A DNA stretch of 11,043 bases. It comes from a virus. Numbering within the stretch: position 1 is the first letter of the stretch; each line of letters begins with the position of its first letter. The DNA is taken from UHGV virus genome UHGV-0098765; one strand, given 5' to 3'. Below are positions 1-11,043 of the stretch, piece by piece. Position numbers and translations under genes: made by a program. The notes under the pieces are model-generated. The model saw nothing but the letters and a program-made list of their open reading frames with translations. It was not told the origin of the DNA and ran no database searches.

Positions 1-202
1 CTGAAAAAACTGACGTTCACTGGAGTGGTCGGTTTAGCGTTGCACCAATGCTCGATAGGATGTACCGTTTTTGAAAAACAAGTAGTTATATACTTTGTGG
101 GAGCCTATTGGGAACCCGGCGTTTTCATTTCAAGGTGTAATCCATACGCGGCTTAAGAATGAGATATAATGCGACTTTTAGTGTTCCGCTTGAGAGGCCA
201 TG

Positions 203-736
203 ATGCTTACCCTGGACGAGATAGGTCAATCAGTACGTAACAATATCCAGTTGATTATTGATCATGTCGGCTTACCTCTTGCTGTTGGTCCGCTCAGTGA
301 TGATGATTACAAGATTCTGTGTGGTGGCTATGGTGAGCTTGAATGGGACTATGCGTTAAGTACCTATGGCAACTCCAGAGAAAAGTATGAGTTCTGCATA
401 AAACTTGTTCAGCAAGGTCGGGTTCAGGGAATACCATCAGGAGCAGCAATTTGTGTTTATGGGGTTGAAGAAAACATCTTTCGTATCCATATGATCGAAA
501 GGTTTTCTAGAGAAGATGAATCTCACCCATTGAAAGGGCGCATGGTTTTACTCACTCTTATGAGTGCTTTTATATTTTGTAAAGCTGTTGAATGTAAAGT
601 TGTCCACATTGTAGAGCCAGTACCAGAACTGGTGCAGTATTACGAGTCTTTTGGTTTCCGCATGGAACAGTGCGGTTATGTGATGTCGGCAGTCATTGAT
701 GAGCTGCAGGATATCTTTCTTAAATTTGCTCAGTAG
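203..736 (+). CDS. Putative GNAT-fold N-acetyltransferase-like protein (177 aa; ORF track starts at 200)
   Basis: Intact ORF. GAGAGG at 192-197 sits 5 nt before the second ATG (203), too close to the first (200). Segment HPLKGRMVLLTLMSAFIFCKAVEC...ELVQYYESFGFR resembles GNAT motif A plus the C-terminal Y..GF motif. Possible -10 TATAAT at 165-170. Appears AT-richer than the prophage genes. Confidence 0.5.
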   Translation: MLTLDEIGQSVRNNIQLIIDHVGLPLAVGPLSDDDYKILCGGYGELEWDYALSTYGNSREKYEFCIKLVQQGRVQGIPSGAAICVYGVEENIFRIHMIERFSREDESHPLKGRMVLLTLMSAFIFCKAVECKVVHIVEPVPELVQYYESFGFRMEQCGYVMSAVIDELQDIFLKFAQ

Positions 737-932
737 GTATAGACGAGAAGGGTCTACAAATTGTAGGATACCCGTCCAGATTACCTTAAAGGTACATCTA
801 TGGCAGTCGTTTTGTGCTTAAACTACTAAGAAACGATGTCACCAATCGACATGATCGATTGGCATAAGTTAGCGAAACAAGCTAGCTTTAAAGAAAGGGT
901 TAGAGACGCCTTTACTGTCTCGGGAGTTTTCT

Positions 933-1106
933 ATGAAAGATCAAAAAGCAACCAAGCCACAGGTTAAGTTCGACACAATGAAAGCATTCGCAGGTATGGG
1001 TGCTGCTGTTGAAGTTCTGATGAAGGCTGCTCCTAATGCGTTCACTCACGCTACTGTCTCTGGTAAAGAGCAGCAGGGTAAGCTTCGTCGTCGCAAAGCA
1101 GCATGA
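933..1106 (+). CDS. Small hypothetical protein (57 aa, MKDQKATKPQVKFDTMKAFAGMGAAVEVLMKAAPNAFTHATVSGKEQQGKLRRRKAA)
   Basis: Not in the ORF track (below its length cutoff). GGGAG at 922-926 lies 6 nt before ATG 933; stop TGA 1104-1106 is followed 20 nt later by a strong intrinsic terminator. Hydrophobic core with a basic C-terminal tail. Confidence 0.45.
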   Translation: MKDQKATKPQVKFDTMKAFAGMGAAVEVLMKAAPNAFTHATVSGKEQQGKLRRRKAA

Positions 1107-1125
1107 TCATAGCTGGTGCTTTTTG

Positions 1126-1155
1126 AAAACCCGCCTTCAGGCGGGTTTTTTCTTT
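1126..1155. terminator. Bidirectional Rho-independent terminator
   Basis: AAAACCCGCC-ttca-GGCGGGTTTT followed by TTTTTTCTTT on plus; on minus the same stem is followed by UUUUCAAAA. Sits between the converging plus small ORF (stop 1106) and the minus xis-like gene (stop 1154). Confidence 0.75.
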
Positions 1156-1435
1156 AGTGATGTTCTTTGCCCTTCTGTTTGACTGTTCTGACCTGTTCCC
1201 ACTCGATACGTCCTTCTTCTCGCCTTTTGTCTATGTATTCCGCAAGATCCTGAATATTGATGCAACGTTTTGCTTTTTGTGATGTGCCGATGCGATATGT
1301 TGGAACGGGCAACTTACAAGCGTTTGCTTTTGCTTCTGCCGTGGCTGGACTCATACCAAAGTACTTTTGGCTAATTGCTGAGAGTTCAATGTTTGGGGTA
1401 TTGAATTCAGCCATCAGTAAAAACAAGGTGTTCAT
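1154..1435 (-). CDS. Excisionase-like / recombination directionality factor-like DNA-binding protein
   Basis: ORF 1154..1462; the listed start at 1462 is a GTG. Preferred start is ATG 1435 (MNTLFLL...), preceded by GGAG with 6-nt spacing. Small basic protein at the end of the early-left operon, recognised by family resemblance from memory rather than a specific motif. Confidence 0.6.
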   Translation of the reverse strand: MNTLFLLMAEFNTPNIELSAISQKYFGMSPATAEAKANACKLPVPTYRIGTSQKAKRCINIQDLAEYIDKRREEGRIEWEQVRTVKQKGKEHH

Positions 1436-1471
1436 AATTTTCTCCATCAAAACCGGCTGCACCCGGGAAAA

Positions 1472-2039
1472 TCATAATTCTGTGCTGGTGGCAGGAATTA
1501 ATTTCTGCCAGATAGCGGAAACATATTTTGCCTGATGACGGGCATCAGCTATGGCGTTGTGCCGTTCGCCATCGAAAGGCATGTCCATTTTGGGGTCGAA
1601 TCCGATGGAACGCCCAAGTGTAACGATCGTGCGTACATCGTGGTCATTCCAGTACGCCCACGGGCAGATTTGTCCTGCTCGCTCATAAGCTCCACGTAAA
1701 ATTACGTTGTCGAAGGTGGCTCCGTTACCCCAGACTTTTAAATATTTCGTATTGTCTGCGTGCCGGTAAATGGTTTAGTTCTGAGAGAGCATCGCTGATC
1801 GACAAAGTATCATCAATACAGATTGCAGCTCGCGCTTCAGGGCTTTGTTTCAACCACCACAGGATGGTATCGCCGTCAGGTGTAGCTCCTTGCTTCATAG
1901 CACTGTCTAGGCTGACAACCGCATAGAATTCTTGTCCGATGTCTCCAGTTTCTGGAGTGAAGAACACCGCGCCAATGGAAACGATCGGTGCATCCTTATT
2001 TTTCCCCATCGTCTCAAGGTCGATCATTAAGTTGTTCAT
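1472..2039 (-). pseudogene. DnaQ-like 3'-5' exonuclease, disrupted by a 1-nt frameshift in a homopolymer run
   Basis: N-terminal part (MNNLMIDLETMGK...EIFK) is the track ORF 1725..2093, with start ATG 2037-2039 after AGGAGGTGA. It stops at 1725 right after the run TTTAAAAG (plus 1736-1740). The +1 frame continues VWGNGATFDNVILRGAYERAGQICPWAYWNDHDVRTIVTLGRSIGFDPKMDMPFDGERHNAIADARHQAKYVSAIWQKLIPATSTEL to stop 1472-1474. Removing one A restores a ~188-aa exonuclease. Confidence 0.65.
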
Positions 2040-2557
2040 CACTTCACCTCCTGCGGCGGTTCTGGTAGAGGCATCCAATTGATTACATCGCATTTAGGGA
2101 TGCTGATATCATCACCAAGCCACCCTTGACCTTCAGACCAGCATTGCACGTAATACCCGTATTCTGTGTTCACTACGCACCACTGCGCGTCGTTCGGCAT
2201 TCGATCACTACAGCTTATCCAACTATCCGGAGTTCCCGGATAGTTGCCATTTACATCGAAGTTTGGCTCTGCGTCCTGAACCAGGAGGATGTAACCATTC
2301 TTGGCAGTATCAAGTTCTAACGCCTCGGTGACGGTGCCGAAATAGCGATTACCTAAATCAGCATCACAAGTGCTTACATCAATGGAAACCTCCATGCCTT
2401 CGATTAATTCTGGCAAGTTGTAAGTTTGGCTTACAGGTTCTGCTCCCAGCGATGCCAGTGCAATCCGTGCCAGTTCCATTTGTTCGCCACGGGTAAGCCC
2501 GTTATCAAGCGGATTTTTAATGAATAATTCGATACGTTCTTTGGTAATAGTGGTCAT
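2039..2557 (-). CDS. DUF551 domain-containing prophage protein (172 aa)
   Basis: Intact ORF; AAGGTGA 7 nt upstream of ATG 2557. C-terminal W-rich region (WISCSDRMP...WCVV...CWSEGQGW...VINWMPLPEPP) is typical of DUF551. Stop overlaps the exonuclease start (ATGA). Confidence 0.8.
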   Translation of the reverse strand: MTTITKERIELFIKNPLDNGLTRGEQMELARIALASLGAEPVSQTYNLPELIEGMEVSIDVSTCDADLGNRYFGTVTEALELDTAKNGYILLVQDAEPNFDVNGNYPGTPDSWISCSDRMPNDAQWCVVNTEYGYYVQCWSEGQGWLGDDISIPKCDVINWMPLPEPPQEVK

Positions 2558-2559
2558 AG

Positions 2560-2751
2560 CTATTTCACCTTAATCTCAACATTTCGCAGCTTTAGCTCTA
2601 CTGGCAGGTCTGACTTTCCTGTTAATGCTAATGCGAGATTTTCTGGGGTAATGAGAGCAGTTATTGCTTTCCCCATTGCCAGACGAATAATTATTCGTAT
2701 TTCGCGATCGTCACATGCTCCTGGTCGAACAATTGATATCTGTCCGTTCAT
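2560..2751 (-). CDS. Hypothetical small protein (63 aa, MNGQISIVRPGACDDREIRIII...)
   Basis: Start ATG 2749-2751 lies 1 nt after the stop of the upstream Ea22-like gene, with GGAG upstream. The track ORF 2560..2850 extends further only in overlap with that gene. Stop is 2 nt before the next start. Confidence 0.5.
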   Translation of the reverse strand: MNGQISIVRPGACDDREIRIIIRLAMGKAITALITPENLALALTGKSDLPVELKLRNVEIKVK

Positions 2752-2752
2752 C

Positions 2753-3262
2753 TCACTCTCCTTTGATGCGAATGCCAGCTGCGCTTGCTGATTCTTCATA
2801 TGCGCGTTTAGCAGCGTTAATGATTGCTGCCAGTGGCGTATAGCCGCCATCCATTCGGATTGTGTTGTGGATGCCAGCCATTGTGTTGCGCAATTTTCTG
2901 TGGCTAGCAGACAGTTCTGCTATGCGCTTCTCTGCGGCTTCCATCTCAACGCGCAGCCTTCCTACCGTTAGCGCAATATCCTCGTTCTCCTGGTCACGGC
3001 GTTTGATGTATTGCTGGTTTCTTTCCCGTTCATCCAGCAGCGCCTGCACTACTTCAGGGTTGAAAGCTGCGATATAACGAGCGTTGTTCTCTGCGTTGTT
3101 CTGTCCATCAAAGCCGGTCCATTTGATAACGTCTTCACATCGTTTATCACCAGGTGTATGCACCGCATATGTACCAGTACCAGACGAAATAAATGCGACC
3201 CATTCACCCTGTGTTGCCAGTTGCGCCGCTTTACGCAGTGCCTGATAGTCAATCTTGCTCAC
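2753..3262 (-). CDS. Ead/Ea22-like family protein (169 aa from the GTG start)
   Basis: GTG 3260-3262 is preceded by AAGGAGG with 6-nt spacing and overlaps the stop of the upstream 79-aa ORF (GTGA). N-terminus SKIDYQALRKAAQLATQGEWV plus a central coiled-coil-like region match this family. The track start at 3298 is also GTG and lacks an RBS. Confidence 0.65.
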   Translation of the reverse strand: MSKIDYQALRKAAQLATQGEWVAFISSGTGTYAVHTPGDKRCEDVIKWTGFDGQNNAENNARYIAAFNPEVVQALLDERERNQQYIKRRDQENEDIALTVGRLRVEMEAAEKRIAELSASHRKLRNTMAGIHNTIRMDGGYTPLAAIINAAKRAYEESASAAGIRIKGE

Positions 3263-3498
3263 TGGTTGCCTCCTTTGCGGATCTGCGCTGCGATGCACGA
3301 AAAAAAAGACTCCCGCGTATGACTGTTAAGAGCTGGCGCGAACGCTGCGTTAAGAACGGCAGCATCACAGCCGTCATCGATATAGAGCGCAATTTTTTTC
3401 TCCAGGCGTGCTTTGGCTTCCTGCAACTGCATACCCCGGCACGCACGTGGGATATACTCAGCAATTTGAGCGATAGATTTTTCGTTCTGTTTAAACAT
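3259..3498 (-). CDS. Hypothetical prophage early protein (79 aa)
   Basis: ATG start with GAGGTGA 5 nt upstream; overlaps the stop of the upstream 67-aa ORF by 8 nt (ATGTTTAA), a translationally coupled chain. Confidence 0.55.
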   Translation of the reverse strand: MFKQNEKSIAQIAEYIPRACRGMQLQEAKARLEKKIALYIDDGCDAAVLNAAFAPALNSHTRESFFSCIAAQIRKGGNQ

Positions 3499-3694
3499 GC
3501 TTCACCTCGATCGGCTTGATGGTATCGATCAGCAGTCGGCGGCGAGTATTTTCTGCAAAGTGGCGGCGTCCGGTTTCTTTGTGGTAAAACTCGTTTTTTC
3601 CGACGACCCACATCCGCTTTGTCTGGTGCAGTTTTTTTACCTGCGGACCGTCTCGGGTGATAACAATTCCTGTATGAGTTTTTATCACGCTCAT
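3491..3694 (-). CDS. Hypothetical small basic prophage protein (67 aa)
   Basis: ATG 3692-3694 overlaps the upstream gene stop (ATGA); GGAG 9 nt upstream. Confidence 0.55.
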   Translation of the reverse strand: MSVIKTHTGIVITRDGPQVKKLHQTKRMWVVGKNEFYHKETGRRHFAENTRRRLLIDTIKPIEVKHV

Positions 3695-4053
3695 TTCTTA
3701 TTCTCCGGTGCTTTTGGCATTACTGCCCAGTGAGTGATATTGACGTTTTCAAGGTCCCCGACCTGAAATGTCCACTGCCATTCTCCGTTTTCTTTTTGCC
3801 CCCAGGTGTCCCAGAGGGAACGCCAGCCAATCAGCCAGCCTTCTCCGTTAGCATCAAATAACAGAACACTTTCATTTGCTGGCGGCAGTTCAGCTGACAC
3901 TGGTATTATTTTGTTTTCCAGTGCCGCACATTTAGCTTCAAGCGCGTCGAATTTACGTACCAGGTACTCGGCATTTGTTTCGTTCACTTTCAGATCTCGC
4001 GGTACACATTTTCCGCGAAGAAACCCTTCCATTTCGAAAACATTCATGCGCAT
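3691..4053 (-). CDS. yfdS: DUF551-like prophage protein, YfdS-like (120 aa)
   Basis: C-terminal W-rich motif (GWLIGWRSLWDTWGQ...WQWTF...ITHWAVMPKAPE) is DUF551-like. Length and position after the YfdR-like gene match, from memory, the K-12 CPS-53 gene order yfdP-yfdQ-yfdR-yfdS. Overlaps the upstream gene by 10 nt. Confidence 0.7.
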   Translation of the reverse strand: MRMNVFEMEGFLRGKCVPRDLKVNETNAEYLVRKFDALEAKCAALENKIIPVSAELPPANESVLLFDANGEGWLIGWRSLWDTWGQKENGEWQWTFQVGDLENVNITHWAVMPKAPENKK

Positions 4054-4580
4054 TTGCGTAACTCCGATAACTCGTTAAAACGTTCCATAAACATCCCGTA
4101 GGCATGGCCCGGTGCCAGTGGAATCACGTTGAACATCTCTGTTGCCGGGATGCCTTCCAGTACAGGCCAGAAAGAGCCATCATCAAGCCCGAGATCGCGG
4201 CGTTCGGTTGCCAGCATGATGAGATCGGCATATTTCACAGGTGTGCTCATAACCGGGGGTAACCCGTATTTCTCACGGATTACGGCATCTATTTTTTCTT
4301 CCATCCGTTTATAGTCAGGAAGAAGGCGTTTCAGTGGCGCCGGGATGTCCTGGCAATACGCTTCTGTTGCATCATGCATTAACGCTTCAAAAGAAAATTC
4401 CTGCGGTACCAGCTGGCTGCAAAGCACCGCATGCTGGGCGACACTGTAGAAGTGTGAAAGATGTCCTGCAAAGCGACAGATATTTGAAAGGGAAACCGCG
4501 ATATCGTTAATAACGATGTCATCTTTATTTATCTTGTCATAATAAAAATGCTTCCCAGAAAAAGTTTTAATAAATGACAT
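4044..4580 (-). CDS. yfdR: HD-domain phosphohydrolase, YfdR-like 5'-deoxynucleotidase family (178 aa)
   Basis: H..H and HD signature (HFYSVAQHAV...LMHDATEAYCQDIPAPLK). Start taken at ATG 4580 (MSFIKTF...) with GGAG 6 nt upstream; the track ORF begins 9 codons earlier without an RBS. Confidence 0.8.
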   Translation of the reverse strand: MSFIKTFSGKHFYYDKINKDDIVINDIAVSLSNICRFAGHLSHFYSVAQHAVLCSQLVPQEFSFEALMHDATEAYCQDIPAPLKRLLPDYKRMEEKIDAVIREKYGLPPVMSTPVKYADLIMLATERRDLGLDDGSFWPVLEGIPATEMFNVIPLAPGHAYGMFMERFNELSELRKCA

Positions 4581-4707
4581 TTTGTTCTCCACGTATATGC
4601 GCTGCACCGCGCTGAATTCTGGTAAAAGGAAGCCCTCACCATCCGGTGATTATTGAGTTAATTACGTTTCCATAAATGCCCCCGCAGGGGCATTTGCAGT
4701 AATGAAA

Positions 4708-5532
4708 TCAGGCGGTGAAAGTACCAATAAAGGTTTCTACTTTGCTGTCTTTGAATTTCTCAACAAGCAGATCACGAAATTCGTTAGCCATTTCTTCCTG
4801 CACCGCTTCCAGCTGAATAATGCGCAGAACCAGTACAGGACGATCGCCAGTGATAATGCTGAGGCGTAATTTAAATGGACGTTCTTTCAGACCTTCAAAC
4901 GGAACGCATTTAAATTCAAATGCCACTGGCATAATATCTTTGGTCTTCGCTTCGACAGACTCCATCAGGGAGCGTTTGCCGCTGAAGTCATTATCTTCAA
5001 AATCAGCGGTCTGGTTTGCTTCAATCGTGATTTTACGGACAGCCGCAGCCGCTTTTGTTGCCTGAATAGCGTCACCATTAGCATCAAAGCCCACAAGGTA
5101 GTCGGCCCAGTCTTCAATCCATTCTGCCAGTGACTTCTGGGAGTTACGCTCGCCATTAACAGACAACAGAGCAGAGAACGGTGCTGTCTTTTTCAGTTTG
5201 AGAGTGGCGGTGTTATCTGCGTGACCAGGTTCATCAATAGTACCCAGATTAAGCACACTGACGGCTCGCATATTATCGGCATCGATAAAGCAGCGGGTGC
5301 CTTCATCTGCAAGATCTTTAGAATAACGGGTAAAGTCATCGATGCTGGCAGTGGAAAGCGCACCACGGAAACGGAAGCGATTTAAATTAAATTTTTCCAG
5401 ATCATGAATGCGGAAATTCTCAGGCAATGCCACAGCATCGGCACCAATCTTACTGATAATTTCATTAACACCCTGAGCAGAAATAAGGGCATGGATTTGA
5501 TTAATTGCGGTTGCGTCTAAGTTCTGAGACAT
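4708..5532 (-). CDS. yfdQ: YfdQ-like protein (DUF2303 family, 274 aa)
   Basis: Intact 274-aa ORF with GAGGA RBS. Size, position and general sequence character match my recollection of K-12 CPS-53 YfdQ. Confidence 0.8.
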
Positions 5533-5597
5533 AATAAGTCCTCACTATATAAAAATATTCAGTGATGAGATAAATAATCAGTTTATTAAGAACGATA

Positions 5598-5960
5598 TTA
5601 ACGACCTGCTGCGCGGAGTTTTCCGTCAGGTTCACCGGCAAGAGTCAGTAATTGTCCCTGGTCTTCCTGCAGAATAGTCAGGCGACCACCGCGATTGACA
5701 TACATCAGCGTTTCGGTGGTGTCTTCTTCGGAAATTTTCCCGCGGTTAGTCGGGCGAACATATGAGAGTTTATGTTTGATTTTCACACGGTTCTCATCAA
5801 ATGGTTCGATTTCCAGGTTGAGCGAGACCTTACCTTTGTTTTTCGTGTTCATCGCACCGGAAGCGACTTCACTGAGAACTGCGCCGAGTTTGGTTTCAAA
5901 TACGCCGCCGTCCAGTTCTACGATAAATTCCTGCACGTTGGTACTGCGTTCGCTAGCCAT
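5598..5960 (-). CDS. yfdP: YfdP-like hypothetical prophage protein (120 aa)
   Basis: Start ATG 5960 (MASERSTNVQEF...) with GAGGAGCAG RBS. The track ORF extends to 6191, but that extension (Cys/Arg/Pro-rich, non-protein-like) lies in the structured leader. Confidence 0.7.
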   Translation of the reverse strand: MASERSTNVQEFIVELDGGVFETKLGAVLSEVASGAMNTKNKGKVSLNLEIEPFDENRVKIKHKLSYVRPTNRGKISEEDTTETLMYVNRGGRLTILQEDQGQLLTLAGEPDGKLRAAGR

Positions 5961-6096
5961 TTTGCTGCTCCTCATCATATCGACCCTGCAAGGTCGGTTG
6001 GTTTCTCCACAAAACAGAGAAGAACACCTGCGGTGGCAGCCGCCCGGATGGATTGGGTTATGAGCCCGTCGTCCGGTGATGCTCTTCTCTGTTTTG

Positions 6097-6143
6097 TAAA
6101 AAGAGCGGTACCAGCCGGAAGCAAGTGTACAAACTGGTACCGC
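6097..6143 (-). terminator. Intrinsic terminator inside the PL leader, upstream of the first early-left gene
   Basis: Minus-strand RNA: GCGGUACCAG, 19-nt loop, CUGGUACCGC, then UCUUUUUACAAAAC. 10-bp perfect stem at plus 6105-6114 / 6134-6143. The U-tract region CGCUCUUUUUACAA also resembles boxA (CGCUCUUUA). Confidence 0.5.
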
Positions 6144-6546
6144 CAAAGCAGTGGCTGTTGTGGTGGGGTTGTCACTCAGGCGTATGGTCAACCTGACAAC
6201 CCGGTGTCCTCAACGGGGAAAGAGTAACCCCGCCATACTTACCGCCGCGCCATTTCGCGGATTACCACAACGCTGAGAGCACTTAGCTAGTTACGGCACC
6301 ACACTTTGTCGCTGCTCCATAAATGCCCTCATCGTTGCACCCTGGTCTCTTCCCAGGCGTCAAACCGAATCGCCACGCTGGTTAGACGTCTTATCAGCAT
6401 CCTCATTGACTTGCACATTCCGGCTACCTGGTTTGTTTGCCCGAGCAAGGAGTGGATTGTCCCCTTTAACGTCCCCAGACCGCTAACGACGCATGTGCCA
6501 TACGCCGTGTTACAACCAAATTTTGTTAGGACCTTGTTTGTTTGTC

Positions 6547-6606
6547 TGGAAAGAAAGATAAAATGAAATTGCGTATTGTGCAAGTGTTTTGTTGCGAGTT
6601 ATGCAA
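6547..6606 (-). promoter_or_regulatory. Putative PL early-left promoter with two OL-type operators
   Basis: Minus-strand -35 TTGCAC (plus 6578-6583), 17-bp spacer, -10 TATCTT (plus 6555-6560). Two 15-bp palindromic sites TTGC-N7-GCAA at 6569-6583 and 6592-6606 match the same motif in the OR region (7376-7390). Confidence 0.5.
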
Positions 6607-6616
6607 TAGCGTGAGT

Positions 6617-6640
6617 AATGAAAAGCCACCTTCTGGTGGC
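6617..6640 (-). terminator. Intrinsic terminator downstream of the repressor gene
   Basis: Minus-strand RNA: GCCACC-AGAA-GGUGGC then UUUUCAUUACU, about 23 nt after the cI-like stop codon. Confidence 0.6.
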
Positions 6641-6662
6641 TAATTGATGTTGAGGTAGGGGG

Positions 6663-7355
6663 TTAATTGTGTCGCTTAAGGGTTTGTGACTGACTGATTA
6701 AGACCTTTCCAAAGACCATAAACCGGTGTTCGTTTTCGCTGGTAATTCCCCATTCGCGGTAAATCTGATTATCAGAAATTACCAGCAGTTTATCAGGTAT
6801 CATTTGCAGTCGTTTGACGTAAATTTTATCATCAAAACCAAATACATATATACCATCCCCATCAAACTGATTGATACTGATATCAACGAAGATAAGATCT
6901 CCTGGCTCAATGGTTGGACACATACTGTCCCCACGAACGTTGATAACTTTAATGTGATTTGCTGGTCGTCCACCAAACATCGATACAGCATTATCAGTTC
7001 TGTATTCAATGGCATGAATCACATCAATGACATCACCGCCCTGGATAAGGCCATTTCCCGCACTGGCACTGACATCCAGCATTTCAATACGGAATACATC
7101 CTTCACCTGCGCAACATCCTCACTAATACTGTTTTTACATACAGTATTACTTTTGAGGTCTGAGGTAAAGAGATCAGCAATATCAACACCTAAGCTCCTG
7201 GCAATATTACTCAGGGCTTGTTCAGTGAATTGTTTCTGCTTACCTGTTTCGAGGCGCGAGATATTCGCCGCATCCACTCCTATTGCTTCAGCGAGATCGG
7301 CGATTTTCATGTTCTTCGCCTGGCGAAGTTGTCTGACTCGATTTCCTATGTTCAT
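6663..7355 (-). CDS. CI-like prophage repressor (N-terminal XRE-type HTH, C-terminal S24 LexA-like peptidase domain; 230 aa)
   Basis: HTH region RVRQLRQAKNMKIADLAEAIGVDAANISRLETGK; candidate Ala-Gly cleavage site (SASAGNG); catalytic Ser in GDSMCPTI and Lys in KRL. Divergent from the cro-like gene; apparently leaderless, with -10 TGTAAT 6 nt before the ATG. Confidence 0.9.
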   Translation of the reverse strand: MNIGNRVRQLRQAKNMKIADLAEAIGVDAANISRLETGKQKQFTEQALSNIARSLGVDIADLFTSDLKSNTVCKNSISEDVAQVKDVFRIEMLDVSASAGNGLIQGGDVIDVIHAIEYRTDNAVSMFGGRPANHIKVINVRGDSMCPTIEPGDLIFVDISINQFDGDGIYVFGFDDKIYVKRLQMIPDKLLVISDNQIYREWGITSENEHRFMVFGKVLISQSQTLKRHN

Positions 7356-7452
7356 GCGTTTATTACATTTCTTTATTGCGCGTTAAGCAAATCAACTTGC
7401 GCAAAATATTTGCGTGAAATAATATGCTCATCACGCAATATGTGGAGGTTAT
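7356..7452. promoter_or_regulatory. Divergent PRM/PR promoter and operator (OR) region
   Basis: PR on plus: -35 TTGCGC 7397-7402, 17-bp spacer, -10 TAATAT 7420-7425, GGAGG RBS 7444-7448. PRM on minus: -35 TTGCTT (plus 7385-7390), 17-bp spacer, -10 TGTAAT (plus 7362-7367). Operator-like palindromes: TTGCGCGTTAAGCAA 7376-7390, and inverted repeat TTGCGTGA (7410-7417) / TCACGCAA (7431-7438) flanking the PR -10. Confidence 0.6.
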
Positions 7453-7713
7453 ATGCAATCACCATTACGGAATGTGCGTAAGGCGCACGGATTTACTTTG
7501 CAGCATGTTGCTGCTGGCGTTCAGGTCAATCCAGCGACGCTGAGTCGTATTGAAAGACTGGAACAAATTCCATCTATCGATCTTGCAGAACGTCTGGCCA
7601 ATTTTTTTAAGGGTGAAATCAGCGAAATGCAGATTCTTTATCCGGCACGTTTTCAATCTAGCCAAAACCAGAATGGGTTTAAACCACAGGAACAGGAGGT
7701 AAGCCGTGGGTAA
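7453..7713 (+). CDS. Cro-like HTH transcriptional regulator (86 aa)
   Basis: GGAGG RBS; XRE-type HTH (AHGFTLQHVAAGVQVNPATLSRIER); divergent from the repressor gene across the operator region. Confidence 0.8.
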   Translation: MQSPLRNVRKAHGFTLQHVAAGVQVNPATLSRIERLEQIPSIDLAERLANFFKGEISEMQILYPARFQSSQNQNGFKPQEQEVSRG

Positions 7714-8257
7714 GCATCATTGGAAAGTGGAAAAACAACCTGAGTGGTACGTGAAAGCTGTCAGAAAAACTATCGCGGCATTGCCTGGGGGTTACGCTGA
7801 AGCTGCTGACTGGTTGGATGTAACAGAGAACGCTTTATTCAACCGCCTTCGTGCAGATGGCGATCAGATTTTCCCGTTGGGATGGGCAATGGTTTTACAG
7901 CGTGCTGCTGGCAATCACCACATTGCGGATGCTGTCGCACAGTCTGCTGGTGGGGTGTTTGTATCACTTCCTGAAATTGAGGAAGTAGAGAACGCCGATA
8001 TCAACCAGCGCCTGCTGGAGGTCATTGAACAGATCGGCAGTTATTCAAAACAGATTCGTTCAGCAATTGAAGACGGGGTGGTGGAACCACACGAGCAGGC
8101 AGCAATTAACGACGAGCTGTACATGTCAATTTCGAAGCTGCAGGAGCATGCAGCACTGGTCTACAAAATCTTTTGCGCTCCAGAAAAGAGTGACGCCCGC
8201 GAGTGTGCAGCTCCGGGCGCCGTGGCGTTTTGTGTCTGTGGAGAAACTAACGCATGA
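7706..8257 (+). CDS. Putative CII-like phage regulatory protein (183 aa), function hedged
   Basis: GTG start at 7706 with AGGAGG 6 nt upstream, overlapping the cro-like stop by 8 nt. Position immediately after cro. No specific motif verified. Confidence 0.55.
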   Translation: MGKHHWKVEKQPEWYVKAVRKTIAALPGGYAEAADWLDVTENALFNRLRADGDQIFPLGWAMVLQRAAGNHHIADAVAQSAGGVFVSLPEIEEVENADINQRLLEVIEQIGSYSKQIRSAIEDGVVEPHEQAAINDELYMSISKLQEHAALVYKIFCAPEKSDARECAAPGAVAFCVCGETNA

Positions 8258-9405
8258 ACAGTTTAACGGCAAATAACCGTTTGTCGCAACAGCTGGTGGT
8301 CAGCGTGGCTGAACACCTGTTGTTACGGCATGAATGCAGATTACCAAATCACCTGGCTGTAAGTAACCACAGAGAACTTTACCTGACTGTGGGGGGCGAG
8401 TTGTGCAGGAACTTAACCGCTGGTTTCGTGACGGAAGAGGGCTTTATGTCCATGTTATTCGTTGGGAGCCAGAAACACAGCGCGTTATCTATCTTCGCAA
8501 AGACTACCCGCATGAGTGCTTTAGTCCTTTGTGGAAATTCAGGCGTGATTTTGTTGAGTGTGAAGGACCACCAACACATTGATTCTGCCATTCCGGGACG
8601 TTACACTATTCAGGCACCTTATAAAACGGGTGCCGGGCGTGGAAACCCGGAATTCACCAAAGCGCACAACCGCGCTCTTGCGGTTTTTTTGTGTCATGAG
8701 CAGCATTACGCCCAAATTATGGTGGGGCGTGCAGGGCCAACTTCGGTTGGGCCGGGTTCTTTGGTGACCGGTATTTCCACCCCTGTACGTCTCACCACCA
8801 ATAAGGTCGTGGAAAGCCTTGGTGGTGAGTTATTAAAAATCACCAAAGAGGCTGCCATCATGGCTACGATCCCAACCCTCACTCAACCTGAAATTGCCAT
8901 CGTTGATGGTCAGGCTGTTACTTCATCCCTGGCTGTTGCCAACTTCTTCTCCAAACGTCATGACGATGTACTGAAAAAGATCCGCACGCTTGAATGCTCA
9001 GCATCATTCACTGCCCGCAATTTTTCGGTGAGTGATTACACTGATTGCACAGGTCGCAAACTTCCTTGCTACCAAATCACACGCGACGGTTTTGCGTTTC
9101 TTGCTATGGGTTTCACGGGTAAACGTGCTGCCCAGTTCAAAGAGGCATATATCAATGCCTTTAACCAGATGGAGAAACAGCTTTCAAAGCCCTATGTACC
9201 GAGCGACGTTGCACATAACGCCAGCGTTCTCTGTTCCTACATTTCATCAATTCATCAGGTCTGGCTGCAGCAGCTTTATCCTATGTTGGCAAAAGCCGAA
9301 TCTCCGCTGGCTGTTAGCTTATATGACTATATTAATGATGCTTCGGCGCTGGCCTGCCTCATAAATTTGTCGCTGAACCCTTCAGAGGTAAGGGGGCGCA
9401 AATGA
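8254..9405 (+). CDS. Rha-family phage regulatory protein (Rha domain in the C-terminal half); alternative start at ATG 8840 gives a 188-aa canonical Rha protein
   Basis: ATG 8254 overlaps the CII-like stop (ATGA) with a GGAGAAA RBS, and the frame stays open for 383 codons. The recognisable Rha domain (VDGQAVTSSLAVANFFSKRHDDVLKKIR...YQITRDGFAFLAMGFTGKRAAQFKEAYINAFNQMEKQL) begins only after ATG 8840, which has its own AAAGAGG RBS. A terminator-like hairpin with a T7 run (8648-8670) lies inside the N-terminal part. Confidence 0.45.
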   Translation: MNSLTANNRLSQQLVVSVAEHLLLRHECRLPNHLAVSNHRELYLTVGGELCRNLTAGFVTEEGFMSMLFVGSQKHSALSIFAKTTRMSALVLCGNSGVILLSVKDHQHIDSAIPGRYTIQAPYKTGAGRGNPEFTKAHNRALAVFLCHEQHYAQIMVGRAGPTSVGPGSLVTGISTPVRLTTNKVVESLGGELLKITKEAAIMATIPTLTQPEIAIVDGQAVTSSLAVANFFSKRHDDVLKKIRTLECSASFTARNFSVSDYTDCTGRKLPCYQITRDGFAFLAMGFTGKRAAQFKEAYINAFNQMEKQLSKPYVPSDVAHNASVLCSYISSIHQVWLQQLYPMLAKAESPLAVSLYDYINDASALACLINLSLNPSEVRGRK

Positions 9406-9626
9406 TCCGGAATATTTTCAAACGGTTTACCAATCAGACCTTCCGTTGTCCTCGTCCGGGTCAGTGGTACACCACGCCTGCAGGGCATGTTCTACGTGTT
9501 AGCCTGGTTGACCGTGAATGTCAGAAAGTGATTTGTGAACCGCTGGGCCGTAATTACCGCGTCAGTATGCCGCTTATAGCATTTCGCTCTGGAAAAAACA
9601 TGAAGCATCTCGGAGGTGCAGCATGA
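9402..9626 (+). CDS. Hypothetical small Cys-containing protein (74 aa)
   Basis: ATGA overlaps at both ends (9402-9405 and 9623-9626), consistent with translational coupling inside the replication operon. Confidence 0.5.
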   Translation: MIRNIFKRFTNQTFRCPRPGQWYTTPAGHVLRVSLVDRECQKVICEPLGRNYRVSMPLIAFRSGKNMKHLGGAA

Positions 9627-10441
9627 GTATGGAGCTGATGGTTAAAGCGATGAAAATTCGAGTGGGTAATCCATTGCGAAAACTGGTTCTGATCAAGCTG
9701 GCTGATAATGCCAGCGATCAGGGTGAGTGCTGGCCCAGCTACCAGCATATTGCTGACCAGTGCGAGATTAGCAAACGTTCTGTGATGAATCATATTGCGG
9801 CCCTTTGTGATTCCGGGCTGGTAAAAAAAGTCACCCGGAAAGGTGAAAAAGGTAACTCAAGTAATATCTATCTCCTTCATCTTGATGGTGCAGGAGATTC
9901 ACTAGGGGGTAGTGCAAATGATTCACTATCTGGTGCAGCAAATTCACCAGGTAGTGCAGGAGTTGCACCAGGGGGTGGTGCAGGAGATTCACCCAGAACC
10001 AGTCACTCTTTTGAACCAGTCAATGAACCAGTCAATGAACCAATAGCTGTTGGTGCATCTGCTGATGAGTCTGTGCGAGTTCGTTCAAACCGACCGGAAT
10101 ACTCTCCGGAGTTTGAGCAGGCATGGCTGGCATATCCCAAACGTGCTGGTGGCAATTCAAAATCAGCGGCCTTCAAAGCCTGGAAAGCCCGTTTGAACGA
10201 GGGGGTAAACCCCGAAACCATGCTGGAAGGTGTGAAACGCTACGCGGGCTGGGTATCTGCGATGGGCAATAGCGGCACACAATTTGTGAAACAGGCTGTC
10301 ACGTTCTTTGGTCCGGATCGTCATTTCGAAGAATCCTGGGAAGTTCCTGCGGTATCTGCAGCTAGACGTGAGGACCCGTACTTCAAAGCCAGTTACGACA
10401 ACGTGGACTACAGCCAGATCCCGGCAGGATTCAGGGGGTGA
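9623..10441 (+). CDS. Replication initiator, lambda O-like organisation (N-terminal winged-helix DNA-binding domain, internal iterons, C-terminal domain; 272 aa)
   Basis: GGAGG RBS 6 nt upstream. N-terminus (LRKLVLIKLADNASDQGECWPSYQHIADQCEISKRSVMNHIAALCDSGLV) is replication-protein HTH-like. A low-complexity linker (GAGDSLGGSANDSLSGAANSPGSAGVAPGGGAGDSP) is encoded by a direct-repeat array. Confidence 0.75.
   Translation: MSMELMVKAMKIRVGNPLRKLVLIKLADNASDQGECWPSYQHIADQCEISKRSVMNHIAALCDSGLVKKVTRKGEKGNSSNIYLLHLDGAGDSLGGSANDSLSGAANSPGSAGVAPGGGAGDSPRTSHSFEPVNEPVNEPIAVGASADESVRVRSNRPEYSPEFEQAWLAYPKRAGGNSKSAAFKAWKARLNEGVNPETMLEGVKRYAGWVSAMGNSGTQFVKQAVTFFGPDRHFEESWEVPAVSAARREDPYFKASYDNVDYSQIPAGFRG
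9887..10036. repeat. Iteron array (putative prophage replication origin) inside the O-like gene
   Basis: Five direct repeats of a 16-bp unit RGTGCA-N6-TKCAC at 9887, 9911, 9932, 9953 and 9977 (spacing 21-24 bp), each with inverted GTG/CAC ends. Followed by tandem 12-bp GAACCAGTCAAT x2.6 at 10013-10044. Confidence 0.7.
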
Positions 10442-10443
10442 TC

Positions 10444-10932
10444 ATGAGTCTTTTGAATGAAGTTCAGAAATTCATTGAAGCCCATCCGGGGTGTACTTCC
10501 GGAGACATTGCGGATGCTTTTGCAGGTTACTCACGACAGCGCGTTCTGCAGTCAGCAAGCAAGTTACGTCAGAGTGGGCGTGTGGCTCACCGTTGTGAAG
10601 GAGATACACGCAGACATTTCCCACACCTGACTGAGAGAGCGCAGGAACCGGAACCACAACCAGTTCGTGAAACCAGACCTGTGCGCAATTTCTATGTCGG
10701 CACTAACGATCCCCGGGTGATTTTGTGCCTGACCCGCCAGGCGGAAGAACTGGAGTCCAGGGGCTTATACCGTCGTGCTGCAACGGTGTGGATGGCGGCA
10801 TTCCGTGAAAGCCACTCCCAGCCAGAACGAAACAATTTTCTGGCGCGTCGTGAGCAGTGTTTACGGAAAAGCAGCAAGCGCGCTGCATCGGGTGAAGAGT
10901 GGTATCTGTCAGGGAATTACGTGGGGGCTTAA
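10444..10932 (+). CDS. PerC-family-like transcriptional regulator (162 aa from ATG 10444; ORF track starts at GTG 10438)
   Basis: AGGGGG 5 nt before ATG 10444; overlaps the O-like stop. C-terminal segment AEELESRGLYRRAATVWMAAFRESH...REQCLRKS resembles the PerC/Pch family motif as I remember it. Confidence 0.55.
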   Translation: MSLLNEVQKFIEAHPGCTSGDIADAFAGYSRQRVLQSASKLRQSGRVAHRCEGDTRRHFPHLTERAQEPEPQPVRETRPVRNFYVGTNDPRVILCLTRQAEELESRGLYRRAATVWMAAFRESHSQPERNNFLARREQCLRKSSKRAASGEEWYLSGNYVGA

Positions 10933-11043
10933 TGAGTAATAAATATTGCCAGGCGCTGGTGGAACTGCGGAACAAACCAGCCCATGAACTGAAGGAAGTG
11001 GGCGATCAGTGGCGCACGCCGGATAACATTTTCTGGGGAATTA
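10932..11043 (+). CDS. Putative phage DNA N6-adenine methyltransferase (Dam-like), 5' fragment truncated by the window end
   Basis: ATG 10932 overlaps the upstream stop (TAATG). N-terminus MSNKYCQALVELRNKPAHELKEVGDQWRTPDNIFWGI carries the W-x-TP-x-x-IF motif I associate with phage Dam N-termini. Confidence 0.4.
   Translation, partial: MSNKYCQALVELRNKPAHELKEVGDQWRTPDNIFWGI

Follow-up and report, generated by a model that had tools for sequence, protein, structure and literature searches.

A mobile two-gene cassette encoding a predicted GNAT-fold protein and a small basic protein at the left end of a dusA-integrated lambdoid prophage

The left end of the prophage

The window, meaning the whole stretch of 11,043 nucleotides that was analysed, comes from a dusA-integrating, mEp460-like lambdoid prophage of E. 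coli, and its left end carries two plus-strand genes. The first (203..736) encodes a 177-aa protein with a GNAT fold (PHROG 4350; mEp460 gp23) and the second (933..1106) a 57-aa basic protein (PHROG 2741; mEp460 gp24). They are separated by an intergenic region (737..932) and followed by a terminator at about 1126-1151, found in a terminator scan, that consists of a G+C-rich hairpin with a T-run. As this hairpin is bordered by both an A-run and a T-run it could work in both directions, and it also faces the convergent minus-strand gene at 1154..1462, which lies outside the cassette. The latter gene encodes an excisionase of the PrtN family (Pfam PF11112, E 7.6e-23; PHROG 1300 'excisionase') and is annotated as such in mEp460. 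ORF calling, the terminator scan and the Pfam and PHROG matches recovered every element of the arrangement that had been proposed in a sequence-only reading of this DNA, being two plus-strand ORFs with a terminator that face a minus-strand xis-like gene.

The boundary between host and phage could be placed by comparison with the empty site, as that reading had suggested. Window positions 1-55 match dusA of E. coli K-12 at 100% and the sequences diverge from position 56. The crossover core, ATGCTCGA at 48..55, is the only stretch that is identical in attB (K-12), attP (mEp460) and attL: phage identity starts at 48 and host identity stops at 55. Positions 1..47 (plus strand), identical to K-12 dusA, represent the host-derived dusA 5' fragment and form the host arm of attL; mEp460 attP differs from them at 7 positions. 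RefSeq annotates the fragment as a partial tRNA-dihydrouridine synthase, and its truncated frame runs from ...PEKTDVHWSGRFSVAPMLD into RMYRF and a stop codon. In mEp460, attP contains a diverged dusA-like 5' sequence beside a tyrosine integrase gene. The integration module belongs to the family of the dusA-specific integrase elements, which insert in the 5' end of dusA and supply a replacement 5' end (PMC4482086); in our case attL 48-55 lies within dusA.

The phage-side arm at 56..116 (plus strand) is common to all mEp460-like phages irrespective of their cargo, and the same holds for the region 1-116 as a whole in phages with a Panacea-type or YafO-type cargo, where homology was found by blastn to end around 116-125. 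The gene order of mEp460 is int, attP, gp23 and gp24, xis. The absence of an integrase from its expected place, to which the sequence-only reading had drawn attention, is therefore only apparent, as the integrase sits across attP and hence at the far end of the prophage. That reading had also allowed for the pair being either prophage cargo or host flank. The only point in favour of a host flank, or of a housekeeping acetyltransferase, is the position at the edge of the window next to the dusA fragment, and we give this explanation practically no chance. The pair is packaged in the mEp460 genome and missing from prophage-free K-12, where the dusA locus is intact, only 358 of the 5426 complete E. 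coli genomes contain it, and it resides inside tail, late and P2 modules in other genera. The segment is not conserved core chromosome; the pair is phage cargo in a moron position.

The two proteins and the RNA between them

The putative promoter of the first gene was read from the sequence as a perfect -10 hexamer, TATAAT at 165..170 (plus strand), which a strict consensus promoter scan missed. The copies of E. coli, Salmonella, Pseudescherichia and Franconibacter, which lie in unrelated contexts, all retain a TAnAAT element around 30 nt before the ATG. The reading frame is open from position 200 (200-736, 178 aa), but the ATG at 203 is the likelier start, given the SD-like GAGAGG at 192-197, the ML(T/S)L start of the homologues and the length of 177 aa in RefSeq. 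With around 50 clusters of homologues, the ORF is a real gene and not a chance occurrence.

The predicted structure of the 177-aa protein (pLDDT 88.7) is clearly of the GNAT fold, which bears out the earlier assignment as a GNAT-like enzyme. The model conforms to the mixed alpha/beta fold of the superfamily, for which the layout is beta1-alpha1-alpha2-beta2-4-alpha3-beta5-alpha4-beta6. It differs from the N-terminal acetyltransferases by an additional helix at the N-terminus and by a helix at the C-terminus that replaces the last strand. A search of BFVD for similar folds returned generic viral GNATs only. At the level of sequence, Pfam, NCBIfam and the PDB sequences yielded zero matches even at E <= 1-10, the matches obtained in a profile search of the PDB sequences (coiled-coil and armadillo proteins) being spurious. 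Just 94 relatives were recovered in a profile search against 1.84 billion representatives, and none of the ten remote relatives that were scanned has a Pfam match or connects to a Pfam GNAT model. Neither protein of the pair matches a family in PADLOC-DB v2 at E <= 1, both match only PHROGs without assigned function, and a literature search on the protein accessions, the PHROG numbers and GNAT-based defence returned nothing relevant.

Among the homologues the acetyl-CoA loop is invariant but non-canonical (H109-P-L-x-G113-x-M115), as the P-loop motif Q/R-x-x-G-x-G/A is kept only in part, in the form of PLKGRM. Residues Y148, E100 and H97 do not vary either and lie at the positions expected of GNAT enzymes, and there is a conserved tyrosine within a YxxxGF helix. 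Presumably, judging from the model, the protein is an acetyl-CoA-dependent N-acetyltransferase. A link to the tRNA-acetylating toxins had been raised before, and it holds in so far as the best structural matches include TacT3, AtaT and KacT; these are, however, no closer than NatD, Ard1 or RimI. The protein is acidic (pI 4.8), which is weakly at odds with the direct binding of tRNA expected of such a toxin, and the gene is intact in 357 of the 358 E. coli carriers, so that there is no sign of decay driven by toxicity. Considering the acidic enzyme, the lack of a closer toxin fold, the lack of an RHH/DUF1778 partner and the occurrence of the small gene without the GNAT gene, a toxic activity can be put forward only conditionally.

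The small ORF is equally a real gene: the variable alignment columns number 13, 13 and 30 of 58 for the three codon positions, and thus concern mainly the third. The length of the protein and its motifs (FDTxxxFxxMGAAVxxLxKAAP and a C-terminal QGKxRxxKAA-COOH) are kept down to around 30% identity, the N-terminus (MK.QK) is conserved as well, and the lysines of QGK and KAA never vary. The protein is basic (pI 10.5; GRAVY -0.55) and mostly disordered according to a low-confidence model (pLDDT 61.5); no Pfam or NCBIfam match and no DNA-binding domain were found. The basic tail seen earlier is present, as the protein ends in KLRRRKAA, but the supposed hydrophobic core is an amphipathic stretch and no membrane helix, the maximum of Kyte-Doolittle(19) being 1.01. 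The conserved -KAA end resembles the degrons recognized by ClpX, like those of ssrA (...LAA), RseA (...VAA) and MuA (RRKKAI) (PMC8138137), and by this analogy the protein might be subject to proteolysis. Within the Enterobacteriaceae the amino-acid identity of the small protein is 89-98% versus 66-89% for the enzyme, and its synonymous sites are conserved as well, with identical codons at 71-95% of the conserved residues versus 37-61% for the GNAT gene. A small gene that is more conserved than its enzyme is atypical for an antitoxin.

The intergenic region (737..932, plus strand) is conserved in 19 distinct sequences. It contains a conserved promoter-like pair, TAGACG at 740-745 and TAGGAT at 764-769 (plus strand), followed by the plus-strand hairpins P1 (781-794), P2 (842-862), P3 (866-888) and P4 (903-921), the last of which abuts the SD sequence of the small gene (GGGAG, 922-926). 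The minimum free energy of the region is -58.6 kcal/mol (z -3.9). In a covariation test 94.5% of the cells were paired versus 89.1% in shuffled alignments, a value reached by 0 of 500 shuffles, and P3 shows compensatory changes at 4 pairs. The leader of around 150 nt is a conserved structured RNA for which Rfam holds no family, the search giving only sub-threshold terminator-like matches. A 43-aa ORF at 836-967 was rejected as coding, since the indels in the leader are not multiples of three and conservation tracks the hairpins. The leader was also compared with the prophage sRNA-17 of E. coli K1 (PMC7719688), but that RNA maps to window 6105-6130.

Downstream of the small gene a conserved 3' UTR element, AGCTGGTGCTTTTTG at 1111-1125 (plus strand), is complementary to codons 4-9 (942-957), and RNAalifold predicts a long-range helix of 14 bp between the two, with one compensatory pair. 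This brings up the idea that the small gene is a regulated toxic element akin to hok of the type I systems, its mRNA held inactive by the structured leader and the 5'-3' fold-back helix, and that the GNAT is unrelated to it or acts as a type VII-like enzymatic antitoxin. The long conserved leader, the predicted helix, the unusual conservation of the synonymous sites and the small size of the product would fit such an arrangement. Nevertheless, we consider it very unlikely, as the protein is not hydrophobic, a promoter scan and Rfam revealed neither an antisense promoter nor an antisense RNA, and the ORF-wide structure test was weak (97.5% versus 97.1% paired, with 12 of 500 shuffles doing as well). 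Moreover, around 200 genomes carry a leaderless orphan of the small gene behind Panacea, and a toxin that requires the GNAT could hardly be maintained in this way.

Slot swapping and one-way linkage

Sister phages of mEp460 swap the cassette at two junctions, around 116 and at 920. The GNAT-type cargo segment (117..919, plus strand), consisting of the promoter, the GNAT gene and the leader, is replaced by Panacea and 128/139-aa genes in loci L008, L010 and L108-L110, with homology returning at 920; in sister phages the slot is filled by a Panacea-antitoxin module or by a YafO toxin module. A 179-aa gene located 5' of YafO in phage PhiR40_1 was considered as a GNAT homologue and rejected (E 0.19). 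In every context the cassette retains its own -10 element as well as its own 3' UTR and terminator. With its own signals, its insertion between conserved modules and its presence or absence among close relatives, the cassette is a self-sufficient moron of two genes that spreads horizontally and passes as one unit from one accessory slot to another.

The small gene was found within 400 bp downstream of the GNAT gene and on the same strand in all 104 loci with a GNAT homologue, which represented 39 distinct spacers. In these loci and in all that were recovered later the GNAT gene is followed by a partner of 54-59 aa. The spacer measures 77-197 nt. The two proteins diverge in step and both families have the same narrow taxonomic range. 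The pair is also present in Hafnia, Citrobacter, Pseudescherichia, Morganella, Edwardsiella, Photorhabdus, Xenorhabdus and Shewanella; prophages with the cassette are many in Salmonella, Enterobacter, Citrobacter, Serratia, Photorhabdus and Edwardsiella too, and the E. coli carriers (around 7% of the complete genomes) include Shiga-toxin-producing strains of O157:H7, O111 and O145. The settings are attP–xis, Q–holin (Hafnia, Citrobacter, Edwardsiella), tail modules and P2 gpA–portal. The last, in which the pair occurs in a P2-like prophage of Edwardsiella, is a documented defence hotspot (PMC9122126, PMC13586616). In Hafnia the pair lies beside a gene with a RelA_SpoT domain. The linkage is one-way: no GNAT gene without the small gene appeared in any locus surveyed, whereas the small gene occurs without the GNAT gene in around 200 E. 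coli genomes, in S. baltica and in Photorhabdus. These solo copies reside behind Panacea, TacAT/HEPN and Fic/YhfG modules; the E. coli copies are leaderless and lie 40 nt behind a Panacea operon. Such a one-way linkage is expected if the enzyme needs its partner and an orphan partner is harmless. On the other hand, survival of the small gene behind unrelated toxin–antitoxin modules suggests that it may act independently of the GNAT. The enzyme is not a housekeeping acetyltransferase devoid of a co-varying partner, a possibility that the sequence-only reading had named: the small gene strictly co-occurs and co-diverges with it.

The solo copies could also mean that two independent morons merely happen to be adjacent, the small gene and terminator serving as a border gene and exchange anchor and the GNAT acting as a solo enzyme, for instance a detoxifying or counter-defence acetyltransferase like AcrVA5 or MccE. 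Such independence would agree with the small gene being the last gene of slots behind Panacea, TacA/GNAT plus HEPN and YhfG/Fic, with an exchange junction exactly at its SD (window 920) and with its own promoter-like element and leader, while its high codon identity fits recombinational spread. We nevertheless regard it as unlikely, because the GNAT never occurs alone in at least 6 kinds of phage position, in more than 15 genera and down to 42% identity, and genes that are simply neighbours would be expected to have come apart somewhere. Besides, order and strand are constant while the length of the spacer and the leader vary.

Alternatively, the pair might constitute an enzyme with its substrate or regulator that involves no toxicity and serves lysogenic conversion or phage development. 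The GNAT would then acetylate the N-terminus or lysines of the small protein, or the small protein would direct the GNAT to a target bound to nucleic acid or to the ribosome. The complementary charge of the two proteins (pI 4.8 versus 10.5) is consistent with this, as are the N-terminal acetyltransferases NatD, Ard1, Naa20 and RimI among the nearest folds, the conserved N-terminus and invariant lysines of the small protein and the lack of decay of the GNAT gene. The pair is, moreover, often located just 3' of the Q antiterminator, where late lytic transcription is expected. However, intact copies of the small gene survive in loci that lack the enzyme, which means that the small protein can do without being acetylated by this GNAT, and the neighbours of the cassette are toxin–antitoxin and defence genes rather than genes of phage development. 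We therefore hold this alternative to be possible but doubtful.

Possible function and comparison with known systems

The explanation that we put forward, with a probability of around 40%, is that the cassette represents a new toxin–antitoxin-like or exclusion module. Its order is a putative promoter, the gene of the acidic GNAT, a second promoter-like element with the structured leader, the small gene and the terminator, and it would operate in a toxin–antitoxin-like manner or exclude other phages via abortive infection. The effector would be the acetyltransferase, which may acetylate an amine on a basic target, candidates being a translation protein, a nucleoid protein or an aminoacyl-tRNA. 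The role of obligatory cognate partner would fall to the small protein, which would neutralise the GNAT directly or regulate it and is possibly short-lived on account of its C-terminal ...RRRKAA tail, while the structured leader would tune its synthesis. A more elaborate version, which we advance with considerable reserve, is a three-part immunity or toxin–antitoxin system made up of the GNAT effector, a protease-labile micro-protein as the gate and an RNA leader that sets the ratio, in which the micro-protein may also be the last component that cargo slots rich in toxin–antitoxin modules have in common in unrelated phages. This three-part version includes a possible 5'-3' fold-back of the message in the setting of the ratio.

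Both proteins lack a functional annotation, a Pfam family and any literature that we could find, although around one in fifteen complete E. coli genomes carries the cassette, and the slots that it occupies are those of phage exclusion systems and toxin–antitoxin modules. If acetylation-based exclusion or addiction, with a non-canonical small partner and control at the level of RNA, is indeed its function, the family of acetyltransferase toxins would gain a new effector–partner architecture, an accessory function that is common in the prophages of pathogens would become accessible, and there would be a new structured RNA, well conserved, to be studied. If it should turn out to be an ordinary enzyme with its substrate, there would still be two new protein families and a clean case of a cassette that moves among phage hotspots.

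The closest known counterparts are the GNAT/RHH systems (TacAT, AtaRT, KacAT, ItaRT), with which the cassette shares an enzyme of around 175 aa with the GNAT fold, a small, mostly disordered partner and a location on mobile DNA. It differs from them by the absence of a Pfam acetyltransferase signature, by the acidity of the enzyme and by the position of the partner, the gene of which follows that of the enzyme after a structured spacer of 77-197 nt; upstream, window 56-199 contains neither an ORF nor a domain of the RHH/DUF1778 (TacA) antitoxin kind. The strict co-occurrence that characterizes the GNAT/RHH systems holds for the GNAT gene and not for the small gene. In S. baltica the same slot contains a canonical pair of TacA1 and Acetyltransf_1, which is clearly a separate module. 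With NatD/Naa40, Ard1/Naa10 and RimI the sequence identity is 10-14%, and in contrast to these N-terminal acetyltransferases the cassette enzyme is phage-borne and tied to a dedicated small partner.

As an autonomous insertion of promoter, gene and terminator the cassette resembles the prophage morons and hotspot cargo of the P2 gpA–gpQ interval (old/tin), the lambdoid Q–S slot and the dusA elements. Like such cargo it varies among sister phages, and it fills the P2 hotspot in Edwardsiella (PMC9122126), but unlike the catalogued cargo it corresponds to no PADLOC system and carries a conserved structured RNA leader. The Panacea (PanA) modules occupy the equivalent of 117-919 in phages Lys8385Vzw and SKA5 as well as in around 200 E. 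coli genomes, and precede the same 57-aa gene as the GNAT gene does; they consist, however, of unrelated proteins (a SocA_Panacea domain and a 128/139-aa partner), have the antitoxin first and lack the leader. Finally, the small gene resembles hok/sok in the small size of the ORF, in its long and structured 5' region and in the predicted 5'-3' pairing, but it encodes a basic, hydrophilic protein instead of a membrane peptide, the search for an antisense RNA gave none, and the weakly supported helix covers codons 4-9 and not the SD.

Integration site and gene order at the left end

The first 1500 nucleotides of the window are around 99% identical to phage mEp460, and the window as a whole represents an E. 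coli lambdoid prophage. In an ORF scan, two plus-strand ORFs were recovered (200-736 and 933-1106), followed by a strong terminator hairpin with a T-run (1125-1150) and by a minus-strand gene of the PrtN family (1154-1462; Pfam PF11112, E 7.6e-23; PHROG 1300 'excisionase'), which is annotated as excisionase in mEp460. This confirms the sequence-only reading of two plus-strand ORFs with a terminator that converge on a xis-like gene. With an A-run on one side and a T-run on the other, the hairpin can act as terminator for the convergent gene as well as for the plus-strand pair. Considering the well-spaced GAGAGG at 192-197, the ML(T/S)L with which all homologues begin and the 177 aa called by RefSeq, ATG 203 is the likelier start of the large-protein gene. 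A perfect -10 hexamer (TATAAT, 165-170) is kept as TAnAAT in copies from unrelated contexts. The Shine-Dalgarno sequence of the small gene is GGGAG (922-926, plus strand).

The att boundary was derived from an alignment of the window, K-12 dusA (the empty site), the mEp460 attP and a second lysogen. Identity to host dusA covers window 1-55 and the host sequence diverges at 56, while the mEp460 attP copy departs from the host at 7 positions between 1 and 47 and matches the window from 48 on. The proposed comparison with the empty site therefore places the crossover core at about 48-55 (ATGCTCGA). The integration module is of the dusA-specific type described by Farrugia et al. (PMC4482086). Integration leaves a truncated dusA frame in window 1-72 (…PEKTDVHWSGRFSVAPMLD-RMYRF-stop), which runs in the direction of the cargo genes. 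A terminator scan detected none between this fragment and the GNAT gene, so that in the lysogen transcription from the host dusA promoter may continue into the cassette.

The pair starts 145 bp inside the phage arm and is absent from K-12. The mEp460 genome reads dinI – int (minus strand) – attP – gp23 – gp24 – xis, where gp23 and gp24 correspond to the large and the small protein. Host flank is thereby excluded and the suggested moron or cargo position stands. On the place where an integrase would sit in lambda, one correction applies: an integrase gene is present, located on the other side of attP, so that integration carries it to the opposite prophage end. The pair was found in 358 of the 5426 complete E. 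coli genomes, with at least 99% identity in each. Four E. coli copies of the cassette reside on large plasmids instead of the chromosome (e.g. NZ_CP126947.1, 155657-155867), possibly as phage-plasmids or integrated prophages.

Linkage and mobility of the pair

The small gene was located downstream of a GNAT homologue, on the same strand and at a distance of 77-197 nt, in all 104 loci compared (39 distinct spacers), and in the loci fetched later it was again always found 3' of the homologue. The position of the cassette varies. E. coli and Salmonella have it between attP and xis, Morganella on the integrase side at dusA, and Pseudescherichia and Shewanella at a prophage end. In Edwardsiella, Hafnia, Citrobacter and metagenomic phages it comes immediately behind a Q-type antiterminator, ahead of the lysis genes; in Photorhabdus it lies within a myovirus tail module, and in Edwardsiella tarda between the gpA and portal genes of a P2-like prophage. 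The latter interval is a documented P2 defence hotspot (PMC9122126, PMC13586616). The two proteins diverge in step, both families share one taxonomic range, and the 3' UTR and terminator travel along. Taken together, these data identify the unit as a mobile cassette in which the GNAT gene has a co-varying partner; a housekeeping acetyltransferase lacking such a partner was what the sequence-only reading had named as a refutation. In three Hafnia loci (L112-L114, about 3150-4109), the Q–holin slot also contains, immediately upstream of the cassette, a RelA_SpoT-domain gene (319-352 aa), which may represent a toxic module of the alarmone-synthetase type.

Among E. coli genomes, the small gene occurred in 562 and the GNAT gene in 358. 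In three GNAT-less carriers examined, a Panacea-domain gene and a 128/139-aa gene replace window 117-919, and homology restarts exactly at 920, at the Shine-Dalgarno sequence of the small gene. The small gene is likewise last in the cargo slot of Shewanella baltica, after a canonical TacA1–GNAT pair and a HEPN module, and of some Photorhabdus, after an Acetyltransf_3 gene and YhfG–Fic; no orphan-GNAT remnant was detectable in these loci. Another sister phage carries a YafO toxin module without the small gene. The slot is thus a hotspot that collects mostly toxin–antitoxin-type genes. Since the GNAT gene was never found without the small gene, which does occur alone, the enzyme apparently depends on the small gene, which can itself do without the enzyme. 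The solitary small genes would also fit two independent, merely adjacent morons; set against the constant linkage, we consider that explanation unlikely. There is a second insertion point on the xis side of the small gene, corresponding to window about 1107-1153 (L007 5381-5848 and L110 3820-4854 among the relatives' loci); it contains an HTH_3 + 2TM gene in a Salmonella relative and a CoiA-like gene in E. coli 13E0725.

The spacer RNA

Just past the GNAT stop codon there is a plus-strand promoter-like pair (TAGACG 740-745, TAGGAT 764-769) that is conserved across genera and encloses an inverted repeat, in the window TAGAC-N7-GTCTA. In most other alleles (loci L012-L014 and L097-L107) the interval between the -35-like and -10-like elements, equivalent to window 743-756, is a perfect 12-bp palindrome, ACGGGATCCCGT. 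The repeat could be an operator or the 3' stem-loop of the GNAT message. Four plus-strand hairpins follow, P1 (781-794), P2 (842-862), P3 (866-888) and P4 (903-921), the last adjoining the Shine-Dalgarno sequence. The spacer folds at -58.6 kcal/mol (z -3.9 versus shuffles); pairing in P1-P3 is 94.5% versus 89.1% in shuffles (0/500; 19 distinct sequences) and the covariation score 0.307 versus 0.211 (0/500), whereas slid controls pair for 16-44%. P2 and P3 are supported by covariation, with compensatory changes in four pairs of P3, and P2 varies via G-U pairs that are valid on plus-strand RNA only. Judged by these comparisons, spacer 737-932 is a conserved structured RNA region, which matches no Rfam family. 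It is not the published sRNA-17, an ArcA-repressed sRNA on an mEp460-like prophage of E. coli K1 RS218 (PMC7719688). The 5' part of sRNA-17 matches window 6105-6130 (plus strand) exactly; as the window lacks the stretch that the published Northern probe targets, it appears to carry the RNA only in part.

Codons identical among Enterobacteriaceae copies amount to 71-95% in the small ORF versus 37-61% in the GNAT gene, and the synonymous sites of the small ORF are unusually conserved. RNAalifold pairs codons 4-9 (942-957) with the 3' UTR just 5' of the terminator (1111-1125) in a 14-bp helix, with one compensatory pair (AU to GC in two sequences); as the whole-structure test was weak, this putative long-range helix is treated as a lead. 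A structured leader before a short ORF might suggest an RNA-controlled small toxin like hok; the encoded protein is not membrane-like (maximum KD(19) 1.01), and we regard this explanation as very improbable.

The two proteins and their likely function

The large protein matched only PHROG 4350 (function not assigned) and had no match in Pfam, NCBIfam, PADLOC or PDB sequences; remote family members lacked Pfam matches too. The family is small: at 90% identity it forms ~50 clusters, and a search of 1.84 billion proteins yielded 94 representatives. Homologues with a named source belong to the Enterobacterales and a few Shewanella. The AF2 model, made with 30 homologues as input, is confident (pLDDT 88.7, pTM 0.87) and retrieved 273 PDB chains with Foldseek at E <= 1e-3. 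The GNAT-like character proposed for the first ORF is thus borne out by structure prediction, the modelled fold being unambiguously GNAT. It is about equally close to protein N-alpha-acetyltransferases and tRNA-acetylating toxins (7-15% identity). By fold the protein is a member of the GNAT superfamily; it fits no Pfam family. The positions at which GNATs have their catalytic and acetyl-CoA-binding elements are taken by invariant residues (H97 and E100 in beta-4, HPLxGxM in the beta-4/alpha-3 loop, and Y148 with G152-F153 in the YYxSFGF helix); the canonical Q/R-x-x-G-x-G/A motif is kept only in part.

The small protein matches PHROG 2741 (function not assigned). Variable columns fall mostly in third codon positions (13/13/30), indicating a real coding gene. 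Its homologues measure 54-59 aa and, even at ~30% identity, still show [FY]xxMGxAxxxLxxAxP and GKx(4-5)KAA-COOH as conserved motifs. AF2 predicts short helices at residues 15-37 and disordered tails (pLDDT 61.5). The conserved basic tail ends in -AA, which as a lead resembles the C-terminal ClpX degrons of ssrA (LAA), RseA (VAA) and MuA (RRKKAI) (PMC8138137). The protein is basic (pI 10.5, net charge +8) and the enzyme acidic (pI 4.8). An enzyme with a basic substrate or regulator, devoid of toxicity, would suit this pairing; next to the toxin–antitoxin company of the cassette it is a possible, if doubtful, alternative.

The best fit, to which we assign a probability of around 40%, is a toxin–antitoxin-like or phage-exclusion cassette, in which the acetyltransferase would act as effector and the small protein, as its cognate partner, would neutralise or regulate it. 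This reading is based on a linkage that is obligatory in one direction, on a cassette that is autonomous and mobile, on its steady association with genes for toxin–antitoxin systems and defence (the P2 hotspot among its sites), and on the predicted GNAT fold, whose active site looks intact, next to a basic, disordered partner whose tail resembles a degron. Against it count the acidity of the enzyme and the behaviour of the partner, which shows stronger conservation than the enzyme and persists behind other modules. The cassette is a well-delimited, widespread and experimentally tractable candidate, with a function deduced from context only. It matches no catalogued defence system, which also counts against the toxin–antitoxin-like reading, as does its departure from the antitoxin architecture that defines the GNAT/RHH toxin–antitoxin family: there is no RHH antitoxin, and the gene order is reversed, with a long spacer in between. 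The literature searched has no description of a cassette that combines this gene content with such a partner and leader; as a moron of a dusA-targeting lambdoid prophage, the cassette is ordinary in kind.

What the first reader, a model, noticed from the sequence alone, without database searches (positions are those of the whole stretch)
1725..1745. Exonuclease gene split by a single-base frameshift in a homopolymer run
The DnaQ-like exonuclease reads through in the +1 frame after the TTTAAAAG run and is translationally coupled to its neighbours. This is a recent inactivating indel, a sequencing error at a homopolymer, or a slippage site. It bears on whether the prophage is still functional.
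Basis: seen in the sequence. Interest (0 to 1): 0.35.

Follow-up and report, generated by a model that had tools for sequence, protein, structure and literature searches.

The report
Prophage exonuclease gene broken by 5-bp deletion
A common accessory exonuclease gene of an E. coli prophage is split in this low-coverage metagenome contig by a one-off 5-base deletion about 30 bases upstream of the suspected A-run; this is an ordinary fresh pseudogene or an assembly error.

Summary
The split is real. On the minus strand a PF16473 (Rv2179c-like, DEDDh) 3'-5' exonuclease gene starts at 2039, stops at TAA 1727-1725 after 104 codons, and continues in the +1 frame to TGA 1474-1472. The two pieces match Pfam profile positions 1-90 and 95-177.

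The stated cause is wrong. The TTTAAAAG run (1742-1735) is base-for-base identical in intact 190-aa orthologues. The lesion is a 5-bp deletion (CATTA on the coding strand) between window 1768 and 1767, 28 bases upstream of the A-run. Putting the five bases back gives a protein identical to E. coli WP_052970437.1, with one synonymous difference in 573 nt.

None of 431 complete-genome E. coli records that cover the site shares the deletion. The junction is absent from the genome, viral and JGI metagenome collections. The only carrier is the window itself, the whole contig ENA ERZ1745016 NODE_3317, k-mer coverage 2.66.

It is therefore a very recent, private inactivating deletion (most likely) or a low-coverage assembly or library artefact. 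Programmed slippage is not supported. The gene is an accessory, mosaic module, so its loss says little about whether the prophage is viable. Interest is low.

The parts
1472..2039 (-). Whole disrupted 3'-5' exonuclease gene (PF16473, Rv2179c-like, DEDDh). It is 568 nt here and 573 nt / 190 aa in intact orthologues.
   Evidence: Re-inserting CATTA restores a 190-aa protein identical to WP_052970437.1.
1725..2039 (-). Frame-0 fragment of 104 aa plus TAA stop. Residues 1-90 are native and include the ExoI motif (D7, E9). The last 14 residues (LPARRQYEIFKSLG) are out-of-frame.
   Evidence: called gene; Pfam profile 1-90.
1767..1768 (-). Deletion junction. Five bases are missing between these two positions: CATTA on the coding strand, TAATG on the + strand. 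In intact genes the site reads CATTT-CATTA, an imperfect tandem pentamer.
   Evidence: alignment A1; BLAST gap placement against three E. coli loci.
1472..1774 (-). The +1-frame remainder, which encodes ExoII (WGNGATFD, D112) and ExoIII (HNAIAD, H162/D167). It has no start codon until Met-153 of the intact numbering, and no gene was called here.
   Evidence: (Pfam profile 95-177).
1735..1742 (-). It is unchanged relative to intact orthologues and is not the lesion.
   Evidence: invariant columns; the 30 listed records and most of the 405 in the 90-95% band score 93.0% = 66/71, that is, identical apart from the 5-bp gap.
2037..2041 (-). TGATG stop/start overlap with the upstream DUF551 gene (2039-2557), preceded by GGAGGTG. 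This is the translational coupling at the 5' end.
   Evidence: the same arrangement is annotated in L001.
1154..1435 (-). Downstream PrtN-family / excisionase-like gene (93 aa). It has its own GGAG (1445-1442) and starts 36 nt after the intact exonuclease stop.
   Evidence: PF11112; phrog_1300, excisionase.

Best explanation
A private, very recent 5-bp deletion (CATTA, between window 1768 and 1767 on the minus strand) has turned an accessory DEDDh 3'-5' exonuclease gene into a pseudogene. The gene lies in the early-left region of a dusA-integrated, mEp460-like lambdoid E. coli prophage.

Translation from ATG 2039 yields a 104-aa fragment. That fragment keeps only the ExoI acidic pair (D7, E9). 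The ExoII aspartate (D112) and the ExoIII H-x4-D (H162, D167) lie in the now untranslated +1 frame, so no active enzyme is made (inferred from the motifs).

The A-run at 1739-1736 only happens to lie just before the first stop codon of the shifted frame. It plays no part in the lesion. Because the gene is a dispensable mosaic module, the lesion is not expected to affect prophage induction or growth (inferred).
For: -: three intact 573-nt orthologues (APEC 102026 prophage, phiSTEC1575-Stx2k, mEp460) align without gaps except for five extra bases at this one site. The TTTAAAAG run is invariant.
- the same 5-bp gap appears against three E. coli loci. Every other indel in the 11-kb contig is intergenic or lies in the mosaic Ea22/DUF551 genes, and each is seen against only some of the references, so it looks like ordinary polymorphism. 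The contig is not generally indel-ridden.
- repair gives a protein identical to WP_052970437.1, with one synonymous difference in 573 nt. There has been no further decay, so the event is recent.
- PF16473 is split at profile positions 90/95.
- D7/E9, D112 and H162/D167 are nearly invariant across 14 full-length family members and fall on opposite sides of the break.
- 2682 homologues were found. About 90% of the 120 listed are 185-195 aa.
- all 431 E. coli records covering the site carry the five bases.
- the junction and the 104-aa product are found nowhere except the source contig.
- the matches to 13 related phage records stop within the first ~70 bases of the query, so those phages lack this exonuclease sequence and the module is accessory.
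Against: - The allele is seen once only, in a SPAdes-style contig named with cov 2.66. The base calls at the junction rest on very few reads, and a library, PCR or assembly artefact cannot be excluded without the reads.
- Loss of activity is inferred from motifs and was not measured.
- Dispensability is inferred from mosaic distribution, not from a knockout.
Confidence: 0.72

Rival explanations
1. The deletion is not in the DNA of the organism. It is an artefact of library preparation, sequencing or de Bruijn assembly in a contig with about 2.7x k-mer coverage, and the real gene is intact.
For: -: the contig name gives cov_2.656716, and the allele occurs in 1 contig of 1 sample.
- no other sequence anywhere carries it.
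- the repaired gene is otherwise perfect, which an artefact would also produce.
Against: - The lesion is 5 bp in non-homopolymer sequence, not the 1-bp homopolymer error typical of sequencing platforms (general knowledge).
- A de Bruijn contig contains only k-mers present in reads, so at least one read carried the deletion (general knowledge).
- The rest of the 11-kb contig shows no indel that breaks a conserved gene.
Confidence: 0.24
2. The split gene is expressed as one protein by slippage at the A-run. This would be a +1 ribosomal shift of tRNA-Lys on AAA_A (1739-1736), or transcriptional slippage. The product would be 188 aa, with residues 91-101 replaced by LPARRQYEIF.
For:: skipping one A of the run does join the two frames into a continuous 188-aa ORF that contains all DEDDh motifs. 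AAA to AAA re-pairing in the +1 frame is formally possible.
Against: - Orthologues need no shift. The same run sits in-frame in intact genes.
- The run is only A4/T3, far below the lengths known to give transcriptional slippage (general knowledge).
- No stimulatory structure lies downstream (z = -0.12).
- No rare or stop codon sits in the A site; the codon there is AGT.
- The run is not conserved in the family. Leu102 is Met in several members.
- The allele is a singleton.
Confidence: 0.03
3. One reading: a single-base indel within the TTTAAAAG homopolymer run causes the frameshift.
For: None beyond the fact that the first in-frame stop follows the run by three codons.
Against: -: the run is identical in intact orthologues, and the only gap is the 5-bp one at 1768|1767.
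- the top band of E. coli records (93.0% = 66/71) matches all 66 query bases, run included, apart from the 5-bp gap.
Confidence: 0.01

Closest known systems
3'-5' exonuclease of E. coli lambdoid prophages and phages (WP_052970437.1 in strain APEC 102026; phiSTEC1575-Stx2k_04; mEp460 gp26, YP_007112100.1)
   Same: - 96-99% nucleotide identity.
- Same position: DUF551 gene, then exonuclease, then PrtN/excisionase-like gene.
- Same TGATG start overlap.
- The repaired protein is identical to WP_052970437.1.
   Different: The window copy lacks 5 bp and is split into a 104-aa ORF plus an untranslated remainder.
Pfam PF16473, Rv2179c-like 3'-5' exoribonuclease domain (DEDDh superfamily); PHROG 255 'exonuclease'
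   Same: The intact orthologue matches the full 177-position profile (E=4e-75). The window's two pieces match positions 1-90 and 95-177. It also matches phrog_255 at E=2.5e-93.
   Different: The substrate of the phage proteins (RNA or DNA) is untested. In this window the domain is interrupted.
227-aa 'Exodeoxyribonuclease' of PDB entries 8KEL/8KEN (from memory, phage T4 DexA; not verified here)
   Same: It is the only solved structure found by sequence (E=4e-11, residues 3-141). It shares the N-terminal D-x-E motif and the W-x-x-G-x-x-F-D motif.
   Different: It is a distant relative with a weak sequence match, is longer, and has insertions. No functional equivalence was shown.
Programmed frameshift genes (prfB +1 at CUU_UGA; dnaX -1 at A_AAA_AAG)
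   Same: The gene has two overlapping frames, with a short A-run near the end of frame 0.
   Different: - The frameshift requirement is not conserved.
- There is no stimulatory element.
- No slippery heptamer lies in register for the required shift.
- The allele is a singleton.

Membership tests
PF16473 Rv2179c-like DEDDh 3'-5' exonuclease | Domain match above Pfam's gathering score (27 bits) | tested here: met
   124 bits for the N piece, 111 bits for the C piece and 252 bits for the intact orthologue.
PF16473 Rv2179c-like DEDDh 3'-5' exonuclease | DEDDh catalytic residues: ExoI D-x-E, ExoII D and ExoIII H-x4-D | tested here: met
   D7/E9, D112 and H162/D167 are present and nearly invariant among homologues. 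Assigning them as catalytic rests on general knowledge of DEDDh nucleases.
PF16473 Rv2179c-like DEDDh 3'-5' exonuclease | All motifs encoded in one continuous reading frame (a functional gene) | tested here: not met
   the 5-bp deletion separates ExoI (frame 0) from ExoII and ExoIII (+1 frame). The locus is a pseudogene member.
Homopolymer indel / homopolymer sequencing error | Run length differs from that of intact orthologues | tested here: not met
   TTTAAAAG is identical in the intact genes.
Programmed ribosomal frameshift / transcriptional slippage | Orthologues also need a frameshift at the same site | tested here: not met
   - all 431 E. coli records covering the site carry the five bases missing here.
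- the three orthologues read in full are single 573-nt ORFs.
- about 90% of the 120 listed homologues are 185-195 aa.
Programmed ribosomal frameshift / transcriptional slippage | Slippery motif in register for the needed shift, plus a stimulator (structure, SD-like element, or rare/stop codon) | tested here: not met
   - Only AAA_A re-pairing is possible.
- Downstream fold has z = -0.12.
- The A-site codon is AGT.
- The A4 run is too short for RNA polymerase slippage (general knowledge).
dusA-integrated lambdoid prophage (context) | Prophage end abutting a displaced dusA 5' fragment next to yjbL/M-zur-yjbJ-dinF-lexA | tested here: met
   Window 1-56 aligns to the annotated 'tRNA-dihydrouridine synthase, incomplete' remnant in two E. 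coli chromosomes. The flanking chromosomal genes are seen only in those relatives, because the contig ends there.

The most novel reading that the evidence does not exclude
The deletion allele is real and is partly rescued by low-level +1 slippage of tRNA-Lys on the AAA_A run. This would give a 188-aa exonuclease with an 11-residue substituted segment, that is, an accidental suppression of a fresh frameshift by a nearby slippery site.
Probability: 0.03. Interest if true: 0.25.

Novelty: already known. Interest (0 to 1): 0.06.

Why it matters
It matters little. The result corrects an annotation-level reading:
- The gene is a common, well-catalogued prophage accessory exonuclease.
- The split is a singleton 5-bp deletion in a low-coverage metagenome contig.
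- It is neither a recoding signal nor a homopolymer phase-variation site.

The practical lesson is that the first stop codon after a frameshift marks only the downstream limit of where the lesion can be. The lesion can lie anywhere in the stretch where both frames are open, here 47 nt. Frameshifts in contigs with ~3x coverage should not be used to judge prophage integrity.

Tried and rejected
- **Same allele elsewhere:** I searched for the junction in E. coli complete genomes, GTDB species genomes, IMG/VR and JGI metagenomes. I also looked up the exact 104-aa product. Only the source contig carries it.
- **Frameshift-stimulating structure:** folding the region downstream of the run gave z = -0.12, so this was rejected.
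- **In-register T_TTA_AAA heptamer in intact orthologues as a hidden -1 PRF site:** rejected. There is no downstream structure, and Leu102 is Met in several family members.
- **General indel errors in the contig:** none break a conserved gene apart from this one. The others are intergenic or lie in the mosaic Ea22/DUF551 genes.
- **Literature:** searches for Rv2179c-family phage exonucleases and for the sample accession gave nothing useful.
- **Rv2179c structure:** the PDB sequence search did not retrieve it at E<0.01. It returned only 8KEL and 8KEN.

Full report
**What is in the sequence**

The gene is on the minus strand. Its ATG at 2039-2037 overlaps the TGA (2041-2039) of the upstream DUF551 gene (2039-2557) and is preceded by GGAGGTG. 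Frame 0 reads MNNLMIDLET...SELNH, then LPARRQYEIFKSLG, and stops at TAA 1727-1725 after 104 codons.

The +1 frame is open from 1774, after a TAA at 1777-1775. It reads ...RHADNTKYLKVWGNGATFD...HNAIADA...TEL and ends at TGA 1474-1472.

The N piece matches Pfam PF16473 (Rv2179c-like 3'-5' exoribonuclease domain) at profile positions 1-90 (E=7e-36). The +1-frame piece matches positions 95-177 (E=6e-32). The TTTAAAAG run is at 1742-1735, with the A4 at 1739-1736.

**Where the lesion really is**

Megablast of the gene found 11 phage records and 412 E. coli records covering at least 80% of it. Full-length matches spanned 666 bases in the record against 661 in the query.

I aligned three intact, annotated 573-nt (190-aa) orthologues: WP_052970437.1 of strain APEC 102026, phiSTEC1575-Stx2k_04 and mEp460 gp26. 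The alignment has a single gap. The window lacks CATTA between ...AACCATTT and ACCGGCAC..., that is, between window 1768 and 1767. BLAST against three E. coli loci shows the same gap.

The TTTAAAAG run and its surroundings are invariant columns in that alignment. In intact genes the run is read TAT TTA AAA GTC (Y-L-K-V). The lesion is therefore a 5-bp deletion of one unit of an imperfect tandem pentamer (CATTT-CATTA), 28 nt upstream of the A-run. It is not a homopolymer indel. It lies inside the 47-nt stretch (1774-1728) where both frames are open, which is why reading the sequence alone could not place it.

**How widespread the allele is**

A 66-nt query across the junction and the run matched 431 E. 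coli records from 429 of 5426 complete genomes. Every match fell at or below 93.0% identity. That figure equals 66/71, meaning all 66 bases are identical and five extra bases are present. No record reached 95%.

The junction is absent from the GTDB species genomes as both a 28-mer and a 23-mer. The 28-mer is absent from IMG/VR and the 23-mer from the JGI metagenomes.

An exact look-up of the 104-aa product found one contig in one sample: ENA ERZ1745016 NODE_3317_length_11043_cov_2.656716. That contig is the window itself, and the name format is the one SPAdes uses. The allele is a singleton from an assembly with very low coverage.

**Age and quality**

Re-inserting CATTA gives a 190-aa protein identical to WP_052970437.1. 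Only one synonymous nucleotide differs in 573. Nothing else has decayed, so the event is either very recent or not real.

The other indels between the contig and its closest relatives fall into two groups:
- Intergenic: 4592, 5962, 6035, 6446 and 6591.
- In mosaic Ea22/DUF551 sequence: 2195, 2757 and 3136-3224. Several of these are offsetting +1/-1 pairs.

Each of these is seen against only some of the references, so they look like ordinary polymorphism. The contig does not carry scattered indel errors.

A 5-bp deletion in non-homopolymer sequence is not a typical platform error. A de Bruijn contig contains only k-mers that were seen in reads. Both points rest on general knowledge. I therefore favour a real deletion (about 0.72) over an artefact (about 0.24), but only the reads can decide.

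**Consequence for the protein**

In an alignment of 14 full-length family members at 64-100% identity, D7 and E9 (ExoI), W105-G-N-G-x-x-F-D112 (ExoII) and H162-N-A-x-A-D167 (ExoIII) are nearly invariant.

The break comes after residue 90. The translated fragment therefore keeps only ExoI. The +1-frame remainder has no start codon before the equivalent of Met-153, and no gene was called there. Loss of activity is inferred from this and was not measured.

**Slippage**

Nothing else supports recoding:
- Orthologues need no shift.
- A4/T3 is too short for transcriptional slippage (general knowledge).
- The A-site codon AGT is neither a stop nor rare.
- The downstream RNA folds no better than shuffled sequence (z = -0.12).
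- The run is not conserved in the family; Leu102 is Met in several members.

In intact genes T_TTA_AAA happens to sit in the X_XXY_YYZ register. For the same reasons I regard that as chance.

**Context and relevance to the prophage**

The contig covers the early region of a lambdoid prophage. On the minus strand it carries the cI-like repressor (6663-7355), yfdP/Q/R, an Ea22-like gene, the DUF551 gene, the exonuclease and a PrtN/excisionase-like gene. On the plus strand it carries cro-like, ymfL, Rha, HTH_36 and PerC/yfdN genes.

Window 1-56 aligns to the displaced dusA 5' remnant annotated in two E. coli chromosomes, next to yjbL/M, zur, yjbJ, dinF and lexA. The contig therefore starts at the end of a dusA-integrated prophage.

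The exonuclease is an accessory mosaic module. In one search the matches to 13 related phage records stop within the first ~70 bases of the query, which cover the end of the DUF551 gene and little or none of the exonuclease. Those phages lack this exonuclease sequence at megablast level. The downstream excisionase-like gene has its own GGAG and a 36-nt spacer. The lesion therefore says little about whether the prophage is functional (inference).

**Comparison with what is known**

The family is large and catalogued:
- 2682 homologues at E<=1e-10 across Enterobacterales. About 90% of the 120 listed are 185-195 aa, and sources name them 3'-5' exonuclease or exoribonuclease.
- PHROG 255 'exonuclease'.
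- The only PDB relative found by sequence is the 227-aa 'Exodeoxyribonuclease' of 8KEL/8KEN. From memory this is T4 DexA.

**Verdict**

The split is real, but its cause was misassigned. This is an ordinary, private pseudogenising deletion or a low-coverage artefact in a known gene. It is already known in kind, and interest is about 0.06.

Noticed in passing
window 1-56 (and L005 2952-3056, L006 452-556): The contig's left end aligns to a 'tRNA-dihydrouridine synthase, incomplete' remnant annotated in two E. coli chromosomes. The window therefore begins at the end of a dusA-integrated prophage. The chromosomal neighbours in those relatives are DUF2713 (yjbL/M-like), zur, yjbJ, dinF and lexA.
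   Followed up: partly
whole window: The window is an entire metagenome contig, ENA ERZ1745016 NODE_3317_length_11043_cov_2.656716, with very low k-mer coverage. Any single-site oddity in it rests on very few reads.
   Followed up: yes
window 1736-1745, minus strand (intact orthologues L001 around 6360-6375): In intact orthologues the heptamer T_TTA_AAA lies in the X_XXY_YYZ register of a -1 slippery site, and a -1 shift would terminate four codons later. There is no downstream structure, and the Leu codon is not conserved in the family, so this is probably chance.
   Followed up: partly
window 2039-3298 compared with L001 4626-6062, L005 5044-6687 and L006 2544-4047: The DUF551 and Ea22-like genes upstream are highly mosaic. 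DUF551 is 172 aa here, against 118 aa plus a partial copy in relatives. Ea22 is 169-181 aa here, against about 240 aa. In isolate 162 the Ea22 gene is annotated as frameshifted, so disrupted accessory genes are common in this region.
   Followed up: no
window 200-736 (+) and 933-1106 (+): Two conserved phage ORFs of unknown function (phrog_4350, 178 aa; phrog_2741, 57 aa) lie between the att-side end and the excisionase-like gene, on the opposite strand to the early-left operon. In strain APEC 102026 the slot beyond the 57-aa ORF instead holds a hypothetical gene and a Panacea-domain gene.
   Followed up: no
window 5961-6662: A ~700-nt stretch with no called gene lies between yfdP and the cI-like repressor gene. 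The same gap is present in relatives (L005 9386-10089). Several single-base indel polymorphisms map here.
   Followed up: no

Follow-up and report, generated by a model that had tools for sequence, protein, structure and literature searches.

The window analyzed here is a stretch of viral DNA of 11,043 nucleotides, in which positions 2039-5960 hold nine genes, all on the minus strand and arranged in one co-oriented chain. An earlier note on this DNA had counted ten; the tenth would be a frameshifted exonuclease gene at 1472-2039, outside the interval. The chain begins with yfdP (120 aa, 5598-5960), yfdQ (274 aa, 4708-5532), yfdR (178 aa, 4044-4580) and yfdS (120 aa, 3691-4053). Their products are 92.5%, 99.3%, 98.9% and, over 117 aa, 98.3% identical to the respective orthologs of Escherichia coli K-12, and the DNA between 3703 and 5979 shares 97% identity with yfdP-yfdQ-yfdR-yfdS of CPS-53, a cryptic prophage of that strain. 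RefSeq gives the names yfdP, yfdQ and yfdR to the genes of a 98.8%-identical prophage. Parts of the block are present in 5013 out of 5426 complete E. coli genomes, as well as in the phages mEp460, SfV and ST64B, and the gene order is conserved in mEp460, ST64B and around 30 IMG/VR prophages. It is near certain that these genes form the leftward early operon of an E. coli prophage, lambdoid and of the mEp460/SfV/ST64B type, composed of an already known and very common early-left module, yfdP-yfdQ-yfdR-yfdS, and a mosaic tail.

YfdP belongs to phrog_204, and its homologs carry the precomputed Pfam family PF27127. YfdQ is, as the earlier note had said, a DUF2303 protein (Pfam 2e-92, 310 bits), and it matches PDB entry 9o7m, 'YfdQ Protein', with 36 chains (E = 1e-44). 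Structure prediction, which the earlier note had proposed for the members of the operon, returned AF2 models of YfdP (pLDDT 79; a single long helix on a curved sheet), with no significant match among PDB structures, and of YfdQ (pLDDT 75.6), for which the fold search likewise found nothing significant. YfdR is a homolog of HD-domain 5'-deoxynucleotidases, with matches to phrog_318 (2e-109) and to the HD protein in PDB 2gz4 (8e-14). Its score against the Pfam YfbR-like/HD family (22.5 bits) is under the Pfam cut-off, but its near identity to K-12 YfdR upholds the HD assignment. YfdS ends in a DUF551 domain (24.0 bits, cut-off 22).

After yfdS, the mosaic tail encodes two small proteins, E (67 aa, 3491-3694, phrog_1226) and F (79 aa, 3259-3498, phrog_1344), then the Ead/Ea22-like protein G (169 aa, 2753-3262; Pfam Ead_Ea22 7e-35, 121 bits), which starts at a GTG preceded by AGGAGG 8 nt upstream, the small protein H (63 aa, 2560-2751, phrog_1222) and protein I (172 aa, 2039-2557, phrog_60), with a C-terminal DUF551 (42.9 bits, same cut-off). 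Since E, F and H have PHROG matches with E between 1e-40 and 1e-53, they are conserved genes, in agreement with the several proteins of 60-80 aa noted before. The two DUF551 domains were also rightly spotted, but not their paralogy: YfdS and protein I align by BLAST at 23% identity with E of about 3-5, and they have a portable domain in common without being recognizable paralogs by BLAST. On the 3' side of the tail lie the DnaQ-like (Rv2179c-like) 3'-5' exonuclease gene J (minus strand, 1472-2039) and a PrtN-type excisionase gene. The N-terminal part of the exonuclease (104 aa) still matches Pfam Rv2179c-like at 7e-36. Close relatives have the gene in full length (190 aa), whereas here, as alignment to L001/mEp460 shows, a deletion of 5 bp near 1767/1768 has inactivated it. 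Because this gene is broken, the prophage may be in the course of decay and its operon may have lost its importance.

Coupling through overlapping stop and start codons had been proposed for the whole operon. It holds for the distal seven junctions, from yfdR through the exonuclease gene, where the spacing ranges from -10 to +2 nt. ATGA overlaps join yfdR to yfdS (4047-4044, provided that yfdS starts at its second Met) and yfdS to E (3694-3691), ATGTTTAA joins E to F (3498-3491) and GTGA joins F to G (3262-3259), while the last three spacings are +1 nt (G/H), +2 nt (H/I) and -1 nt (I/J). It does not hold for yfdP/yfdQ and yfdQ/yfdR, which are separated by 65 and 127 nt, and both yfdQ and yfdR have their own Shine-Dalgarno sequence. 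The longer gap contains a GC-rich hairpin of 9 bp (minus strand, 4670-4699; -16.5 kcal/mol) that is not a canonical terminator, as no U-run follows it.

The immunity region supports the lambdoid early-left setting. A CI-type repressor gene with HTH and S24 peptidase domains (minus strand, 6663-7355; Pfam Peptidase_S24 5.9e-19 plus HTH families) precedes an intrinsic terminator hairpin (6624-6641, terminator scan; -12.3 kcal/mol), and divergent from it are genes for Cro (Cro-type HTH), a CII(CP76)-type protein and Rha; replication-protein genes are present as well. The motif TTGC-N7-GCAA is common to both expected operator regions, with exact sites at 6569-6583 and 6592-6606 and a third at 7376-7390 in the cI-cro gap; across the window there are four exact sites compared to 0.40 expected. 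We place a putative OL/PL on the minus strand at 6555-6606, with a candidate -35 (TTGCAC, 6583-6578) and a candidate -10 (TATCTT, 6560-6555). It was not among the hits of the consensus promoter scan, and we infer both PL and its start site from the operator motif. The operator-like sites (6569-6606) lie approximately 600 nt upstream of yfdP. The operon had been described as lying under PL; it is indeed a leftward lambdoid early operon, but PL is not adjacent, as a structured leader of approximately 590 nt, devoid of annotation and including a terminator, lies in between.

The leader, all of whose elements are on the minus strand, starts with M1 (6333-6508), a structured RNA of around 175 nt, close to where the putative PL transcript has its 5' end and supported by covariation. 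Among 30 diverse homologs, 96.5% of the cells are paired and 11 pairs show compensatory changes; none of 500 shuffles was as good, and slid controls all scored far lower. The strand is settled by the numerous G-U pairs. The window copy reaches 137.6 bits with the covariance model, and M1 has no family match in Rfam at E <= 1. Roughly one E. coli genome in three carries it, and in other immunity types it starts about 10 nt after a -10-like TATCTT hexamer. P1-like and Uetakevirus phages have it next to tRNA genes, in mid-operon in P1/P7 and by a tRNA-Arg gene in Uetakeviruses.

Downstream of M1 lies M2 (6154-6273), a cloverleaf-shaped RNA predicted to fold into a closing stem and three arms, the variable one of which covaries over about 60 distinct copies. 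It takes the place of sRNA-17, an RNA published from E. coli K1 strain RS218, where the locus is likewise part of an mEp460-type prophage leader, with M1 on one side and yfdP on the other (PMC7719688). M2 matches what Sun et al. 2020 (PMC7719688) describe as 'degenerative sRNA-17', and the window's form is found among their alignment rows for it. The closing stem (GTTGTGG...CCACAAC) and the terminator are identical in the two, and the sRNA-17 RACE and full-length primers (PMC7719688, Table S2) match the M2 closing stem and terminator flanks. The internal arms differ, and those of the window are 86% identical to a copy in Actinobacillus phage pPE4. The same study reads the DNA of M1 as an ArcA-regulated sRNA promoter, whereas covariation shows M1 to be a folded RNA of the same strand.

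The M2/sRNA-17-like RNA ends at an intrinsic terminator upstream of yfdP (6097-6144; 13-bp stem, -21.2 kcal/mol, then UCUUUUU). Its homologs have different, compensatory stems at the same place, again followed by a T-run. M3 (6006-6100), an imperfect 25-bp hairpin formed by the inverted repeat 6009-6033/6073-6097, lies directly upstream of the yfdP ribosome-binding site. ST64B and LLS-type phages have it too, although M1 and M2 are absent from ST64B and LLS, and its region is 85% identical to the ST64B sequence just 5' of sb37. The fold of 5955-6300 has a z-score of -4.9. In RS218, RNA covering M1 through sRNA-17 was amplified, and replacement of the sRNA-17 body raised yfdP 2^6.6-fold and yfdR 2^4.1-fold (PMC7719688). 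Since the terminator hairpin was kept and the cassette faces yfdP, according to our own reading of the published primers, the rise in yfdP may reflect read-through from the cassette rather than lost gating.

We compared the locus with known systems. CPS-53 (KplE1) shares the yfdP-yfdQ-yfdR-yfdS genes, their order and spacing and the yfdQ-yfdR hairpin over 2.3 kb. However, it has lost the repressor, PL and the entire leader, with identity beginning only 19 nt upstream of yfdP, and yfdS is followed there by yfdT, ypdJ and torI instead of the tail, exonuclease pseudogene and PrtN-type Xis of the window. The architecture of the window recurs in mEp460, SfV, ST64B and LLS, which have the repressor, a long unannotated leader, yfdP, yfdQ, yfdR, DUF551, Ea22-type, exonuclease and Xis genes and oriented Chi sites, and lack N and Red/Erf/Gam genes. 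The tail is mosaic also with respect to mEp460, whose Ea22-like protein is just 36% identical. Lambda has in common the divergent CI/Cro immunity, early transcription that runs leftward to xis/int and a gene of the Ea22 family, but the window is devoid of an N protein, a recognizable nut site, exo, bet, gam and kil, and the position of N is taken by the leader and terminator. Like M1, HK022 putL is a structured RNA that lies ahead of a terminator, near the PL transcript start in a lambdoid phage without N. Sequence similarity is nil beyond a 9-mer, put measures around 70 nt with two stems as compared to at least five helices in M1, and M1, which extends to P1/P7 and Uetakeviruses, occurs once per phage without a PR-side copy. 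Antitermination is a candidate role for M1.

A 2025 survey found the yfd cluster to be common in lambdoid early-left operons without a recombination module, and proposed that LLS-type phages, with neither this module nor N, may use RNA-mediated antitermination (PMC12315714). The window fits this class because no operon protein matched a Red/Erf/RecT/Gam-type family in Pfam and PHROG profile searches and Chi sites are one-stranded (5 versus 0). For the same absence of recombination genes, here and in the class, the typical early-left content invoked by the earlier note is a poor analogy. Its suggestion of anti-defence functions found no PADLOC or NCBIfam match, in libraries that cover anti-defence proteins poorly.

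The only activity demonstrated experimentally is that of the K-12 orthologs: YfdR attaches to domain I of DnaA at Phe46, in competition with DiaA and DnaB, and initiation at oriC is blocked when yfdQRS or yfdQRT is present in multicopy (PMC4776307). This phenotype needs yfdQ together with yfdR, and yfdP was absent from the suppressor fragment. The effect was seen on overexpression only, which the authors concede may be an artefact, and deletion of yfdQRST has no replication phenotype; they suggest that in the ancestral phage it played a part like that of lambda P (PMC4776307). The statement that most members have no assigned role stands for YfdP, YfdQ, the DUF551 proteins and the proteins of 63-79 aa, but overlooked the activity of YfdR on DnaA.

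Our best explanation, to which we give a probability of about 60% as a whole, combines the operon identity with leader-gated PL transcription and a block of host initiation through YfdR and DnaA. Loss of the CI-type repressor would release transcription from PL, just left of the cI terminator, and M1, the tRNA-shaped M2, the terminator and the long hairpin would be transcribed first. Only transcripts passing the terminator would reach yfdP. No N gene is encoded in the window, and read-through would therefore be RNA-mediated or merely partial. The first three genes would use their own ribosome-binding sites, and the remainder would be translated by coupling. YfdR, YfdQ and YfdS or YfdT, which block oriC at raised copy number in the case of the K-12 orthologs, may stop initiation on the host chromosome soon after induction or infection, and free DnaB and replication resources for the phage replication module (9623-10441). 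YfdR as a weak dNMP phosphatase, the DUF551 proteins and the Ea22-like protein, whose relatives in lambda and Stx phages are pro-lysogenic, would be accessory.

Other explanations are less probable. The genes could be cargo whose low-level expression in the lysogen raises the tolerance of the host to oxidative, acid or DNA-damage stress rather than serving lytic growth. Deletion of CPS-53, or of only yfdQ or yfdS, increases sensitivity to H2O2 (Wang et al. 2010) and that of yfdQ to MMS (Rooney et al. 2009), both as cited in PMC4776307, and parts of the block are widespread in E. coli and the block persists in the heavily decayed CPS-53, where the immunity region is lost. However, these phenotypes are weak, intact prophages keep the genes behind a repressor-controlled promoter and a terminator, and yfdP and yfdR have about 0 reads in wild-type RS218 lysogens (PMC7719688), which are therefore essentially silent for them. 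We consider this reading unlikely. Equally doubtful is that YfdR and its partners reshape deoxynucleotide pools or counter nucleotide-based defences, with the small proteins as defence inhibitors. As is typical of anti-defence loci, the genes here lie in an early operon and include small accessory ORFs within a mosaic stretch. The HD-phosphohydrolase fold of YfdR, its PHROG annotation ('deoxyribonucleoside 5' monophosphate phosphatase') and its RefSeq name (5'-deoxynucleotidase) point the same way, but its nucleotide affinities are reported to be far below YfbR's (PMC4776307), and this one protein is the sole basis for the nucleotide metabolism attributed to the operon; the empty defence searches are weak evidence against.

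Least probable is a cryptic recombination or replication-restart module, in which YfdQ, possibly with YfdP, would stand in for the absent Red/Erf-type functions, for example by binding DNA as a protein that forms rings or filaments. The class has no recognizable recombination module, the yfd cluster sits at its usual position, and the 36 YfdQ chains in the PDB entry suggest a large homo-oligomer. However, the survey authors judged this role unlikely, as phages with complete recombination modules have the cluster too and it is not universal in those without (PMC12315714). In addition, no solved annealase or other DNA-repair protein is significantly similar to the fold predicted for YfdQ, and the strongly oriented Chi sites point to use of host RecBCD.

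Overall, the observation made in the earlier note is partly confirmed and its interpretation partly supported. It missed that the block is a named and widespread module, yfdP-yfdQ-yfdR-yfdS, with a published activity (PMC4776307). The sole possible novelty of the locus is the structured RNA leader upstream of these genes.

The window represents the immunity region of a lambdoid prophage. A CI-type repressor with HTH and Peptidase_S24 domains is encoded on the minus strand at 6663-7355, with a terminator hairpin behind it at 6624-6641, and is followed by divergent plus-strand genes for Cro-type HTH, CII(CP76)-type, Rha-family, replication and PerC-like proteins. We found four exact copies of the palindrome TTGC-N7-GCAA in the window, against 0.40 expected. 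Two of them, 23 bp apart, lie to the left of the cI terminator (6569-6583 and 6592-6606), and one occupies the gap between cI and cro (7376-7390). Since this operator palindrome is common to both sides of cI, it supports the placement of OL and PL at approximately 6555-6606, where TTGCAC and TATCTT can be read as candidate hexamers of a putative promoter. The arrangement is that of lambda, with a leftward operon next to a CI-type repressor and operators shared with the PR side. The earlier note had described the leftward genes as lying under PL. The operator-like sites left of cI agree with this description, but a leader of about 590 nt intervenes before the start of yfdP, the first gene.

On the rightward side, Rfam returned IsrK (8614-8690, 67.9 bits) and C4 antisense RNA (8715-8802, 83.6 bits) within 8601-8860 on the plus strand, directly upstream of the Rha-family gene, which starts with an ATG at 8860. 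The loop of C4, UCUUUGGUGA, has its complement in UCACCAAAGA, a sequence that overlaps the ribosome-binding site of Rha (approximately 8840-8851). This stretch is an antirepressor control module of the P1 immI / Gifsy-1 IsrK type, and hence the 5' part of the 383-aa ORF that a mechanical listing places at 8254-9405 is mostly non-coding.

The leftward genes are, with near certainty, an early-left operon of the yfdPQRS type. YfdP, YfdQ, YfdR and YfdS are 92.5%, 99.3%, 98.9% and 98.3% identical to the corresponding K-12 proteins (BLASTP), their genes keep the order and single strand of the module found in the K-12 cryptic prophage CPS-53, and 3703-5979 aligns to CPS-53 in a single collinear blastn match of 2277 bp with 97% identity. 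A prophage of strain Br_178_kylling is 98.8% identical, and its RefSeq annotation uses the yfd gene names. Among phages, mEp460, 1720a-02 and several Stx-converting phages match best, and homologues of parts of the block occur in SfV and ST64B. Of 5426 complete E. coli genomes, 5013 contain some part of a 5-kb query and 41 contain at least 80% of it, while the gene content 3' of yfdS is a mosaic across relatives. The block has already undergone one genetic dissection (PMC4776307) and one survey in 2025 (PMC12315714). The operon is thus a known and named module, among the commonest blocks of E. coli prophages, and because it is common, named in RefSeq, dissected and surveyed, it has little value as a discovery.

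All genes of the chain lie on the minus strand: yfdP (5598-5960, 120 aa), yfdQ (4708-5532, 274 aa), yfdR (4044-4580, 178 aa), yfdS (3691-4053, 120 aa), the small ORFs E (3491-3694, 67 aa) and F (3259-3498, 79 aa), gene G of an Ead/Ea22-like protein (2753-3262, 169 aa, with a GTG start), the small ORF H (2560-2751, 63 aa) and gene I of a DUF551 protein (2039-2557, 172 aa). Ten genes had been counted between 2039 and 5960, but this interval contains nine; the tenth, a truncated exonuclease ORF of 104 aa, runs from 2039 and falls outside it. The chain had also been described as joined throughout by overlapping stop and start codons. The quoted overlaps exist, and seven of the nine junctions measure between -10 and +2 nt from stop to next start: yfdR/yfdS (-10 nt, or overlapping as ATGA should the second Met be the start), yfdS/E (-4 nt, ATGA), E/F (-8 nt, ATGTTTAA), F/G (-4 nt, GTGA), G/H (+1 nt), H/I (+2 nt) and I/exonuclease (-1 nt). 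However, yfdP/yfdQ (+65 nt) and yfdQ/yfdR (+127 nt) are uncoupled. Overlaps are confined to yfdR onward, yfdP, yfdQ and yfdR each have a separate Shine-Dalgarno sequence, and a GC-rich hairpin of 9 bp, not followed by a U-run, lies in the gap between yfdQ and yfdR. Such tight gene spacing is usual in phage operons and unremarkable alone.

Every member of the block, including E, F and H, falls in a PHROGs family with an E-value of 1e-40 or better. Apart from those of yfdR and the exonuclease, these families are all of unknown function, which bears out the view that most members have no assigned role. The identification of a DUF2303 protein was likewise correct, as yfdQ matches Pfam DUF2303 at 2e-92. 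The two supposed DUF551 paralogues do share the domain (24.0 bits in yfdS and 42.9 bits in I), but are otherwise only 23% identical, with BLAST E-values of about 3-5; DUF551 is a portable domain found also on some Ea22 variants (PMC10834534). Residues 2-120 of G match the Ead/Ea22 family (PF13935, 121 bits, 7e-35), whose members have a central coiled coil and, at the N-terminus, the Ead_Ea22 domain. Structure prediction, which the earlier note had proposed, assigned no function to YfdP and YfdQ, the two largest unknowns. The likeness of YfdP to NTF2-like or CaMKII-hub-like folds was weak (AF2 pLDDT 79, E >= 4e-3, TM about 0.3) and we discarded it as evidence. A sequence homologue of YfdQ has been solved as PDB 9o7m ('YfdQ Protein', 36 chains, E = 1e-44 against the product of 4708-5532). 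We found no accompanying paper, and the entry was absent from the Foldseek PDB matches of the predicted YfdQ; it may show what DUF2303 does and in which oligomeric state.

YfdR differs from its K-12 counterpart at 2 of 178 residues. Its scores against Pfam YfbR-like (22.5 bits, cut-off 25.9) and HD_3 (16.9 bits, cut-off 22.5) are below threshold; it matches phrog_318 at 2e-109 and the HD protein of PDB entry 2gz4 at 8e-14, and 'QH' and 'MHD' can be read in its sequence, the metal-binding motif of HD-domain 5'-deoxynucleotidases (YfbR-like) being H...HD...D. In K-12, yfdQ-yfdR-yfdS-yfdT suppresses the over-initiating hda-185 mutant when present in multicopy, and raised copy numbers of yfdQRS or yfdQRT inhibit initiation at oriC in several genetic backgrounds (Noguchi and Katayama, PMC4776307). 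Purified YfdR binds DnaA, with Phe46 of DnaA domain I being important, and extracts with YfdQRST have an inhibitory effect on oriC replication in vitro (PMC4776307). The same study reports that deletion of the K-12 yfdQRST genes gives no replication phenotype; its authors propose that the proteins once aided phage growth in the manner of lambda P and concede that the effects may be an artefact of overexpression (PMC4776307).

For the mechanism we favour a takeover of host replication. Upon derepression, those transcripts from PL that pass the leader terminator would lead to expression of yfdP and yfdQ and next of the coupled block from yfdR through the exonuclease gene. YfdR, aided by YfdQ and YfdS, would then hold DnaA domain I and block new rounds at oriC while phage replication runs from the phage's own origin. 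DnaA binding and inhibition have been shown elsewhere, for the K-12 proteins and on overexpression, whereas we infer that the takeover operates at natural expression levels during induction, as we do the exact promoter and the need for read-through.

Other roles of the yfd genes are less well supported. They could act on nucleotide pools or in anti-defence, the former a role that the HD-type matches of YfdR would suggest; nevertheless, YfdR's affinities for nucleotides are reported to be far below those of YfbR, and the enzyme activity of the K-12 protein is reported as weak (PMC4776307). For a role in anti-defence, PADLOC and NCBIfam scans of all operon members gave zero matches. The genes could also be cargo that improves stress tolerance of the lysogen, a reading with less support than host-replication takeover, as is a cryptic recombination function of the block.

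The sole nuclease among the ten proteins is a frameshifted DnaQ-like 3'-5' exonuclease with an Rv2179c-like N-terminus (Pfam). Compared with the intact 190-aa gene found in mEp460 and Br_178_kylling, its gene (1472-2039, minus strand) lacks 5 bp near 1767/1768, reflecting either a pseudogene or a sequencing error. Pfam and PHROG searches of the ten proteins detected no family of a recombination module (exo/bet/gam, erf/abc or recET), and no recombinase or anti-RecBCD family. The 11 kb contain five Chi sites GCTGGTGG on the plus strand (1484, 7946, 8292, 10145 and 10955) and zero on the minus strand. Phages of the LLS type have no Rec module and many oriented Chi sites (PMC12315714), and the window fits this class.

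Beyond the exonuclease gene and a PrtN-type excisionase gene (1154-1462), a 178-aa ORF lies on the opposite, plus strand at 200-736, with no match in Pfam, PADLOC or NCBIfam. This position is taken in mEp460 by an ORF of similar size and in the closest E. coli relative by a Panacea-domain gene pair. It may be a slot for morons or cargo.

The leader between cI and yfdP could be the part of the region that matters more. We detected no lambda-type N gene or nutL next to PL: 5961-6662 has no conserved ORF, RefSeq annotates nothing there, and an N homologue is also absent from the related phage LLS (PMC12315714). The region is conserved as structured RNA instead, and the folding of 5955-6300 is much stronger than that of shuffled sequence (z = -4.9). 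Comparison with phage records resolved the leader into a mosaic of conserved non-coding modules, named here M1, M2 and M3 in the order of transcription. Rfam returned nothing in 5961-6662 at E <= 1, and a tRNA gene search over the window found none. We consider the plus-strand ORFs gp36 and gp37 annotated over the leader of mEp460 spurious, since RefSeq omits both, the lengths of indels among M1 homologues are not divisible by three, and the covariation of M1 is that of an RNA.

M2 (6154-6273, minus strand) folds as a cloverleaf with an 8-bp closing stem and three arms, one of which covaries freely, and is followed by an intrinsic terminator (6097-6144, minus strand; -21.2 kcal/mol, then UCUUUUU). 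A scan with the M2 core recovered 105 viral contigs, among which the sequence of the terminator stem varies while its pairing is kept. As M1 is found upstream in only 7 of 103 copies of M2, the two are independent modules. M2 and its terminator (6097-6273) are 86% identical to a copy in the leader between the repressor and kil of Actinobacillus phage pPE4 (2501-2616). M3 (6006-6100, minus strand), shared with ST64B, forms a 25-bp hairpin directly upstream of the ribosome-binding site of yfdP. Both early transcripts contain UGUGGAGAAAC(C/U)AAC, on the left just upstream of that ribosome-binding site (5997-6011, minus strand) and on the right at the end of the CII-type gene (8237-8251, plus strand), with a weaker second likeness between 6006-6033 and 8508-8535. 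These matches could be due to chance or mark a common RNA target site.

The slot of M2 corresponds to that of sRNA-17, a 193-nt RNA mapped by RACE and northern blotting in an mEp460-type prophage of E. coli K1 RS218 (PMC7719688). Going by the published primers, both ends are recognizable in the window, with the 5' end CGTTGTGG at 6272 and the GGCGGTACCAG...CTGGTACCGC terminator at 6097-6144. The internal sequence differs, and the window form is among the variants termed 'degenerative' in PMC7719688. The ArcA-regulated 'promoter' fragment of that study is M1 DNA, and its qPCR amplicon begins at the start of M1 and ends where sRNA-17 ends (PMC7719688), which indicates that M1 is co-transcribed with sRNA-17. 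Deletion of sRNA-17 raises the reads of yfdP from 0.5 to 47 and those of yfdR from 0 to 8.5 (PMC7719688). This rise is consistent with a leader that gates the operon and equally well explained by read-through from the cassette. We downgraded the deletion as proof of terminator gating because the primers, as we read them, leave the terminator hairpin in the homology arm and make the resistance cassette face yfdP.

M1 (6333-6508, minus strand) is an RNA of approximately 175 nt (range about 155-183) with at least five covarying helices, a possible pseudoknot and no Rfam match. Its invariant 19-mer GGTAGCCGGAATGTGCAAG drew more than 120 viral contigs. We selected 30 representatives with mutual identity of at most 93% and specified five helices, of which one is a possible pseudoknot. 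The helices are 96.5% paired, and 11 pairs show compensatory changes in 67 cells. None of 500 shuffles matched the pairing, the number of compensated pairs or the covariation score, and register-shifted controls were all far lower. The abundance of G-U pairs shows that the RNA is the PL-sense strand. M1 is present in 1832 of the 5426 E. coli genomes, and 551 places are on plasmids (P1-type prophages). It was unannotated in 12 of 12 records among the matches listed, and we found no description of it in the literature.

A survey of 127 loci revealed two kinds of context. At 45 of them a co-oriented tRNA gene adjoins M1: in Uetakeviruses (epsilon15-like) the motif is followed 165 nt downstream by a tRNA-Arg gene, and P1/P7-like elements have a tRNA-Ile(CAU) gene immediately upstream, inside the ban operon. 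Many other loci are 1.2-2.3 kb from a divergent CII/YmfL-type gene and are PL leaders of lambdoid prophages with varied repressors and downstream genes. In many N-less lambdoid prophages of differing immunity M1 thus stands at the very start of the PL transcript or close to it; in some immunity types, M1 starts about 10 nt after a TATCTT hexamer.

We know of no early antitermination mechanism in N-less lambdoid phages of this class. A 'put-like' RNA has only been guessed at for them (PMC12315714). The put RNA of HK022, which suppresses terminators by acting in cis on RNA polymerase, is a two-stem RNA of about 70 nt, and homologous copies of it lie downstream of PL as well as PR. The leader differs in this respect: it has no likeness to the HK022 immunity region, and a scan with the M1 covariance model gave exactly one copy in each phage, with none in HK022, in ST64B or on the PR side, which led us to reject put homology and a second M1 copy. 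We tentatively propose, with a probability of roughly 0.3, that M1 is a new phage regulatory RNA, either a put-like cis element allowing read-through of the terminator into yfdP or a stable RNA that is released by processing of the tRNA type and has a conserved target in the host.

The recognition of M1 as a folded RNA suggests that the promoter region of the virulence-associated sRNA-17 be reinterpreted as RNA. M1 stands at the point where a lambdoid phage without N would require a device for antitermination, yet it also occurs next to tRNA genes in unrelated phage types. As a concrete and strongly covarying RNA between PL and the terminator, it makes the question of antitermination in these phages directly testable.

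What the first reader, a model, noticed from the sequence alone, without database searches (positions are those of the whole stretch)
5961..6560. About 600 nt of ORF-free, hairpin-dense leader between PL and the first early-left gene, with an internal terminator and no N-like gene
In lambda the first PL product is the antiterminator N. Here the predicted PL (about 6550-6583) is followed leftward by a non-coding stretch packed with perfect stems (6166-6174/6194-6202; 6245-6260), an intrinsic terminator (6097-6143) whose U-tract resembles boxA, and an ~90-nt hairpin with a 15-bp perfect stem (6009-6023/6083-6097) just before the YfdP-like start. This could be a put-like RNA antitermination element, a nut-like site served by an unrecognised small N analogue, or a terminated prophage ncRNA.
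Basis: partly seen in the sequence, partly recalled or inferred. Interest (0 to 1): 0.7.

Follow-up and report, generated by a model that had tools for sequence, protein, structure and literature searches.

The report
Prophage leader holds DicF-like RNA genes
The 600-base "empty" stretch after the prophage's early-left promoter is a chain of conserved, folded RNA modules: a variant of the DicF small-RNA gene with its own terminator, preceded by a widespread pseudoknotted RNA that no RNA-family database lists.

Summary
All the reported stems exist, and the leader folds far better than shuffled sequence (z = -4.6). No ORF in it is conserved.

The leader is not a nut site, and it is not detectably a put RNA. 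It is a mosaic of RNA modules transcribed from PL:
- Module A (about 6507-6341) is a roughly 170-nt RNA with four covarying helices, a covarying pseudoknot and about 48 invariant bases. It also occurs in phage P1, in epsilon15-like phages and in about a quarter of complete E. coli genomes. It has no Rfam family.
- A 19-bp stem follows (6339-6266).
- Module B (6271-6157) is about 90% identical to the 5' part of the 190-nt DicF precursor of E. coli K-12 prophage Qin.
It keeps DicF's stem but carries a different loop, with no complementarity to ftsZ.
- A 23-bp hairpin (6100-6006), which looks like an RNase III substrate, precedes yfdP.

The locus is a new variant of a known kind. Module A may be a new RNA class; its function is unknown.

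The parts
6555..6606 (-). PL promoter with left operators. The -35 element TTGCAC is at 6583-6578 and the -10 element TATCTT at 6560-6555. OL1 is 6569-6583 and OL2 is 6592-6606. The transcription start is inferred at about 6547.
   Evidence: Operator pattern. Read from the sequence. The annotated HK639 pL has the same architecture.
6341..6507 (-). Module A, an unclassified pseudoknotted RNA. H1 is 6507-6487. H2 is 6478-6475/6431-6428. The invariant 19-mer GGUAGCCGGAAUGUGCAAG is 6428-6410. H5 is 6389-6375. The pseudoknot pairs 6383-6380 with 6366-6363. H6, with its GAAGAGA loop, is 6357-6341. The covariance-model match extends over 6541-6303.
   Evidence: Alignment of 47 diverse copies. Pair counts: 95.7% paired, 105 cells changed on both sides against 34 in shuffles. 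Model match of 168.8 bits, a single copy in the window. No Rfam hit.
6266..6339 (-). Junction stem 1. Positions 6339-6320 pair with 6285-6266 (19 bp plus one bulge) around a small apical structure. It is a candidate RNase III site. Its 3' end, CGUUGUG|G, is the boundary where the 'cargo' RNA starts.
   Evidence: Folds: window -29.1 kcal/mol, z = -2.1; phiV10 equivalent -45.5 kcal/mol, z = -6.2. The same stem ends at the tRNA-Arg 5' end, at module B or at other modules in different phages.
6157..6271 (-). Module B, the homologue of the 5' domain of the 190-nt DicF precursor. The closing helix is 6271-6264/6164-6157. Hairpin Pa is 6260-6245. Hairpin Pc is 6202-6194/6174-6166. A pseudoknot pairs GUAUGG with CCAUAC.
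   Evidence: 90% identical to K-12 Qin just upstream of dicF and 76% identical to the P1 'dicF-like region'. Pair counts on 41 copies: 95.9% paired, 9 pairs changed on both sides against 2.7 in shuffles.
6098..6156 (-). DicF-like small RNA variant of about 50-59 nt. The terminator stem is 6143-6132/6116-6105. The 15-nt loop is UGUACACUUGCUUCC. The U-tract is 6104-6098. The 5' end is inferred.
   Evidence: Fold. Weak DicF RF00039 match, 11.8 bits, covering the stem only. It occupies the position of DicF in 124 homologous loci. Present in 1376 of 5426 E. coli genomes and unannotated in the eight listed records.
6006..6100 (-). Stem 2, a Y-shaped long hairpin. A stem of 23 paired positions (6100-6078/6028-6006) carries two small apical hairpins. 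It is a candidate RNase III site between the small RNA and yfdP.
   Evidence: -49.1 kcal/mol, z = -7.3. Pairing is kept in copies that are 81% identical, through one-sided changes and a replaced apical hairpin.
5961..5996 (-). Small hairpin CGACCU-UGCA-GGGUCG (5996-5981) and the Shine-Dalgarno sequence GAGGAG (5973-5968) in front of the yfdP ATG at 5960.
   Evidence: Sequence. The fold is not better than chance, z = -0.6.
5598..5960 (-). yfdP-like first early-left gene.
   Evidence: Annotation of homologues. PHROG 204 match.

Best explanation
The leader is a composite, processed non-coding RNA locus in the PL operon. Its core is a paralogue of the dicF locus of prophage Qin.

Proposed sequence of events:
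1. When CI leaves OL, RNA polymerase transcribes module A, a conserved pseudoknotted RNA of unknown function.
2. It then transcribes a 19-bp stem, followed by a four-way-junction domain (module B), and then a small RNA of about 55 nt whose 12-bp hairpin plus U-tract is an intrinsic terminator.
3. By analogy with DicF in K-12, RNase III would cut in the flanking long stems and RNase E would cut just 3' of module B. This would give a precursor of about 180 nt and the mature small RNA.
4. Transcripts that end at the terminator supply the small RNA with a U-tail. Transcripts that read through fold the 23-bp hairpin, are cut there, and express yfdP and the genes beyond it.
5. The small RNA would act in trans through its C/U-rich loop on targets other than ftsZ.

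Shown here: the homology, the conserved structures, the modular mosaic and the absence of conserved ORFs. Inferred: every processing step, Hfq dependence, partial termination and trans-action.
For: - Homology: window 6271-6149 is 90% identical to K-12 Qin immediately upstream of dicF. It is 76% identical to the region that the P1 record annotates as 'dicF-like', just downstream of Pban.
- Position: in 124 loci that share this domain, the next element is always a hairpin with a U-tract. Its stem resembles DicF and its loop varies. The types seen are canonical DicF, the window type and at least six others.
- Family match: DicF RF00039 is the top RNA-family match to 6103-6147, but only for the stem, at 11.8 bits. 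The K-12 control scores 76.7 bits.
- Structure: module B has 95.9% of cells paired and 9 pairs with changes on both sides, against 2.7 in shuffles (0 of 500 shuffles reach this).
- K-12 experiments: RNase III makes the 5' end of a 190-nt DicF species, RNase E makes the 53-nt form, and read-through transcripts exist (PMC10448788). RNase III also makes a 72-nt 3' variant (PMC5069750).
- Long duplexes flank the unit here.
- No coding signal: the ORFs in the leader have no family outside self-referential PHROGs and are broken by indels in homologues.
Against: - No expression or end-mapping data exist for this variant. None of the processing sites is mapped here.
- The DicF covariance model scores far below its threshold, and the first 11 model positions are missing.
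- The loop shows no better pairing with the ftsZ start region than with shuffled sequence: -14.6 kcal/mol against a control mean of -16.9. The defining DicF function is therefore probably absent, and the targets are unknown.
- The K-12 equivalent of stem 1 was identified by eye only.
- This model does not explain module A.
Confidence: 0.75

Rival explanations
1. Module A is a put-like, protein-independent processive antiterminator. The nascent RNA would bind RNA polymerase and carry it through the small-RNA terminator and later terminators of this N-less phage's early-left operon.
For: - This phage group lacks N.
- The module lies promoter-proximal and upstream of an intrinsic terminator.
- In some prophages (L020, L050) it starts 2-3 nt after the inferred start of an HK639-type pL, which is exactly where putL sits in HK022 (PMC9378689).
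- It is independent of the identity of the downstream gene.
- Its first hairpin shares CGGCG...CAUGCGUCG with HK022 and HK639 put.
- G.U pairs fix the strand as the PL sense strand.
Against: - The covariance model finds nothing in HK022 or HK639 at E up to 10, and no second (putR-like) copy in the window. BLAST finds no similarity.
- It is about 170 nt with pseudoknots, whereas put is two stem-loops of about 70 nt.
- The N-less relatives SfII and SfV keep the same small-RNA terminator but lack an intact module A.
- In P1 the module lies deep inside the ban operon, after the dicF-like terminator.
Confidence: 0.2
2. Module A is a free-standing stable ncRNA, ribozyme or riboswitch. It would be released by processing of its neighbours and would have its own function, for example binding a host factor or ligand, or cleaving itself to mature the adjacent tRNA or small RNA.
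For: - About 48 invariant bases sit in junctions and loops. These include a 19-mer that is unchanged in 21 of 22 copies found through an independent anchor across ten enterobacterial genera.
- One pseudoknot shows covariation and a second is possible.
- Of 129 copies, 69 touch a tRNA or a DicF-type precursor. More are followed by other DicF-like RNAs.
- Its ends coincide with the tRNA 3' end in P1 and, through stem 1, with the tRNA 5' end in epsilon15-like phages.
- Some copies are bounded by a promoter and a terminator-like hairpin.
Against: - There is no experimental trace of such an RNA in the papers searched.
- No ligand, cleavage site or partner can be inferred.
- One copy sits directly in front of an ORF, like an ordinary 5' UTR.
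Confidence: 0.3
3. The leader is a nut-type site, with boxA at the terminator U-tract and a boxB-like hairpin, served by an unrecognised small N analogue.
For: CGCUCUUUUUACAA resembles boxA. The hairpin CCGCG-AAAUGG-CGCGG sits upstream of it.
Against: - The boxA-like bases vary among sister copies, which read GUCCUU, GACCUU or GCCCUU.
- The hairpin loop is 6 nt, not a GNRA-like pentaloop.
- No N family was found in the left-operon proteins. No conserved ORF exists in the leader. SfII, SfV and SfIV are reported to lack N.
Confidence: 0.03
4. The stretch encodes small proteins. Candidates are the 66-aa ORF 5975-6175(-), the 84-aa ORF 6329-6583(-), or plus-strand ORFs that are annotated in some phage records.
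For: Some records annotate hypothetical proteins here. PHROG 33599 and PHROG 3651 match two of the ORFs.
Against: - Those PHROGs only reflect the same automatic annotations.
- The 84-aa ORF starts upstream of the inferred transcription start.
- Homologues carry indels that are not multiples of three, and their invariant blocks show no codon periodicity.
- Changes on both sides keep RNA pairs, not codons.
- There are no Pfam hits.
Confidence: 0.03

Closest known systems
DicF small RNA and its 190-nt precursor in the dicBF operon of E. coli K-12 prophage Qin (Rfam RF00039)
   Same: - It lies in the repressor-controlled early-left-type operon of a lambdoid prophage.
- The upstream domain of about 115 nt is 90% identical.
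- The small RNA ends in a long hairpin with UUUGGCGGUAYCAGUUU at its 5' side and a U-tract.
- Long duplexes flank the unit, at the places where RNase III cuts in K-12.
   Different: - The loop, which pairs with ftsZ in DicF, is replaced, and the 5' tail of 11-12 nt is absent.
- It scores 11.8 bits against a threshold of 48.
- It shows no ftsZ complementarity.
- The downstream gene is yfdP rather than dicB.
- Module A precedes it, which Qin lacks.
The 'dicF-like region' of phage P1, downstream of Pban
   Same: It has the same precursor domain, with compensatory changes in three helices, followed by a terminated hairpin RNA. P1 also carries module A in the same operon.
   Different: In P1 the order is reversed and the two modules are about 2 kb apart, with tRNA genes and tciABC between them. 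The small-RNA body is unrelated in sequence.
HK022 and HK639 put RNAs (protein-independent antitermination)
   Same: They are promoter-proximal structured RNAs in the PL transcript of N-less lambdoid phages. The base of the first hairpin is similar (CGGCG/CGUCG).
   Different: - There is no detectable homology by BLAST or by covariance model.
- Size and architecture differ.
- There is only one copy.
- The module is also found in non-lambdoid contexts.
AgvB/AsxR anti-sRNA family of EHEC prophages
   Same: It is a prophage small-RNA family in which a conserved scaffold, including the terminator, carries interchangeable target-recognition segments.
   Different: Those RNAs sit at the PR' moron site, vary at the 5' end rather than in the hairpin loop, and are primary transcripts rather than processed from a long leader.
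RNase III sites in phage early leaders (lambda N leader, T7 early sites)
   Same: Duplexes of about 19 paired positions or more, with small apical structures, lie between functional units of an early transcript.
   Different: Cleavage is not demonstrated here. The stems flank a small-RNA gene rather than separate cistrons.

Membership tests
DicF (Rfam RF00039) | Scores at or above the family's gathering threshold (48 bits) against the covariance model | tested here: not met
   11.8 bits, E = 1.9, model positions 12-52 only. No hit when 801 nt were searched. The K-12 control scores 76.7 bits.
DicF (Rfam RF00039) | Lies directly 3' of the conserved precursor domain in a prophage early operon and ends at an intrinsic terminator | tested here: met
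DicF (Rfam RF00039) | Complementarity of the hairpin loop to the ftsZ translation start region | tested here: not met
   Best duplex is -14.6 kcal/mol against a shuffled mean of -16.9. DicF gives -21.8, and the L158 variant gives -18.4 with 11 contiguous pairs.
DicF (Rfam RF00039) | [quoted passage not shown] | not testable with these tools
   Known for K-12 only (PMC10448788; PMC5069750).
put RNA (HK022/HK639) | Sequence or profile similarity to putL or putR | tested here: not met
   BLAST finds none. The module A covariance model finds nothing in HK022 24000-30100 or in the whole HK639 genome at E up to 10.
put RNA (HK022/HK639) | Two adjacent stem-loops of about 70 nt just downstream of the early promoter | tested here: not met
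   Module A is about 170 nt, with four helices and a pseudoknot. In the window it starts about 40 nt after the inferred transcription start.
put RNA (HK022/HK639) | Suppresses termination in cis through the RNA polymerase beta' zinc-binding domain | not testable with these tools
   This needs reporter fusions, in vitro transcription or rpoC mutants.
nut site / N antitermination | Conserved boxA and a boxB hairpin with a GNRA-like pentaloop | tested here: not met
   The boxA-like bases are not conserved. The hairpin loop is 6 nt.
nut site / N antitermination | An N-family protein encoded downstream of PL | tested here: not met
   No Pfam N family in nine left-operon proteins. Relatives are reported to lack N.
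Any Rfam 15 family (for module A) | Match at the gathering score, or at E up to 10 | tested here: not met
   PGAP leaves the region unannotated in all twelve listed E. coli records.

The most novel reading that the evidence does not exclude
Module A together with junction stem 1 is an undescribed class of structured phage RNA. It would act as a portable 5' 'launch pad' placed in front of small-RNA cargo (tRNA-Arg, DicF-type precursors and others). It might modify RNA polymerase so that it reads through the cargo's terminator, or it might direct or catalyse cleavage at the invariant ...CGUUGUG|G boundary. The DicF-type locus would then be a cassette system in which seed loops are swapped on a constant processing scaffold.
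Probability: 0.35. Interest if true: 0.85.

Novelty: new variant of a known kind. Interest (0 to 1): 0.62.

Why it matters
- **DicF is one member of a larger family.** DicF is a textbook prophage small RNA. This locus shows that it belongs to a family in which a constant, structured precursor domain carries different hairpin loops. The window's variant is in about a quarter of complete E. coli genomes, has a loop unrelated to ftsZ, and has no annotation in the records checked. A common prophage regulator with unknown host targets is therefore being overlooked.
- **A well-supported RNA fold has no name.** The locus also exposes a fold of about 170 nt with one covarying pseudoknot (and possibly a second), near-invariant in sequence across ten enterobacterial genera. 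It occurs in P1, in epsilon15-like phages and in lambdoid prophages. It has no Rfam family, and no mention was found in the papers searched.
- **It bears on an open question.** Module A sits where N-less lambdoid phages would need a device to pass terminators. How such phages achieve early antitermination therefore becomes directly testable.

Tried and rejected
- **Rfam.** The gathering-threshold scan of the window finds only isrK and C4 in the right operon. The E-value scan of 5900-6700 gives only noise.
- **tRNA or tmRNA.** ARAGORN finds none in the window.
- **A putR-like second copy.** Inverted-repeat, fuzzy-motif and covariance-model searches all find a single copy.
- **Literature string searches** for the module A 19-mer and for the small-RNA sequence: no paper. 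Faubladier & Bouché 1994, King et al. 2011 and Łobocka et al. 2004 are not in the held library.
- **RNAduplex against a long ftsZ region** was uninformative, because it allows huge internal loops. It was replaced by a windowed search.
- **Targets of the small-RNA loop among the window's own start regions.** Only the antisense self-match stands out.
- **Resemblance of GGUAGCC to the RfaH ops element.** By eye, only the GGTAG core matches. Rejected.
- **Non-enterobacterial hits in the genome scan** lack the 19-mer and are chance matches.
- **My helix-length counter** stopped at bulges. Only the stem end-points and the following sequence were used from that call.

Full report
**Setting.** The window is the immunity region of an SfV/mEp460/cdtI-type lambdoid prophage of E. 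coli.
- cI is at 6663-7355 (minus strand) and ends at a hairpin terminator at 6641-6624.
- Two operators of the form TTGCG-N5-xGCAA lie at 6569-6583 and 6592-6606, and the same motif recurs at OR.
- They overlap TTGCAC-N17-TATCTT (6583-6555). The HK639 record annotates the same layout as pL.
- The leader therefore runs from about 6547 down to the yfdP ATG at 5960 on the minus strand.

**Observation.**
- The whole leader folds at -225.8 kcal/mol, against -196.6 +/- 6.3 for shuffles (z = -4.6).
- The long hairpin gives -49.1 kcal/mol (z = -7.3). The terminator hairpin has 12 bp plus UCUUUUU (z = -2.8).
- Pfam finds no N-like protein in nine left-operon proteins. The relatives SfII, SfV and SfIV are reported to lack N (PMC3851460).

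**The leader is a mosaic.** Sensitive BLAST against phage records splits it into independently distributed blocks.
- Window 6521-6265 matches P1 and P7 (between trnI and ban), epsilon15-like podoviruses (in front of tRNA-Arg), mEp390 and a Klebsiella phage.
- Window 6271-6149 matches other lambdoid phages, the P1 region annotated 'dicF-like', and K-12 Qin.
- Window 6145-5962 matches SfV, SfII and ST64B.

**The dicF connection.** Window 6271-6149 is 90% identical to the sequence immediately upstream of dicF in K-12.
- Where K-12 has DicF (UUUCUGGUGACGUUUGGCGGUAUCAGUUUUACUCCGUGACUGCUCUGCCGCCCUUUUU), the window has AGCCACUGCUUUGGCGGUACCAGUUUGUACACUUGCUUCCGGCUGGUACCGCUCUUUUU.
- On a 91-nt slice, DicF RF00039 is the top Rfam match, at only 11.8 bits against a threshold of 48. 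It covers the stem and not the loop. K-12 DicF scores 76.7 bits.
- Among 124 loci that share the upstream domain, the following hairpin RNA comes in at least eight types that differ mainly in the loop.
- Canonical DicF (-21.8 kcal/mol) and one variant (L158, 11 contiguous pairs) can pair with the ftsZ start region. The window's loop cannot do so better than chance (-14.6 against a shuffled mean of -16.9).
- The window type occurs in 1376 of 5426 complete E. coli genomes. It is unannotated in the eight listed records.

**Module B structure.** On 41 non-redundant copies, the proposed structure pairs 95.9% of cells.
- It has a closing helix, three arms and a GUAUGG:CCAUAC pseudoknot.
- Nine pairs changed on both sides, against 2.7 in shuffles (0 of 500 shuffles reach this). 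With partners slid by 1-3 columns, only 33-56% of cells pair.
- In K-12, RNase III creates the 5' end of a 190-nt DicF species, RNase E creates the 53-nt form, and read-through transcripts exist (PMC10448788). RNase III also gives a 72-nt 3' variant (PMC5069750).
- The length of 190 nt places that 5' end at the start of module B.

**Flanking stems.**
- Upstream, 6339-6320 pairs with 6285-6266: 19 bp, z = -2.1. The phiV10 equivalent gives -45.5 kcal/mol, z = -6.2.
- The 3' end of this stem, CGUUGUG|G, is followed by module B in the window, by the first base of tRNA-Arg in epsilon15-like phages, and by other RNA modules elsewhere.
- By eye, K-12 has an equivalent stem at the place where a 190-nt length puts the RNase III-dependent 5' end (sequence).
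- Downstream, the 23-bp stem at 6100-6006 keeps its pairing in copies that are 81% identical. One apical hairpin is replaced there by an unrelated one.
- Both stems have the length expected of RNase III substrates. This is an inference from general knowledge of RNase III, not a result.

**Module A.** Forty-seven diverse copies align with about 48 invariant bases.
- The proposed structure has H1, H2, H5 and H6. It also has a pseudoknot between the H5 loop and a downstream GGUG, plus a possible H1-loop:GUGC contact.
- It pairs 95.7% of cells, against 87.4% in shuffles.
- 105 cells changed on both sides, against 34 in shuffles (0 of 500 reach this). Slid controls pair only 23-48% of cells.
- Examples: 78-90 is AU in 26 copies and GC in 21. 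222-230 is AU 24, UG 15, CG 7. The pseudoknot pair 225-245 is CG 42, AU 5.
- Frequent G.U pairs fix the transcribed strand as the PL sense strand.
- RNAalifold shows that the invariant GCACAU of H1 could alternatively pair with the invariant AUGUGC. Because both segments are invariant, covariation cannot decide this.
- A genome scan anchored on a different part of the module returned 22 true copies, 21 from ten genera of Enterobacteriaceae and one on a short contig labelled as a Bacillota metagenome bin. The 19-mer GGUAGCCGGAAUGUGCAAG is intact in 21 of them. Seven hits in other phyla lack it and are chance matches.
- Module A is in 1271 of 5426 E. coli genomes, including P1-like plasmids. It is unannotated in all twelve listed records.
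- No Rfam family matches it.
- A covariance model finds one copy in the window (168.8 bits). It finds none in SfII, Qin, CPS-53, the HK022 immunity region or the whole HK639 genome.

**Context of module A.**
- Of 129 copies, 29 are followed by a tRNA, 23 by module B, and 17 are preceded by a tRNA.
- Several of the remaining copies are followed by other DicF-like terminated RNAs. One sits directly in front of an ORF, and some are followed by a terminator-like hairpin.
- In L020 and L050 the module starts 2-3 nt after the inferred start of an HK639-type pL, where putL sits in HK022 (PMC9378689).
- SfII keeps only a degenerate remnant of H1, yet it keeps the window-type small RNA and the long hairpin. 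Module A is therefore not indispensable to this phage type.

**Coding.**
- Leader ORFs have no Pfam family. Their only PHROG hits are families built from the same automatic annotations.
- Homologues carry indels that are not multiples of three.
- The boxA-like bases are not conserved.

**Conclusion.** The locus is a DicF-family small-RNA gene with its precursor domain and processing stems, embedded in the PL leader.
- It fails the formal DicF membership tests (model score, ftsZ complementarity). I therefore file it as a new variant of that kind.
- Module A is a real, strand-specific, widely conserved structured RNA without a name. Its role is open: antiterminator, stable ncRNA, ribozyme, riboswitch or processing platform.
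- No processing step has been demonstrated for this locus.

Noticed in passing
window 8614-8690 and 8715-8802 (+): Strong Rfam matches to isrK (67.9 bits) and C4 antisense RNA (83.6 bits) lie inside the 383-aa ORF 8254-9405, which homologues annotate as an antirepressor or transcriptional regulator. This looks like a P1/P7-type c4-ant immunity module in the right operon. The N-terminal part of that ORF is probably not coding.
   Followed up: partly
window 9888-9992 (+): Four tandem copies (spacing 21-24 nt) of a GTGCAGGAGATTCAC-like repeat lie inside the replication-protein ORF 9623-10441. They resemble the origin iterons found within lambdoid O genes.
   Followed up: no
window 6006-6033 and 8508-8535: The 3' arm of the long hairpin (CCGCAGGUGUUCUUCUCUGUUUUGUGGA on the minus strand) is 71% similar to a plus-strand segment about 80 nt upstream of isrK. 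This may be chance.
   Followed up: no
L158:5642-5784 and downstream (viral contig): One DicF-locus variant has a loop (AGUUUCUCUCC) that differs from DicF in sequence but gives 11 contiguous pairs with the ftsZ ribosome-binding site. This suggests that ftsZ targeting is kept or re-evolved in some cassettes and lost in others, such as the window's.
   Followed up: partly
L004 (P1) 2424-2727; L005/L006 (epsilon15-like phages) 2001-2315: Module A begins one base after the 3' end of tRNA-Ile (trnI) in P1. In epsilon15-like phages the stem that follows it ends exactly at the 5' end of tRNA-Arg. Processing of the neighbouring tRNA would therefore define one end of a module A RNA.
   Followed up: partly
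L002 (SfII) 3960-3990 and 3170-3300, minus strand: SfII keeps only a truncated H1-like remnant of module A (ACACGGUGCAUGUGUCGUAAGCAGUC). In place of module B it has a different domain (GGUGAAUGCGGCUCAGCGCACGCGG...), which resembles the K-12 dicF-dicB spacer. The same closing helix and the same window-type small RNA still flank it.
   Followed up: partly
window 6266-6272: The segment CGUUGUG can pair either upstream (junction stem 1) or downstream (closing helix of module B). The two helices are mutually exclusive, which might order the processing steps.
   Followed up: no
window 1725-2093 (-): This early-left ORF carries a 3'-5' exoribonuclease Rv2179c-like domain (Pfam E = 1.2e-35).
   Followed up: no

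Follow-up and report, generated by a model that had tools for sequence, protein, structure and literature searches.

What keeps the lysogenic switch of this element closed, and by which route might DNA damage open it? The window analyzed here, a stretch of viral DNA of 11,043 nucleotides, had been predicted to hold a complete immunity region, in which one shared operator serves an autocleavable repressor expressed from a leaderless mRNA. Our reading of the whole, which we hold at a probability of roughly 0.7, is that an immC-type switch is joined to a short CI nested in the repressor gene, which would be derepressed through LexA and would act as an antirepressor.

Identity and spread of the immunity module

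By its sequence, the window carries an immC-type genetic switch, and the lambdoid prophage to which it belongs falls into the mEp460/SfII/Stx2 immunity group. Nucleotide identity was 98-99% to mEp460, PhiR47_1, and phiSTEC1575-Stx2k, and 90% to SfII. The cI/cro module was found in about 1037 of 5426 complete E. coli genomes, with mEp460, SfII, and some Stx2 phages among its carriers, and it controls Stx2a- and Stx2k-converting phages as well as the Shigella serotype-converting phage SfII. Because about one-fifth of complete E. coli genomes contain the module and because it controls Stx2 and SfII phages, its operators, promoters, and induction route bear on toxin release and lysogenic conversion.

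Two genes are divergently transcribed, one for a 230-aa CI protein with HTH and S24 domains and the other for an 86-aa Cro protein. The cI gene (6663-7355, minus strand) matched Pfam HTH_3 and Peptidase_S24 and PHROG phrog_4; over residues 3-64, the HTH scored 41.8 bits with HTH_3, 44 bits with HTH_31, and 44.8 bits with HTH_26. Phages PhiR40_1 and phiSTEC1575-Stx2k have a cI protein of exactly this sequence (100% identity). The cro gene (7453-7713, plus strand), preceded by the SD sequence GGAGG at 7444-7448, also matched HTH_3; the annotations of mEp460, SfII, and the PhiR phages name its product Cro. An Rfam search gave no match in 6080-6548 or within the switch itself.

For covariation, about 35 species-level relatives were drawn from a one-genome-per-species collection; the relatives compared here are not phylogenetically independent. 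A scan of IMG/VR with the cI alignment was useless for this purpose because all 80 loci were 96-100% identical.

The cI/cro switch is of the textbook type with a new operator specificity and is otherwise largely ordinary. As in lambda, cI and cro diverge, a single operator motif serves OL and OR, the operators lie over the predicted PR, PL, and PRM, the cI mRNA appears to have neither leader nor SD, and the repressor combines an HTH with an S24 domain bearing an Ala-Gly site and a Ser/Lys dyad. Unlike lambda, the window has operators of 15 bp whose arms read TTGC(G)/(C)GCAA, two OL sites, and two clear OR sites 48 bp apart together with a conserved half-site. It also lacks rexAB and carries a LexA box and a candidate nested gene in cI, and the two CI proteins are only distantly related.

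Prophage e14 shares the gene order cI-cro-ymfL (ymfK/cohE - ymfT/croE - ymfL), with a ymfL homologue in both elements, an operator palindrome over the -35, and a -35/N17/-10/N6/ATG layout before the repressor gene. However, YmfK is only 23% identical to the CI of the window, and ymfK has no LexA box and no internal SD and start. The operators of e14 are GGTACA-type palindromes, and it is therefore heteroimmune. In view of the low identity and the other operators, e14 was rejected as the same element and retained as an architectural and experimental analogue.

Operators and predicted promoters of the cI/cro switch

Exact matches to TTGC-N7-GCAA occurred four times in the 11-kb window against 0.40 expected, a count reached by 2 of 200 shuffles, and three of the four fell in the two short intergenic regions beside cI, which make up about 2% of the window. 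Two of these form OL, OL1 at 6569-6583 (TTGCGTATTGTGCAA) and OL2 at 6592-6606 (TTGCGAGTTATGCAA), separated by 23 bp centre to centre. The OL1 position, 3' of the cI terminator, is occupied in most relatives, and two OL sites are likewise found in most. The third match, at 7376-7390 (TTGCGCGTTAAGCAA), takes the OR3 position, and nearly all relatives have a site at this distance (-35) from the cI start codon. The original prediction had described these three as the same 15-bp palindrome. The coordinates were correct, but only the outer TTGC(G)/GCAA arms are common to them, and the central 7 bp differ.

A further operator was found at the OR1 position, 7424-7438 (ATGCTCATCACGCAA). This site has one mismatch, covers the -10/+1 region of the predicted PR, and recurs at -83/-84 relative to the cI start codon in nearly all relatives. 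OR had been credited with the site at 7376-7390 alone, which could not by itself repress PR because it lies upstream of the PR -35. The two clear OR sites, 7376-7390 and 7424-7438, are 48 bp apart and are symmetric partners within an imperfect palindrome with 32-nt arms centred at 7407.

Between them, the octamer TTGCGCAA (7397-7404) contains the predicted PR -35 (TTGCGC, plus strand) and belongs to a possible weak OR2 half-site at 7397-7411. The sequence TGCGCAAG was unchanged across six diverged relatives, and in Kp1LV and Eeyore the 15-mer ending at the TTGCGCAA position is a one-mismatch operator. In the window, the middle element is a half-site only, and CI binding at 7397-7411 is uncertain on this evidence. 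A 6-3-6 palindrome, CGCAAA-ATA-TTTGCG (7400-7414), was considered as OR2 and discarded, being conserved only between the window and SfII. Within cro codons 8-12, the operator-like palindrome GTGCGTAAGGCGCAC (7474-7488) is possibly an extra downstream operator; its equivalent is an exact site, TTGCGATTTTCGCAA, in Eeyore and a one-mismatch site in Sal3 and Kp1LV. The first account of a complete immunity region left out the PR-occluding site at 7424-7438 and TTGCGCAA at the PR -35, along with a second immunity-type module described below.

Could the palindromes be chance matches or promoter-related sequences that happen to bear TTG? Every predicted -35 has its TTG overlapped by TTGC, and when one mismatch was allowed, the motif occurred at chance level across the whole window (9 found, 8.25 expected). 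Exact sites, however, were enriched 10-fold and clustered in about 2% of the window. At fixed positions relative to cI, both arms were kept and the cores were variable in about 35 species-level relatives, and the conserved arms include ones that belong to no -35 hexamer. In a sister subgroup, DVGNLSRLERGxQG takes the place of DAANISRLETGKQK in the recognition region, and the arms become ATGCG-N5-CGCAT. The arms thus covary with the recognition helix, and the palindromes are therefore read as operators of the repressor. This comparison of sequences supports the assignment of TTGC-N7-GCAA to CI, as originally proposed, and makes a non-operator origin very improbable. These two arm patterns, TTGC(G)-N5/7-(C)GCAA here and ATGCG-N5-CGCAT in the sister subgroup, make up an operator map that can be used directly for annotation and for prediction of immunity groups.

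The predicted promoters are closely interwoven with these sites. On the minus strand, the predicted PL consists of a -35 TTGCAC (6583-6578), which is the minus-strand left arm of OL1, and a -10 TATCTT (6555-6560) N17 downstream, conserved in SfII, Klebsiella phage 1 LV-2017, and Eeyore. The predicted PRM, also on the minus strand, has a -35 TTGCTT (7390-7385) formed by the minus-strand arm of the 7376-7390 operator and, after N17, a -10 TGTAAT (7367-7362) that ends 6 nt upstream of the A of the cI ATG (7355). The proposed overlap of operators with the PL and PRM -35 elements was thus borne out, and both -10 elements are conserved in relatives. On the plus strand, a PR -10 TAATAT (7420-7425) was read from the sequence 17 nt from TTGCGC; it appears as TAA(T/C)AT in five relatives and as TATTAT in ENT47670. 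A strict scan at 9 of 12 consensus positions called none of PR, PL, and PRM; PR was missed because its -35 matches the consensus at three of six positions only. Because a perfect site lies over the PRM -35 (centre at about -28), negative autoregulation is expected rather than the lambda-style activation from OR2.

Leaderless repressor mRNAs are known for lambda cI, e14 ymfK, racR, and dicA. Nearly all relatives of the window carry an xxxAAT hexamer 6-7 nt from the cI ATG, in the layout TTGxxx-N17-xxxAAT-N6/7-ATG. An SD for cI was lacking, as GGAG, GAGG, and AGGA were absent from -16 to -4 in the window and in 35 of 37 relatives, and the two relatives without the -10 layout (L115 and L121) have an SD core instead. 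The Met1 start is needed to encode helix 1 of the HTH.

The only intergenic promoter to pass the 9-of-12 scan offers a different origin for the transcript. It lies on the minus strand (TCCACA at 7446-7441, N16, TATTAT at 7424-7419), its -10 falls in the AT-rich segment that also supplies the PR -10, and it would give cI a leader of about 57 nt and SD-less translation. Its -35, however, is not conserved, reading TCCAAA in SfII and TCCTTC in Sal3, whereas TGTAAT 6 nt from the ATG with TTGxxx 17 nt upstream is kept across about 30 relatives. The SD cores of the two relatives without this layout also argue against a leader, as does e14 ymfK, which has the same layout and was found to be leaderless by dRNA-seq (PMC4681348). 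We regard a leadered cI mRNA as unlikely. Judged from these sequences and from the e14 analogue, the cI mRNA is very probably leaderless, in agreement with the earlier claim. At its other end, an intrinsic terminator was found by terminator scan at 6617-6641 (minus strand), with the hairpin AGCCACC-AGAA-GGTGGCT followed by TTTTCATT; an equivalent is annotated in the SfII record, and the hairpin and T-run are kept in relatives.

An SOS box and a candidate nested gene within cI

A perfect LexA (SOS) box, TACTGTTTTTACATACAGTA, was found inside cI at 7127-7146, in linker codons 70-76, with all 12 consensus positions matched. It was the sole site in the window for the 20-bp consensus TACTGT-N8-ACAGTA, even with up to two mismatches allowed. 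Compared with the E. coli umuDC box, the window copy has one different spacer base and the SfII-type copy is identical. The box occurred at identical codons in 34 of 39 relatives, whose cI identity ranged from 47 to 96%. In all 34, Thr71 was encoded by ACT and Ser76 by AGT; the 32 other invariant degenerate residues used 2-6 codons each, nearly all of them 4-6. Judged by this codon usage, the LexA box is under purifying selection at the DNA level.

The register of the box resembles that of a known SOS promoter. In K-12, umuDC reads TTGATC-N17-TACTGTATATAAAAACAGTA-N19-ATG, and the element inside cI has the same register, with a candidate LexA-repressed sense promoter at 7141-7169 on the minus strand (TTTACC at 7169-7164, N17, TACTGT at 7146-7141). 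This candidate scored 8.5 by PWM, where the background was 4.3 +/- 2.5, and most relatives showed a candidate in the same register. The -35 is weak evidence because it also encodes the conserved Phe63, so that its conservation may reflect the protein. As in umuDC, an SD and a start follow, and the S24 domain downstream has a cleavage site, like UmuD. The cI element differs from umuDC in its weaker -35 (TTTACC), in being embedded in a larger repressor gene whose frame it shares, and in having no umuC partner; its product would be the C-terminal domain of CI, not a polymerase subunit.

The sequence following the box forms a candidate nested ORF at 6663-7121 (minus strand), with the SD GAGGA at 7121-7117, a GTG start at codon 84 (7106-7104), and the frame and stop of cI; it would encode an S24-only short CI of 147 aa. 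In 29 of the 34 box-bearing genes, an in-frame SD with GTG or ATG preceded the Ala-Gly site by 11-15 codons, the start being codon 87/88 in most of them. Only 4.0 such cases were expected under synonymous recoding, and none of 2000 simulations reached 29. The SD and start were missing at that position in 18 of 20 relatives without an intact box. In the window, the SD spacing of 10 nt is weaker than in most relatives. Its nested start may be a weak version, given this spacing, a GTG at codon 84, and GTA as codon 87. A C-terminal product beginning at Met92 was also considered and dropped, as Met92 is not conserved. A search for S24-only homologues that stand alone found none in the top 120 protein hits, which were all 206-233 aa long except two. 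Those two entries, of 147 and 144 aa, came from contigs of 1.3 kb or less and are probably truncated gene calls.

As the box is palindromic, it gives no direction, and it might instead drive a promoter in the cro direction. Once LexA is cleaved, plus-strand transcription would then begin at about 7137, collide and pair with the PRM transcript, and continue across OR into cro without using PR. In the window, the plus strand has a candidate, TTCACC (7102-7107)-N17-AATACT (7125-7130), that scored 8.4, on a par with the sense candidate, and its -10/+1 would be covered by the box. Among the relatives, however, plus-strand registers differed and mostly scored poorly (mean 6.7, no common position), the flank that would hold the -35 was not conserved, and a promoter in this direction would not explain why the sense strand keeps an SD and start in frame. 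An antisense LexA-controlled promoter is thus unlikely and was set aside for its inconsistent register.

It is also conceivable that the box has no promoter of its own. LexA bound 209 nt into the PRM transcription unit could affect elongation and, as a roadblock or attenuator, set the level of full-length cI mRNA; alternatively, the box, close to the umuDC operator and joined to a C-terminal domain that resembles UmuD, could be a relic of an event that fused an HTH gene to a gene like umuD. In either case, constitutive use of the internal SD and start would be expected on the leaderless PRM transcript, as such an SD would be translated whichever promoter had made the transcript. Against these possibilities, a relic would not survive intact while synonymous sites are saturated, and a roadblock would lower CI in the stable lysogen, where LexA is abundant, contrary to regulatory logic. 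The -35/-10 register, moreover, equals that of umuDC, and we consider a box without a promoter improbable.

The LexA box, SD, and start probably encode a LexA-repressed, S24-only short form of CI. More tentatively, at somewhat less than even odds, we propose that cI holds a complete in-frame second gene, with a ribosome-binding site of its own and a promoter whose -10 would be the left half of the SOS box, and whose product under sustained SOS would poison CI dimers or compete for RecA* and so serve as a LexA-timed antirepressor. An internal in-frame start giving a shorter product that antagonizes the full-length protein is known from sieB-esc of lambda and P22, a system that differs in function (superinfection exclusion) and does not involve LexA. 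In our literature search on the operators of this immunity type, on intragenic LexA boxes, and on truncated-repressor antirepressors, nothing relevant was found, nor was a published description of a conserved SOS box and internal start in cI. If true, the nested gene would be an added way in which mobile elements exploit LexA, and it would tie prophage induction, with Stx2 and SfII phages among those affected, to the SOS clock of the host in a new manner.

The repressor cleavage module, antirepressors, and the probable route of induction

The S24 domain of CI scored 68.3 bits against a cutoff of 23.3. The expected residues were located at Ala99-Gly100 (codons at 7061-7056), Ser144 (6926-6924), and Lys181 (6815-6813), where the motifs GDSM (Ser144) and VKRL (Lys181) align to GDSM and VKKL of UmuD. 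The sequence SASA99-G100, Ser144, and Lys181 were invariant in an alignment of six relatives. The intact autocleavage module that had been claimed for the repressor is thus upheld by the domain match, the invariant residues, and the UmuD alignment. Our literature search found no direct evidence on mitomycin induction of a phage with exactly this repressor. Because the LexA box in cI is conserved, CI autocleavage is probably not the only SOS input.

We propose the following course of events. In the lysogen, CI dimers would occlude PR and PL, and CI would autoregulate its leaderless PRM transcript. On DNA damage, RecA*-stimulated self-cleavage would remove CI. Cleavage of LexA would derepress the internal umuDC-like promoter (TTTACC-N17-TACTGT), giving a short CI of about 147 aa with S24 only and with the cleavage site retained. 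The most likely role of this short form would be to make DNA-binding-deficient heterodimers with full-length CI, so that, while SOS is sustained, it could commit the switch as an antirepressor built into the repressor gene.

LexA-controlled antirepressors are known from other prophages, Tum of 186 and AntC of N15 being examples. In 186, Gifsy, and N15, a small gene of its own, located elsewhere in the prophage, encodes the antirepressor, and often the main repressor cannot be cleaved. The candidate in the window, in contrast, would be the C-terminal domain of the repressor itself, translated from a nested start, and the repressor keeps its cleavage module. For Gifsy, GfoA/GfhA provide a case in which a LexA box ties prophage induction to LexA cleavage and not solely to self-cleavage of the repressor (PMC3121763).

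A second immunity-type module was found at about 8600-9405, which places it in the rightward early region at a distance of 1.2 kb from cro. It comprises an isrK RNA at 8614-8690 (Rfam RF01394, 67.9 bits, gathering 50), a C4 antisense RNA at 8715-8802 (RF01695, 83.6 bits, gathering 45), and, directly downstream of both, a gene of the Rha/Ant antirepressor family at 8860-9405. Its closest known counterparts are immI of P1/P7 (c4 RNA-icd-ant), isrK-anrP of Gifsy-1, and immI of P22, from which the window differs in the rightward early location.

Induction might therefore proceed mainly through Rha/Ant under C4 and isrK control, as in P1/P7, P22, and Gifsy, with CI self-cleavage slow or irrelevant. 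The presence of both RNAs directly upstream of the Rha/Ant gene speaks for this route, and LexA-controlled antirepressors drive Gifsy induction (PMC3121763). In the window, however, no LexA box was found upstream of ant by scanning; the only other exact CTGT-N8-ACAG, at 8357-8372, has poor flanks. Gifsy-type repressors that depend on antirepressors reportedly have no cleavage module, whereas the Ala-Gly, Ser, and Lys residues of CI are invariant here. An Rha/Ant-led induction is accordingly rather unlikely, and we favor CI cleavage together with the LexA-timed short CI. In current annotations, the two RNA genes and ant are fused into a single ORF of 383 aa.

Operators and predicted promoters of the immunity region

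The region contains a 230-aa cI ORF on the minus strand (6663-7355; Pfam HTH_3/HTH_31 over residues 3-64, and Peptidase_S24 with 68.3 bits over residues 104-218) and an 86-aa cro ORF on the plus strand (7453-7713; Pfam HTH_3, preceded by the Shine-Dalgarno [SD] sequence GGAGG), followed by a CP76/CII-like YmfL homologue (7706-8257). Segment 6300-7800 was 98-99% identical to mEp460, PhiR47_1/PhiR40_1 and phiSTEC1575-Stx2k, approximately 96% identical to Stx2a_1447/WGPS2 and 1720a-02, and 90% identical to Shigella phage SfII. In the matching phage records both divergent genes are named cI and cro, and of 5426 complete E. coli genomes, 1037 carried at least 80% of the segment. Gene content, phage identities, annotation and this frequency identify the region as immC from a lambdoid prophage immunity group that is very common. 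As a switch it is an ordinary immC of the lambdoid type, with a specificity of its own.

TTGC-N7-GCAA 15-mers lie exactly where the original prediction placed them, at 6569, 6592 and 7376. They were described as the same palindrome; the common part is the outer arms only (TTGCG...GCAA), and the central bases differ. The window holds four exact matches (0.40 expected), three of them in two short intergenic regions either side of cI; with one mismatch allowed, no window-wide enrichment was observed (9 vs 8.25 expected). A one-mismatch match at 7424-7438 (ATGCTCATCACGCAA) is located within OR and mirrors 7376-7390, forming an imperfect palindrome with 32-nt arms centered at 7407.

These sites were compared with cI loci from phages and one genome per species, with cI identities to the window from 96% down to approximately 47% (Shigella, Citrobacter, Kluyvera, Klebsiella, Pantoea, Proteus, Serratia, Erwinia and others). 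Nearly all relatives had one 15-bp palindrome 35-36 nt and another 83-84 nt upstream of the cI ATG, and one or two further palindromes past the cI terminator. The arms were kept, and the cores varied freely. The recognition region D(A/S/G)ANISRLETGKQK was associated with arms TTGC...GCAA, and DVGNLSRLERGxQGYS with ATGCG...CGCAT, in OR and OL alike. Repressor operators are expected to keep their positions and arms, to vary freely in the core and to covary with the HTH, as these sites do, and the proposed identity of the TTGC-N7-GCAA sites as CI operators is well supported by this comparison.

A strict consensus promoter scan reported none of PR, PL and PRM, and gave instead a minus-strand candidate at 7446-7419 whose -35 is unconserved in relatives. 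The predicted PL (minus strand) consists of -35 TTGCAC (6583-6578), N17 and -10 TATCTT (6560-6555); its -35 sits within the OL site nearest the promoter, and relatives conserve TATCTT. The predicted PRM (minus strand) consists of -35 TTGCTT (7390-7385), which lies in the operator, N17 and -10 TGTAAT (7367-7362), 6 nt before the A of the cI ATG. The claimed overlap of operators with the predicted PL and PRM -35 elements holds for these hexamers. The predicted PR (plus strand) has -35 TTGCGC (7397-7402), N17 and -10 TAATAT (7420-7425), and the octamer TTGCGCAA at its -35 was invariant among the relatives compared. Operator 7424-7438 spans the PR -10 and start region. The site at 7376-7390 is upstream of the PR -35 and overlaps only the PRM -35; therefore, it cannot be the PR-repressing site. 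The region had been called complete, but its OR inventory omitted 7424-7438.

The middle OR element of the window is a half-site; Klebsiella phage 1 LV-2017 and Eeyore have a one-mismatch operator as the corresponding 15-mer. A perfect palindrome, GTGCG-TAAGG-CGCAC, occupies cro codons 8-12 (7474-7488); the terminator scan picked it up as terminator-like too. At the equivalent position Eeyore has an exact operator, and both Salmonella 118970_sal3 and Klebsiella phage 1 LV-2017 have one-mismatch sites. The palindrome may be an additional operator, approximately 50 bp past the predicted PR start. The fourth exact TTGC-N7-GCAA (9045-9059) lies in the Rha/Ant gene with one-mismatch copies at 9092-9106 and 9209-9223, all within 180 bp; this cluster (9045-9223) could reflect chance or additional CI binding sites.

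Probable leaderless cI mRNA and its start codon

No SD sequence was found in the window upstream of the cI ATG (7355). The layout TTGxxx-N16-18-xxxAAT-N6/7-ATG without an SD was shared by approximately 30 relatives; among those lacking it, loci L115 and L121 have an SD core, and L105, L106 and L111 have none. The repressor gene ymfK of the E. coli K-12 element e14 is heteroimmune (23% identity) and has the same arrangement, TTGTAC-N17-TTTAAT-N6-ATG, with the -35 within a palindrome. Its mRNA is among five leaderless E. coli mRNAs identified by differential RNA-seq (PMC4681348). Because of this layout conservation and the ymfK analogy, the predicted leaderless cI mRNA is well supported.

The mEp460 record (2865-3512 of L002; 215 aa) and many database entries (215-216 aa) begin the repressor at Met16. 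In the window this concerns 7310-7355: residues 1-15 form helix 1 of the HTH, which a Met16 start would delete, so the start must be Met1 (7355), and the 215-aa annotation is probably too short. In e14, GGTACA/TGTACC palindromes (e.g., TTGTACCGTTAAGGTACAA) occur in the ymfK-ymfT intergenic region and downstream of the ymfK terminator (L003 4190-4215 and 4955-4975). Their positions are the same as those of the window operators, which suggests by analogy that they are the e14 operator set.

LexA box and candidate nested start within cI

Among aligned relatives, Ala99-Gly100 (SASAG), Ser144 (GDSM) and Lys181 (VKRL) were invariant, and Ser144 and Lys181 align to the UmuD catalytic residues Ser and Lys. 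The S24 autocleavage module is intact in sequence. SOS induction through this module had been proposed; the module stands, but the route of SOS input was incomplete, since a LexA box in cI adds a probable second input. This box (TACTGTTTTTACATACAGTA, 7127-7146) matches 12/12 consensus positions of TACTGT-N8-ACAGTA, falls where cI encodes the linker (Asn-Thr-Val-Cys-Lys-Asn-Ser), and is the sole such site in the window at ≤2 mismatches (0.28 expected).

At the same threshold, 34 of 39 relatives (47-96% identity) had the box at identical codon positions, with unconserved flanks; the sister clade (≤45% identity) had none. Only Thr71, Val72 and Ser76 were invariant in the linker. Thr71 was ACT and Ser76 was AGT in all 34 box-bearing genes, whereas 32 other invariant degenerate-codon residues used 2-6 codons each, nearly all 4-6 (mean top-codon share, 0.43). 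This difference in codon use indicates that the box is kept at the DNA level.

The SfII-type box TACTGTATATAAAAACAGTA matches, base for base, the umuDC box as read from the E. coli K-12 genome, where the layout is TTGATC-N17-TACTGT(box)-N19-ATG. A candidate internal promoter in cI sense (minus strand; -35 TTTACC 7169-7164, N17, TACTGT 7146-7141) has the umuDC register, which most relatives share, and a PWM score of 8.5 (background, 4.3 ± 2.5). Antisense candidates at the box were inconsistent among relatives.

Most box-bearing genes carry GGAG, GAGG or AGGA 4-10 nt ahead of an in-frame GTG/ATG a few tens of nucleotides past the box, mostly at codon 87/88, 12 codons upstream of the Ala-Gly site; elsewhere in these genes, such in-frame pairs were rare and scattered. 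When the same peptide segments were recoded with each gene family's own codon usage (2000 simulations), 4.0 genes with the nested SD and start were expected and the maximum was ≤10, compared with 29 of 34 observed. The nested start was absent from that position in 18 of 20 relatives without an intact box (six in-clade and 14 sister-clade), and the other two have decayed three-mismatch boxes. The window copy (GTG codon 84, 7106-7104, minus strand; GAGGA 7121-7117; spacing 10 nt) is a weaker example because codon 87 is GTA.

The predicted nested product is an S24-only protein of 147 aa that retains the cleavage site. A 147-aa entry of exactly this form in the protein collection is probably a truncated gene call, since it was confined to contigs of ≤1.1 kb. 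The best 120 protein matches included no standalone S24-only family.

The analysis shows sequence features and how well they are conserved; from these we infer binding, where transcripts start, that a short protein is made and what it does. CI dimers on 7424-7438, and perhaps also on the TTGCGCAA element, would block PR, and CI on 6569-6606 would block PL. CI on 7376-7390 would limit PRM, whose leaderless cI mRNA would end at the terminator at 6617-6641. DNA damage would cause CI self-cleavage at Ala99-Gly100, and LexA cleavage would probably derepress the internal umuDC-like promoter, yielding the S24-only short CI. Heterodimers of short and full-length CI, having a single DNA-binding domain, would accelerate or commit derepression; the main alternative is that short CI acts as a decoy for RecA*.

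In Gifsy prophages, antirepressors are encoded by separate genes that LexA boxes precede (Lemire et al., PMC3121763), and prophage ST64B, whose regulator the mEp460 record names as similar, transcribes lytic genes under peroxide and nitric oxide stress (Owen et al., PMC7067206). A literature search found no direct data on the induction of a phage that carries exactly this repressor, and no relevant report on operators of this immunity type, an intragenic LexA box, or truncated-repressor/internal-promoter mechanisms. As far as can be told, a conserved SOS box with a nested start within cI is undescribed.

Possible second immunity module and predicted PL leader

Rfam matches to isrK (8614-8690, 67.9 bits) and C4 antisense RNA (8715-8802, 83.6 bits) lie within a 383-aa ORF (8254-9405) annotated in mEp460 as "regulatory protein Rha". 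A Pfam Phage_ASH match (aa 117-213) overlies these RNA genes. The true Rha/Ant gene probably begins at ATG 8860 (SD AAAGAGG; 181 aa), and the 383-aa ORF, possibly with part of the Phage_ASH family, may be a translated RNA region. By analogy, isrK/C4/Rha-Ant looks like a second immunity module of the P1 immI or Gifsy isrK-anrP type. Another exact CTGT-N8-ACAG (CTGTAAGTAACCACAG, 8357-8372), which precedes isrK by approximately 240 nt, is probably not a LexA site because its flanks mismatch TA...TA and its core is GC-richer.

The predicted PL transcript would run approximately 590 nt (5960-6548, minus strand) before the first convincing gene (ATG 5960, minus strand; SD GAGGAG; PHROG 204, function unknown). 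This leader had no Rfam match, and its folding was slightly better than that of shuffled sequences (z = -2.15). Within it, a hairpin resembling a terminator, GCGGTACCAG/CTGGTACCGC, at 6143-6105 (minus strand), is followed by TCTTTTT. The leader might be an antitermination or termination-immunity element like that of SfV. The mEp460 annotation places an implausible plus-strand ORF across it.

Follow-up and report, generated by a model that had tools for sequence, protein, structure and literature searches.

A probable P4/P1 immI-type RNA immunity cassette lies within a long open frame upstream of a Rha-family gene in a lambdoid prophage

Background

The described systems closest to the locus considered here are the immunity region of P4, where PLE, seqA, the CI RNA, seqC and kil lie in this order in ORF199 (eta), the immI region of P1 and P7 (c4, icd and ant1/ant2), the isrK-orf45(STnc1160)-anrP locus of Gifsy-1 and the ymfL, ymfM (sfiC) and DUF4222 genes of e14 in E. 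coli K-12, where expression of ymfM gives a phenotype. In P4, transcription becomes insensitive to RNA immunity when the long form is translated. Maturation of C4 RNA from a longer transcript involves RNase P among others. For P4 eta/kil and P1 immI the mechanisms are given here as general background, those of P4 having been checked against the P4 sequence alone. In lambda a nut site (nutR, with boxA and boxB) and the Rho-dependent terminator tR1 lie between cro and cII.

For Gifsy-1, IsrK and a processed RNA downstream of it have been detected experimentally (PMC4825925) and the pairs G28/G31:C162/C159 of helix b-I have been published (Hershko-Shalev et al. 2016, PMC4825925). Hfq binding, and activation in trans of the read-through mRNA by the sRNA, are known for Gifsy-1 only (PMC4825925).

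Here we analyse a segment (8254-8859) of UHGV virus genome UHGV-0098765, using "the window" for the whole stretch of 11,043 nucleotides that was examined. A first-pass annotation had offered three readings of it: an unusual 383-aa Rha fusion, a decayed or frameshifted upstream gene, or a hidden small gene plus a tR1-like terminator. From its sequence we consider the segment, with good confidence, to be a composite of known elements forming a P4-type/P1 immI-type RNA immunity cassette, and its host region is in all likelihood the early-right operon of an e14/SfV/mEp460-like prophage into which the cassette was inserted.

Results

Organisation of the locus

The segment and its flanks contain the following features.

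7706-8257, plus strand: CII-like/YmfL regulator gene (Pfam Phage_CP76, 8.7e-16; NCBIfam phage_reg_YmfL, 2.9e-50)
8254-9405, plus strand: long nested open frame of 383 codons, ATGA-coupled to the ymfL stop
8258-8402, plus strand: fast-evolving spacer of the ymfM-like frame, without codon periodicity and with no stop in frame
8391-8396, plus strand: G6 run, probable Shine-Dalgarno-like element 6 nt upstream of GTG 8403
8403-8582, plus strand: DUF4222 gene, 59 aa, GTG start, TGA at 8580-8582 (Pfam, PHROG and codon-position bias)
8579-8607, plus strand: putative sRNA promoter (PisrK/P4 PLE analogue) read from the sequence; -35 TTGATT 8579-8584, 17-nt spacer, -10 TACACT 8602-8607, +1 at G8614
8614-8690, plus strand: IsrK/P4 seqA-like sRNA, 77 nt (Rfam RF01394, terminator scan and complementarity); two 5' hairpins, the loop of the second containing a1 (8639-8645), and a linker containing b1 (8654-8662)
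8668-8690, plus strand: intrinsic terminator AACCGC-gctctt-GCGGTT plus T run (terminator scan 8668-8685, then the T run)
8715-8802, plus strand: C4/P4 CI-like antisense RNA (Rfam RF01695); 5' AUG 8719-8721, b' loop 8758-8767, single-stranded a' 8774-8780, 3' end ...CACCACCA
8809-8859, plus strand: target region; a2 8809-8815, conserved GGTGGTGA 8821-8828, b2 8840-8849
8860-9405, plus strand: Rha-family (putative anti-repressor) gene; ATG 8860-8862, Shine-Dalgarno AAGAGG 8846-8851; 181 aa from ATG 8860 (predicted peptide MATIPTLTQPEIAIVDGQAVTSSLAVANFFSK) and 228 aa from AUG 8719 (predicted peptide MVGRAGPTSVGPGSLVTGISTPVR)

Upstream, the cro and cII-like genes overlap (7713/7706), and a tRNA search of the window found none. 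As the first-pass annotation had proposed, the ATG at 8254-8256 is coupled to the CII/YmfL-like stop, overlapping its TGA at 8255-8257 (ACGCATGAAC), and the frame remains open into the Rha domain. It extends to 9405, running across the DUF4222 gene (which lies in +1), the putative promoter and both RNAs before entering Rha in frame. The G6 run and the 59-aa ORF, with its quoted sequence, are likewise where they had been placed. Two positions had to be corrected: the hairpin and its T run are real but lie 20 nt downstream of 8648-8670, and Rha does possess its own ATG and ribosome binding site but the ATG is at 8860 and not at 8840, which is the start of the b2/RBS element.

Two structured RNAs and their targets

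The main functional content of 8614-8859 is two structured RNAs, one isrK-like and one C4-like. Rfam RF01394 (isrK) matched the first, terminator included, with 67.9 bits (gathering score 50, E 3.9e-13), and RF01695 (C4) matched the second over its full length (model positions 1-87) with 83.6 bits (gathering score 45, E 1e-15). The Rfam c4-a1b1 motif (RF03163) scored 21.2 bits, below its cut-off of 46.7 (Gifsy-1 48.1, P4 44.1), and the a1/b1 complements in the window are exact despite this low score. Exact complementarity in the window extends over 10 nt for b'/b2, 9 nt for b'/b1 and 7 nt for both a'/a1 and a'/a2, with loop:target duplex energies better than those of shuffled targets. The b':b2 duplex (-20.3 kcal/mol) covers 8839-8855 and b2 itself overlaps the Rha Shine-Dalgarno sequence. 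The conserved GGTGGTGA has its complement in the 3' strand of the C4 stem. The ...CACCACCA motif at the 3' end is the sole visible sequence sign bearing on C4 maturation.

C4 loci were collected from viral contigs with a tighter pattern; GGGN4CTTCGGN4GCCGG applied to genome contigs was too degenerate, returned mostly unrelated GC-rich genomes and was set aside. Compensatory changes were found in 16 of the 25 pairs of the C4 helix among 76 sequences, the window included, a count in which some inner positions were fixed by the search pattern itself. Loop and target co-variation was followed in 97 unique loci from viral contigs, representing 65 distinct specificities and 51 different b' loops. 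A match of at least 7 nt to the target of the same locus was present for b2 in 78%, a2 in 95%, b1 in 68% and a1 in 62% of these loci, against just 1-2.4% when loci were paired with one another's targets. Of the marks of the C4 class, the score, the helix covariation, the a'/b' complementarity both upstream and downstream and the position of b2 over a ribosome site are found here, and we regard the identity and structure of the RNAs, their co-variation and the overlap of target and ribosome site as established.

Transcription of the sRNA would start from a putative promoter with 8 of 12 consensus matches, which falls below the threshold of the promoter scan and so went uncalled. Its -35 box overlaps the DUF4222 stop, its -10 box ends 6 nt upstream of G8614, and its geometry, identical to that of the Gifsy-1 isrK promoter, is kept in seven phages.

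The terminator bears on the suggestion of a hidden small gene followed by a tR1-like element, in which gene and terminator both proved real and the analogy with tR1 did not hold. That a lambda-like tR1 with nut-type antitermination operates between cII and the downstream early genes is highly improbable in our view. An intrinsic terminator within the early-right operon, with a loop (CGCTCTT) resembling boxA, is what such a reading would expect; against it, the hairpin sits at the 3' terminus of an isrK-family RNA whose promoter geometry is its own, no boxB-like element was noted by eye, the cro and cII-like genes overlap, and the window's terminator, an intrinsic one, follows cII. The boxA/nut reading of the loop was dropped because the heptamer is not conserved in relatives. 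We read the hairpin as the intrinsic terminator of the IsrK/seqA-like sRNA; it may in addition attenuate pR transcription, an effect that our main model includes.

Comparison with P4, Gifsy-1 and P1/P7

In P4, Rfam isrK and C4 matches fall at seqA and CI, in an order identical to that of the window. As in the window the ATG of the P4 long ORF overlaps the upstream stop (GCATGA), the C4-AUG frame continues across the two RNAs, the seqC/b2 ribosome site is followed by a short gene in the same frame with a near-identical context (GAGGCTGCCATCATGGC), and the cassette is upstream of replication genes. The two differ in cargo (a 181-aa Rha-family protein in the window, Kil of 65 aa and then epsilon in P4) and in the spacer between sRNA and C4 RNA (24 nt against 107 nt). 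Only the long ORF of the window also overprints a DUF4222 gene, and its element, unlike P4, is a lambdoid prophage and encodes a cI-like protein repressor (6663-7355).

The Gifsy-1 locus shares with the window an sRNA with terminator, a 24-25-nt spacer, a C4-like RNA, a2/b2 and an anti-repressor-type gene; the two align with 76% column identity and Gifsy-1 has isrK, C4 and c4-a1b1 Rfam matches in the same order. The published Gifsy-1 pairs of helix b-I map onto a1:a', and the orf45 AUG at +107 is equivalent to the C4 5' AUG at 8719-8721. However the orf45 stop overlaps the anrP ATG, whereas the AUG 8719 frame enters Rha without a stop, and the Gifsy-1 locus follows the Q gene while that of the window lies between cII and the replication genes. 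Rfam gave no isrJ match in the window.

In P1 and P7, as in the window, a' and b' of C4 match a1/b1 and a2/b2 on either side, b2 covers the ribosome site that serves the anti-repressor operon's first ORF, hypervariable loops set specificity, and there are two in-frame anti-repressor starts (ant1/ant2). The window differs in having an IsrK-type terminator after a1/b1, no icd-like ORF between C4 and the putative anti-repressor, and a cassette placed inside a lambdoid early operon.

The Rha gene and the 383-aa reading

Pfam Phage_pRha (PF09669) matches residues 21-106 of the 181-aa form (5.2e-31, 107.5 bits). TIGR02681 positions 5-106 align with residues 12-110 counted from ATG 8860, and because position 5 falls at residue 12 the N-terminus is consistent with this start. 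PHROG matches of the gene are to anti-repressor families. As comparison with Gifsy-1 AnrP gave no homology, it is these family names that suggest the putative anti-repressor role.

A conventional single 383-aa Rha-family protein, to which the RNA matches and the 59-aa ORF would be incidental, is annotated in mEp460, cdtI, ST64B and some RefSeq genomes, and PHROG 821 and Pfam Ash both match its N-terminal extension. These two matches nevertheless coincide with the RNA genes, the best-scoring Ash match being the P4 CI RNA region, and compensatory changes in the RNA helices alter the encoded residues. Purifying selection acts on the DUF4222 frame and not on the long frame, the Rha profile begins at ATG 8860, and in Gifsy-1 the RNAs themselves have been detected. 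We judge the 383-aa protein very unlikely. What survives of the Rha fusion first proposed is a frame open in all 24 relatives examined and a design shared with P4 ORF199; the unconstrained amino acids over 8254-8582 and a family profile that starts a few residues after ATG 8860 speak against the remainder.

The DUF4222 gene and the G6 run

The 59-aa ORF matches Pfam DUF4222 (PF13973) at 9.4e-14 (51.1 bits, cut-off 27) and phrog_1343 over its full length at 1.6e-36. A related-locus search with the DUF4222 alignment gave only copies 95-97% identical, and the diversity used for comparison was obtained by tblastn on phage records. Substitutions by codon position were [6,6,25], [6,6,28] and [1,2,14], a third-position bias found in four comparisons, e14 included (64% amino acid identity). 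In the same relatives' comparisons amino acid identity was 84-95% in the DUF4222 frame and 43-74% in the long frame. Homology with L134 and L224 starts precisely at the DUF4222 start codon; in these two and in Stx2_14744 the gene has its own ATG with a stop codon ahead of it, and in distant phages DUF4222 is annotated as a gene of its own abutting a replication gene. Because the substitutions sit on third codon positions we take the ORF, on this comparative evidence, to be a genuine DUF4222 gene.

The suggestion of a decayed or frameshifted gene, in which slippage in the G6 run would fuse the 8254 frame with that of the 59-aa ORF, draws on the position of the run directly ahead of the ORF and on the resemblance of G GGG GGC to a slippery heptamer. 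Comparison with relatives revealed no indels: the run is G6 in 24 of 25, the exception being ST64B with G5A, where a shift would terminate at once at a frame-0 TGA lying just past the run and two codons before the GTG. On the invariant run length and this TGA we rejected frameshifting or phase variation at the run, and both the independent starts in L134, L224 and Stx2_14744 and a length of 59 aa that equals the full PHROG profile argue the same way, leaving the slip with next to no probability. The run is probably the DUF4222 ribosome site and neither a slippery nor a variable tract.

Conservation of the long open frame

The long frame is open in 24 of 24 relatives (278-387 aa), with indels in multiples of 3. 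Purifying selection was not seen on its residues 1-200, where substitutions fall on its codon position 2, and over 8254-8582 amino acid identity is below nucleotide identity. For 8254-8402 only two variants are known, with 76% nucleotide against 68.5% amino acid identity and codon-position substitutions of [7,12,13]. The 145-nt gap at 8258-8402 nonetheless has no stop in the long frame, compared with 4 and 3 in the other frames.

The frame is the positional counterpart of e14 ymfM and P4 ORF199. e14 has the same ACGCATGAAC junction and MNSLT start, and its ymfM likewise overlaps DUF4222 in +1, the DUF4222 proteins being 64% identical. It differs in that ymfM ends at DUF4222 codon 53 (112 aa), where the window lacks a stop and continues to 383 codons, and in that a replication gene comes directly next, without RNA cassette or Rha.

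Whether openness is selected can be addressed in several ways. Randomisation of synonymous codons gave P ~0.06 per lineage for a frame open across DUF4222. Relative to ST64B alone P was ~0.27 x 0.33 (~0.09) for substitutions, or ~0.03 if an extra 1/3 is assumed for a 6-nt indel keeping frame, so that the comparison with ST64B by itself is compatible with chance. At sites sensitive to +1 stops, non-safe codons were found at 0 of 40 in ymfM-bearing and 5 of 19 in ymfM-less lineages (Fisher p = 0.002), counts that are not independent as the lineages compared are related. Safe codons were kept at every sensitive site through synonymous turnover in nine lineages. Cassette-less lineages conserve a +1 stop, built from rare codons, at DUF4222 codon 53/56, and the unrelated gap sequences of six lineages contain no long-frame stops.

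Across the C4 loci the C4-AUG frame has 0.23 stops per locus between -60 and +111, compared with 1.55 and 2.55 for the two remaining frames. Its first start is upstream of isrK in 61 of 80 loci and overlaps the stop of the upstream gene in 32 of these 61. Stop depletion beyond +112 in P4-like "group B" loci was not counted as evidence because the downstream frame-0 ORF there seems to be an artefact overlying a real epsilon-type Derepression gene in another frame. The window has the arrangement expected of P4 ORF199/kil-type nested genes, with an ATGA-coupled long ORF that is open through the RNAs and shares its frame with a short gene following the b2 site.

Distribution and annotation

Among 5426 complete E. 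coli genomes, 2948 have part or all of the segment and 473 have at least 80% of it, and it also occurs in Stx-converting, SfV, ST64B and mEp460-type phages. Database labels are inconsistent (383-aa "Rha" protein, "ash family protein", "peptidase", "immunity region"), and none of the records examined annotates an RNA gene. The first-pass annotation had also missed the isrK-like and C4-like RNAs. From the coincidence of the profiles with the RNAs, Pfam PF10554 (Ash) and several PHROGs would seem to represent largely translated RNA genes. The cassette is a fresh example of an already known type of system that is widely mis-annotated.

Discussion

The arrangement suggests an RNA switch of known type by which a Rha-type putative anti-repressor gene has its ribosome site masked. 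In the model we propose, the promoter overlapping the DUF4222 stop would start transcription at about G8614, and most transcripts would end at the terminator to give the 77-nt sRNA carrying a1 and b1. Read-through RNA would include the C4/CI-like RNA, whose b' and a' may pair with the downstream a2/b2; on the P1 model such pairing would block Rha translation, because b2 covers the Shine-Dalgarno sequence of ATG 8860. The alternative pairing in cis of a'/b' with a1/b1 would correspond to the inactive "structure A" of Gifsy-1, while excess short sRNA could titrate a'/b' and turn translation on, which may take place from the C4 5' AUG, here in frame with Rha.

The long frame would add a second route. 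Ribosomes loaded on pR-derived transcripts in the ATG 8254 frame would traverse the terminator and the C4 region, opening a path of expression immune to the RNA block, whereas on transcripts from the internal promoter the leader would be untranslated and RNA control retained. We infer that on pR transcripts the frame serves the passage of ribosomes and not the synthesis of a conventional 383-aa protein. A more speculative reading is of three superimposed layers, namely the conserved 59-aa DUF4222 protein, a ymfM-like +1 frame (here fused through to Rha) that selection would keep open regardless of its amino acids and the two RNA genes. That the long frame acts as a ribosome track melting the IsrK terminator and the C4 fold is similarly speculative.

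The DUF4222 gene, the two RNAs and the 181-aa Rha may instead be separate elements over which the long frame is open only through chance, RNA sequence constraint and shared ancestry; we consider this possible without favouring it, and equally doubtful is its corollary that the frame is translated at most as a short ymfM-like peptide. The frame shows no amino acid conservation, the P values per lineage and for ST64B are not extreme, the window's isrK is stop-free in two of three frames, and in 17% of C4 loci the frame is not open across -127 to +100, closing upstream of isrK or inside the cassette. Separate elements would not, however, readily account for the safe codons in nine lineages, the rare-codon +1 stop conserved elsewhere, the stop-free gaps of six lineages, a C4-AUG frame strongly depleted of stops where positions are hypervariable, the multiples of 3 in indel length, the e14 ymfM phenotype or the design shared with P4 ORF199.

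A corollary of the three-layer reading concerns e14, where the SfiC division block has been ascribed to YmfM. The sfiC locus comprises two overlapping frames, not yet told apart by experiment, and the cause might be the overlapping DUF4222 protein, or both.

Conclusions

If the ribosome-track reading is true, Rha and the downstream replication genes would escape RNA immunity in lytic growth. A P4/P1/Gifsy-type cassette predicts a second layer of control on prophage induction through anti-repressor cross-talk among Shiga-toxin and other lambdoid prophages, the specificity of which would be set by the hypervariable loops.

Two regulatory RNAs precede the Rha gene

The window covers the early and immunity region of a lambdoid prophage. 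The prophage is of the e14/SfV/ST64B/mEp460 type, and the region carries the following genes.

6663-7355, minus strand: S24 cI-like repressor
7453-7713: Cro-like HTH gene
7706-8257: CII-like/YmfL gene
8254-9405: the 383-codon frame in question
9402-9626: 74-aa ORF
9623-10441: HTH_36/DnaD-like replication gene
also in the window: PerC-like gene

The flagged DNA is common: among 5426 complete E. coli genomes, 2948 carry at least a part of it and 473 carry most of it, and it is also present in 247 phage records, mEp460, SfV, ST64B, cdtI and Stx-converting phages among them. When the window was scanned with Rfam models, two RNA genes absent from the first-pass annotation scored above the curators' gathering thresholds: an isrK-family sRNA at 8614-8690 (67.9 bits against a gathering score of 50) and a C4 antisense RNA at 8715-8802 (83.6 bits against 45). 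The hairpin AACCGC/GCGGTT with its T run, previously placed at 8648-8670, is present at 8668-8690, and the terminator proposed there as tR1-like is real and forms the 3' end of the sRNA. Because the cro-like and cII-like genes share 8 nt (7706-7713) there is no room between them for a nutR/tR1 region, which leaves the sRNA terminator as the only notable intrinsic terminator-like site of the early-right operon in the window. CGCTCTT (8673-8679) in its loop resembles the lambda boxA core, yet this is not conserved in 1720a-02, cdtI, SfV and PhiR47 and is probably coincidence. Elsewhere in the window a strong G+C-rich hairpin at about 1123-1150 (AAAACCCGCCTTCAGGCGGGTTTTTT) has A and T runs on its flanks and partial, sub-threshold Rfam matches to terminator-containing families, and is likely a bidirectional terminator.

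The Rha gene has its own ATG and ribosome site as claimed, although the ATG lies at 8860 and not 8840, with the Shine-Dalgarno AAGAGG at 8846-8851. Loop b' of the C4 hairpin (8758-8767, UCUUUGGUGA) is the exact complement of b2 (8840-8849), which overlaps this Shine-Dalgarno, and also of b1 (8654-8662) in the sRNA linker. For a' (8774-8780), which is single-stranded, the complements are a1 (8639-8645), placed in the loop of hairpin 2 of the sRNA, and a2 (8809-8815). The b':b2 duplex, covering 8839-8855, is predicted at -20.3 kcal/mol, and all four predicted duplexes were better than most shuffles in a shuffled-target control. Separately, TTGGTGGTGAG at 8819-8829, whose core GGTGGTGA is kept in relatives and Gifsy-1, is the complement of 8791-8801, the 3' strand of the helix that closes C4; pairing of the two as an alternative helix could free the C4 5' strand and AUG 8719.

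Loops and targets co-vary across C4 loci

Scanning viral contigs by pattern, we obtained 97 unique C4 loci; among them are 51 b' loops and 29 a' variants, making 65 distinct specificities. Own-locus targets had matches of at least 7 nt in 78% (b2), 95% (a2), 68% (b1) and 62% (a1) of specificities, against only 1-2.4% when loops were set against the flanks of other loci. Target offsets are fixed across loci, b2 mostly ends in a Shine-Dalgarno-like GGA/GAGG, and an alignment of 76 sequences including the window contains compensatory changes in 16 of 25 predicted C4 pairs. On this co-variation and these compensatory changes the RNA cassette is real and selected as RNA. In some cases two C4 cassettes share a contig with less than 1 kb between them, or a genome has two copies (one compared locus, L191, at 7051-7082 and 7920-7951), and Salmonella phage 118970_sal3 has the cassette in two places.

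In the P1 immI model C4 is matured by RNase P and blocks the icd/ant ribosome site via a2/b2. In P4 (NC_001609) seqA is matched by the isrK model and CI by the C4 model. In Gifsy-1 (NC_010392) the isrK, C4 and c4-a1b1 matches are ordered alike and STM2616/anrP follows directly; this locus has 76% column identity to the window, promoter position included. Its orf45 start (A107) is the AUG at the C4 5' end and the orf45 stop overlaps the anrP ATG. The published mutants IsrK G28/G31 and orf45 C162/C159, placed on the sequence, are a1:a' pairs (PMC4825925). In that system the IsrK terminator ends most transcripts, the read-through RNA is silent in translation, short IsrK supplied in trans switches on orf45 and, through coupling, anrP, and a processed downstream RNA (STnc1160) exists; the authors pointed out the analogy to P4 seqA/CI (PMC4825925). 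The downstream cargo is Rha in the window, AnrP, unrelated to it in sequence, in Gifsy-1, and Bro-N + P22_AR_C, P4 epsilon-type Derepression proteins or DUF6124 at other loci, so that the RNA module appears to be an interchangeable control unit for genes of the anti-repressor type.

The 59-aa ORF is a DUF4222 gene

The small gene suspected from GTG 8403 to TGA 8582 is 59 aa long as described and is matched by Pfam DUF4222 (9.4e-14) and, over its whole length, by phrog_1343; its substitutions fall mainly at third codon positions, from which we conclude that it is a real gene.

DUF4222 region of relatives compared with the window (codon positions counted in the DUF4222 frame)
Relative; nt identity; substitutions at positions 1, 2, 3; aa identity in DUF4222 frame; in long frame
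Locus L134; 78%; 6, 6, 25; 84%; 52%
Locus L224; 76%; 6, 6, 28; 84%; 43%
ST64B; 90%; 1, 2, 14; 95%; 74%

In L134 and L224 homology begins exactly at the start codon, there an ATG, with a stop just before, and in Serratia, Providencia, Yersinia, Morganella and Pantoea phages the ORF is annotated alone, its stop overlapping the replication-gene start. The G6 run, correctly located at 8391-8396, had raised the possibility of a frameshifted upstream gene; however, it is unchanged in 24 of 25 relatives, and ST64B has G5A there, with a TGA in frame 0 two codons ahead of the GTG. The simplest reading is thus that the run serves the GTG start as its ribosome site and is not a site of frameshifting.

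The 74-aa ORF after Rha matches phrog_1153 (1.3e-45), as does the e14 DUF4222 (7e-07), and resembles DUF4222 weakly (E 0.02 in BLASTP against the 59-aa ORF); since DUF4222 directly adjoins the replication gene in distant phages, the isrK-C4-rha cassette may have inserted between, or together with, paralogous small genes. A 70-aa antisense ORF (8379-8591, minus strand) matches phrog_14536 over its full length (1.6e-48), a family apparently made up of genes called on the wrong strand of DUF4222.

The long frame stays open in many lineages

The ATG at 8254 does overlap the ymfL stop (ACGCATGAAC), and its frame is open to 9405. Our initial view was that this frame is an annotation artefact: its database annotation is inconsistent, the Rha family profile begins a few residues past ATG 8860, and among the relatives compared no protein-level constraint was found in it over 8254-8582. 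We gave this up after further comparison. The frame corresponds in position to e14 ymfM and shares with it the ACGCATGAAC junction and the MNSLT start; ymfM is a 112-aa ORF overlapping DUF4222 in +1, and its expression gives SOS-type filamentation (bioRxiv 10.1101/2020.11.19.390815). Shortly after the ATG a small inverted repeat (AACGG-N7-CCGTT, 8264-8280) is kept in E. coli and ST64B variants, the next ~40 nt being strongly diverged.

Between the cII-like stop and DUF4222 the long frame has no stops in six diverged lineages with unrelated gap sequences (window, ST64B, e14/SfIV, Klebsiella, Eeyore and Pantoea), against 1-6 and 3-4 in the other frames. At +1-stop-sensitive DUF4222 dipeptides the ymfM-frame lineages use safe codons only (CTT/CTC, GTT/GTC), with turnover, giving 0 stops at 40 sites versus 5 at 19 in lineages without the ymfM ORF (Fisher p = 0.002, the sites not being phylogenetically independent), and random synonymous recoding keeps the +1 frame open with a probability of about 0.06. 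All lineages without the RNA cassette close the +1 frame at DUF4222 codon 53/56 through rare codons (ATA|G, ATA|A, TTA|A, GTA|G, GTG|A), whereas cassette-bearing lineages lack this stop and remain open into the anti-repressor (383-387 aa in the window type, 278 aa in SfV, 277 aa in Stx2_14744), and indels between relatives in the hypervariable RNA region come in multiples of three. Across 87 diverse loci the C4-AUG frame has 0.23 stops per locus over -60 to +111 versus 1.55 and 2.55 in the other frames, and the sRNA-C4-target region is wholly open in this frame in 83% of loci versus 2% and 6%; of 80 loci, 61 have the first start of this frame ahead of the sRNA, and in 32 of the 61 that start overlaps an upstream ORF stop.

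P4 has the same arrangement, an ORF of exactly 199 codons whose ATG overlaps the ORF88/vis stop (GCATGATGATG) and which runs in the C4-AUG frame through PLE, seqA, CI and seqC, with an internal in-frame ATG (Shine-Dalgarno CAGGAGG) for a 65-aa product. We take these to be the nested eta/orf199 and kil genes. In work by Forti et al. in J Bacteriol in 1999, translation from the upstream promoter PLL reportedly made P4 transcription insensitive to CI immunity.

A model for the cassette

In a lysogen, or at any time when the putative internal promoter is active, transcription would begin at about 8614, most transcripts ending at 8690 as the sRNA. Read-through RNA would yield the C4-like RNA, which would mask the Rha ribosome site via a'/b':a2/b2 and could be locked in cis by a1/b1, while excess short sRNA would titrate a'/b' and open translation from AUG 8719 (228 aa) and/or AUG 8860 (181 aa). 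These steps draw on sequence, co-variation and homology to tested systems. On pR transcripts ribosomes ending at the ymfL stop would re-initiate at ATG 8254 and move in frame 1 through the terminator and C4, suppressing both, so that Rha and the replication genes would be expressed despite RNA immunity; frame conservation and the P4 analogy point to this transit step, which we rate about as likely as not.

Implications for annotation

All components come from described families and follow the regulatory scheme of P4, P1 and Gifsy-1; the practical value of the finding lies in widespread mis-annotation, in protein families that fall on RNA genes and in the ymfM/DUF4222 overlap of e14. Pfam PF10554 'Phage_ASH', the PGAP 'ash family protein' and the N-termini of PHROGs 821/995/3960/6928 coincide with isrK/seqA and C4/CI RNA genes (window 8602-8893, P4 8168-8584, and L165 and other P4-like loci), and the RefSeq P4 CDS 'cI gene product / transcriptional repressor' likewise sits on RNA genes. 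The top Ash score, 111.7 bits, is a translated P4-like a1b1-C4-a2b2 region, and the Ash 'family' largely reflects RNA conservation. The e14 sfiC locus of E. coli K-12 (1061-1419) is the last of these points: here ymfM, the SfiC division inhibitor, overlaps a 59-aa DUF4222 ORF in another frame, which is under purifying selection and is annotated in place of ymfM in current RefSeq. As the published pBAD-ymfM experiment expressed the two frames unseparated (bioRxiv 10.1101/2020.11.19.390815), the filamentation may be due to the ymfM or the DUF4222 product.

Follow-up and report, generated by a model that had tools for sequence, protein, structure and literature searches.

Results

The initiator gene and its neighbourhood

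The analysed stretch of DNA (11,043 nucleotides, hereafter the window) stems from a lambdoid phage of the SfV/mEp460/ST64B/Stx2c type and is 98% identical to Stx2a_1447 and Stx2c phages. In the early-right operon, after cro and cII, which is the position of gene O in lambda, an open reading frame encodes a replication initiator whose linker codons contain a repeat array followed by a conserved block. The features referred to below are (positions in the window):

9623 to 10441, plus strand: replication initiator gene, 272 aa (open reading frame; N-terminal winged helix, disordered linker, helical C-terminal domain)
9623 to 9886, plus strand: codons of the winged-helix domain, aa 1-88 (AF2 pLDDT 73-94; Foldseek)
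9840 to 9880, no strand: least stable duplex near the array, 68% A+T, encoding the wing
9888 to 9902, no strand: iteron 1, GTGCAGGAGATTCAC
9912 to 9926, no strand: iteron 2, GTGCAAATGATTCAC
9933 to 9947, no strand: iteron 3, GTGCAGCAAATTCAC
9954 to 9968, no strand: iteron 4, GTGCAGGAGTTGCAC, with perfect 5+5 dyad symmetry
9978 to 9992, no strand: iteron 5, GTGCAGGAGATTCAC, adjoining the conserved block
9993 to 10042, plus strand: conserved block, a putative origin core (candidate unwinding or helicase-entry element or second binding site)
10100 to 10438, plus strand: codons of the C-terminal domain, aa 160-272, a separately shuffled module

The gene product shares 98% identity with the 'replication protein' found in mEp460, SfV and Stx2c phages, and its PHROG matches include phrog_270 ('replication initiation protein', E 1.4e-88). 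It is a member of Pfam HTH_36 (PF13730; aa 17-67, E 2.8e-11, 43.5 bits against a cut-off of 25); DnaD_N (PF21984) stayed below its cut-off (23.2 bits against 27). Besides these two, only B-block_TFIIIC and HTH_20 appeared in the Pfam scan (E up to 0.01), in which neither the lambda O family (PF04492, Phage_rep_O) nor plasmid Rep_3 or a related Rep family was matched. The protein had originally been called 'O-like', and labels of this kind are also given by PHROG and GenBank annotation; taken as membership of the O family this does not hold, the Pfam family being HTH_36 and not Phage_rep_O.

In the AlphaFold2 model, a helix (aa 51-64) is followed by two strands (aa 67-73 and 79-85), corresponding to the presumed recognition helix (ISKRSVMNHIAALC) and a beta-hairpin wing (aa 67-85). 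Foldseek placed the DnaD N-terminal domain (2v79) at E about 0.03 for the N-terminal domain, amid many generic winged helices. A fold search with the whole model likewise returned generic winged helices only for the N-terminal domain, the C-terminal domain being too short and of too low confidence to be placed, and no homologue of solved structure was found by sequence for the whole protein or its C-terminal tail. Between the confidently modelled winged helix and the helical C-terminal domain, the linker (aa 91-157) is predicted to be disordered (pLDDT <50). The C-terminal domain belongs to no Pfam or NCBIfam family; it matches PHROG phrog_1701 ('DnaD-like helicase loader', E 9e-33) as well as phrog_26426, and in Stx2d_112808 the same domain is fused to an unrelated N-terminal domain. 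Its tail, SQIPAGFRG (10412-10438), shares eight of nine residues with the C-terminus of host DnaT, for whose function no paper was found in the literature. The C-terminal domain presumably recruits the helicase machinery.

The gene downstream of the initiator encodes a PerC-like regulator, and no helicase or helicase-loader gene immediately follows the initiator in the window. The record of mEp460, a complete lambdoid genome with 98% identity, lists the initiator as the sole annotated replication gene, without helicase, loader or primase. In relatives, the next gene encodes an IstB/DnaC-like protein, a Toprim primase, a DnaB-like protein or a Phage_lambda_P protein (E 1.8e-58), a bona fide homologue of lambda P. 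The replication module is carried by SfV, ST64B, mEp460, cdtI-type and many Stx2a/Stx2c-converting phages and is also found in prophages of Pseudomonas, Xenorhabdus, Shewanella, Vibrio, Aeromonas and Haemophilus. The plasmid collection yielded mostly phage-sized records (approximately 25-55 kb), together with a few large replicons and mislabelled chromosomes; a small plasmid with the initiator/origin module, which would represent natural 'ori-cloning', was not among them.

An iteron array in the linker codons

Sequence inspection and repeat search revealed five copies of GTGCA-N5-T(G/T)CAC starting at 9888, 9912, 9933, 9954 and 9978 (spacing 24/21/21/24 bp), all of which fit GTGCANNNNNTKCAC without mismatch, iteron 4 on both strands. 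The last interval of 24 bp follows the rule of the family for the final spacing. Tandem Repeats Finder (TRF) reported the array at 9888-9993 (period 24, 4.8 copies, score 67). With up to one mismatch, the pattern occurs 13 times on both strands of the window compared to 2.06 expected matches, a number reached in none of 200 shuffles, and exact matches are confined to a single cluster at 9888-9992. The five direct repeats with 21-24-bp spacing are thus present where they had been predicted, as is their location within the linker: iterons and 12-mers (see below) occupy codons 89-140 of the open reading frame, in the segment which AlphaFold2 predicts to be disordered. For the repeat unit, assumed to measure 16 bp, a dyad-symmetric core of 15 bp between conserved flanks (T(A/G) at the 5' and C at the 3' side) is the better description.

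The repeat-encoded peptide (GAGDSLGG, SANDSLS, GAANSPG, SAGVAPGG, GAGDSPRT) is itself repetitive, and the array might be no more than a slippage-prone Gly/Ala/Ser/Pro linker of low complexity mirrored in DNA, with no cis-acting function. Such an origin would fit the single reading frame shared by all window copies (spacings being multiples of three), the predicted disorder of the peptide and the variable copy number among close relatives (proteins of 242 to 302 aa, seven copies in one of them, L192, and an additional 12-mer in another). Codon usage points in another direction. In the array, GCA and TCA are used exclusively; alanine is encoded by GCA in seven of seven cases in aa 88-127, compared to 30% elsewhere. 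A five-copy family of 15-mers (up to three mismatches allowed) was never obtained when the codon order of the gene was shuffled (n = 300; maximum three copies) or when synonymous codons were re-drawn for the same protein (n = 300; maximum four copies, once). The GCA bias and the failure of the re-drawing argue for repetition at the level of DNA rather than peptide. In addition, the motif has dyad symmetry and recurs in helical register. As the window copies are all in one frame, the argument from reading frames rests on relatives: in 44 of 89 arrays the copies occur in more than one frame, which shows that the DNA is repeated and not the peptide. In L017, for example, the same motif is read as GAADS and as VQEIH, two unrelated peptides. 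The slippage explanation is largely refuted by these frames and is considered extremely improbable. The predicted disorder of the encoded peptide suggests instead that a sequence imposed by the DNA is tolerable here.

Conservation of the array and co-variation with the recognition helix

Conservation of the repeats in homologous genes had been proposed beforehand as a check and was found at the DNA level: in 86 of 89 diverse loci from many gammaproteobacterial genera, three to seven dyad-symmetric repeats occupy the same position within the gene, and 279 of 301 spacings fall in the range of 21-24 bp. One exception is Salmonella phage SF6 with a single iteron. F403, the reference phage of Eru5 (see Discussion), was included in the analysis as L005.

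In a set of 184 distinct loci, whose shared ancestry inflates the counts, iteron sequence and recognition helix vary together. The helix SKRSVMN is found with GTGCA..TKCAC iterons and SKRSVMR with GTGAC..GTCAC, while SKSAVRN is associated with TGCCA..TGGCA and SKSAVRD with the left half-site TGCCG; DRSTVRK is accompanied by TAGGC... and GRSTVK by GGGCA..TGCCC iterons. The motif shifts with the helix and not with the host or the composition of the linker, which also speaks against the peptide as the source of the repeats. This co-variation indirectly supports the iterons as cognate binding sites of the N-terminal domain of the initiator.

A conserved 12-mer block next to the last iteron

The tandem 12-mer of the original prediction was recovered as well. 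Exact copies of GAACCAGTCA are located at 9996, 10013 and 10025 and nowhere else in the window, and TRF reported 10012-10042 with period 12, 2.6 copies and 100% match. The 12-mer array (9995-10042) is embedded in a block with the layout CC-AGAACCAGTCAC-TCTTT-TGAACCAGTCAA-TGAACCAGTCAA-TGAACCA, corresponding to 3.6 copies. The portion conserved throughout the family is 9993-10029 (roughly 35 bp), the window having one extra full copy. Belonging to the best-conserved DNA element of the module, the 12-mer is more than a local curiosity.

In 89 of 90 loci the last iteron is directly followed by the block; Vibrio phage 252E42.2 is an exception in which iterons are present and the block is absent. 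When searched by DNA alone, it was found exclusively downstream of this winged-helix N-terminal domain, and it is unchanged across iteron types, C-terminal domains and hosts. Array, frozen block and N-terminal domain travel as one module regardless of the downstream content. Across 57 non-identical loci the synonymous sites of the block are invariant (AGA 57/57, ACC 50/50, AGT 55/55, CAC 57/57, TCT 54/54, GAA 56/56, GTC 53/53). In contrast, third positions in the N-terminal domain of the same family are near random, with 0.03-0.3 bits at four-fold sites of invariant residues.

The DNA ceases to be conserved approximately 38 nt downstream of the block start, precisely at the point from which the C-terminal domains fall into at least about nine divergent classes (a loose count, single-linkage clustering having over-merged class 1). 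This boundary could mean that the block is a recombination 'linker', a patch of homology for swapping N-terminal domain plus iterons against C-terminal and helicase-partner modules. Lambdoid mosaic junctions at conserved patches have precedent, as in the case of 'sequence 5' of HK620, which is mentioned in PMC3349717. A role as mere linker is nevertheless very unlikely in view of the synonymous invariance in at least 57 non-identical loci from hosts ranging from ~38% to ~62% GC, which implies continuous purifying selection on the block DNA itself. The internal 12-nt periodicity and the fixed distance to the last iteron also argue against it, and a junction at the edge of a cis-acting element is an expected by-product of that element rather than an alternative cause.

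Duplex stability and other signals around the array

No clear case of a strongly AT-rich tract was seen beside the iterons, and the DNA there does not come near the AT-rich tract of lambda. The block has a GC content of 0.43 compared to about 0.50 in its surroundings; averaged over the family, no other 30-mer is less stable (z 1.6), which does not hold for the window itself. Here, the minimum of nearest-neighbour stability within 500 bp on either side is found at 9845 (GC 0.37), in the wing-encoding segment 9840-9880. Synonymous sites in this left flank show ordinary variation among the relatives, for which reason an AT-rich unwinding element under selection was rejected here; as an alternative site of melting, the flank is conceivable but lacks support.

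Several other signals were considered and rejected. Rfam at gathering thresholds gave zero matches in 9600-10450, and the single-strand fold of 9880-10060 is ordinary (z -1.38). No promoter-like site was detected in 9300-10600, where terminator-like sequences were limited to two matches on the minus strand at chance level.

Repeats bound by the initiator could also be mainly regulatory, acting as an autoregulatory roadblock of its own gene or in copy control by handcuffing, with replication starting elsewhere. In plasmid replicons, iterons also serve in autoregulation or handcuffing, and the lack of a strong AT-rich tract for unwinding beside the array is compatible with such a role. On the other hand, the array lies inside a coding region devoid of promoter-like sites over the above interval, always accompanies the frozen block and the N-terminal domain as a module, and is the only iteron cluster of the window. 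In lambda, P22 and phage L, arrays of this type mark the origin. Regulation and origin function are mutually compatible. A mainly regulatory array with a distant start site is regarded as unlikely.

Discussion

The segment 9888-10042 very probably serves this lambdoid phage as its origin of vegetative replication, situated inside the linker codons of its own initiator. The reading of the array as the likely origin, made from the window sequence, gained strong support from comparison with relatives (conserved arrays, reading frames, helix co-variation) and has precedents in lambda, P22 and phage L. In these three phages the cognate iterons are located inside the initiator gene (PMC8022706; PMC7466680). 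The origin of lambda (in gene O) and those of the Stx phages 933W and P27 (six iterons) are likewise found in the middle of the initiator gene, between the codons of the DNA-binding N-terminal and the partner-binding C-terminal domain. Lambda-type origins contain four to six dyad-symmetric direct repeats about two helical turns apart, similar to the five of the window. Further common traits are the location in the pR operon downstream of cro and cII, an iteron number that varies among relatives, and an iteron flank common to phages with different iterons. The proposed resemblance to the lambda origin stands for the location within the gene and the position of the gene. There are also differences from lambda: the initiator is outside Phage_rep_O, the flank is a sequence-conserved, mildly A+T-rich 12-mer block instead of an AT-rich tract of about 40 bp, and a gene for a P-like loader is lacking.

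Gene 18 of P22 and gene 18 of phage L encode distantly related or unrelated initiators, each with its own in-gene repeats, which were interpreted as origin from sequence and genetics (PMC8022706). The six imprecise 11-bp repeats of TGTCCAACGGA in phage L are unlike those of the window in sequence and geometry, and downstream, in contrast to the window, both phages have a gene for a DnaB-type helicase (gp12). Iteron plasmids (F, P1, R6K, pPS10; RepA/RepE/pi) share a winged-helix initiator, a direct-repeat array in helical register and an adjoining unwinding region. However, their iterons are located outside the rep gene, and their unwinding elements are AT-rich and usually equipped with DnaA boxes. 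The replisome organisers of Gram-positive phages and DnaD resemble the initiator in a DnaD-N-like winged helix at the N-terminus, as judged by weak Pfam and fold matches. In SPP1 (G38P/oriL) and in the rep genes of the lactococcal phages Tuc2009 and TP901-1, origin repeats are situated in the organiser gene, with loader or helicase encoded downstream. These systems differ in hosts and partners, and the DnaD_N membership of the window initiator is not significant. Among the 'Eru' regions of Shiga-toxin phages, Eru5, 6, 8, 11 and 13 carry HTH_36 proteins as found here, and in Eru6 a Rha/Ash protein precedes the HTH_36 protein, similar to the neighbourhood in the window. The Eru papers classify gene content and declare the workings of the replication proteins not known; neither 'iteron' nor 'origin of replication' occurs in the text of the two papers.

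In the proposed mechanism, initiator dimers produced from the pR operon would bind the five iterons via the winged helix and, lined up on one face of the DNA, form a nucleoprotein complex similar to the O-some. This complex would distort or open the adjacent conserved block, which may be held as a single strand by a conserved part of the N-terminal domain. The block is favoured as opening site because it is the sole flank under selection at the DNA level. The C-terminal domain would then bring in the replicative helicase. As the phage encodes no helicase partner of its own, it would have to use host DnaB-DnaC, possibly via the DnaT-like C-terminal tail. In the literature searched, no experimental binding, unwinding or origin firing was found for this initiator family, nor was a description of the iteron and block sequences or of the origins of SfV, ST64B or Stx2c phages (older SfV and ST64B genome papers being outside this search). 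The arrangement as such is familiar; in the present case it is seen in an initiator family for which no origin description was found in the literature.

The most novel part of the module is the block. Its ~35-bp form, CC-AGAACCAGTCAC-TCTTT-TGAACCAGTCAA-TGAACC, might constitute an undescribed universal 'origin core' of a large gammaproteobacterial prophage family, a suggestion that is put forward tentatively. The block would in this case act in unwinding or helicase entry in a sequence-specific manner and not simply through AT-richness; its reader would be the invariant part of the winged-helix initiator or a host factor shared by Vibrio, Pseudomonas, Haemophilus and enterobacteria. At its synonymous sites it has been held base for base, despite changes in iteron specificity, C-terminal domain, helicase partner and host GC content. 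This would make it part of a natural module in which specificity (iterons and recognition helix) is separable from opening (block) and can be swapped. The frozen block is a clean case of synonymous sites in a coding sequence being set by a cis-acting DNA function, and annotation and dN/dS studies on these initiator genes should allow for this constraint.

The module is widespread and present in many Stx2a/Stx2c-converting phages, in which the rate of replication after induction affects the dosage of the Shiga-toxin genes. Recent Stx-phage literature calls the workings of 'non-lambdoid' replication regions not known, a point on which the location of the origin bears. Together with a readable code relating iterons to recognition helices, the located origin would lead to directly testable predictions, among them a swap of specificity (N56R with GTGAC..GTCAC) and incompatibility or exclusion between co-resident prophages.

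Iteron array in the initiator gene

Five copies of GTGCA-N5-T(G/T)CAC start at 9888, 9912, 9933, 9954 and 9978 (spacings 24, 21, 21 and 24 bp) within the gene of the 272-aa replication initiator. Dyad symmetry is perfect in copy 4 (5+5) and reaches 4 of 5 positions in the remaining four. With at most one mismatch, the pattern was found 13 times on both strands of the window (2.06 matches expected), and none of 200 shuffles of the window reached 13; all exact matches lie within 9888-9992. The five-copy family appeared in 0 of 300 codon-order shuffles of the gene and in 0 of 300 synonymous-codon re-drawings of the same protein. On these statistics, the direct repeats described in the original prediction are therefore confirmed in position.

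The initiator matches Pfam HTH_36 at aa 17-67 (43.5 bits, cut-off 25) and scores just under the cut-off of DnaD_N, while no Pfam match to Phage_rep_O (lambda O) was obtained. In PHROGs, the whole protein is a 'replication initiation protein' and its two halves are separate families. AlphaFold2 predicts a confident winged helix at aa 1-88 (N-domain; recognition helix 51-64, beta-hairpin wing 67-85), a disordered stretch at aa 91-157 and a three-helix C-domain at 160-215. Foldseek matches were generic winged helices, among them the DnaD N-domain. The iterons and the 12-mers following them map to the predicted disordered stretch and are thus written into linker codons, as had been proposed.

DNA repeat or peptide repeat

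Since all copies in the window are in frame, the window alone does not discriminate between a repeated DNA sequence and a repeated peptide. Alanine is encoded by GCA in 7 of 7 cases across the array (30% outside) and serine mostly by TCA; this codon bias, together with the failed synonymous re-drawing, hints at repetition on the DNA level. Three sets of relatives were compared: 10 annotated phages, 80 diverse genomic loci found via N-domain peptide patterns (55-76% identity; Rahnella, Pseudomonas, Xenorhabdus, Photorhabdus, Providencia, Shewanella, Marinomonas, Aeromonas, Haemophilus and others) and 80 near-identical viral contigs. Conservation of the repeats among homologues is borne out by 86 of 89 diverse loci, which carry three to seven copies of a dyad-symmetric 15-mer in the same place, starting at about nt 262-295 of the gene. 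Spacings are 21-24 bp in 279 of 301 cases, with the final interval nearly always 24 bp. A 23+22 spacing pair occurs in 44 of the 89 arrays and shifts one copy into a different reading frame. One DNA motif is then translated into different peptides depending on the frame, for example GAADS and VQEIH. Among these relatives, the frame-shifted copies are decisive, as they would be impossible for a peptide repeat and explicable by a protein-binding DNA repeat.

In 81 near-identical relatives, the array of five iterons is stable and the spacers hold most of the variation. Seven-copy arrays and an extra 12-mer also occur as variants. Two phages depart from the family rule. Salmonella phage SF6 has a single recognisable iteron ahead of the conserved 12-mer block. 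Vibrio phage 252E42.2 lacks the block; its N-domain shares 30% identity, and its array consists of five GGTGACAGAGAGTCAC iterons, of which one lies in a different frame. The 9-nt spacer preceding the last iteron (9969-9977 in the window) has 4-5 consecutive G in 52 of 89 loci and 4-5 consecutive C in 22, encoding Gly-Gly or Pro-Pro, which suggests that a G:C tract on either strand is under constraint in the DNA.

Co-variation of iterons and recognition helix

Across 184 distinct loci, with shared ancestry included in the counts, the iteron half-sites pair almost one-to-one with the motif of the recognition helix:

Helix motifs and the corresponding iterons
SKRSVMN or SRRSV(M/I)N: GTGCA..T(G/T)CAC
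SKRSVMR: GTGAC..GTCAC
SKSAVRN: TGCCA..TGGCA
SKSAVRD: left half-site TGCCG
DRSTVRK: TAGGC...
(G/A/S)RSTVK: GGGC(A/G)..TGCCC

Mutual information is concentrated at helix positions that correspond to R52, S53, M55 and N56 in the window protein. A recognition helix that reads the repeat would be expected to give such a pattern.

Conserved 12-mer block

Directly after iteron copy 5, the window reads AGAACCAGTCAC-TCTTT-TGAACCAGTCAA-TGAACCAGTCAA-TGAACCA (9995-10042). The family form, CC-AGAACCAGTCAC-TCT-TYT-GAACCAGTCAAT-GAACC, is found at a fixed distance after the last iteron in 89 of 90 loci. In 57 non-identical loci, the synonymous sites of the block are frozen (Arg AGA 57/57, Thr ACC 50/50, Ser AGT 55/55, His CAC 57/57, Ser TCT 54/54, Glu GAA 56/56, Pro CCA 54/57, Val GTC 53/53). 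This is in contrast to invariant residues of the N-domain, where third positions are near random and four-fold sites carry 0.03-0.3 bits. Selection of the loci does not account for the conservation, because they were collected via N-domain peptide patterns. When the viral collection was scanned with the block as a DNA pattern, all distinct matches with enough upstream sequence lay downstream of apparently the same N-domain; in three loci the CWPS-type motif used for N-domain detection was absent. Conservation stops approximately 38 nt into the block, at the point where the C-domains split into several unrelated classes.

Averaged over the family, the block is the least stable 30-mer (z 1.6); in the window the stability minimum lies elsewhere and the block, at GC 0.43, is only mildly A+T-rich. 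Stability is lower in the left flank at 9845, where synonymous sites vary as usual; this flank was thus rejected as an element selected at the DNA level. We conclude that the block is probably a cis-acting DNA element belonging to one module with the iterons, and infer a role in opening, as a point of helicase entry or as a second binding site.

Gene order and accessory features

The window comprises the early region of a temperate lambdoid phage and shares approx 98% identity with coliphage mEp460, Shigella phage SfV and many Stx2a/Stx2c-converting phages.

Genes of the early region
6663-7355, minus strand: CI-like S24 repressor
7453-7713: Cro-like protein
7706-8257: CII-like protein
8254-9405: Ash/Rha protein (383-aa ORF)
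9402-9626: 74-aa ORF
9623-10441: 'replication protein' (272 aa)
10438-10932: PerC-like regulator, followed by a Dam-like methyltransferase

Rfam places an isrK Hfq-binding RNA (8614-8690, plus strand, 67.9 bits) and a C4 antisense RNA (8715-8802, plus strand, 83.6 bits) inside the Ash/Rha ORF, which looks like a P1/P7-type c4-antirepressor immunity module; the start of this ORF may be over-called. Chi sites (GCTGGTGG) are located at 1484, 7946, 8292, 10145 and 10955, all on the plus strand and one of them within the initiator gene (0.34 expected in the window; five reached in 0 of 200 shuffles). Lambdoid phages rich in Chi are reportedly the subject of a 2025 paper (PMC12315714). Tandem repeats are present within the cI-like gene (TCAATGACA x3.3, 7006-7035) and at 1175-1198 (CTGTTCTGA x2.7).

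By position, the minus-strand ORFs 4044-4607 and 4708-5532 correspond to mEp460 gp33, which is annotated as deoxyribonucleoside 5'-monophosphate phosphatase, and to gp34, a DUF2303 protein with a noted similarity to a protein of the K-12 prophage CPS-53/KpLE1. Presumably they resemble K-12 YfdR and YfdQ. K-12 YfdR reportedly binds DnaA, and initiation at oriC is inhibited when the yfdQ-yfdT cluster is overexpressed (PMC4776307). The phage may also interfere with host replication via these ORFs.

Helicase partners and the C-terminal tail

The gene directly downstream of the initiator encodes an IstB/DnaC-like ATPase in AsXd-1 and two further loci (L027, L053), a Toprim primase in Stx2a_F403, a Phage_lambda_P protein in Klebsiella phage ST15-VIM1phi2.1 (E 1.8e-58) and a DnaB-like helicase in loci L006 and L065. 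This context identifies the gene as that of the initiator, and the family therefore holds the position of lambda O with swappable partners. In the window, the PerC-like regulator takes this place, and no helicase, loader or primase is annotated in the complete mEp460 genome, so that host DnaB-DnaC must serve the phage.

The final nine residues of the initiator, SQIPAGFRG (10412-10438, aa 264-272), agree at 8 of 9 positions with SQIPPGFRG, the final nine of E. coli K-12 DnaT (pairwise E 0.01). Two initiators with a different C-domain (L027, L071) and the ORF after a truncated initiator (L023) have C-termini resembling the terminal 19 residues of DnaT; all three are enterobacterial. Family members of other hosts have other short tails (e.g. 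..DFI, ..NEYL, ..CNW, ..LTF). A published account calls the way in which DnaT recruits DnaB/DnaC unknown (PMC13377028). As a lead only, the tail may be a peptide onto which the helicase-loading machinery docks in a host-specific way.

Comparison with known origins

In lambda, the Stx phages 933W and P27, P22 and phage L, the middle part of the initiator gene likewise contains cognate iterons (PMC7466680; PMC8022706), and the arrangement in the window is therefore of a known kind. The proposed mirror of lambda ori in gene O holds for this location; the initiator family is HTH_36 and not Phage_rep_O. The window also differs from the known phages in that the flank is sequence-conserved and only mildly A+T-rich, and in that no loader is encoded by the phage. 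Papers on the 'Eru' replication regions of Stx phages note HTH_36 proteins and call their role unknown; 'iteron' and 'origin of replication' are absent from their text (PMC8951638; PMC8044961). An earlier sequence-level remark may exist in the older SfV, ST64B, Sf6 and HK620 genome papers. The finding is real, and the comparison with relatives supports well the reading as replication origin, which we regard as likely. The part most worth an experiment is the frozen 12-mer block.

In the Stx2d-converting phage Stx2_112808, the initiator combines a C-domain of the window type with an unrelated N-domain, and its linker codons (gene nt 454-501) contain four copies of different tandem 12-bp repeats (ACAGAGAATAC-like). 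This suggests that the origin-in-linker design recurs with other DNA-binding domains.

Follow-up and report, generated by a model that had tools for sequence, protein, structure and literature searches.

The groups into which PerC-like regulators are divided were reportedly defined by Porter et al. in 2005. Within this family, activation of LEE1 and relief of H-NS silencing have been shown for PerC and the group 1 Pch proteins only (PMC4764244, PMC6265319). It has been demonstrated that Pch counters the silencing exerted by H-NS, StpA, Hha and YdgT at LEE1 (PMC4764244), and that ler is activated exclusively by the group 1 members PchA/B/C, little effect being observed for PchD and PchE (PMC6265319, PMC5931665). 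The ANR proteins, built of three helices, bind directly to H-NS, Ler and AraC-type regulators (PMC4983702, PMC10148876) and carry the signature A-x3-E-x7-A-x3-W-x2-A...R-x3-C (PMC4983702). As to YfdN-type proteins, a search of the literature returned no experiment devoted to them, only indirect mentions connected with a reporter strain, a glycogen screen and a filamentation region. In the first, YfdN was referred to as "the K12 unique PerC homologue" and was removed to clean up the reporter strain (PMC5931665). In the second, overexpression of yfdN in an ASKA screen changed glycogen accumulation (PMC2853380). In the third, overexpression of a homologous five-gene region of UTI89 that includes yfdN2 led to filamentation, an effect that was not localised to one gene (PMC6206680).

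Small phage methylases related to the one described below have been characterised in more than one phage. M.EcoVT2Dam targets GATC (PMC6602927); the same sequence is methylated, and DpnII blocked, by M.Phi93DAM, a small NPPY-only Dam from a lactococcal 936 phage (PMC4190342). Here we describe positions 10444-11043 of an 11,043-nt stretch of viral DNA (UHGV virus genome UHGV-0098765; the whole stretch is called the window), where an earlier note, made from the letters of the DNA, had placed a PerC-like regulator and an orphan Dam-like methyltransferase in a replication module.

Organization of the locus

Both gene calls of the earlier note and their coordinates proved accurate when compared with the ORF list and the sequence (Table 1). 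The placement in a replication module is borne out by the upstream neighbour, a replication initiator that matches HTH_36 (43.5 bits) and DnaD_N (23.2 bits) in Pfam and phrog_270, "replication initiation protein", in PHROGs (E 1.4e-88), and whose orthologues in SfV and mEp460 are annotated as replication protein. A gap of 2 nt separates this gene from the yfdN-like gene. An alternative GTG start at 10438 is used for the latter by some RefSeq records. The ATG at 10444 is the conserved start, since MS(L/I) opens the aligned homologues down to 24% identity, and a Shine-Dalgarno-like AGGGGG run ends 6 nt 5' of it.

Table 1. Features of the locus (positions in the window)
Feature	Position	Strand	Remarks
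Replication initiator gene	9623..10441	+	272 aa; HTH_36 N-terminus, DnaD-like C-terminus
yfdN-like gene	10444..10932	+	162 aa plus TAA stop at 10930-10932; ORF list
N-terminal winged-helix domain	10444..10623	+	Residues 1-60; AlphaFold2, Foldseek
Linker	10624..10710	+	Residues 61-89; length and sequence variable
PerC/ANR-like three-helix domain	10711..10872	+	Residues 90-143; AlphaFold2, Pfam PerC
TAATG stop/start overlap	10930..10934	+	yfdN-like gene coupled to next gene; read from sequence
Phage N-6-adenine-methyltransferase gene, first 37 codons	10932..11043	+	PF05869/TIGR01712; gene cut off by window end

Start and stop codons in the ORF list abut or overlap throughout 8254-10932, and a promoter scan of 9300-11043 found no sigma-70-like promoter; the genes of 8254-10932 form one operon. 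Two regulatory genes lie upstream of it, a divergent one for a cI-like repressor (6663-7355, - strand) and a cro-like one (7453-7713, + strand). In the SfV record a dam promoter is annotated separately within the yfdN homologue, so the methylase might also be expressed independently of the operon. In the window the corresponding -35/-10 elements read TGGCGC/TACGGA, a weak pair that was not adopted as a promoter for that reason. No Rfam family was matched within 10444-11043.

The yfdN-like gene and its distribution

The assignment of the protein as PerC-like withstood a profile search: PF06069 (PerC) scored 37.0 bits (E 4.1e-9; cutoff 22.6), the match being confined to residues 98-149. The whole protein matches phrog_1324, "transcriptional activator" (E 5e-78), and is 96-98% identical to RefSeq clusters named "yfdN: PerC family transcriptional regulator". 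At the DNA level, mEp460, Stx2a and Stx2c phages and many E. coli chromosomes share ~98% identity with 9400-11043. SfV holds orthologous genes, with a PerC domain 95.9% identical in protein sequence, and the cryptic prophage CPS-53 of K-12 carries the decayed trio yfdO-yfdN-yfdM. A match to 9400-11043 is present in 2758 of the 5426 complete E. coli genomes, at least 80% of the stretch being covered in 838 of them. The yfdN-like gene and the methylase are hence an ordinary, very common and already annotated E. coli prophage pair which in itself matters little, being routinely annotated and present in about half of the complete genomes.

Two other functions were considered for YfdN. No PADLOC model that would indicate a defence role matched it. 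The idea that it stands in for lambda P was discarded, since one lineage has a lambda-P-like gene directly 5' of yfdN.

A winged helix joined to a PerC/ANR-like domain

A PDB sequence search gave no usable solved structure for the yfdN-like protein or the methylase. A homologue search of 1.84 billion representative proteins yielded 103 relatives, about sixteen of which are full-length, keep both halves and share 24-47% identity with the query, and an AlphaFold2 model was built on the homologue alignment. The model has a mean pLDDT of 80 and comprises two confident domains. The N-terminal one is predicted to contain helices at residues 3-13, 19-25 and 31-44 followed by a beta hairpin at 47-60 (pLDDT 85-91). 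Foldseek likens it to the winged helices of ArsR/SmtB, BlaI/MecI and MarR proteins, with an rmsd of 1.5-2.8 A over ~60 residues, and weak MarR, BilQ and Penicillinase_R profile matches fall at the same place. In the C-terminal domain, helices are predicted at 90-105, 109-122 and 126-143 (pLDDT 91-95). The core of the linker between them, residues 64-79, has a pLDDT below 50 and is predicted to be disordered, and the linker is also the most gapped and least conserved part of the homologue alignment. All 24 aligned YfdN-type homologues match the PerC profile, and the two-domain layout is conserved down to 24% identity. YfdN-type proteins are, in short, a distinct two-domain subfamily in which a winged helix precedes a PerC/ANR-like bundle.

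The alignment of PerC (89 aa), PchA (104 aa) and PchE (90 aa) with the yfdN-like protein is confined to residues 94-162 of the latter, and A100, L103, E104, G107, R110, R111, A112, A113, W116, R129 and C139 are invariant among the four. The protein is not one of the small single-domain (~90-104 aa) PerC/Pch LEE activators. The C-terminal domain is also reminiscent of ANR proteins. The NCBIfam model NF033650 (ANR_neg_reg) scores 22.6 bits on the window protein (E 7e-5), below its cutoff of 32; sub-threshold matches are likewise obtained for K-12 YfdN, PerC, PchA and PchE, and E values of 0.01 or lower are reached by 18 of the 24 YfdN-type homologues, the best being 6.2e-9. These sub-threshold scores point to remote homology rather than to ANR membership, and it would appear that one three-helix domain is common to the PerC and ANR families. 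Such a link would connect two lines of research into proteins that modulate H-NS and AraC-type regulators.

The earlier note had also proposed regulatory cross-talk from prophage to host, as in the activation of LEE, and this part is not supported. It is very improbable that the PerC-like protein switches on ler/LEE or other virulence genes of the host, even though it shares a Pfam family and an invariant core with PerC, PchA and PchE. It is true that the gene is carried by Stx2a and Stx2c phages and by an O157:H7 chromosome, and thus occurs in some LEE-positive strains, and that, like group 1 pch genes, it would be expressed on SOS induction (PMC5931665). However, ler activation is limited to group 1 Pch and is not a property of PchD or PchE (PMC6265319, PMC5931665), and the two-domain window protein shares just 37% identity with PerC across 46 residues and has an extra winged helix. 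The genomes nearest to the window come from seawater, sewage, poultry, swine and human isolates as well as from O157:H7 and Stx2 phages, so possession of the gene is not confined to LEE-bearing strains; the E. coli genomes that hold it include K-12. Moreover, a yfdN-type gene occupies the same fixed early-operon position in Kosakonia and Citrobacter, and relatives are named from Salmonella and Hafnia. This constant position, together with the wide spread, argues for a role intrinsic to the phage. The name "PerC family" alone is no ground for reading YfdN-type proteins as LEE activators.

An orphan methylase of the PF05869 family

The open reading frame that starts at 10932 runs for 37 codons (MSNKYCQALVELRNKPAHELKEVGDQWRTPDNIFWGI) before the window ends. 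These 37 aa match the first 22-24 profile positions, PF05869 at 16.9 bits (E 0.005, cutoff 28.1) and TIGR01712 at 29.4 bits (E 4.9e-7, cutoff 97); truncation to this length keeps both scores under the curated cutoffs. The orthologue in mEp460, by comparison, has 217 aa and reaches 256 bits with TIGR01712 and 156 bits with PF05869. Window and mEp460 differ at 9 positions in a 644-nt alignment across both genes. The NPPY motif occupies residues 86-89 of the mEp460 orthologue, which places it past the end of the window. At E <= 0.01, PF05869 was the only Pfam family matched by the full-length orthologue, with no match to D12 (PF02086). What the earlier note called a "Dam-like methyltransferase" is in this way confirmed as a methyltransferase through its full-length orthologues, while the likeness to Dam does not extend to its D12 class. 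A homology search found relatives of the window-type methylase in other phages of the 936 group. M.EcoMIV of ST131 was considered as a further family member and set aside, since it is a D12-class enzyme.

The description of the gene as an orphan also stands. At the orthologous loci of mEp460, SfV and two E. coli chromosomes, its neighbours are yfdN and a gene for a LexA-like DNA-binding domain, with RusA following the latter; no nuclease gene adjoins the methylase. PADLOC reported methylase models only. The window contains 38 GATC sites, against 39.8 +/- 6.1 expected. The motif is neither depleted nor enriched, and a count at expectation gives no hint about the target of the methylase.

Since the window stops at codon 37, it may be asked whether the gene, like yfdM of K-12, has decayed to a truncated or inactive form devoid of activity, yfdM being a 91-codon remnant with the same beginning. 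Truncation does occur elsewhere, as an 89-aa form is found in two E. coli genomes of the GTDB set (L103, L105) and a split methylase in one IMG/VR locus (L083). Nevertheless, this possibility is unlikely here. The repressor, cro, Rha and full 272-aa replication genes upstream in the window are intact and collinear with those of the functional phage mEp460, whereas yfdO of K-12 is cut down. Furthermore, the methylase is full length in 56 of the 57 methylase-bearing IMG/VR loci, one of these copies being an in-frame fusion with yfdN. Judged by this collinearity and these counts, the methylase gene probably continues intact beyond the window.

A slot for exchangeable methylases

Gene order was compared in 13 lineages picked by hand and in 80 IMG/VR loci, which were selected by a near-identical LexA-like gene and are redundant E. 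coli prophages, all of E. coli type, so that the counts are descriptive and not statistical. The yfdN-type gene lies directly 3' of a replication-initiator gene in every one of the 13 hand-sampled lineages. Further downstream, most lineages have the gene with the LexA DNA-binding domain, and RusA comes next wherever the contig reaches that far. Between these flanks, a DNA methylase follows yfdN immediately in 11 of the 13, usually with overlapping stop and start codons, and its type varies. It is a PF05869 enzyme in the window type of E. coli, MT-A70 in six lineages (P0160, P0161, P0162, P0166, P0169 and P0172) and D12 in one (P0164). In one Kosakonia lineage (L109) a 611-aa ORF with a D12 C-terminus takes the place, in P0147 a 1075-aa fusion of a C5-methylase, a PAPS-reductase-like part and D12, and in a second Kosakonia lineage (L110) a 731-aa ORF related to the N-terminal half of the P0147 fusion. 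No methylase follows yfdN in the remaining two (P0130 and P0175).

A similar picture emerges among the 80 IMG/VR loci. The complete order Rep > YfdN > PF05869 > LexA-like > RusA is found in 54; in one the methylase is present but yfdN is broken into two parts (L086), another has an in-frame YfdN-methylase fusion (L043), and in a third the methylase itself is split (L083). The methylase is missing from about a quarter of these close relatives, namely from 21 complete loci and from one that is cut upstream of yfdN; 2 are too short to judge. In the methylase-less loci that were inspected, the LexA-like gene follows yfdN immediately across the same TAATG. Since the methylase is absent or replaced while yfdN stays constant, it behaves as an optional and exchangeable cassette, and phages use the slot behind yfdN as a hotspot for swapping DNA-methylase cassettes. 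This slot is a handy marker for locating phage methylases. It may also explain why small methylases carry the mislabel "phosphoadenosine phosphosulfate reductase" in RefSeq phage records.

The recurrence of methylases at this place raises the question of whether the YfdN-type protein and the downstream methylase work as a functional pair, YfdN exerting expression control in the manner of a controller (C) protein or serving as a reader of methylated DNA or a targeting factor. Such a partnership would explain the repeated recruitment of unrelated methylases (PF05869, MT-A70, D12 and the C5+PAPS+D12 fusions) to a coupled slot in enterobacterial phages. It would fit with the natural in-frame fusions of both proteins, which besides L043 include P0020 and P0021, and with a weak FaeA/PapI-like match in one YfdN-type homologue, PapI being a protein that acts at Dam sites. 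Yet the partnership, even as a looser functional link, is quite improbable. The methylase-less loci counted above, together with the two distant lineages, keep yfdN, which speaks for a methylase-independent function of YfdN, and the optional nature of the methylase argues against an obligatory association. In addition, conserved flanks around a swappable middle are already the usual pattern of lambdoid mosaicism, no backbone of the same type lacking yfdN was found that could serve as a control, and the 13 lineages were hand-picked. The reading favoured here is a constant YfdN-type gene next to an optional methylase cassette.

Proposed roles

Taken together, the region is quite probably the middle of the early-right operon of an SfV/mEp460-like E. 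coli prophage, encoding a YfdN-type regulator and, coupled to it, an orphan m6A methylase that forms an optional cassette. By analogy with the folds that it resembles, the N-terminal winged helix probably binds DNA, and the flexible linker would tie it to the C-terminal PerC/ANR-like three-helix domain. The latter may act on nucleoid proteins such as H-NS or on other regulators, as Pch does at promoters and ANR proteins do by protein contact. The most likely role of a YfdN-type protein, judged by these analogies, is that of a phage-intrinsic delayed-early regulator of transcription or an anti-silencer, produced once the phage has been induced or has infected a cell. A dedicated role as LEE activator is less likely.

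Through the TAATG overlap, translation of the methylase would be coupled to that of the yfdN-like gene. The enzyme itself is predicted to be an orphan phage m6A methylase of the small NPPY-type PF05869 family that probably acts on replicating phage DNA. Its most likely target, by analogy with the characterised PF05869 members, is GATC. Placed in a repressor-controlled early operon, the methylase would be made in lytic growth, during the replication of phage DNA. Methylation could plausibly shield the progeny from methylation-sensitive restriction or keep fast-replicating DNA fully methylated, a proposal that draws on what is known of phage orphan methylases and on M.Phi93DAM (PMC4190342). In a lysogen of ST131, prophage methylases are poorly transcribed (PMC4659465). 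The methylome of a lysogen, named in the earlier note as a check, is a weak test, because the operon is repressor-controlled and host Dam, which already methylates GATC, would hide such a specificity.

Comparison with known systems

K-12 YfdN (b2357, in CPS-53/KpLE1), SfV orf40, mEp460 gp44 and the corresponding gene of Stx2a and Stx2c phages are the same gene as that of the window. They are equal to it in length and are likewise preceded by a replication gene and followed by a methylase. The K-12 copy differs in belonging to a decayed prophage, with truncated yfdO and yfdM as neighbours, and otherwise in nothing substantial. To these known genes, the two-domain nature of YfdN, the link to ANR proteins and the methylase-swap slot are modest additions.

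With PerC, encoded on pEAF/pMAR2 of EPEC, and with PchA/B/C, PchD and PchE of EHEC O157:H7, the window protein shares PF06069, horizontal acquisition and the core A-x2-LE-x2-G-x2-RRAA-x2-W...R...C. The gene for PchE also lies in the replication region of a phage (Sp7), where it follows those for primase and SSB. The main difference lies in architecture, PerC and Pch being single-domain proteins of 89-104 aa and the window protein having 162 aa, with an added 60-residue winged helix and a linker. PchD and PchE are nearer to PerC in this respect than the window protein is, and yet they have little effect on LEE (PMC6265319, PMC4764244, PMC5931665). As for the ANR proteins (Aar of EAEC, Rnr of EPEC and C. 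rodentium), their signature fits the PerC core and they too consist of a small three-helix domain. They are, however, single-domain anti-activators encoded beside AraC-family regulators, whereas the window gene sits in a phage early operon.

Regarding the methylase, a characterised enzyme for comparison is M.EcoVT2Dam (VT2-Sakai orf32), which like the window type belongs to PF05869 (218 bits), carries NPPY and is an orphan. Both genes lie in the delayed-early region between the replication genes and Q, that of M.EcoVT2Dam being flanked there by ninB and ninE and not by yfdN and a LexA-like gene as in the window type. The two proteins are only 31% identical over 143 residues, so GATC specificity is not assured for the window type, which has 217 aa and a C-terminal extension, against 175 aa for M.EcoVT2Dam. 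E. coli Dam belongs to a different family, D12 (PF02086). It is an m6A DNA methyltransferase as well, and its target, GATC, is also the likely one of the window-type enzyme.

Possible relationship between PerC and ANR domains

As judged from their sequences, the PerC and ANR (AraC negative regulator) families look like a single three-helix superfamily. Below its threshold, the NCBIfam ANR model picks up PerC, PchA, PchE and K-12 YfdN, as well as 18 of the 24 YfdN-type homologues. In addition, the PerC core agrees with the published ANR signature. No statement of this superfamily link was found in the literature examined.

Overexpression of a UTI89 prophage fragment spanning C5098-C5102 and including "yfdN2" leads to filamentation, an effect assigned in an expression-library screen to the fragment and not to a single gene (PMC6206680). 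The UTI89 region 4,997,073-4,999,597 is homologous to roughly positions 8250-11043 of the window, and annotation notes in the mEp460 record tie neighbouring genes to UTI89_C5094 and C5103.

Methylases and the LexA-like gene downstream of yfdN

The small methylase carries the name "phosphoadenosine phosphosulfate reductase" in the RefSeq records of phages mEp460 and SfV, a designation that looks like a wrong annotation transfer. Its source is probably phrog_33262, a profile of 495 positions of which the methylase covers positions 283-492 only. In some lineages, among them P0147 and two Kosakonia loci, a large multi-domain methylase ORF lies directly 3' of the yfdN-type gene; that of P0147 is a natural fusion that includes a PAPS-reductase-like domain.

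The next gene past this variable methylase slot, which in relatives lies downstream of the window end, encodes in mEp460 a 108-aa protein consisting of a LexA DNA-binding domain alone (PF01726, 69 bits), without the S24 peptidase domain. This LexA-domain gene was found in most lineages examined. Produced from the early operon of the phage, a LexA mimic could act as a competitor for SOS boxes.

Location of the features discussed
Feature	Location	Strand	Remark
Region with sub-threshold ANR match, yfdN-type gene	window 10711-10872		ANR profile match
Region with sub-threshold ANR match, PerC locus	L005:18487-18753		ANR profile match
Region with sub-threshold ANR match, PchA locus	L007:3769-4080	-	ANR profile match
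Region with sub-threshold ANR match, PchE locus	L008:41772-42041		ANR profile match
Small methylase, mEp460 gp45	L001:5533-6186		
Small methylase, SfV dam	L003:2722-3375		
LexA-domain gene, mEp460	L001:6183-6509		
Methylase fusion, P0147 lineage	L011:997-4221		1075 aa; C5 cytosine methylase + PAPS-reductase-like domain + D12 adenine methylase (Dam)
Kosakonia ORF	L109:3917-5749		611 aa; domains partly assigned
Kosakonia ORF	L110:1531-3723		731 aa; domains partly assigned
Excisionase-like PrtN-family gene	window 1154-1462	-	
Rha-family ORF	window 8254-9405	+	383 aa
isrK Hfq-binding RNA	window 8614-8690	+	Rfam 67.9 bits (gathering score 50)
C4 antisense RNA	window 8715-8802	+	Rfam 83.6 bits (gathering score 45)
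ORF between Rha-like and replication genes	window 9402-9626	+	74 aa; phrog_1153

Left end, small ORF and RNA elements

In the RefSeq annotation of the closest genome (strain fS58a), a partial tRNA-dihydrouridine synthase CDS lacking its C-terminus corresponds to window positions 1 to ~56; therefore, the window may begin at a boundary of a prophage that has integrated into this gene. No integrase is present within the window. The 74-aa ORF matches phrog_1153, a group of unknown function, over its full length (E 1.3e-45) and has no match in Pfam or NCBIfam; in distant relatives, its place is taken by a DUF4222 gene.

Both the isrK and the C4 RNAs fall inside the 383-aa ORF, to which RefSeq gives the single name "Rha family phage regulatory protein". 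A Pfam Phage_ASH match (aa 117-213) overlies the two RNAs, and the Phage_pRha match begins at aa 223. This CDS may represent an RNA leader of the P1/P7 c4 type or the Gifsy-1 IsrK type fused with a shorter antirepressor ORF, the latter starting perhaps at MATIPTL near 8863. SfV orf37, at 837 nt, is shorter than the 383-aa ORF of the window.
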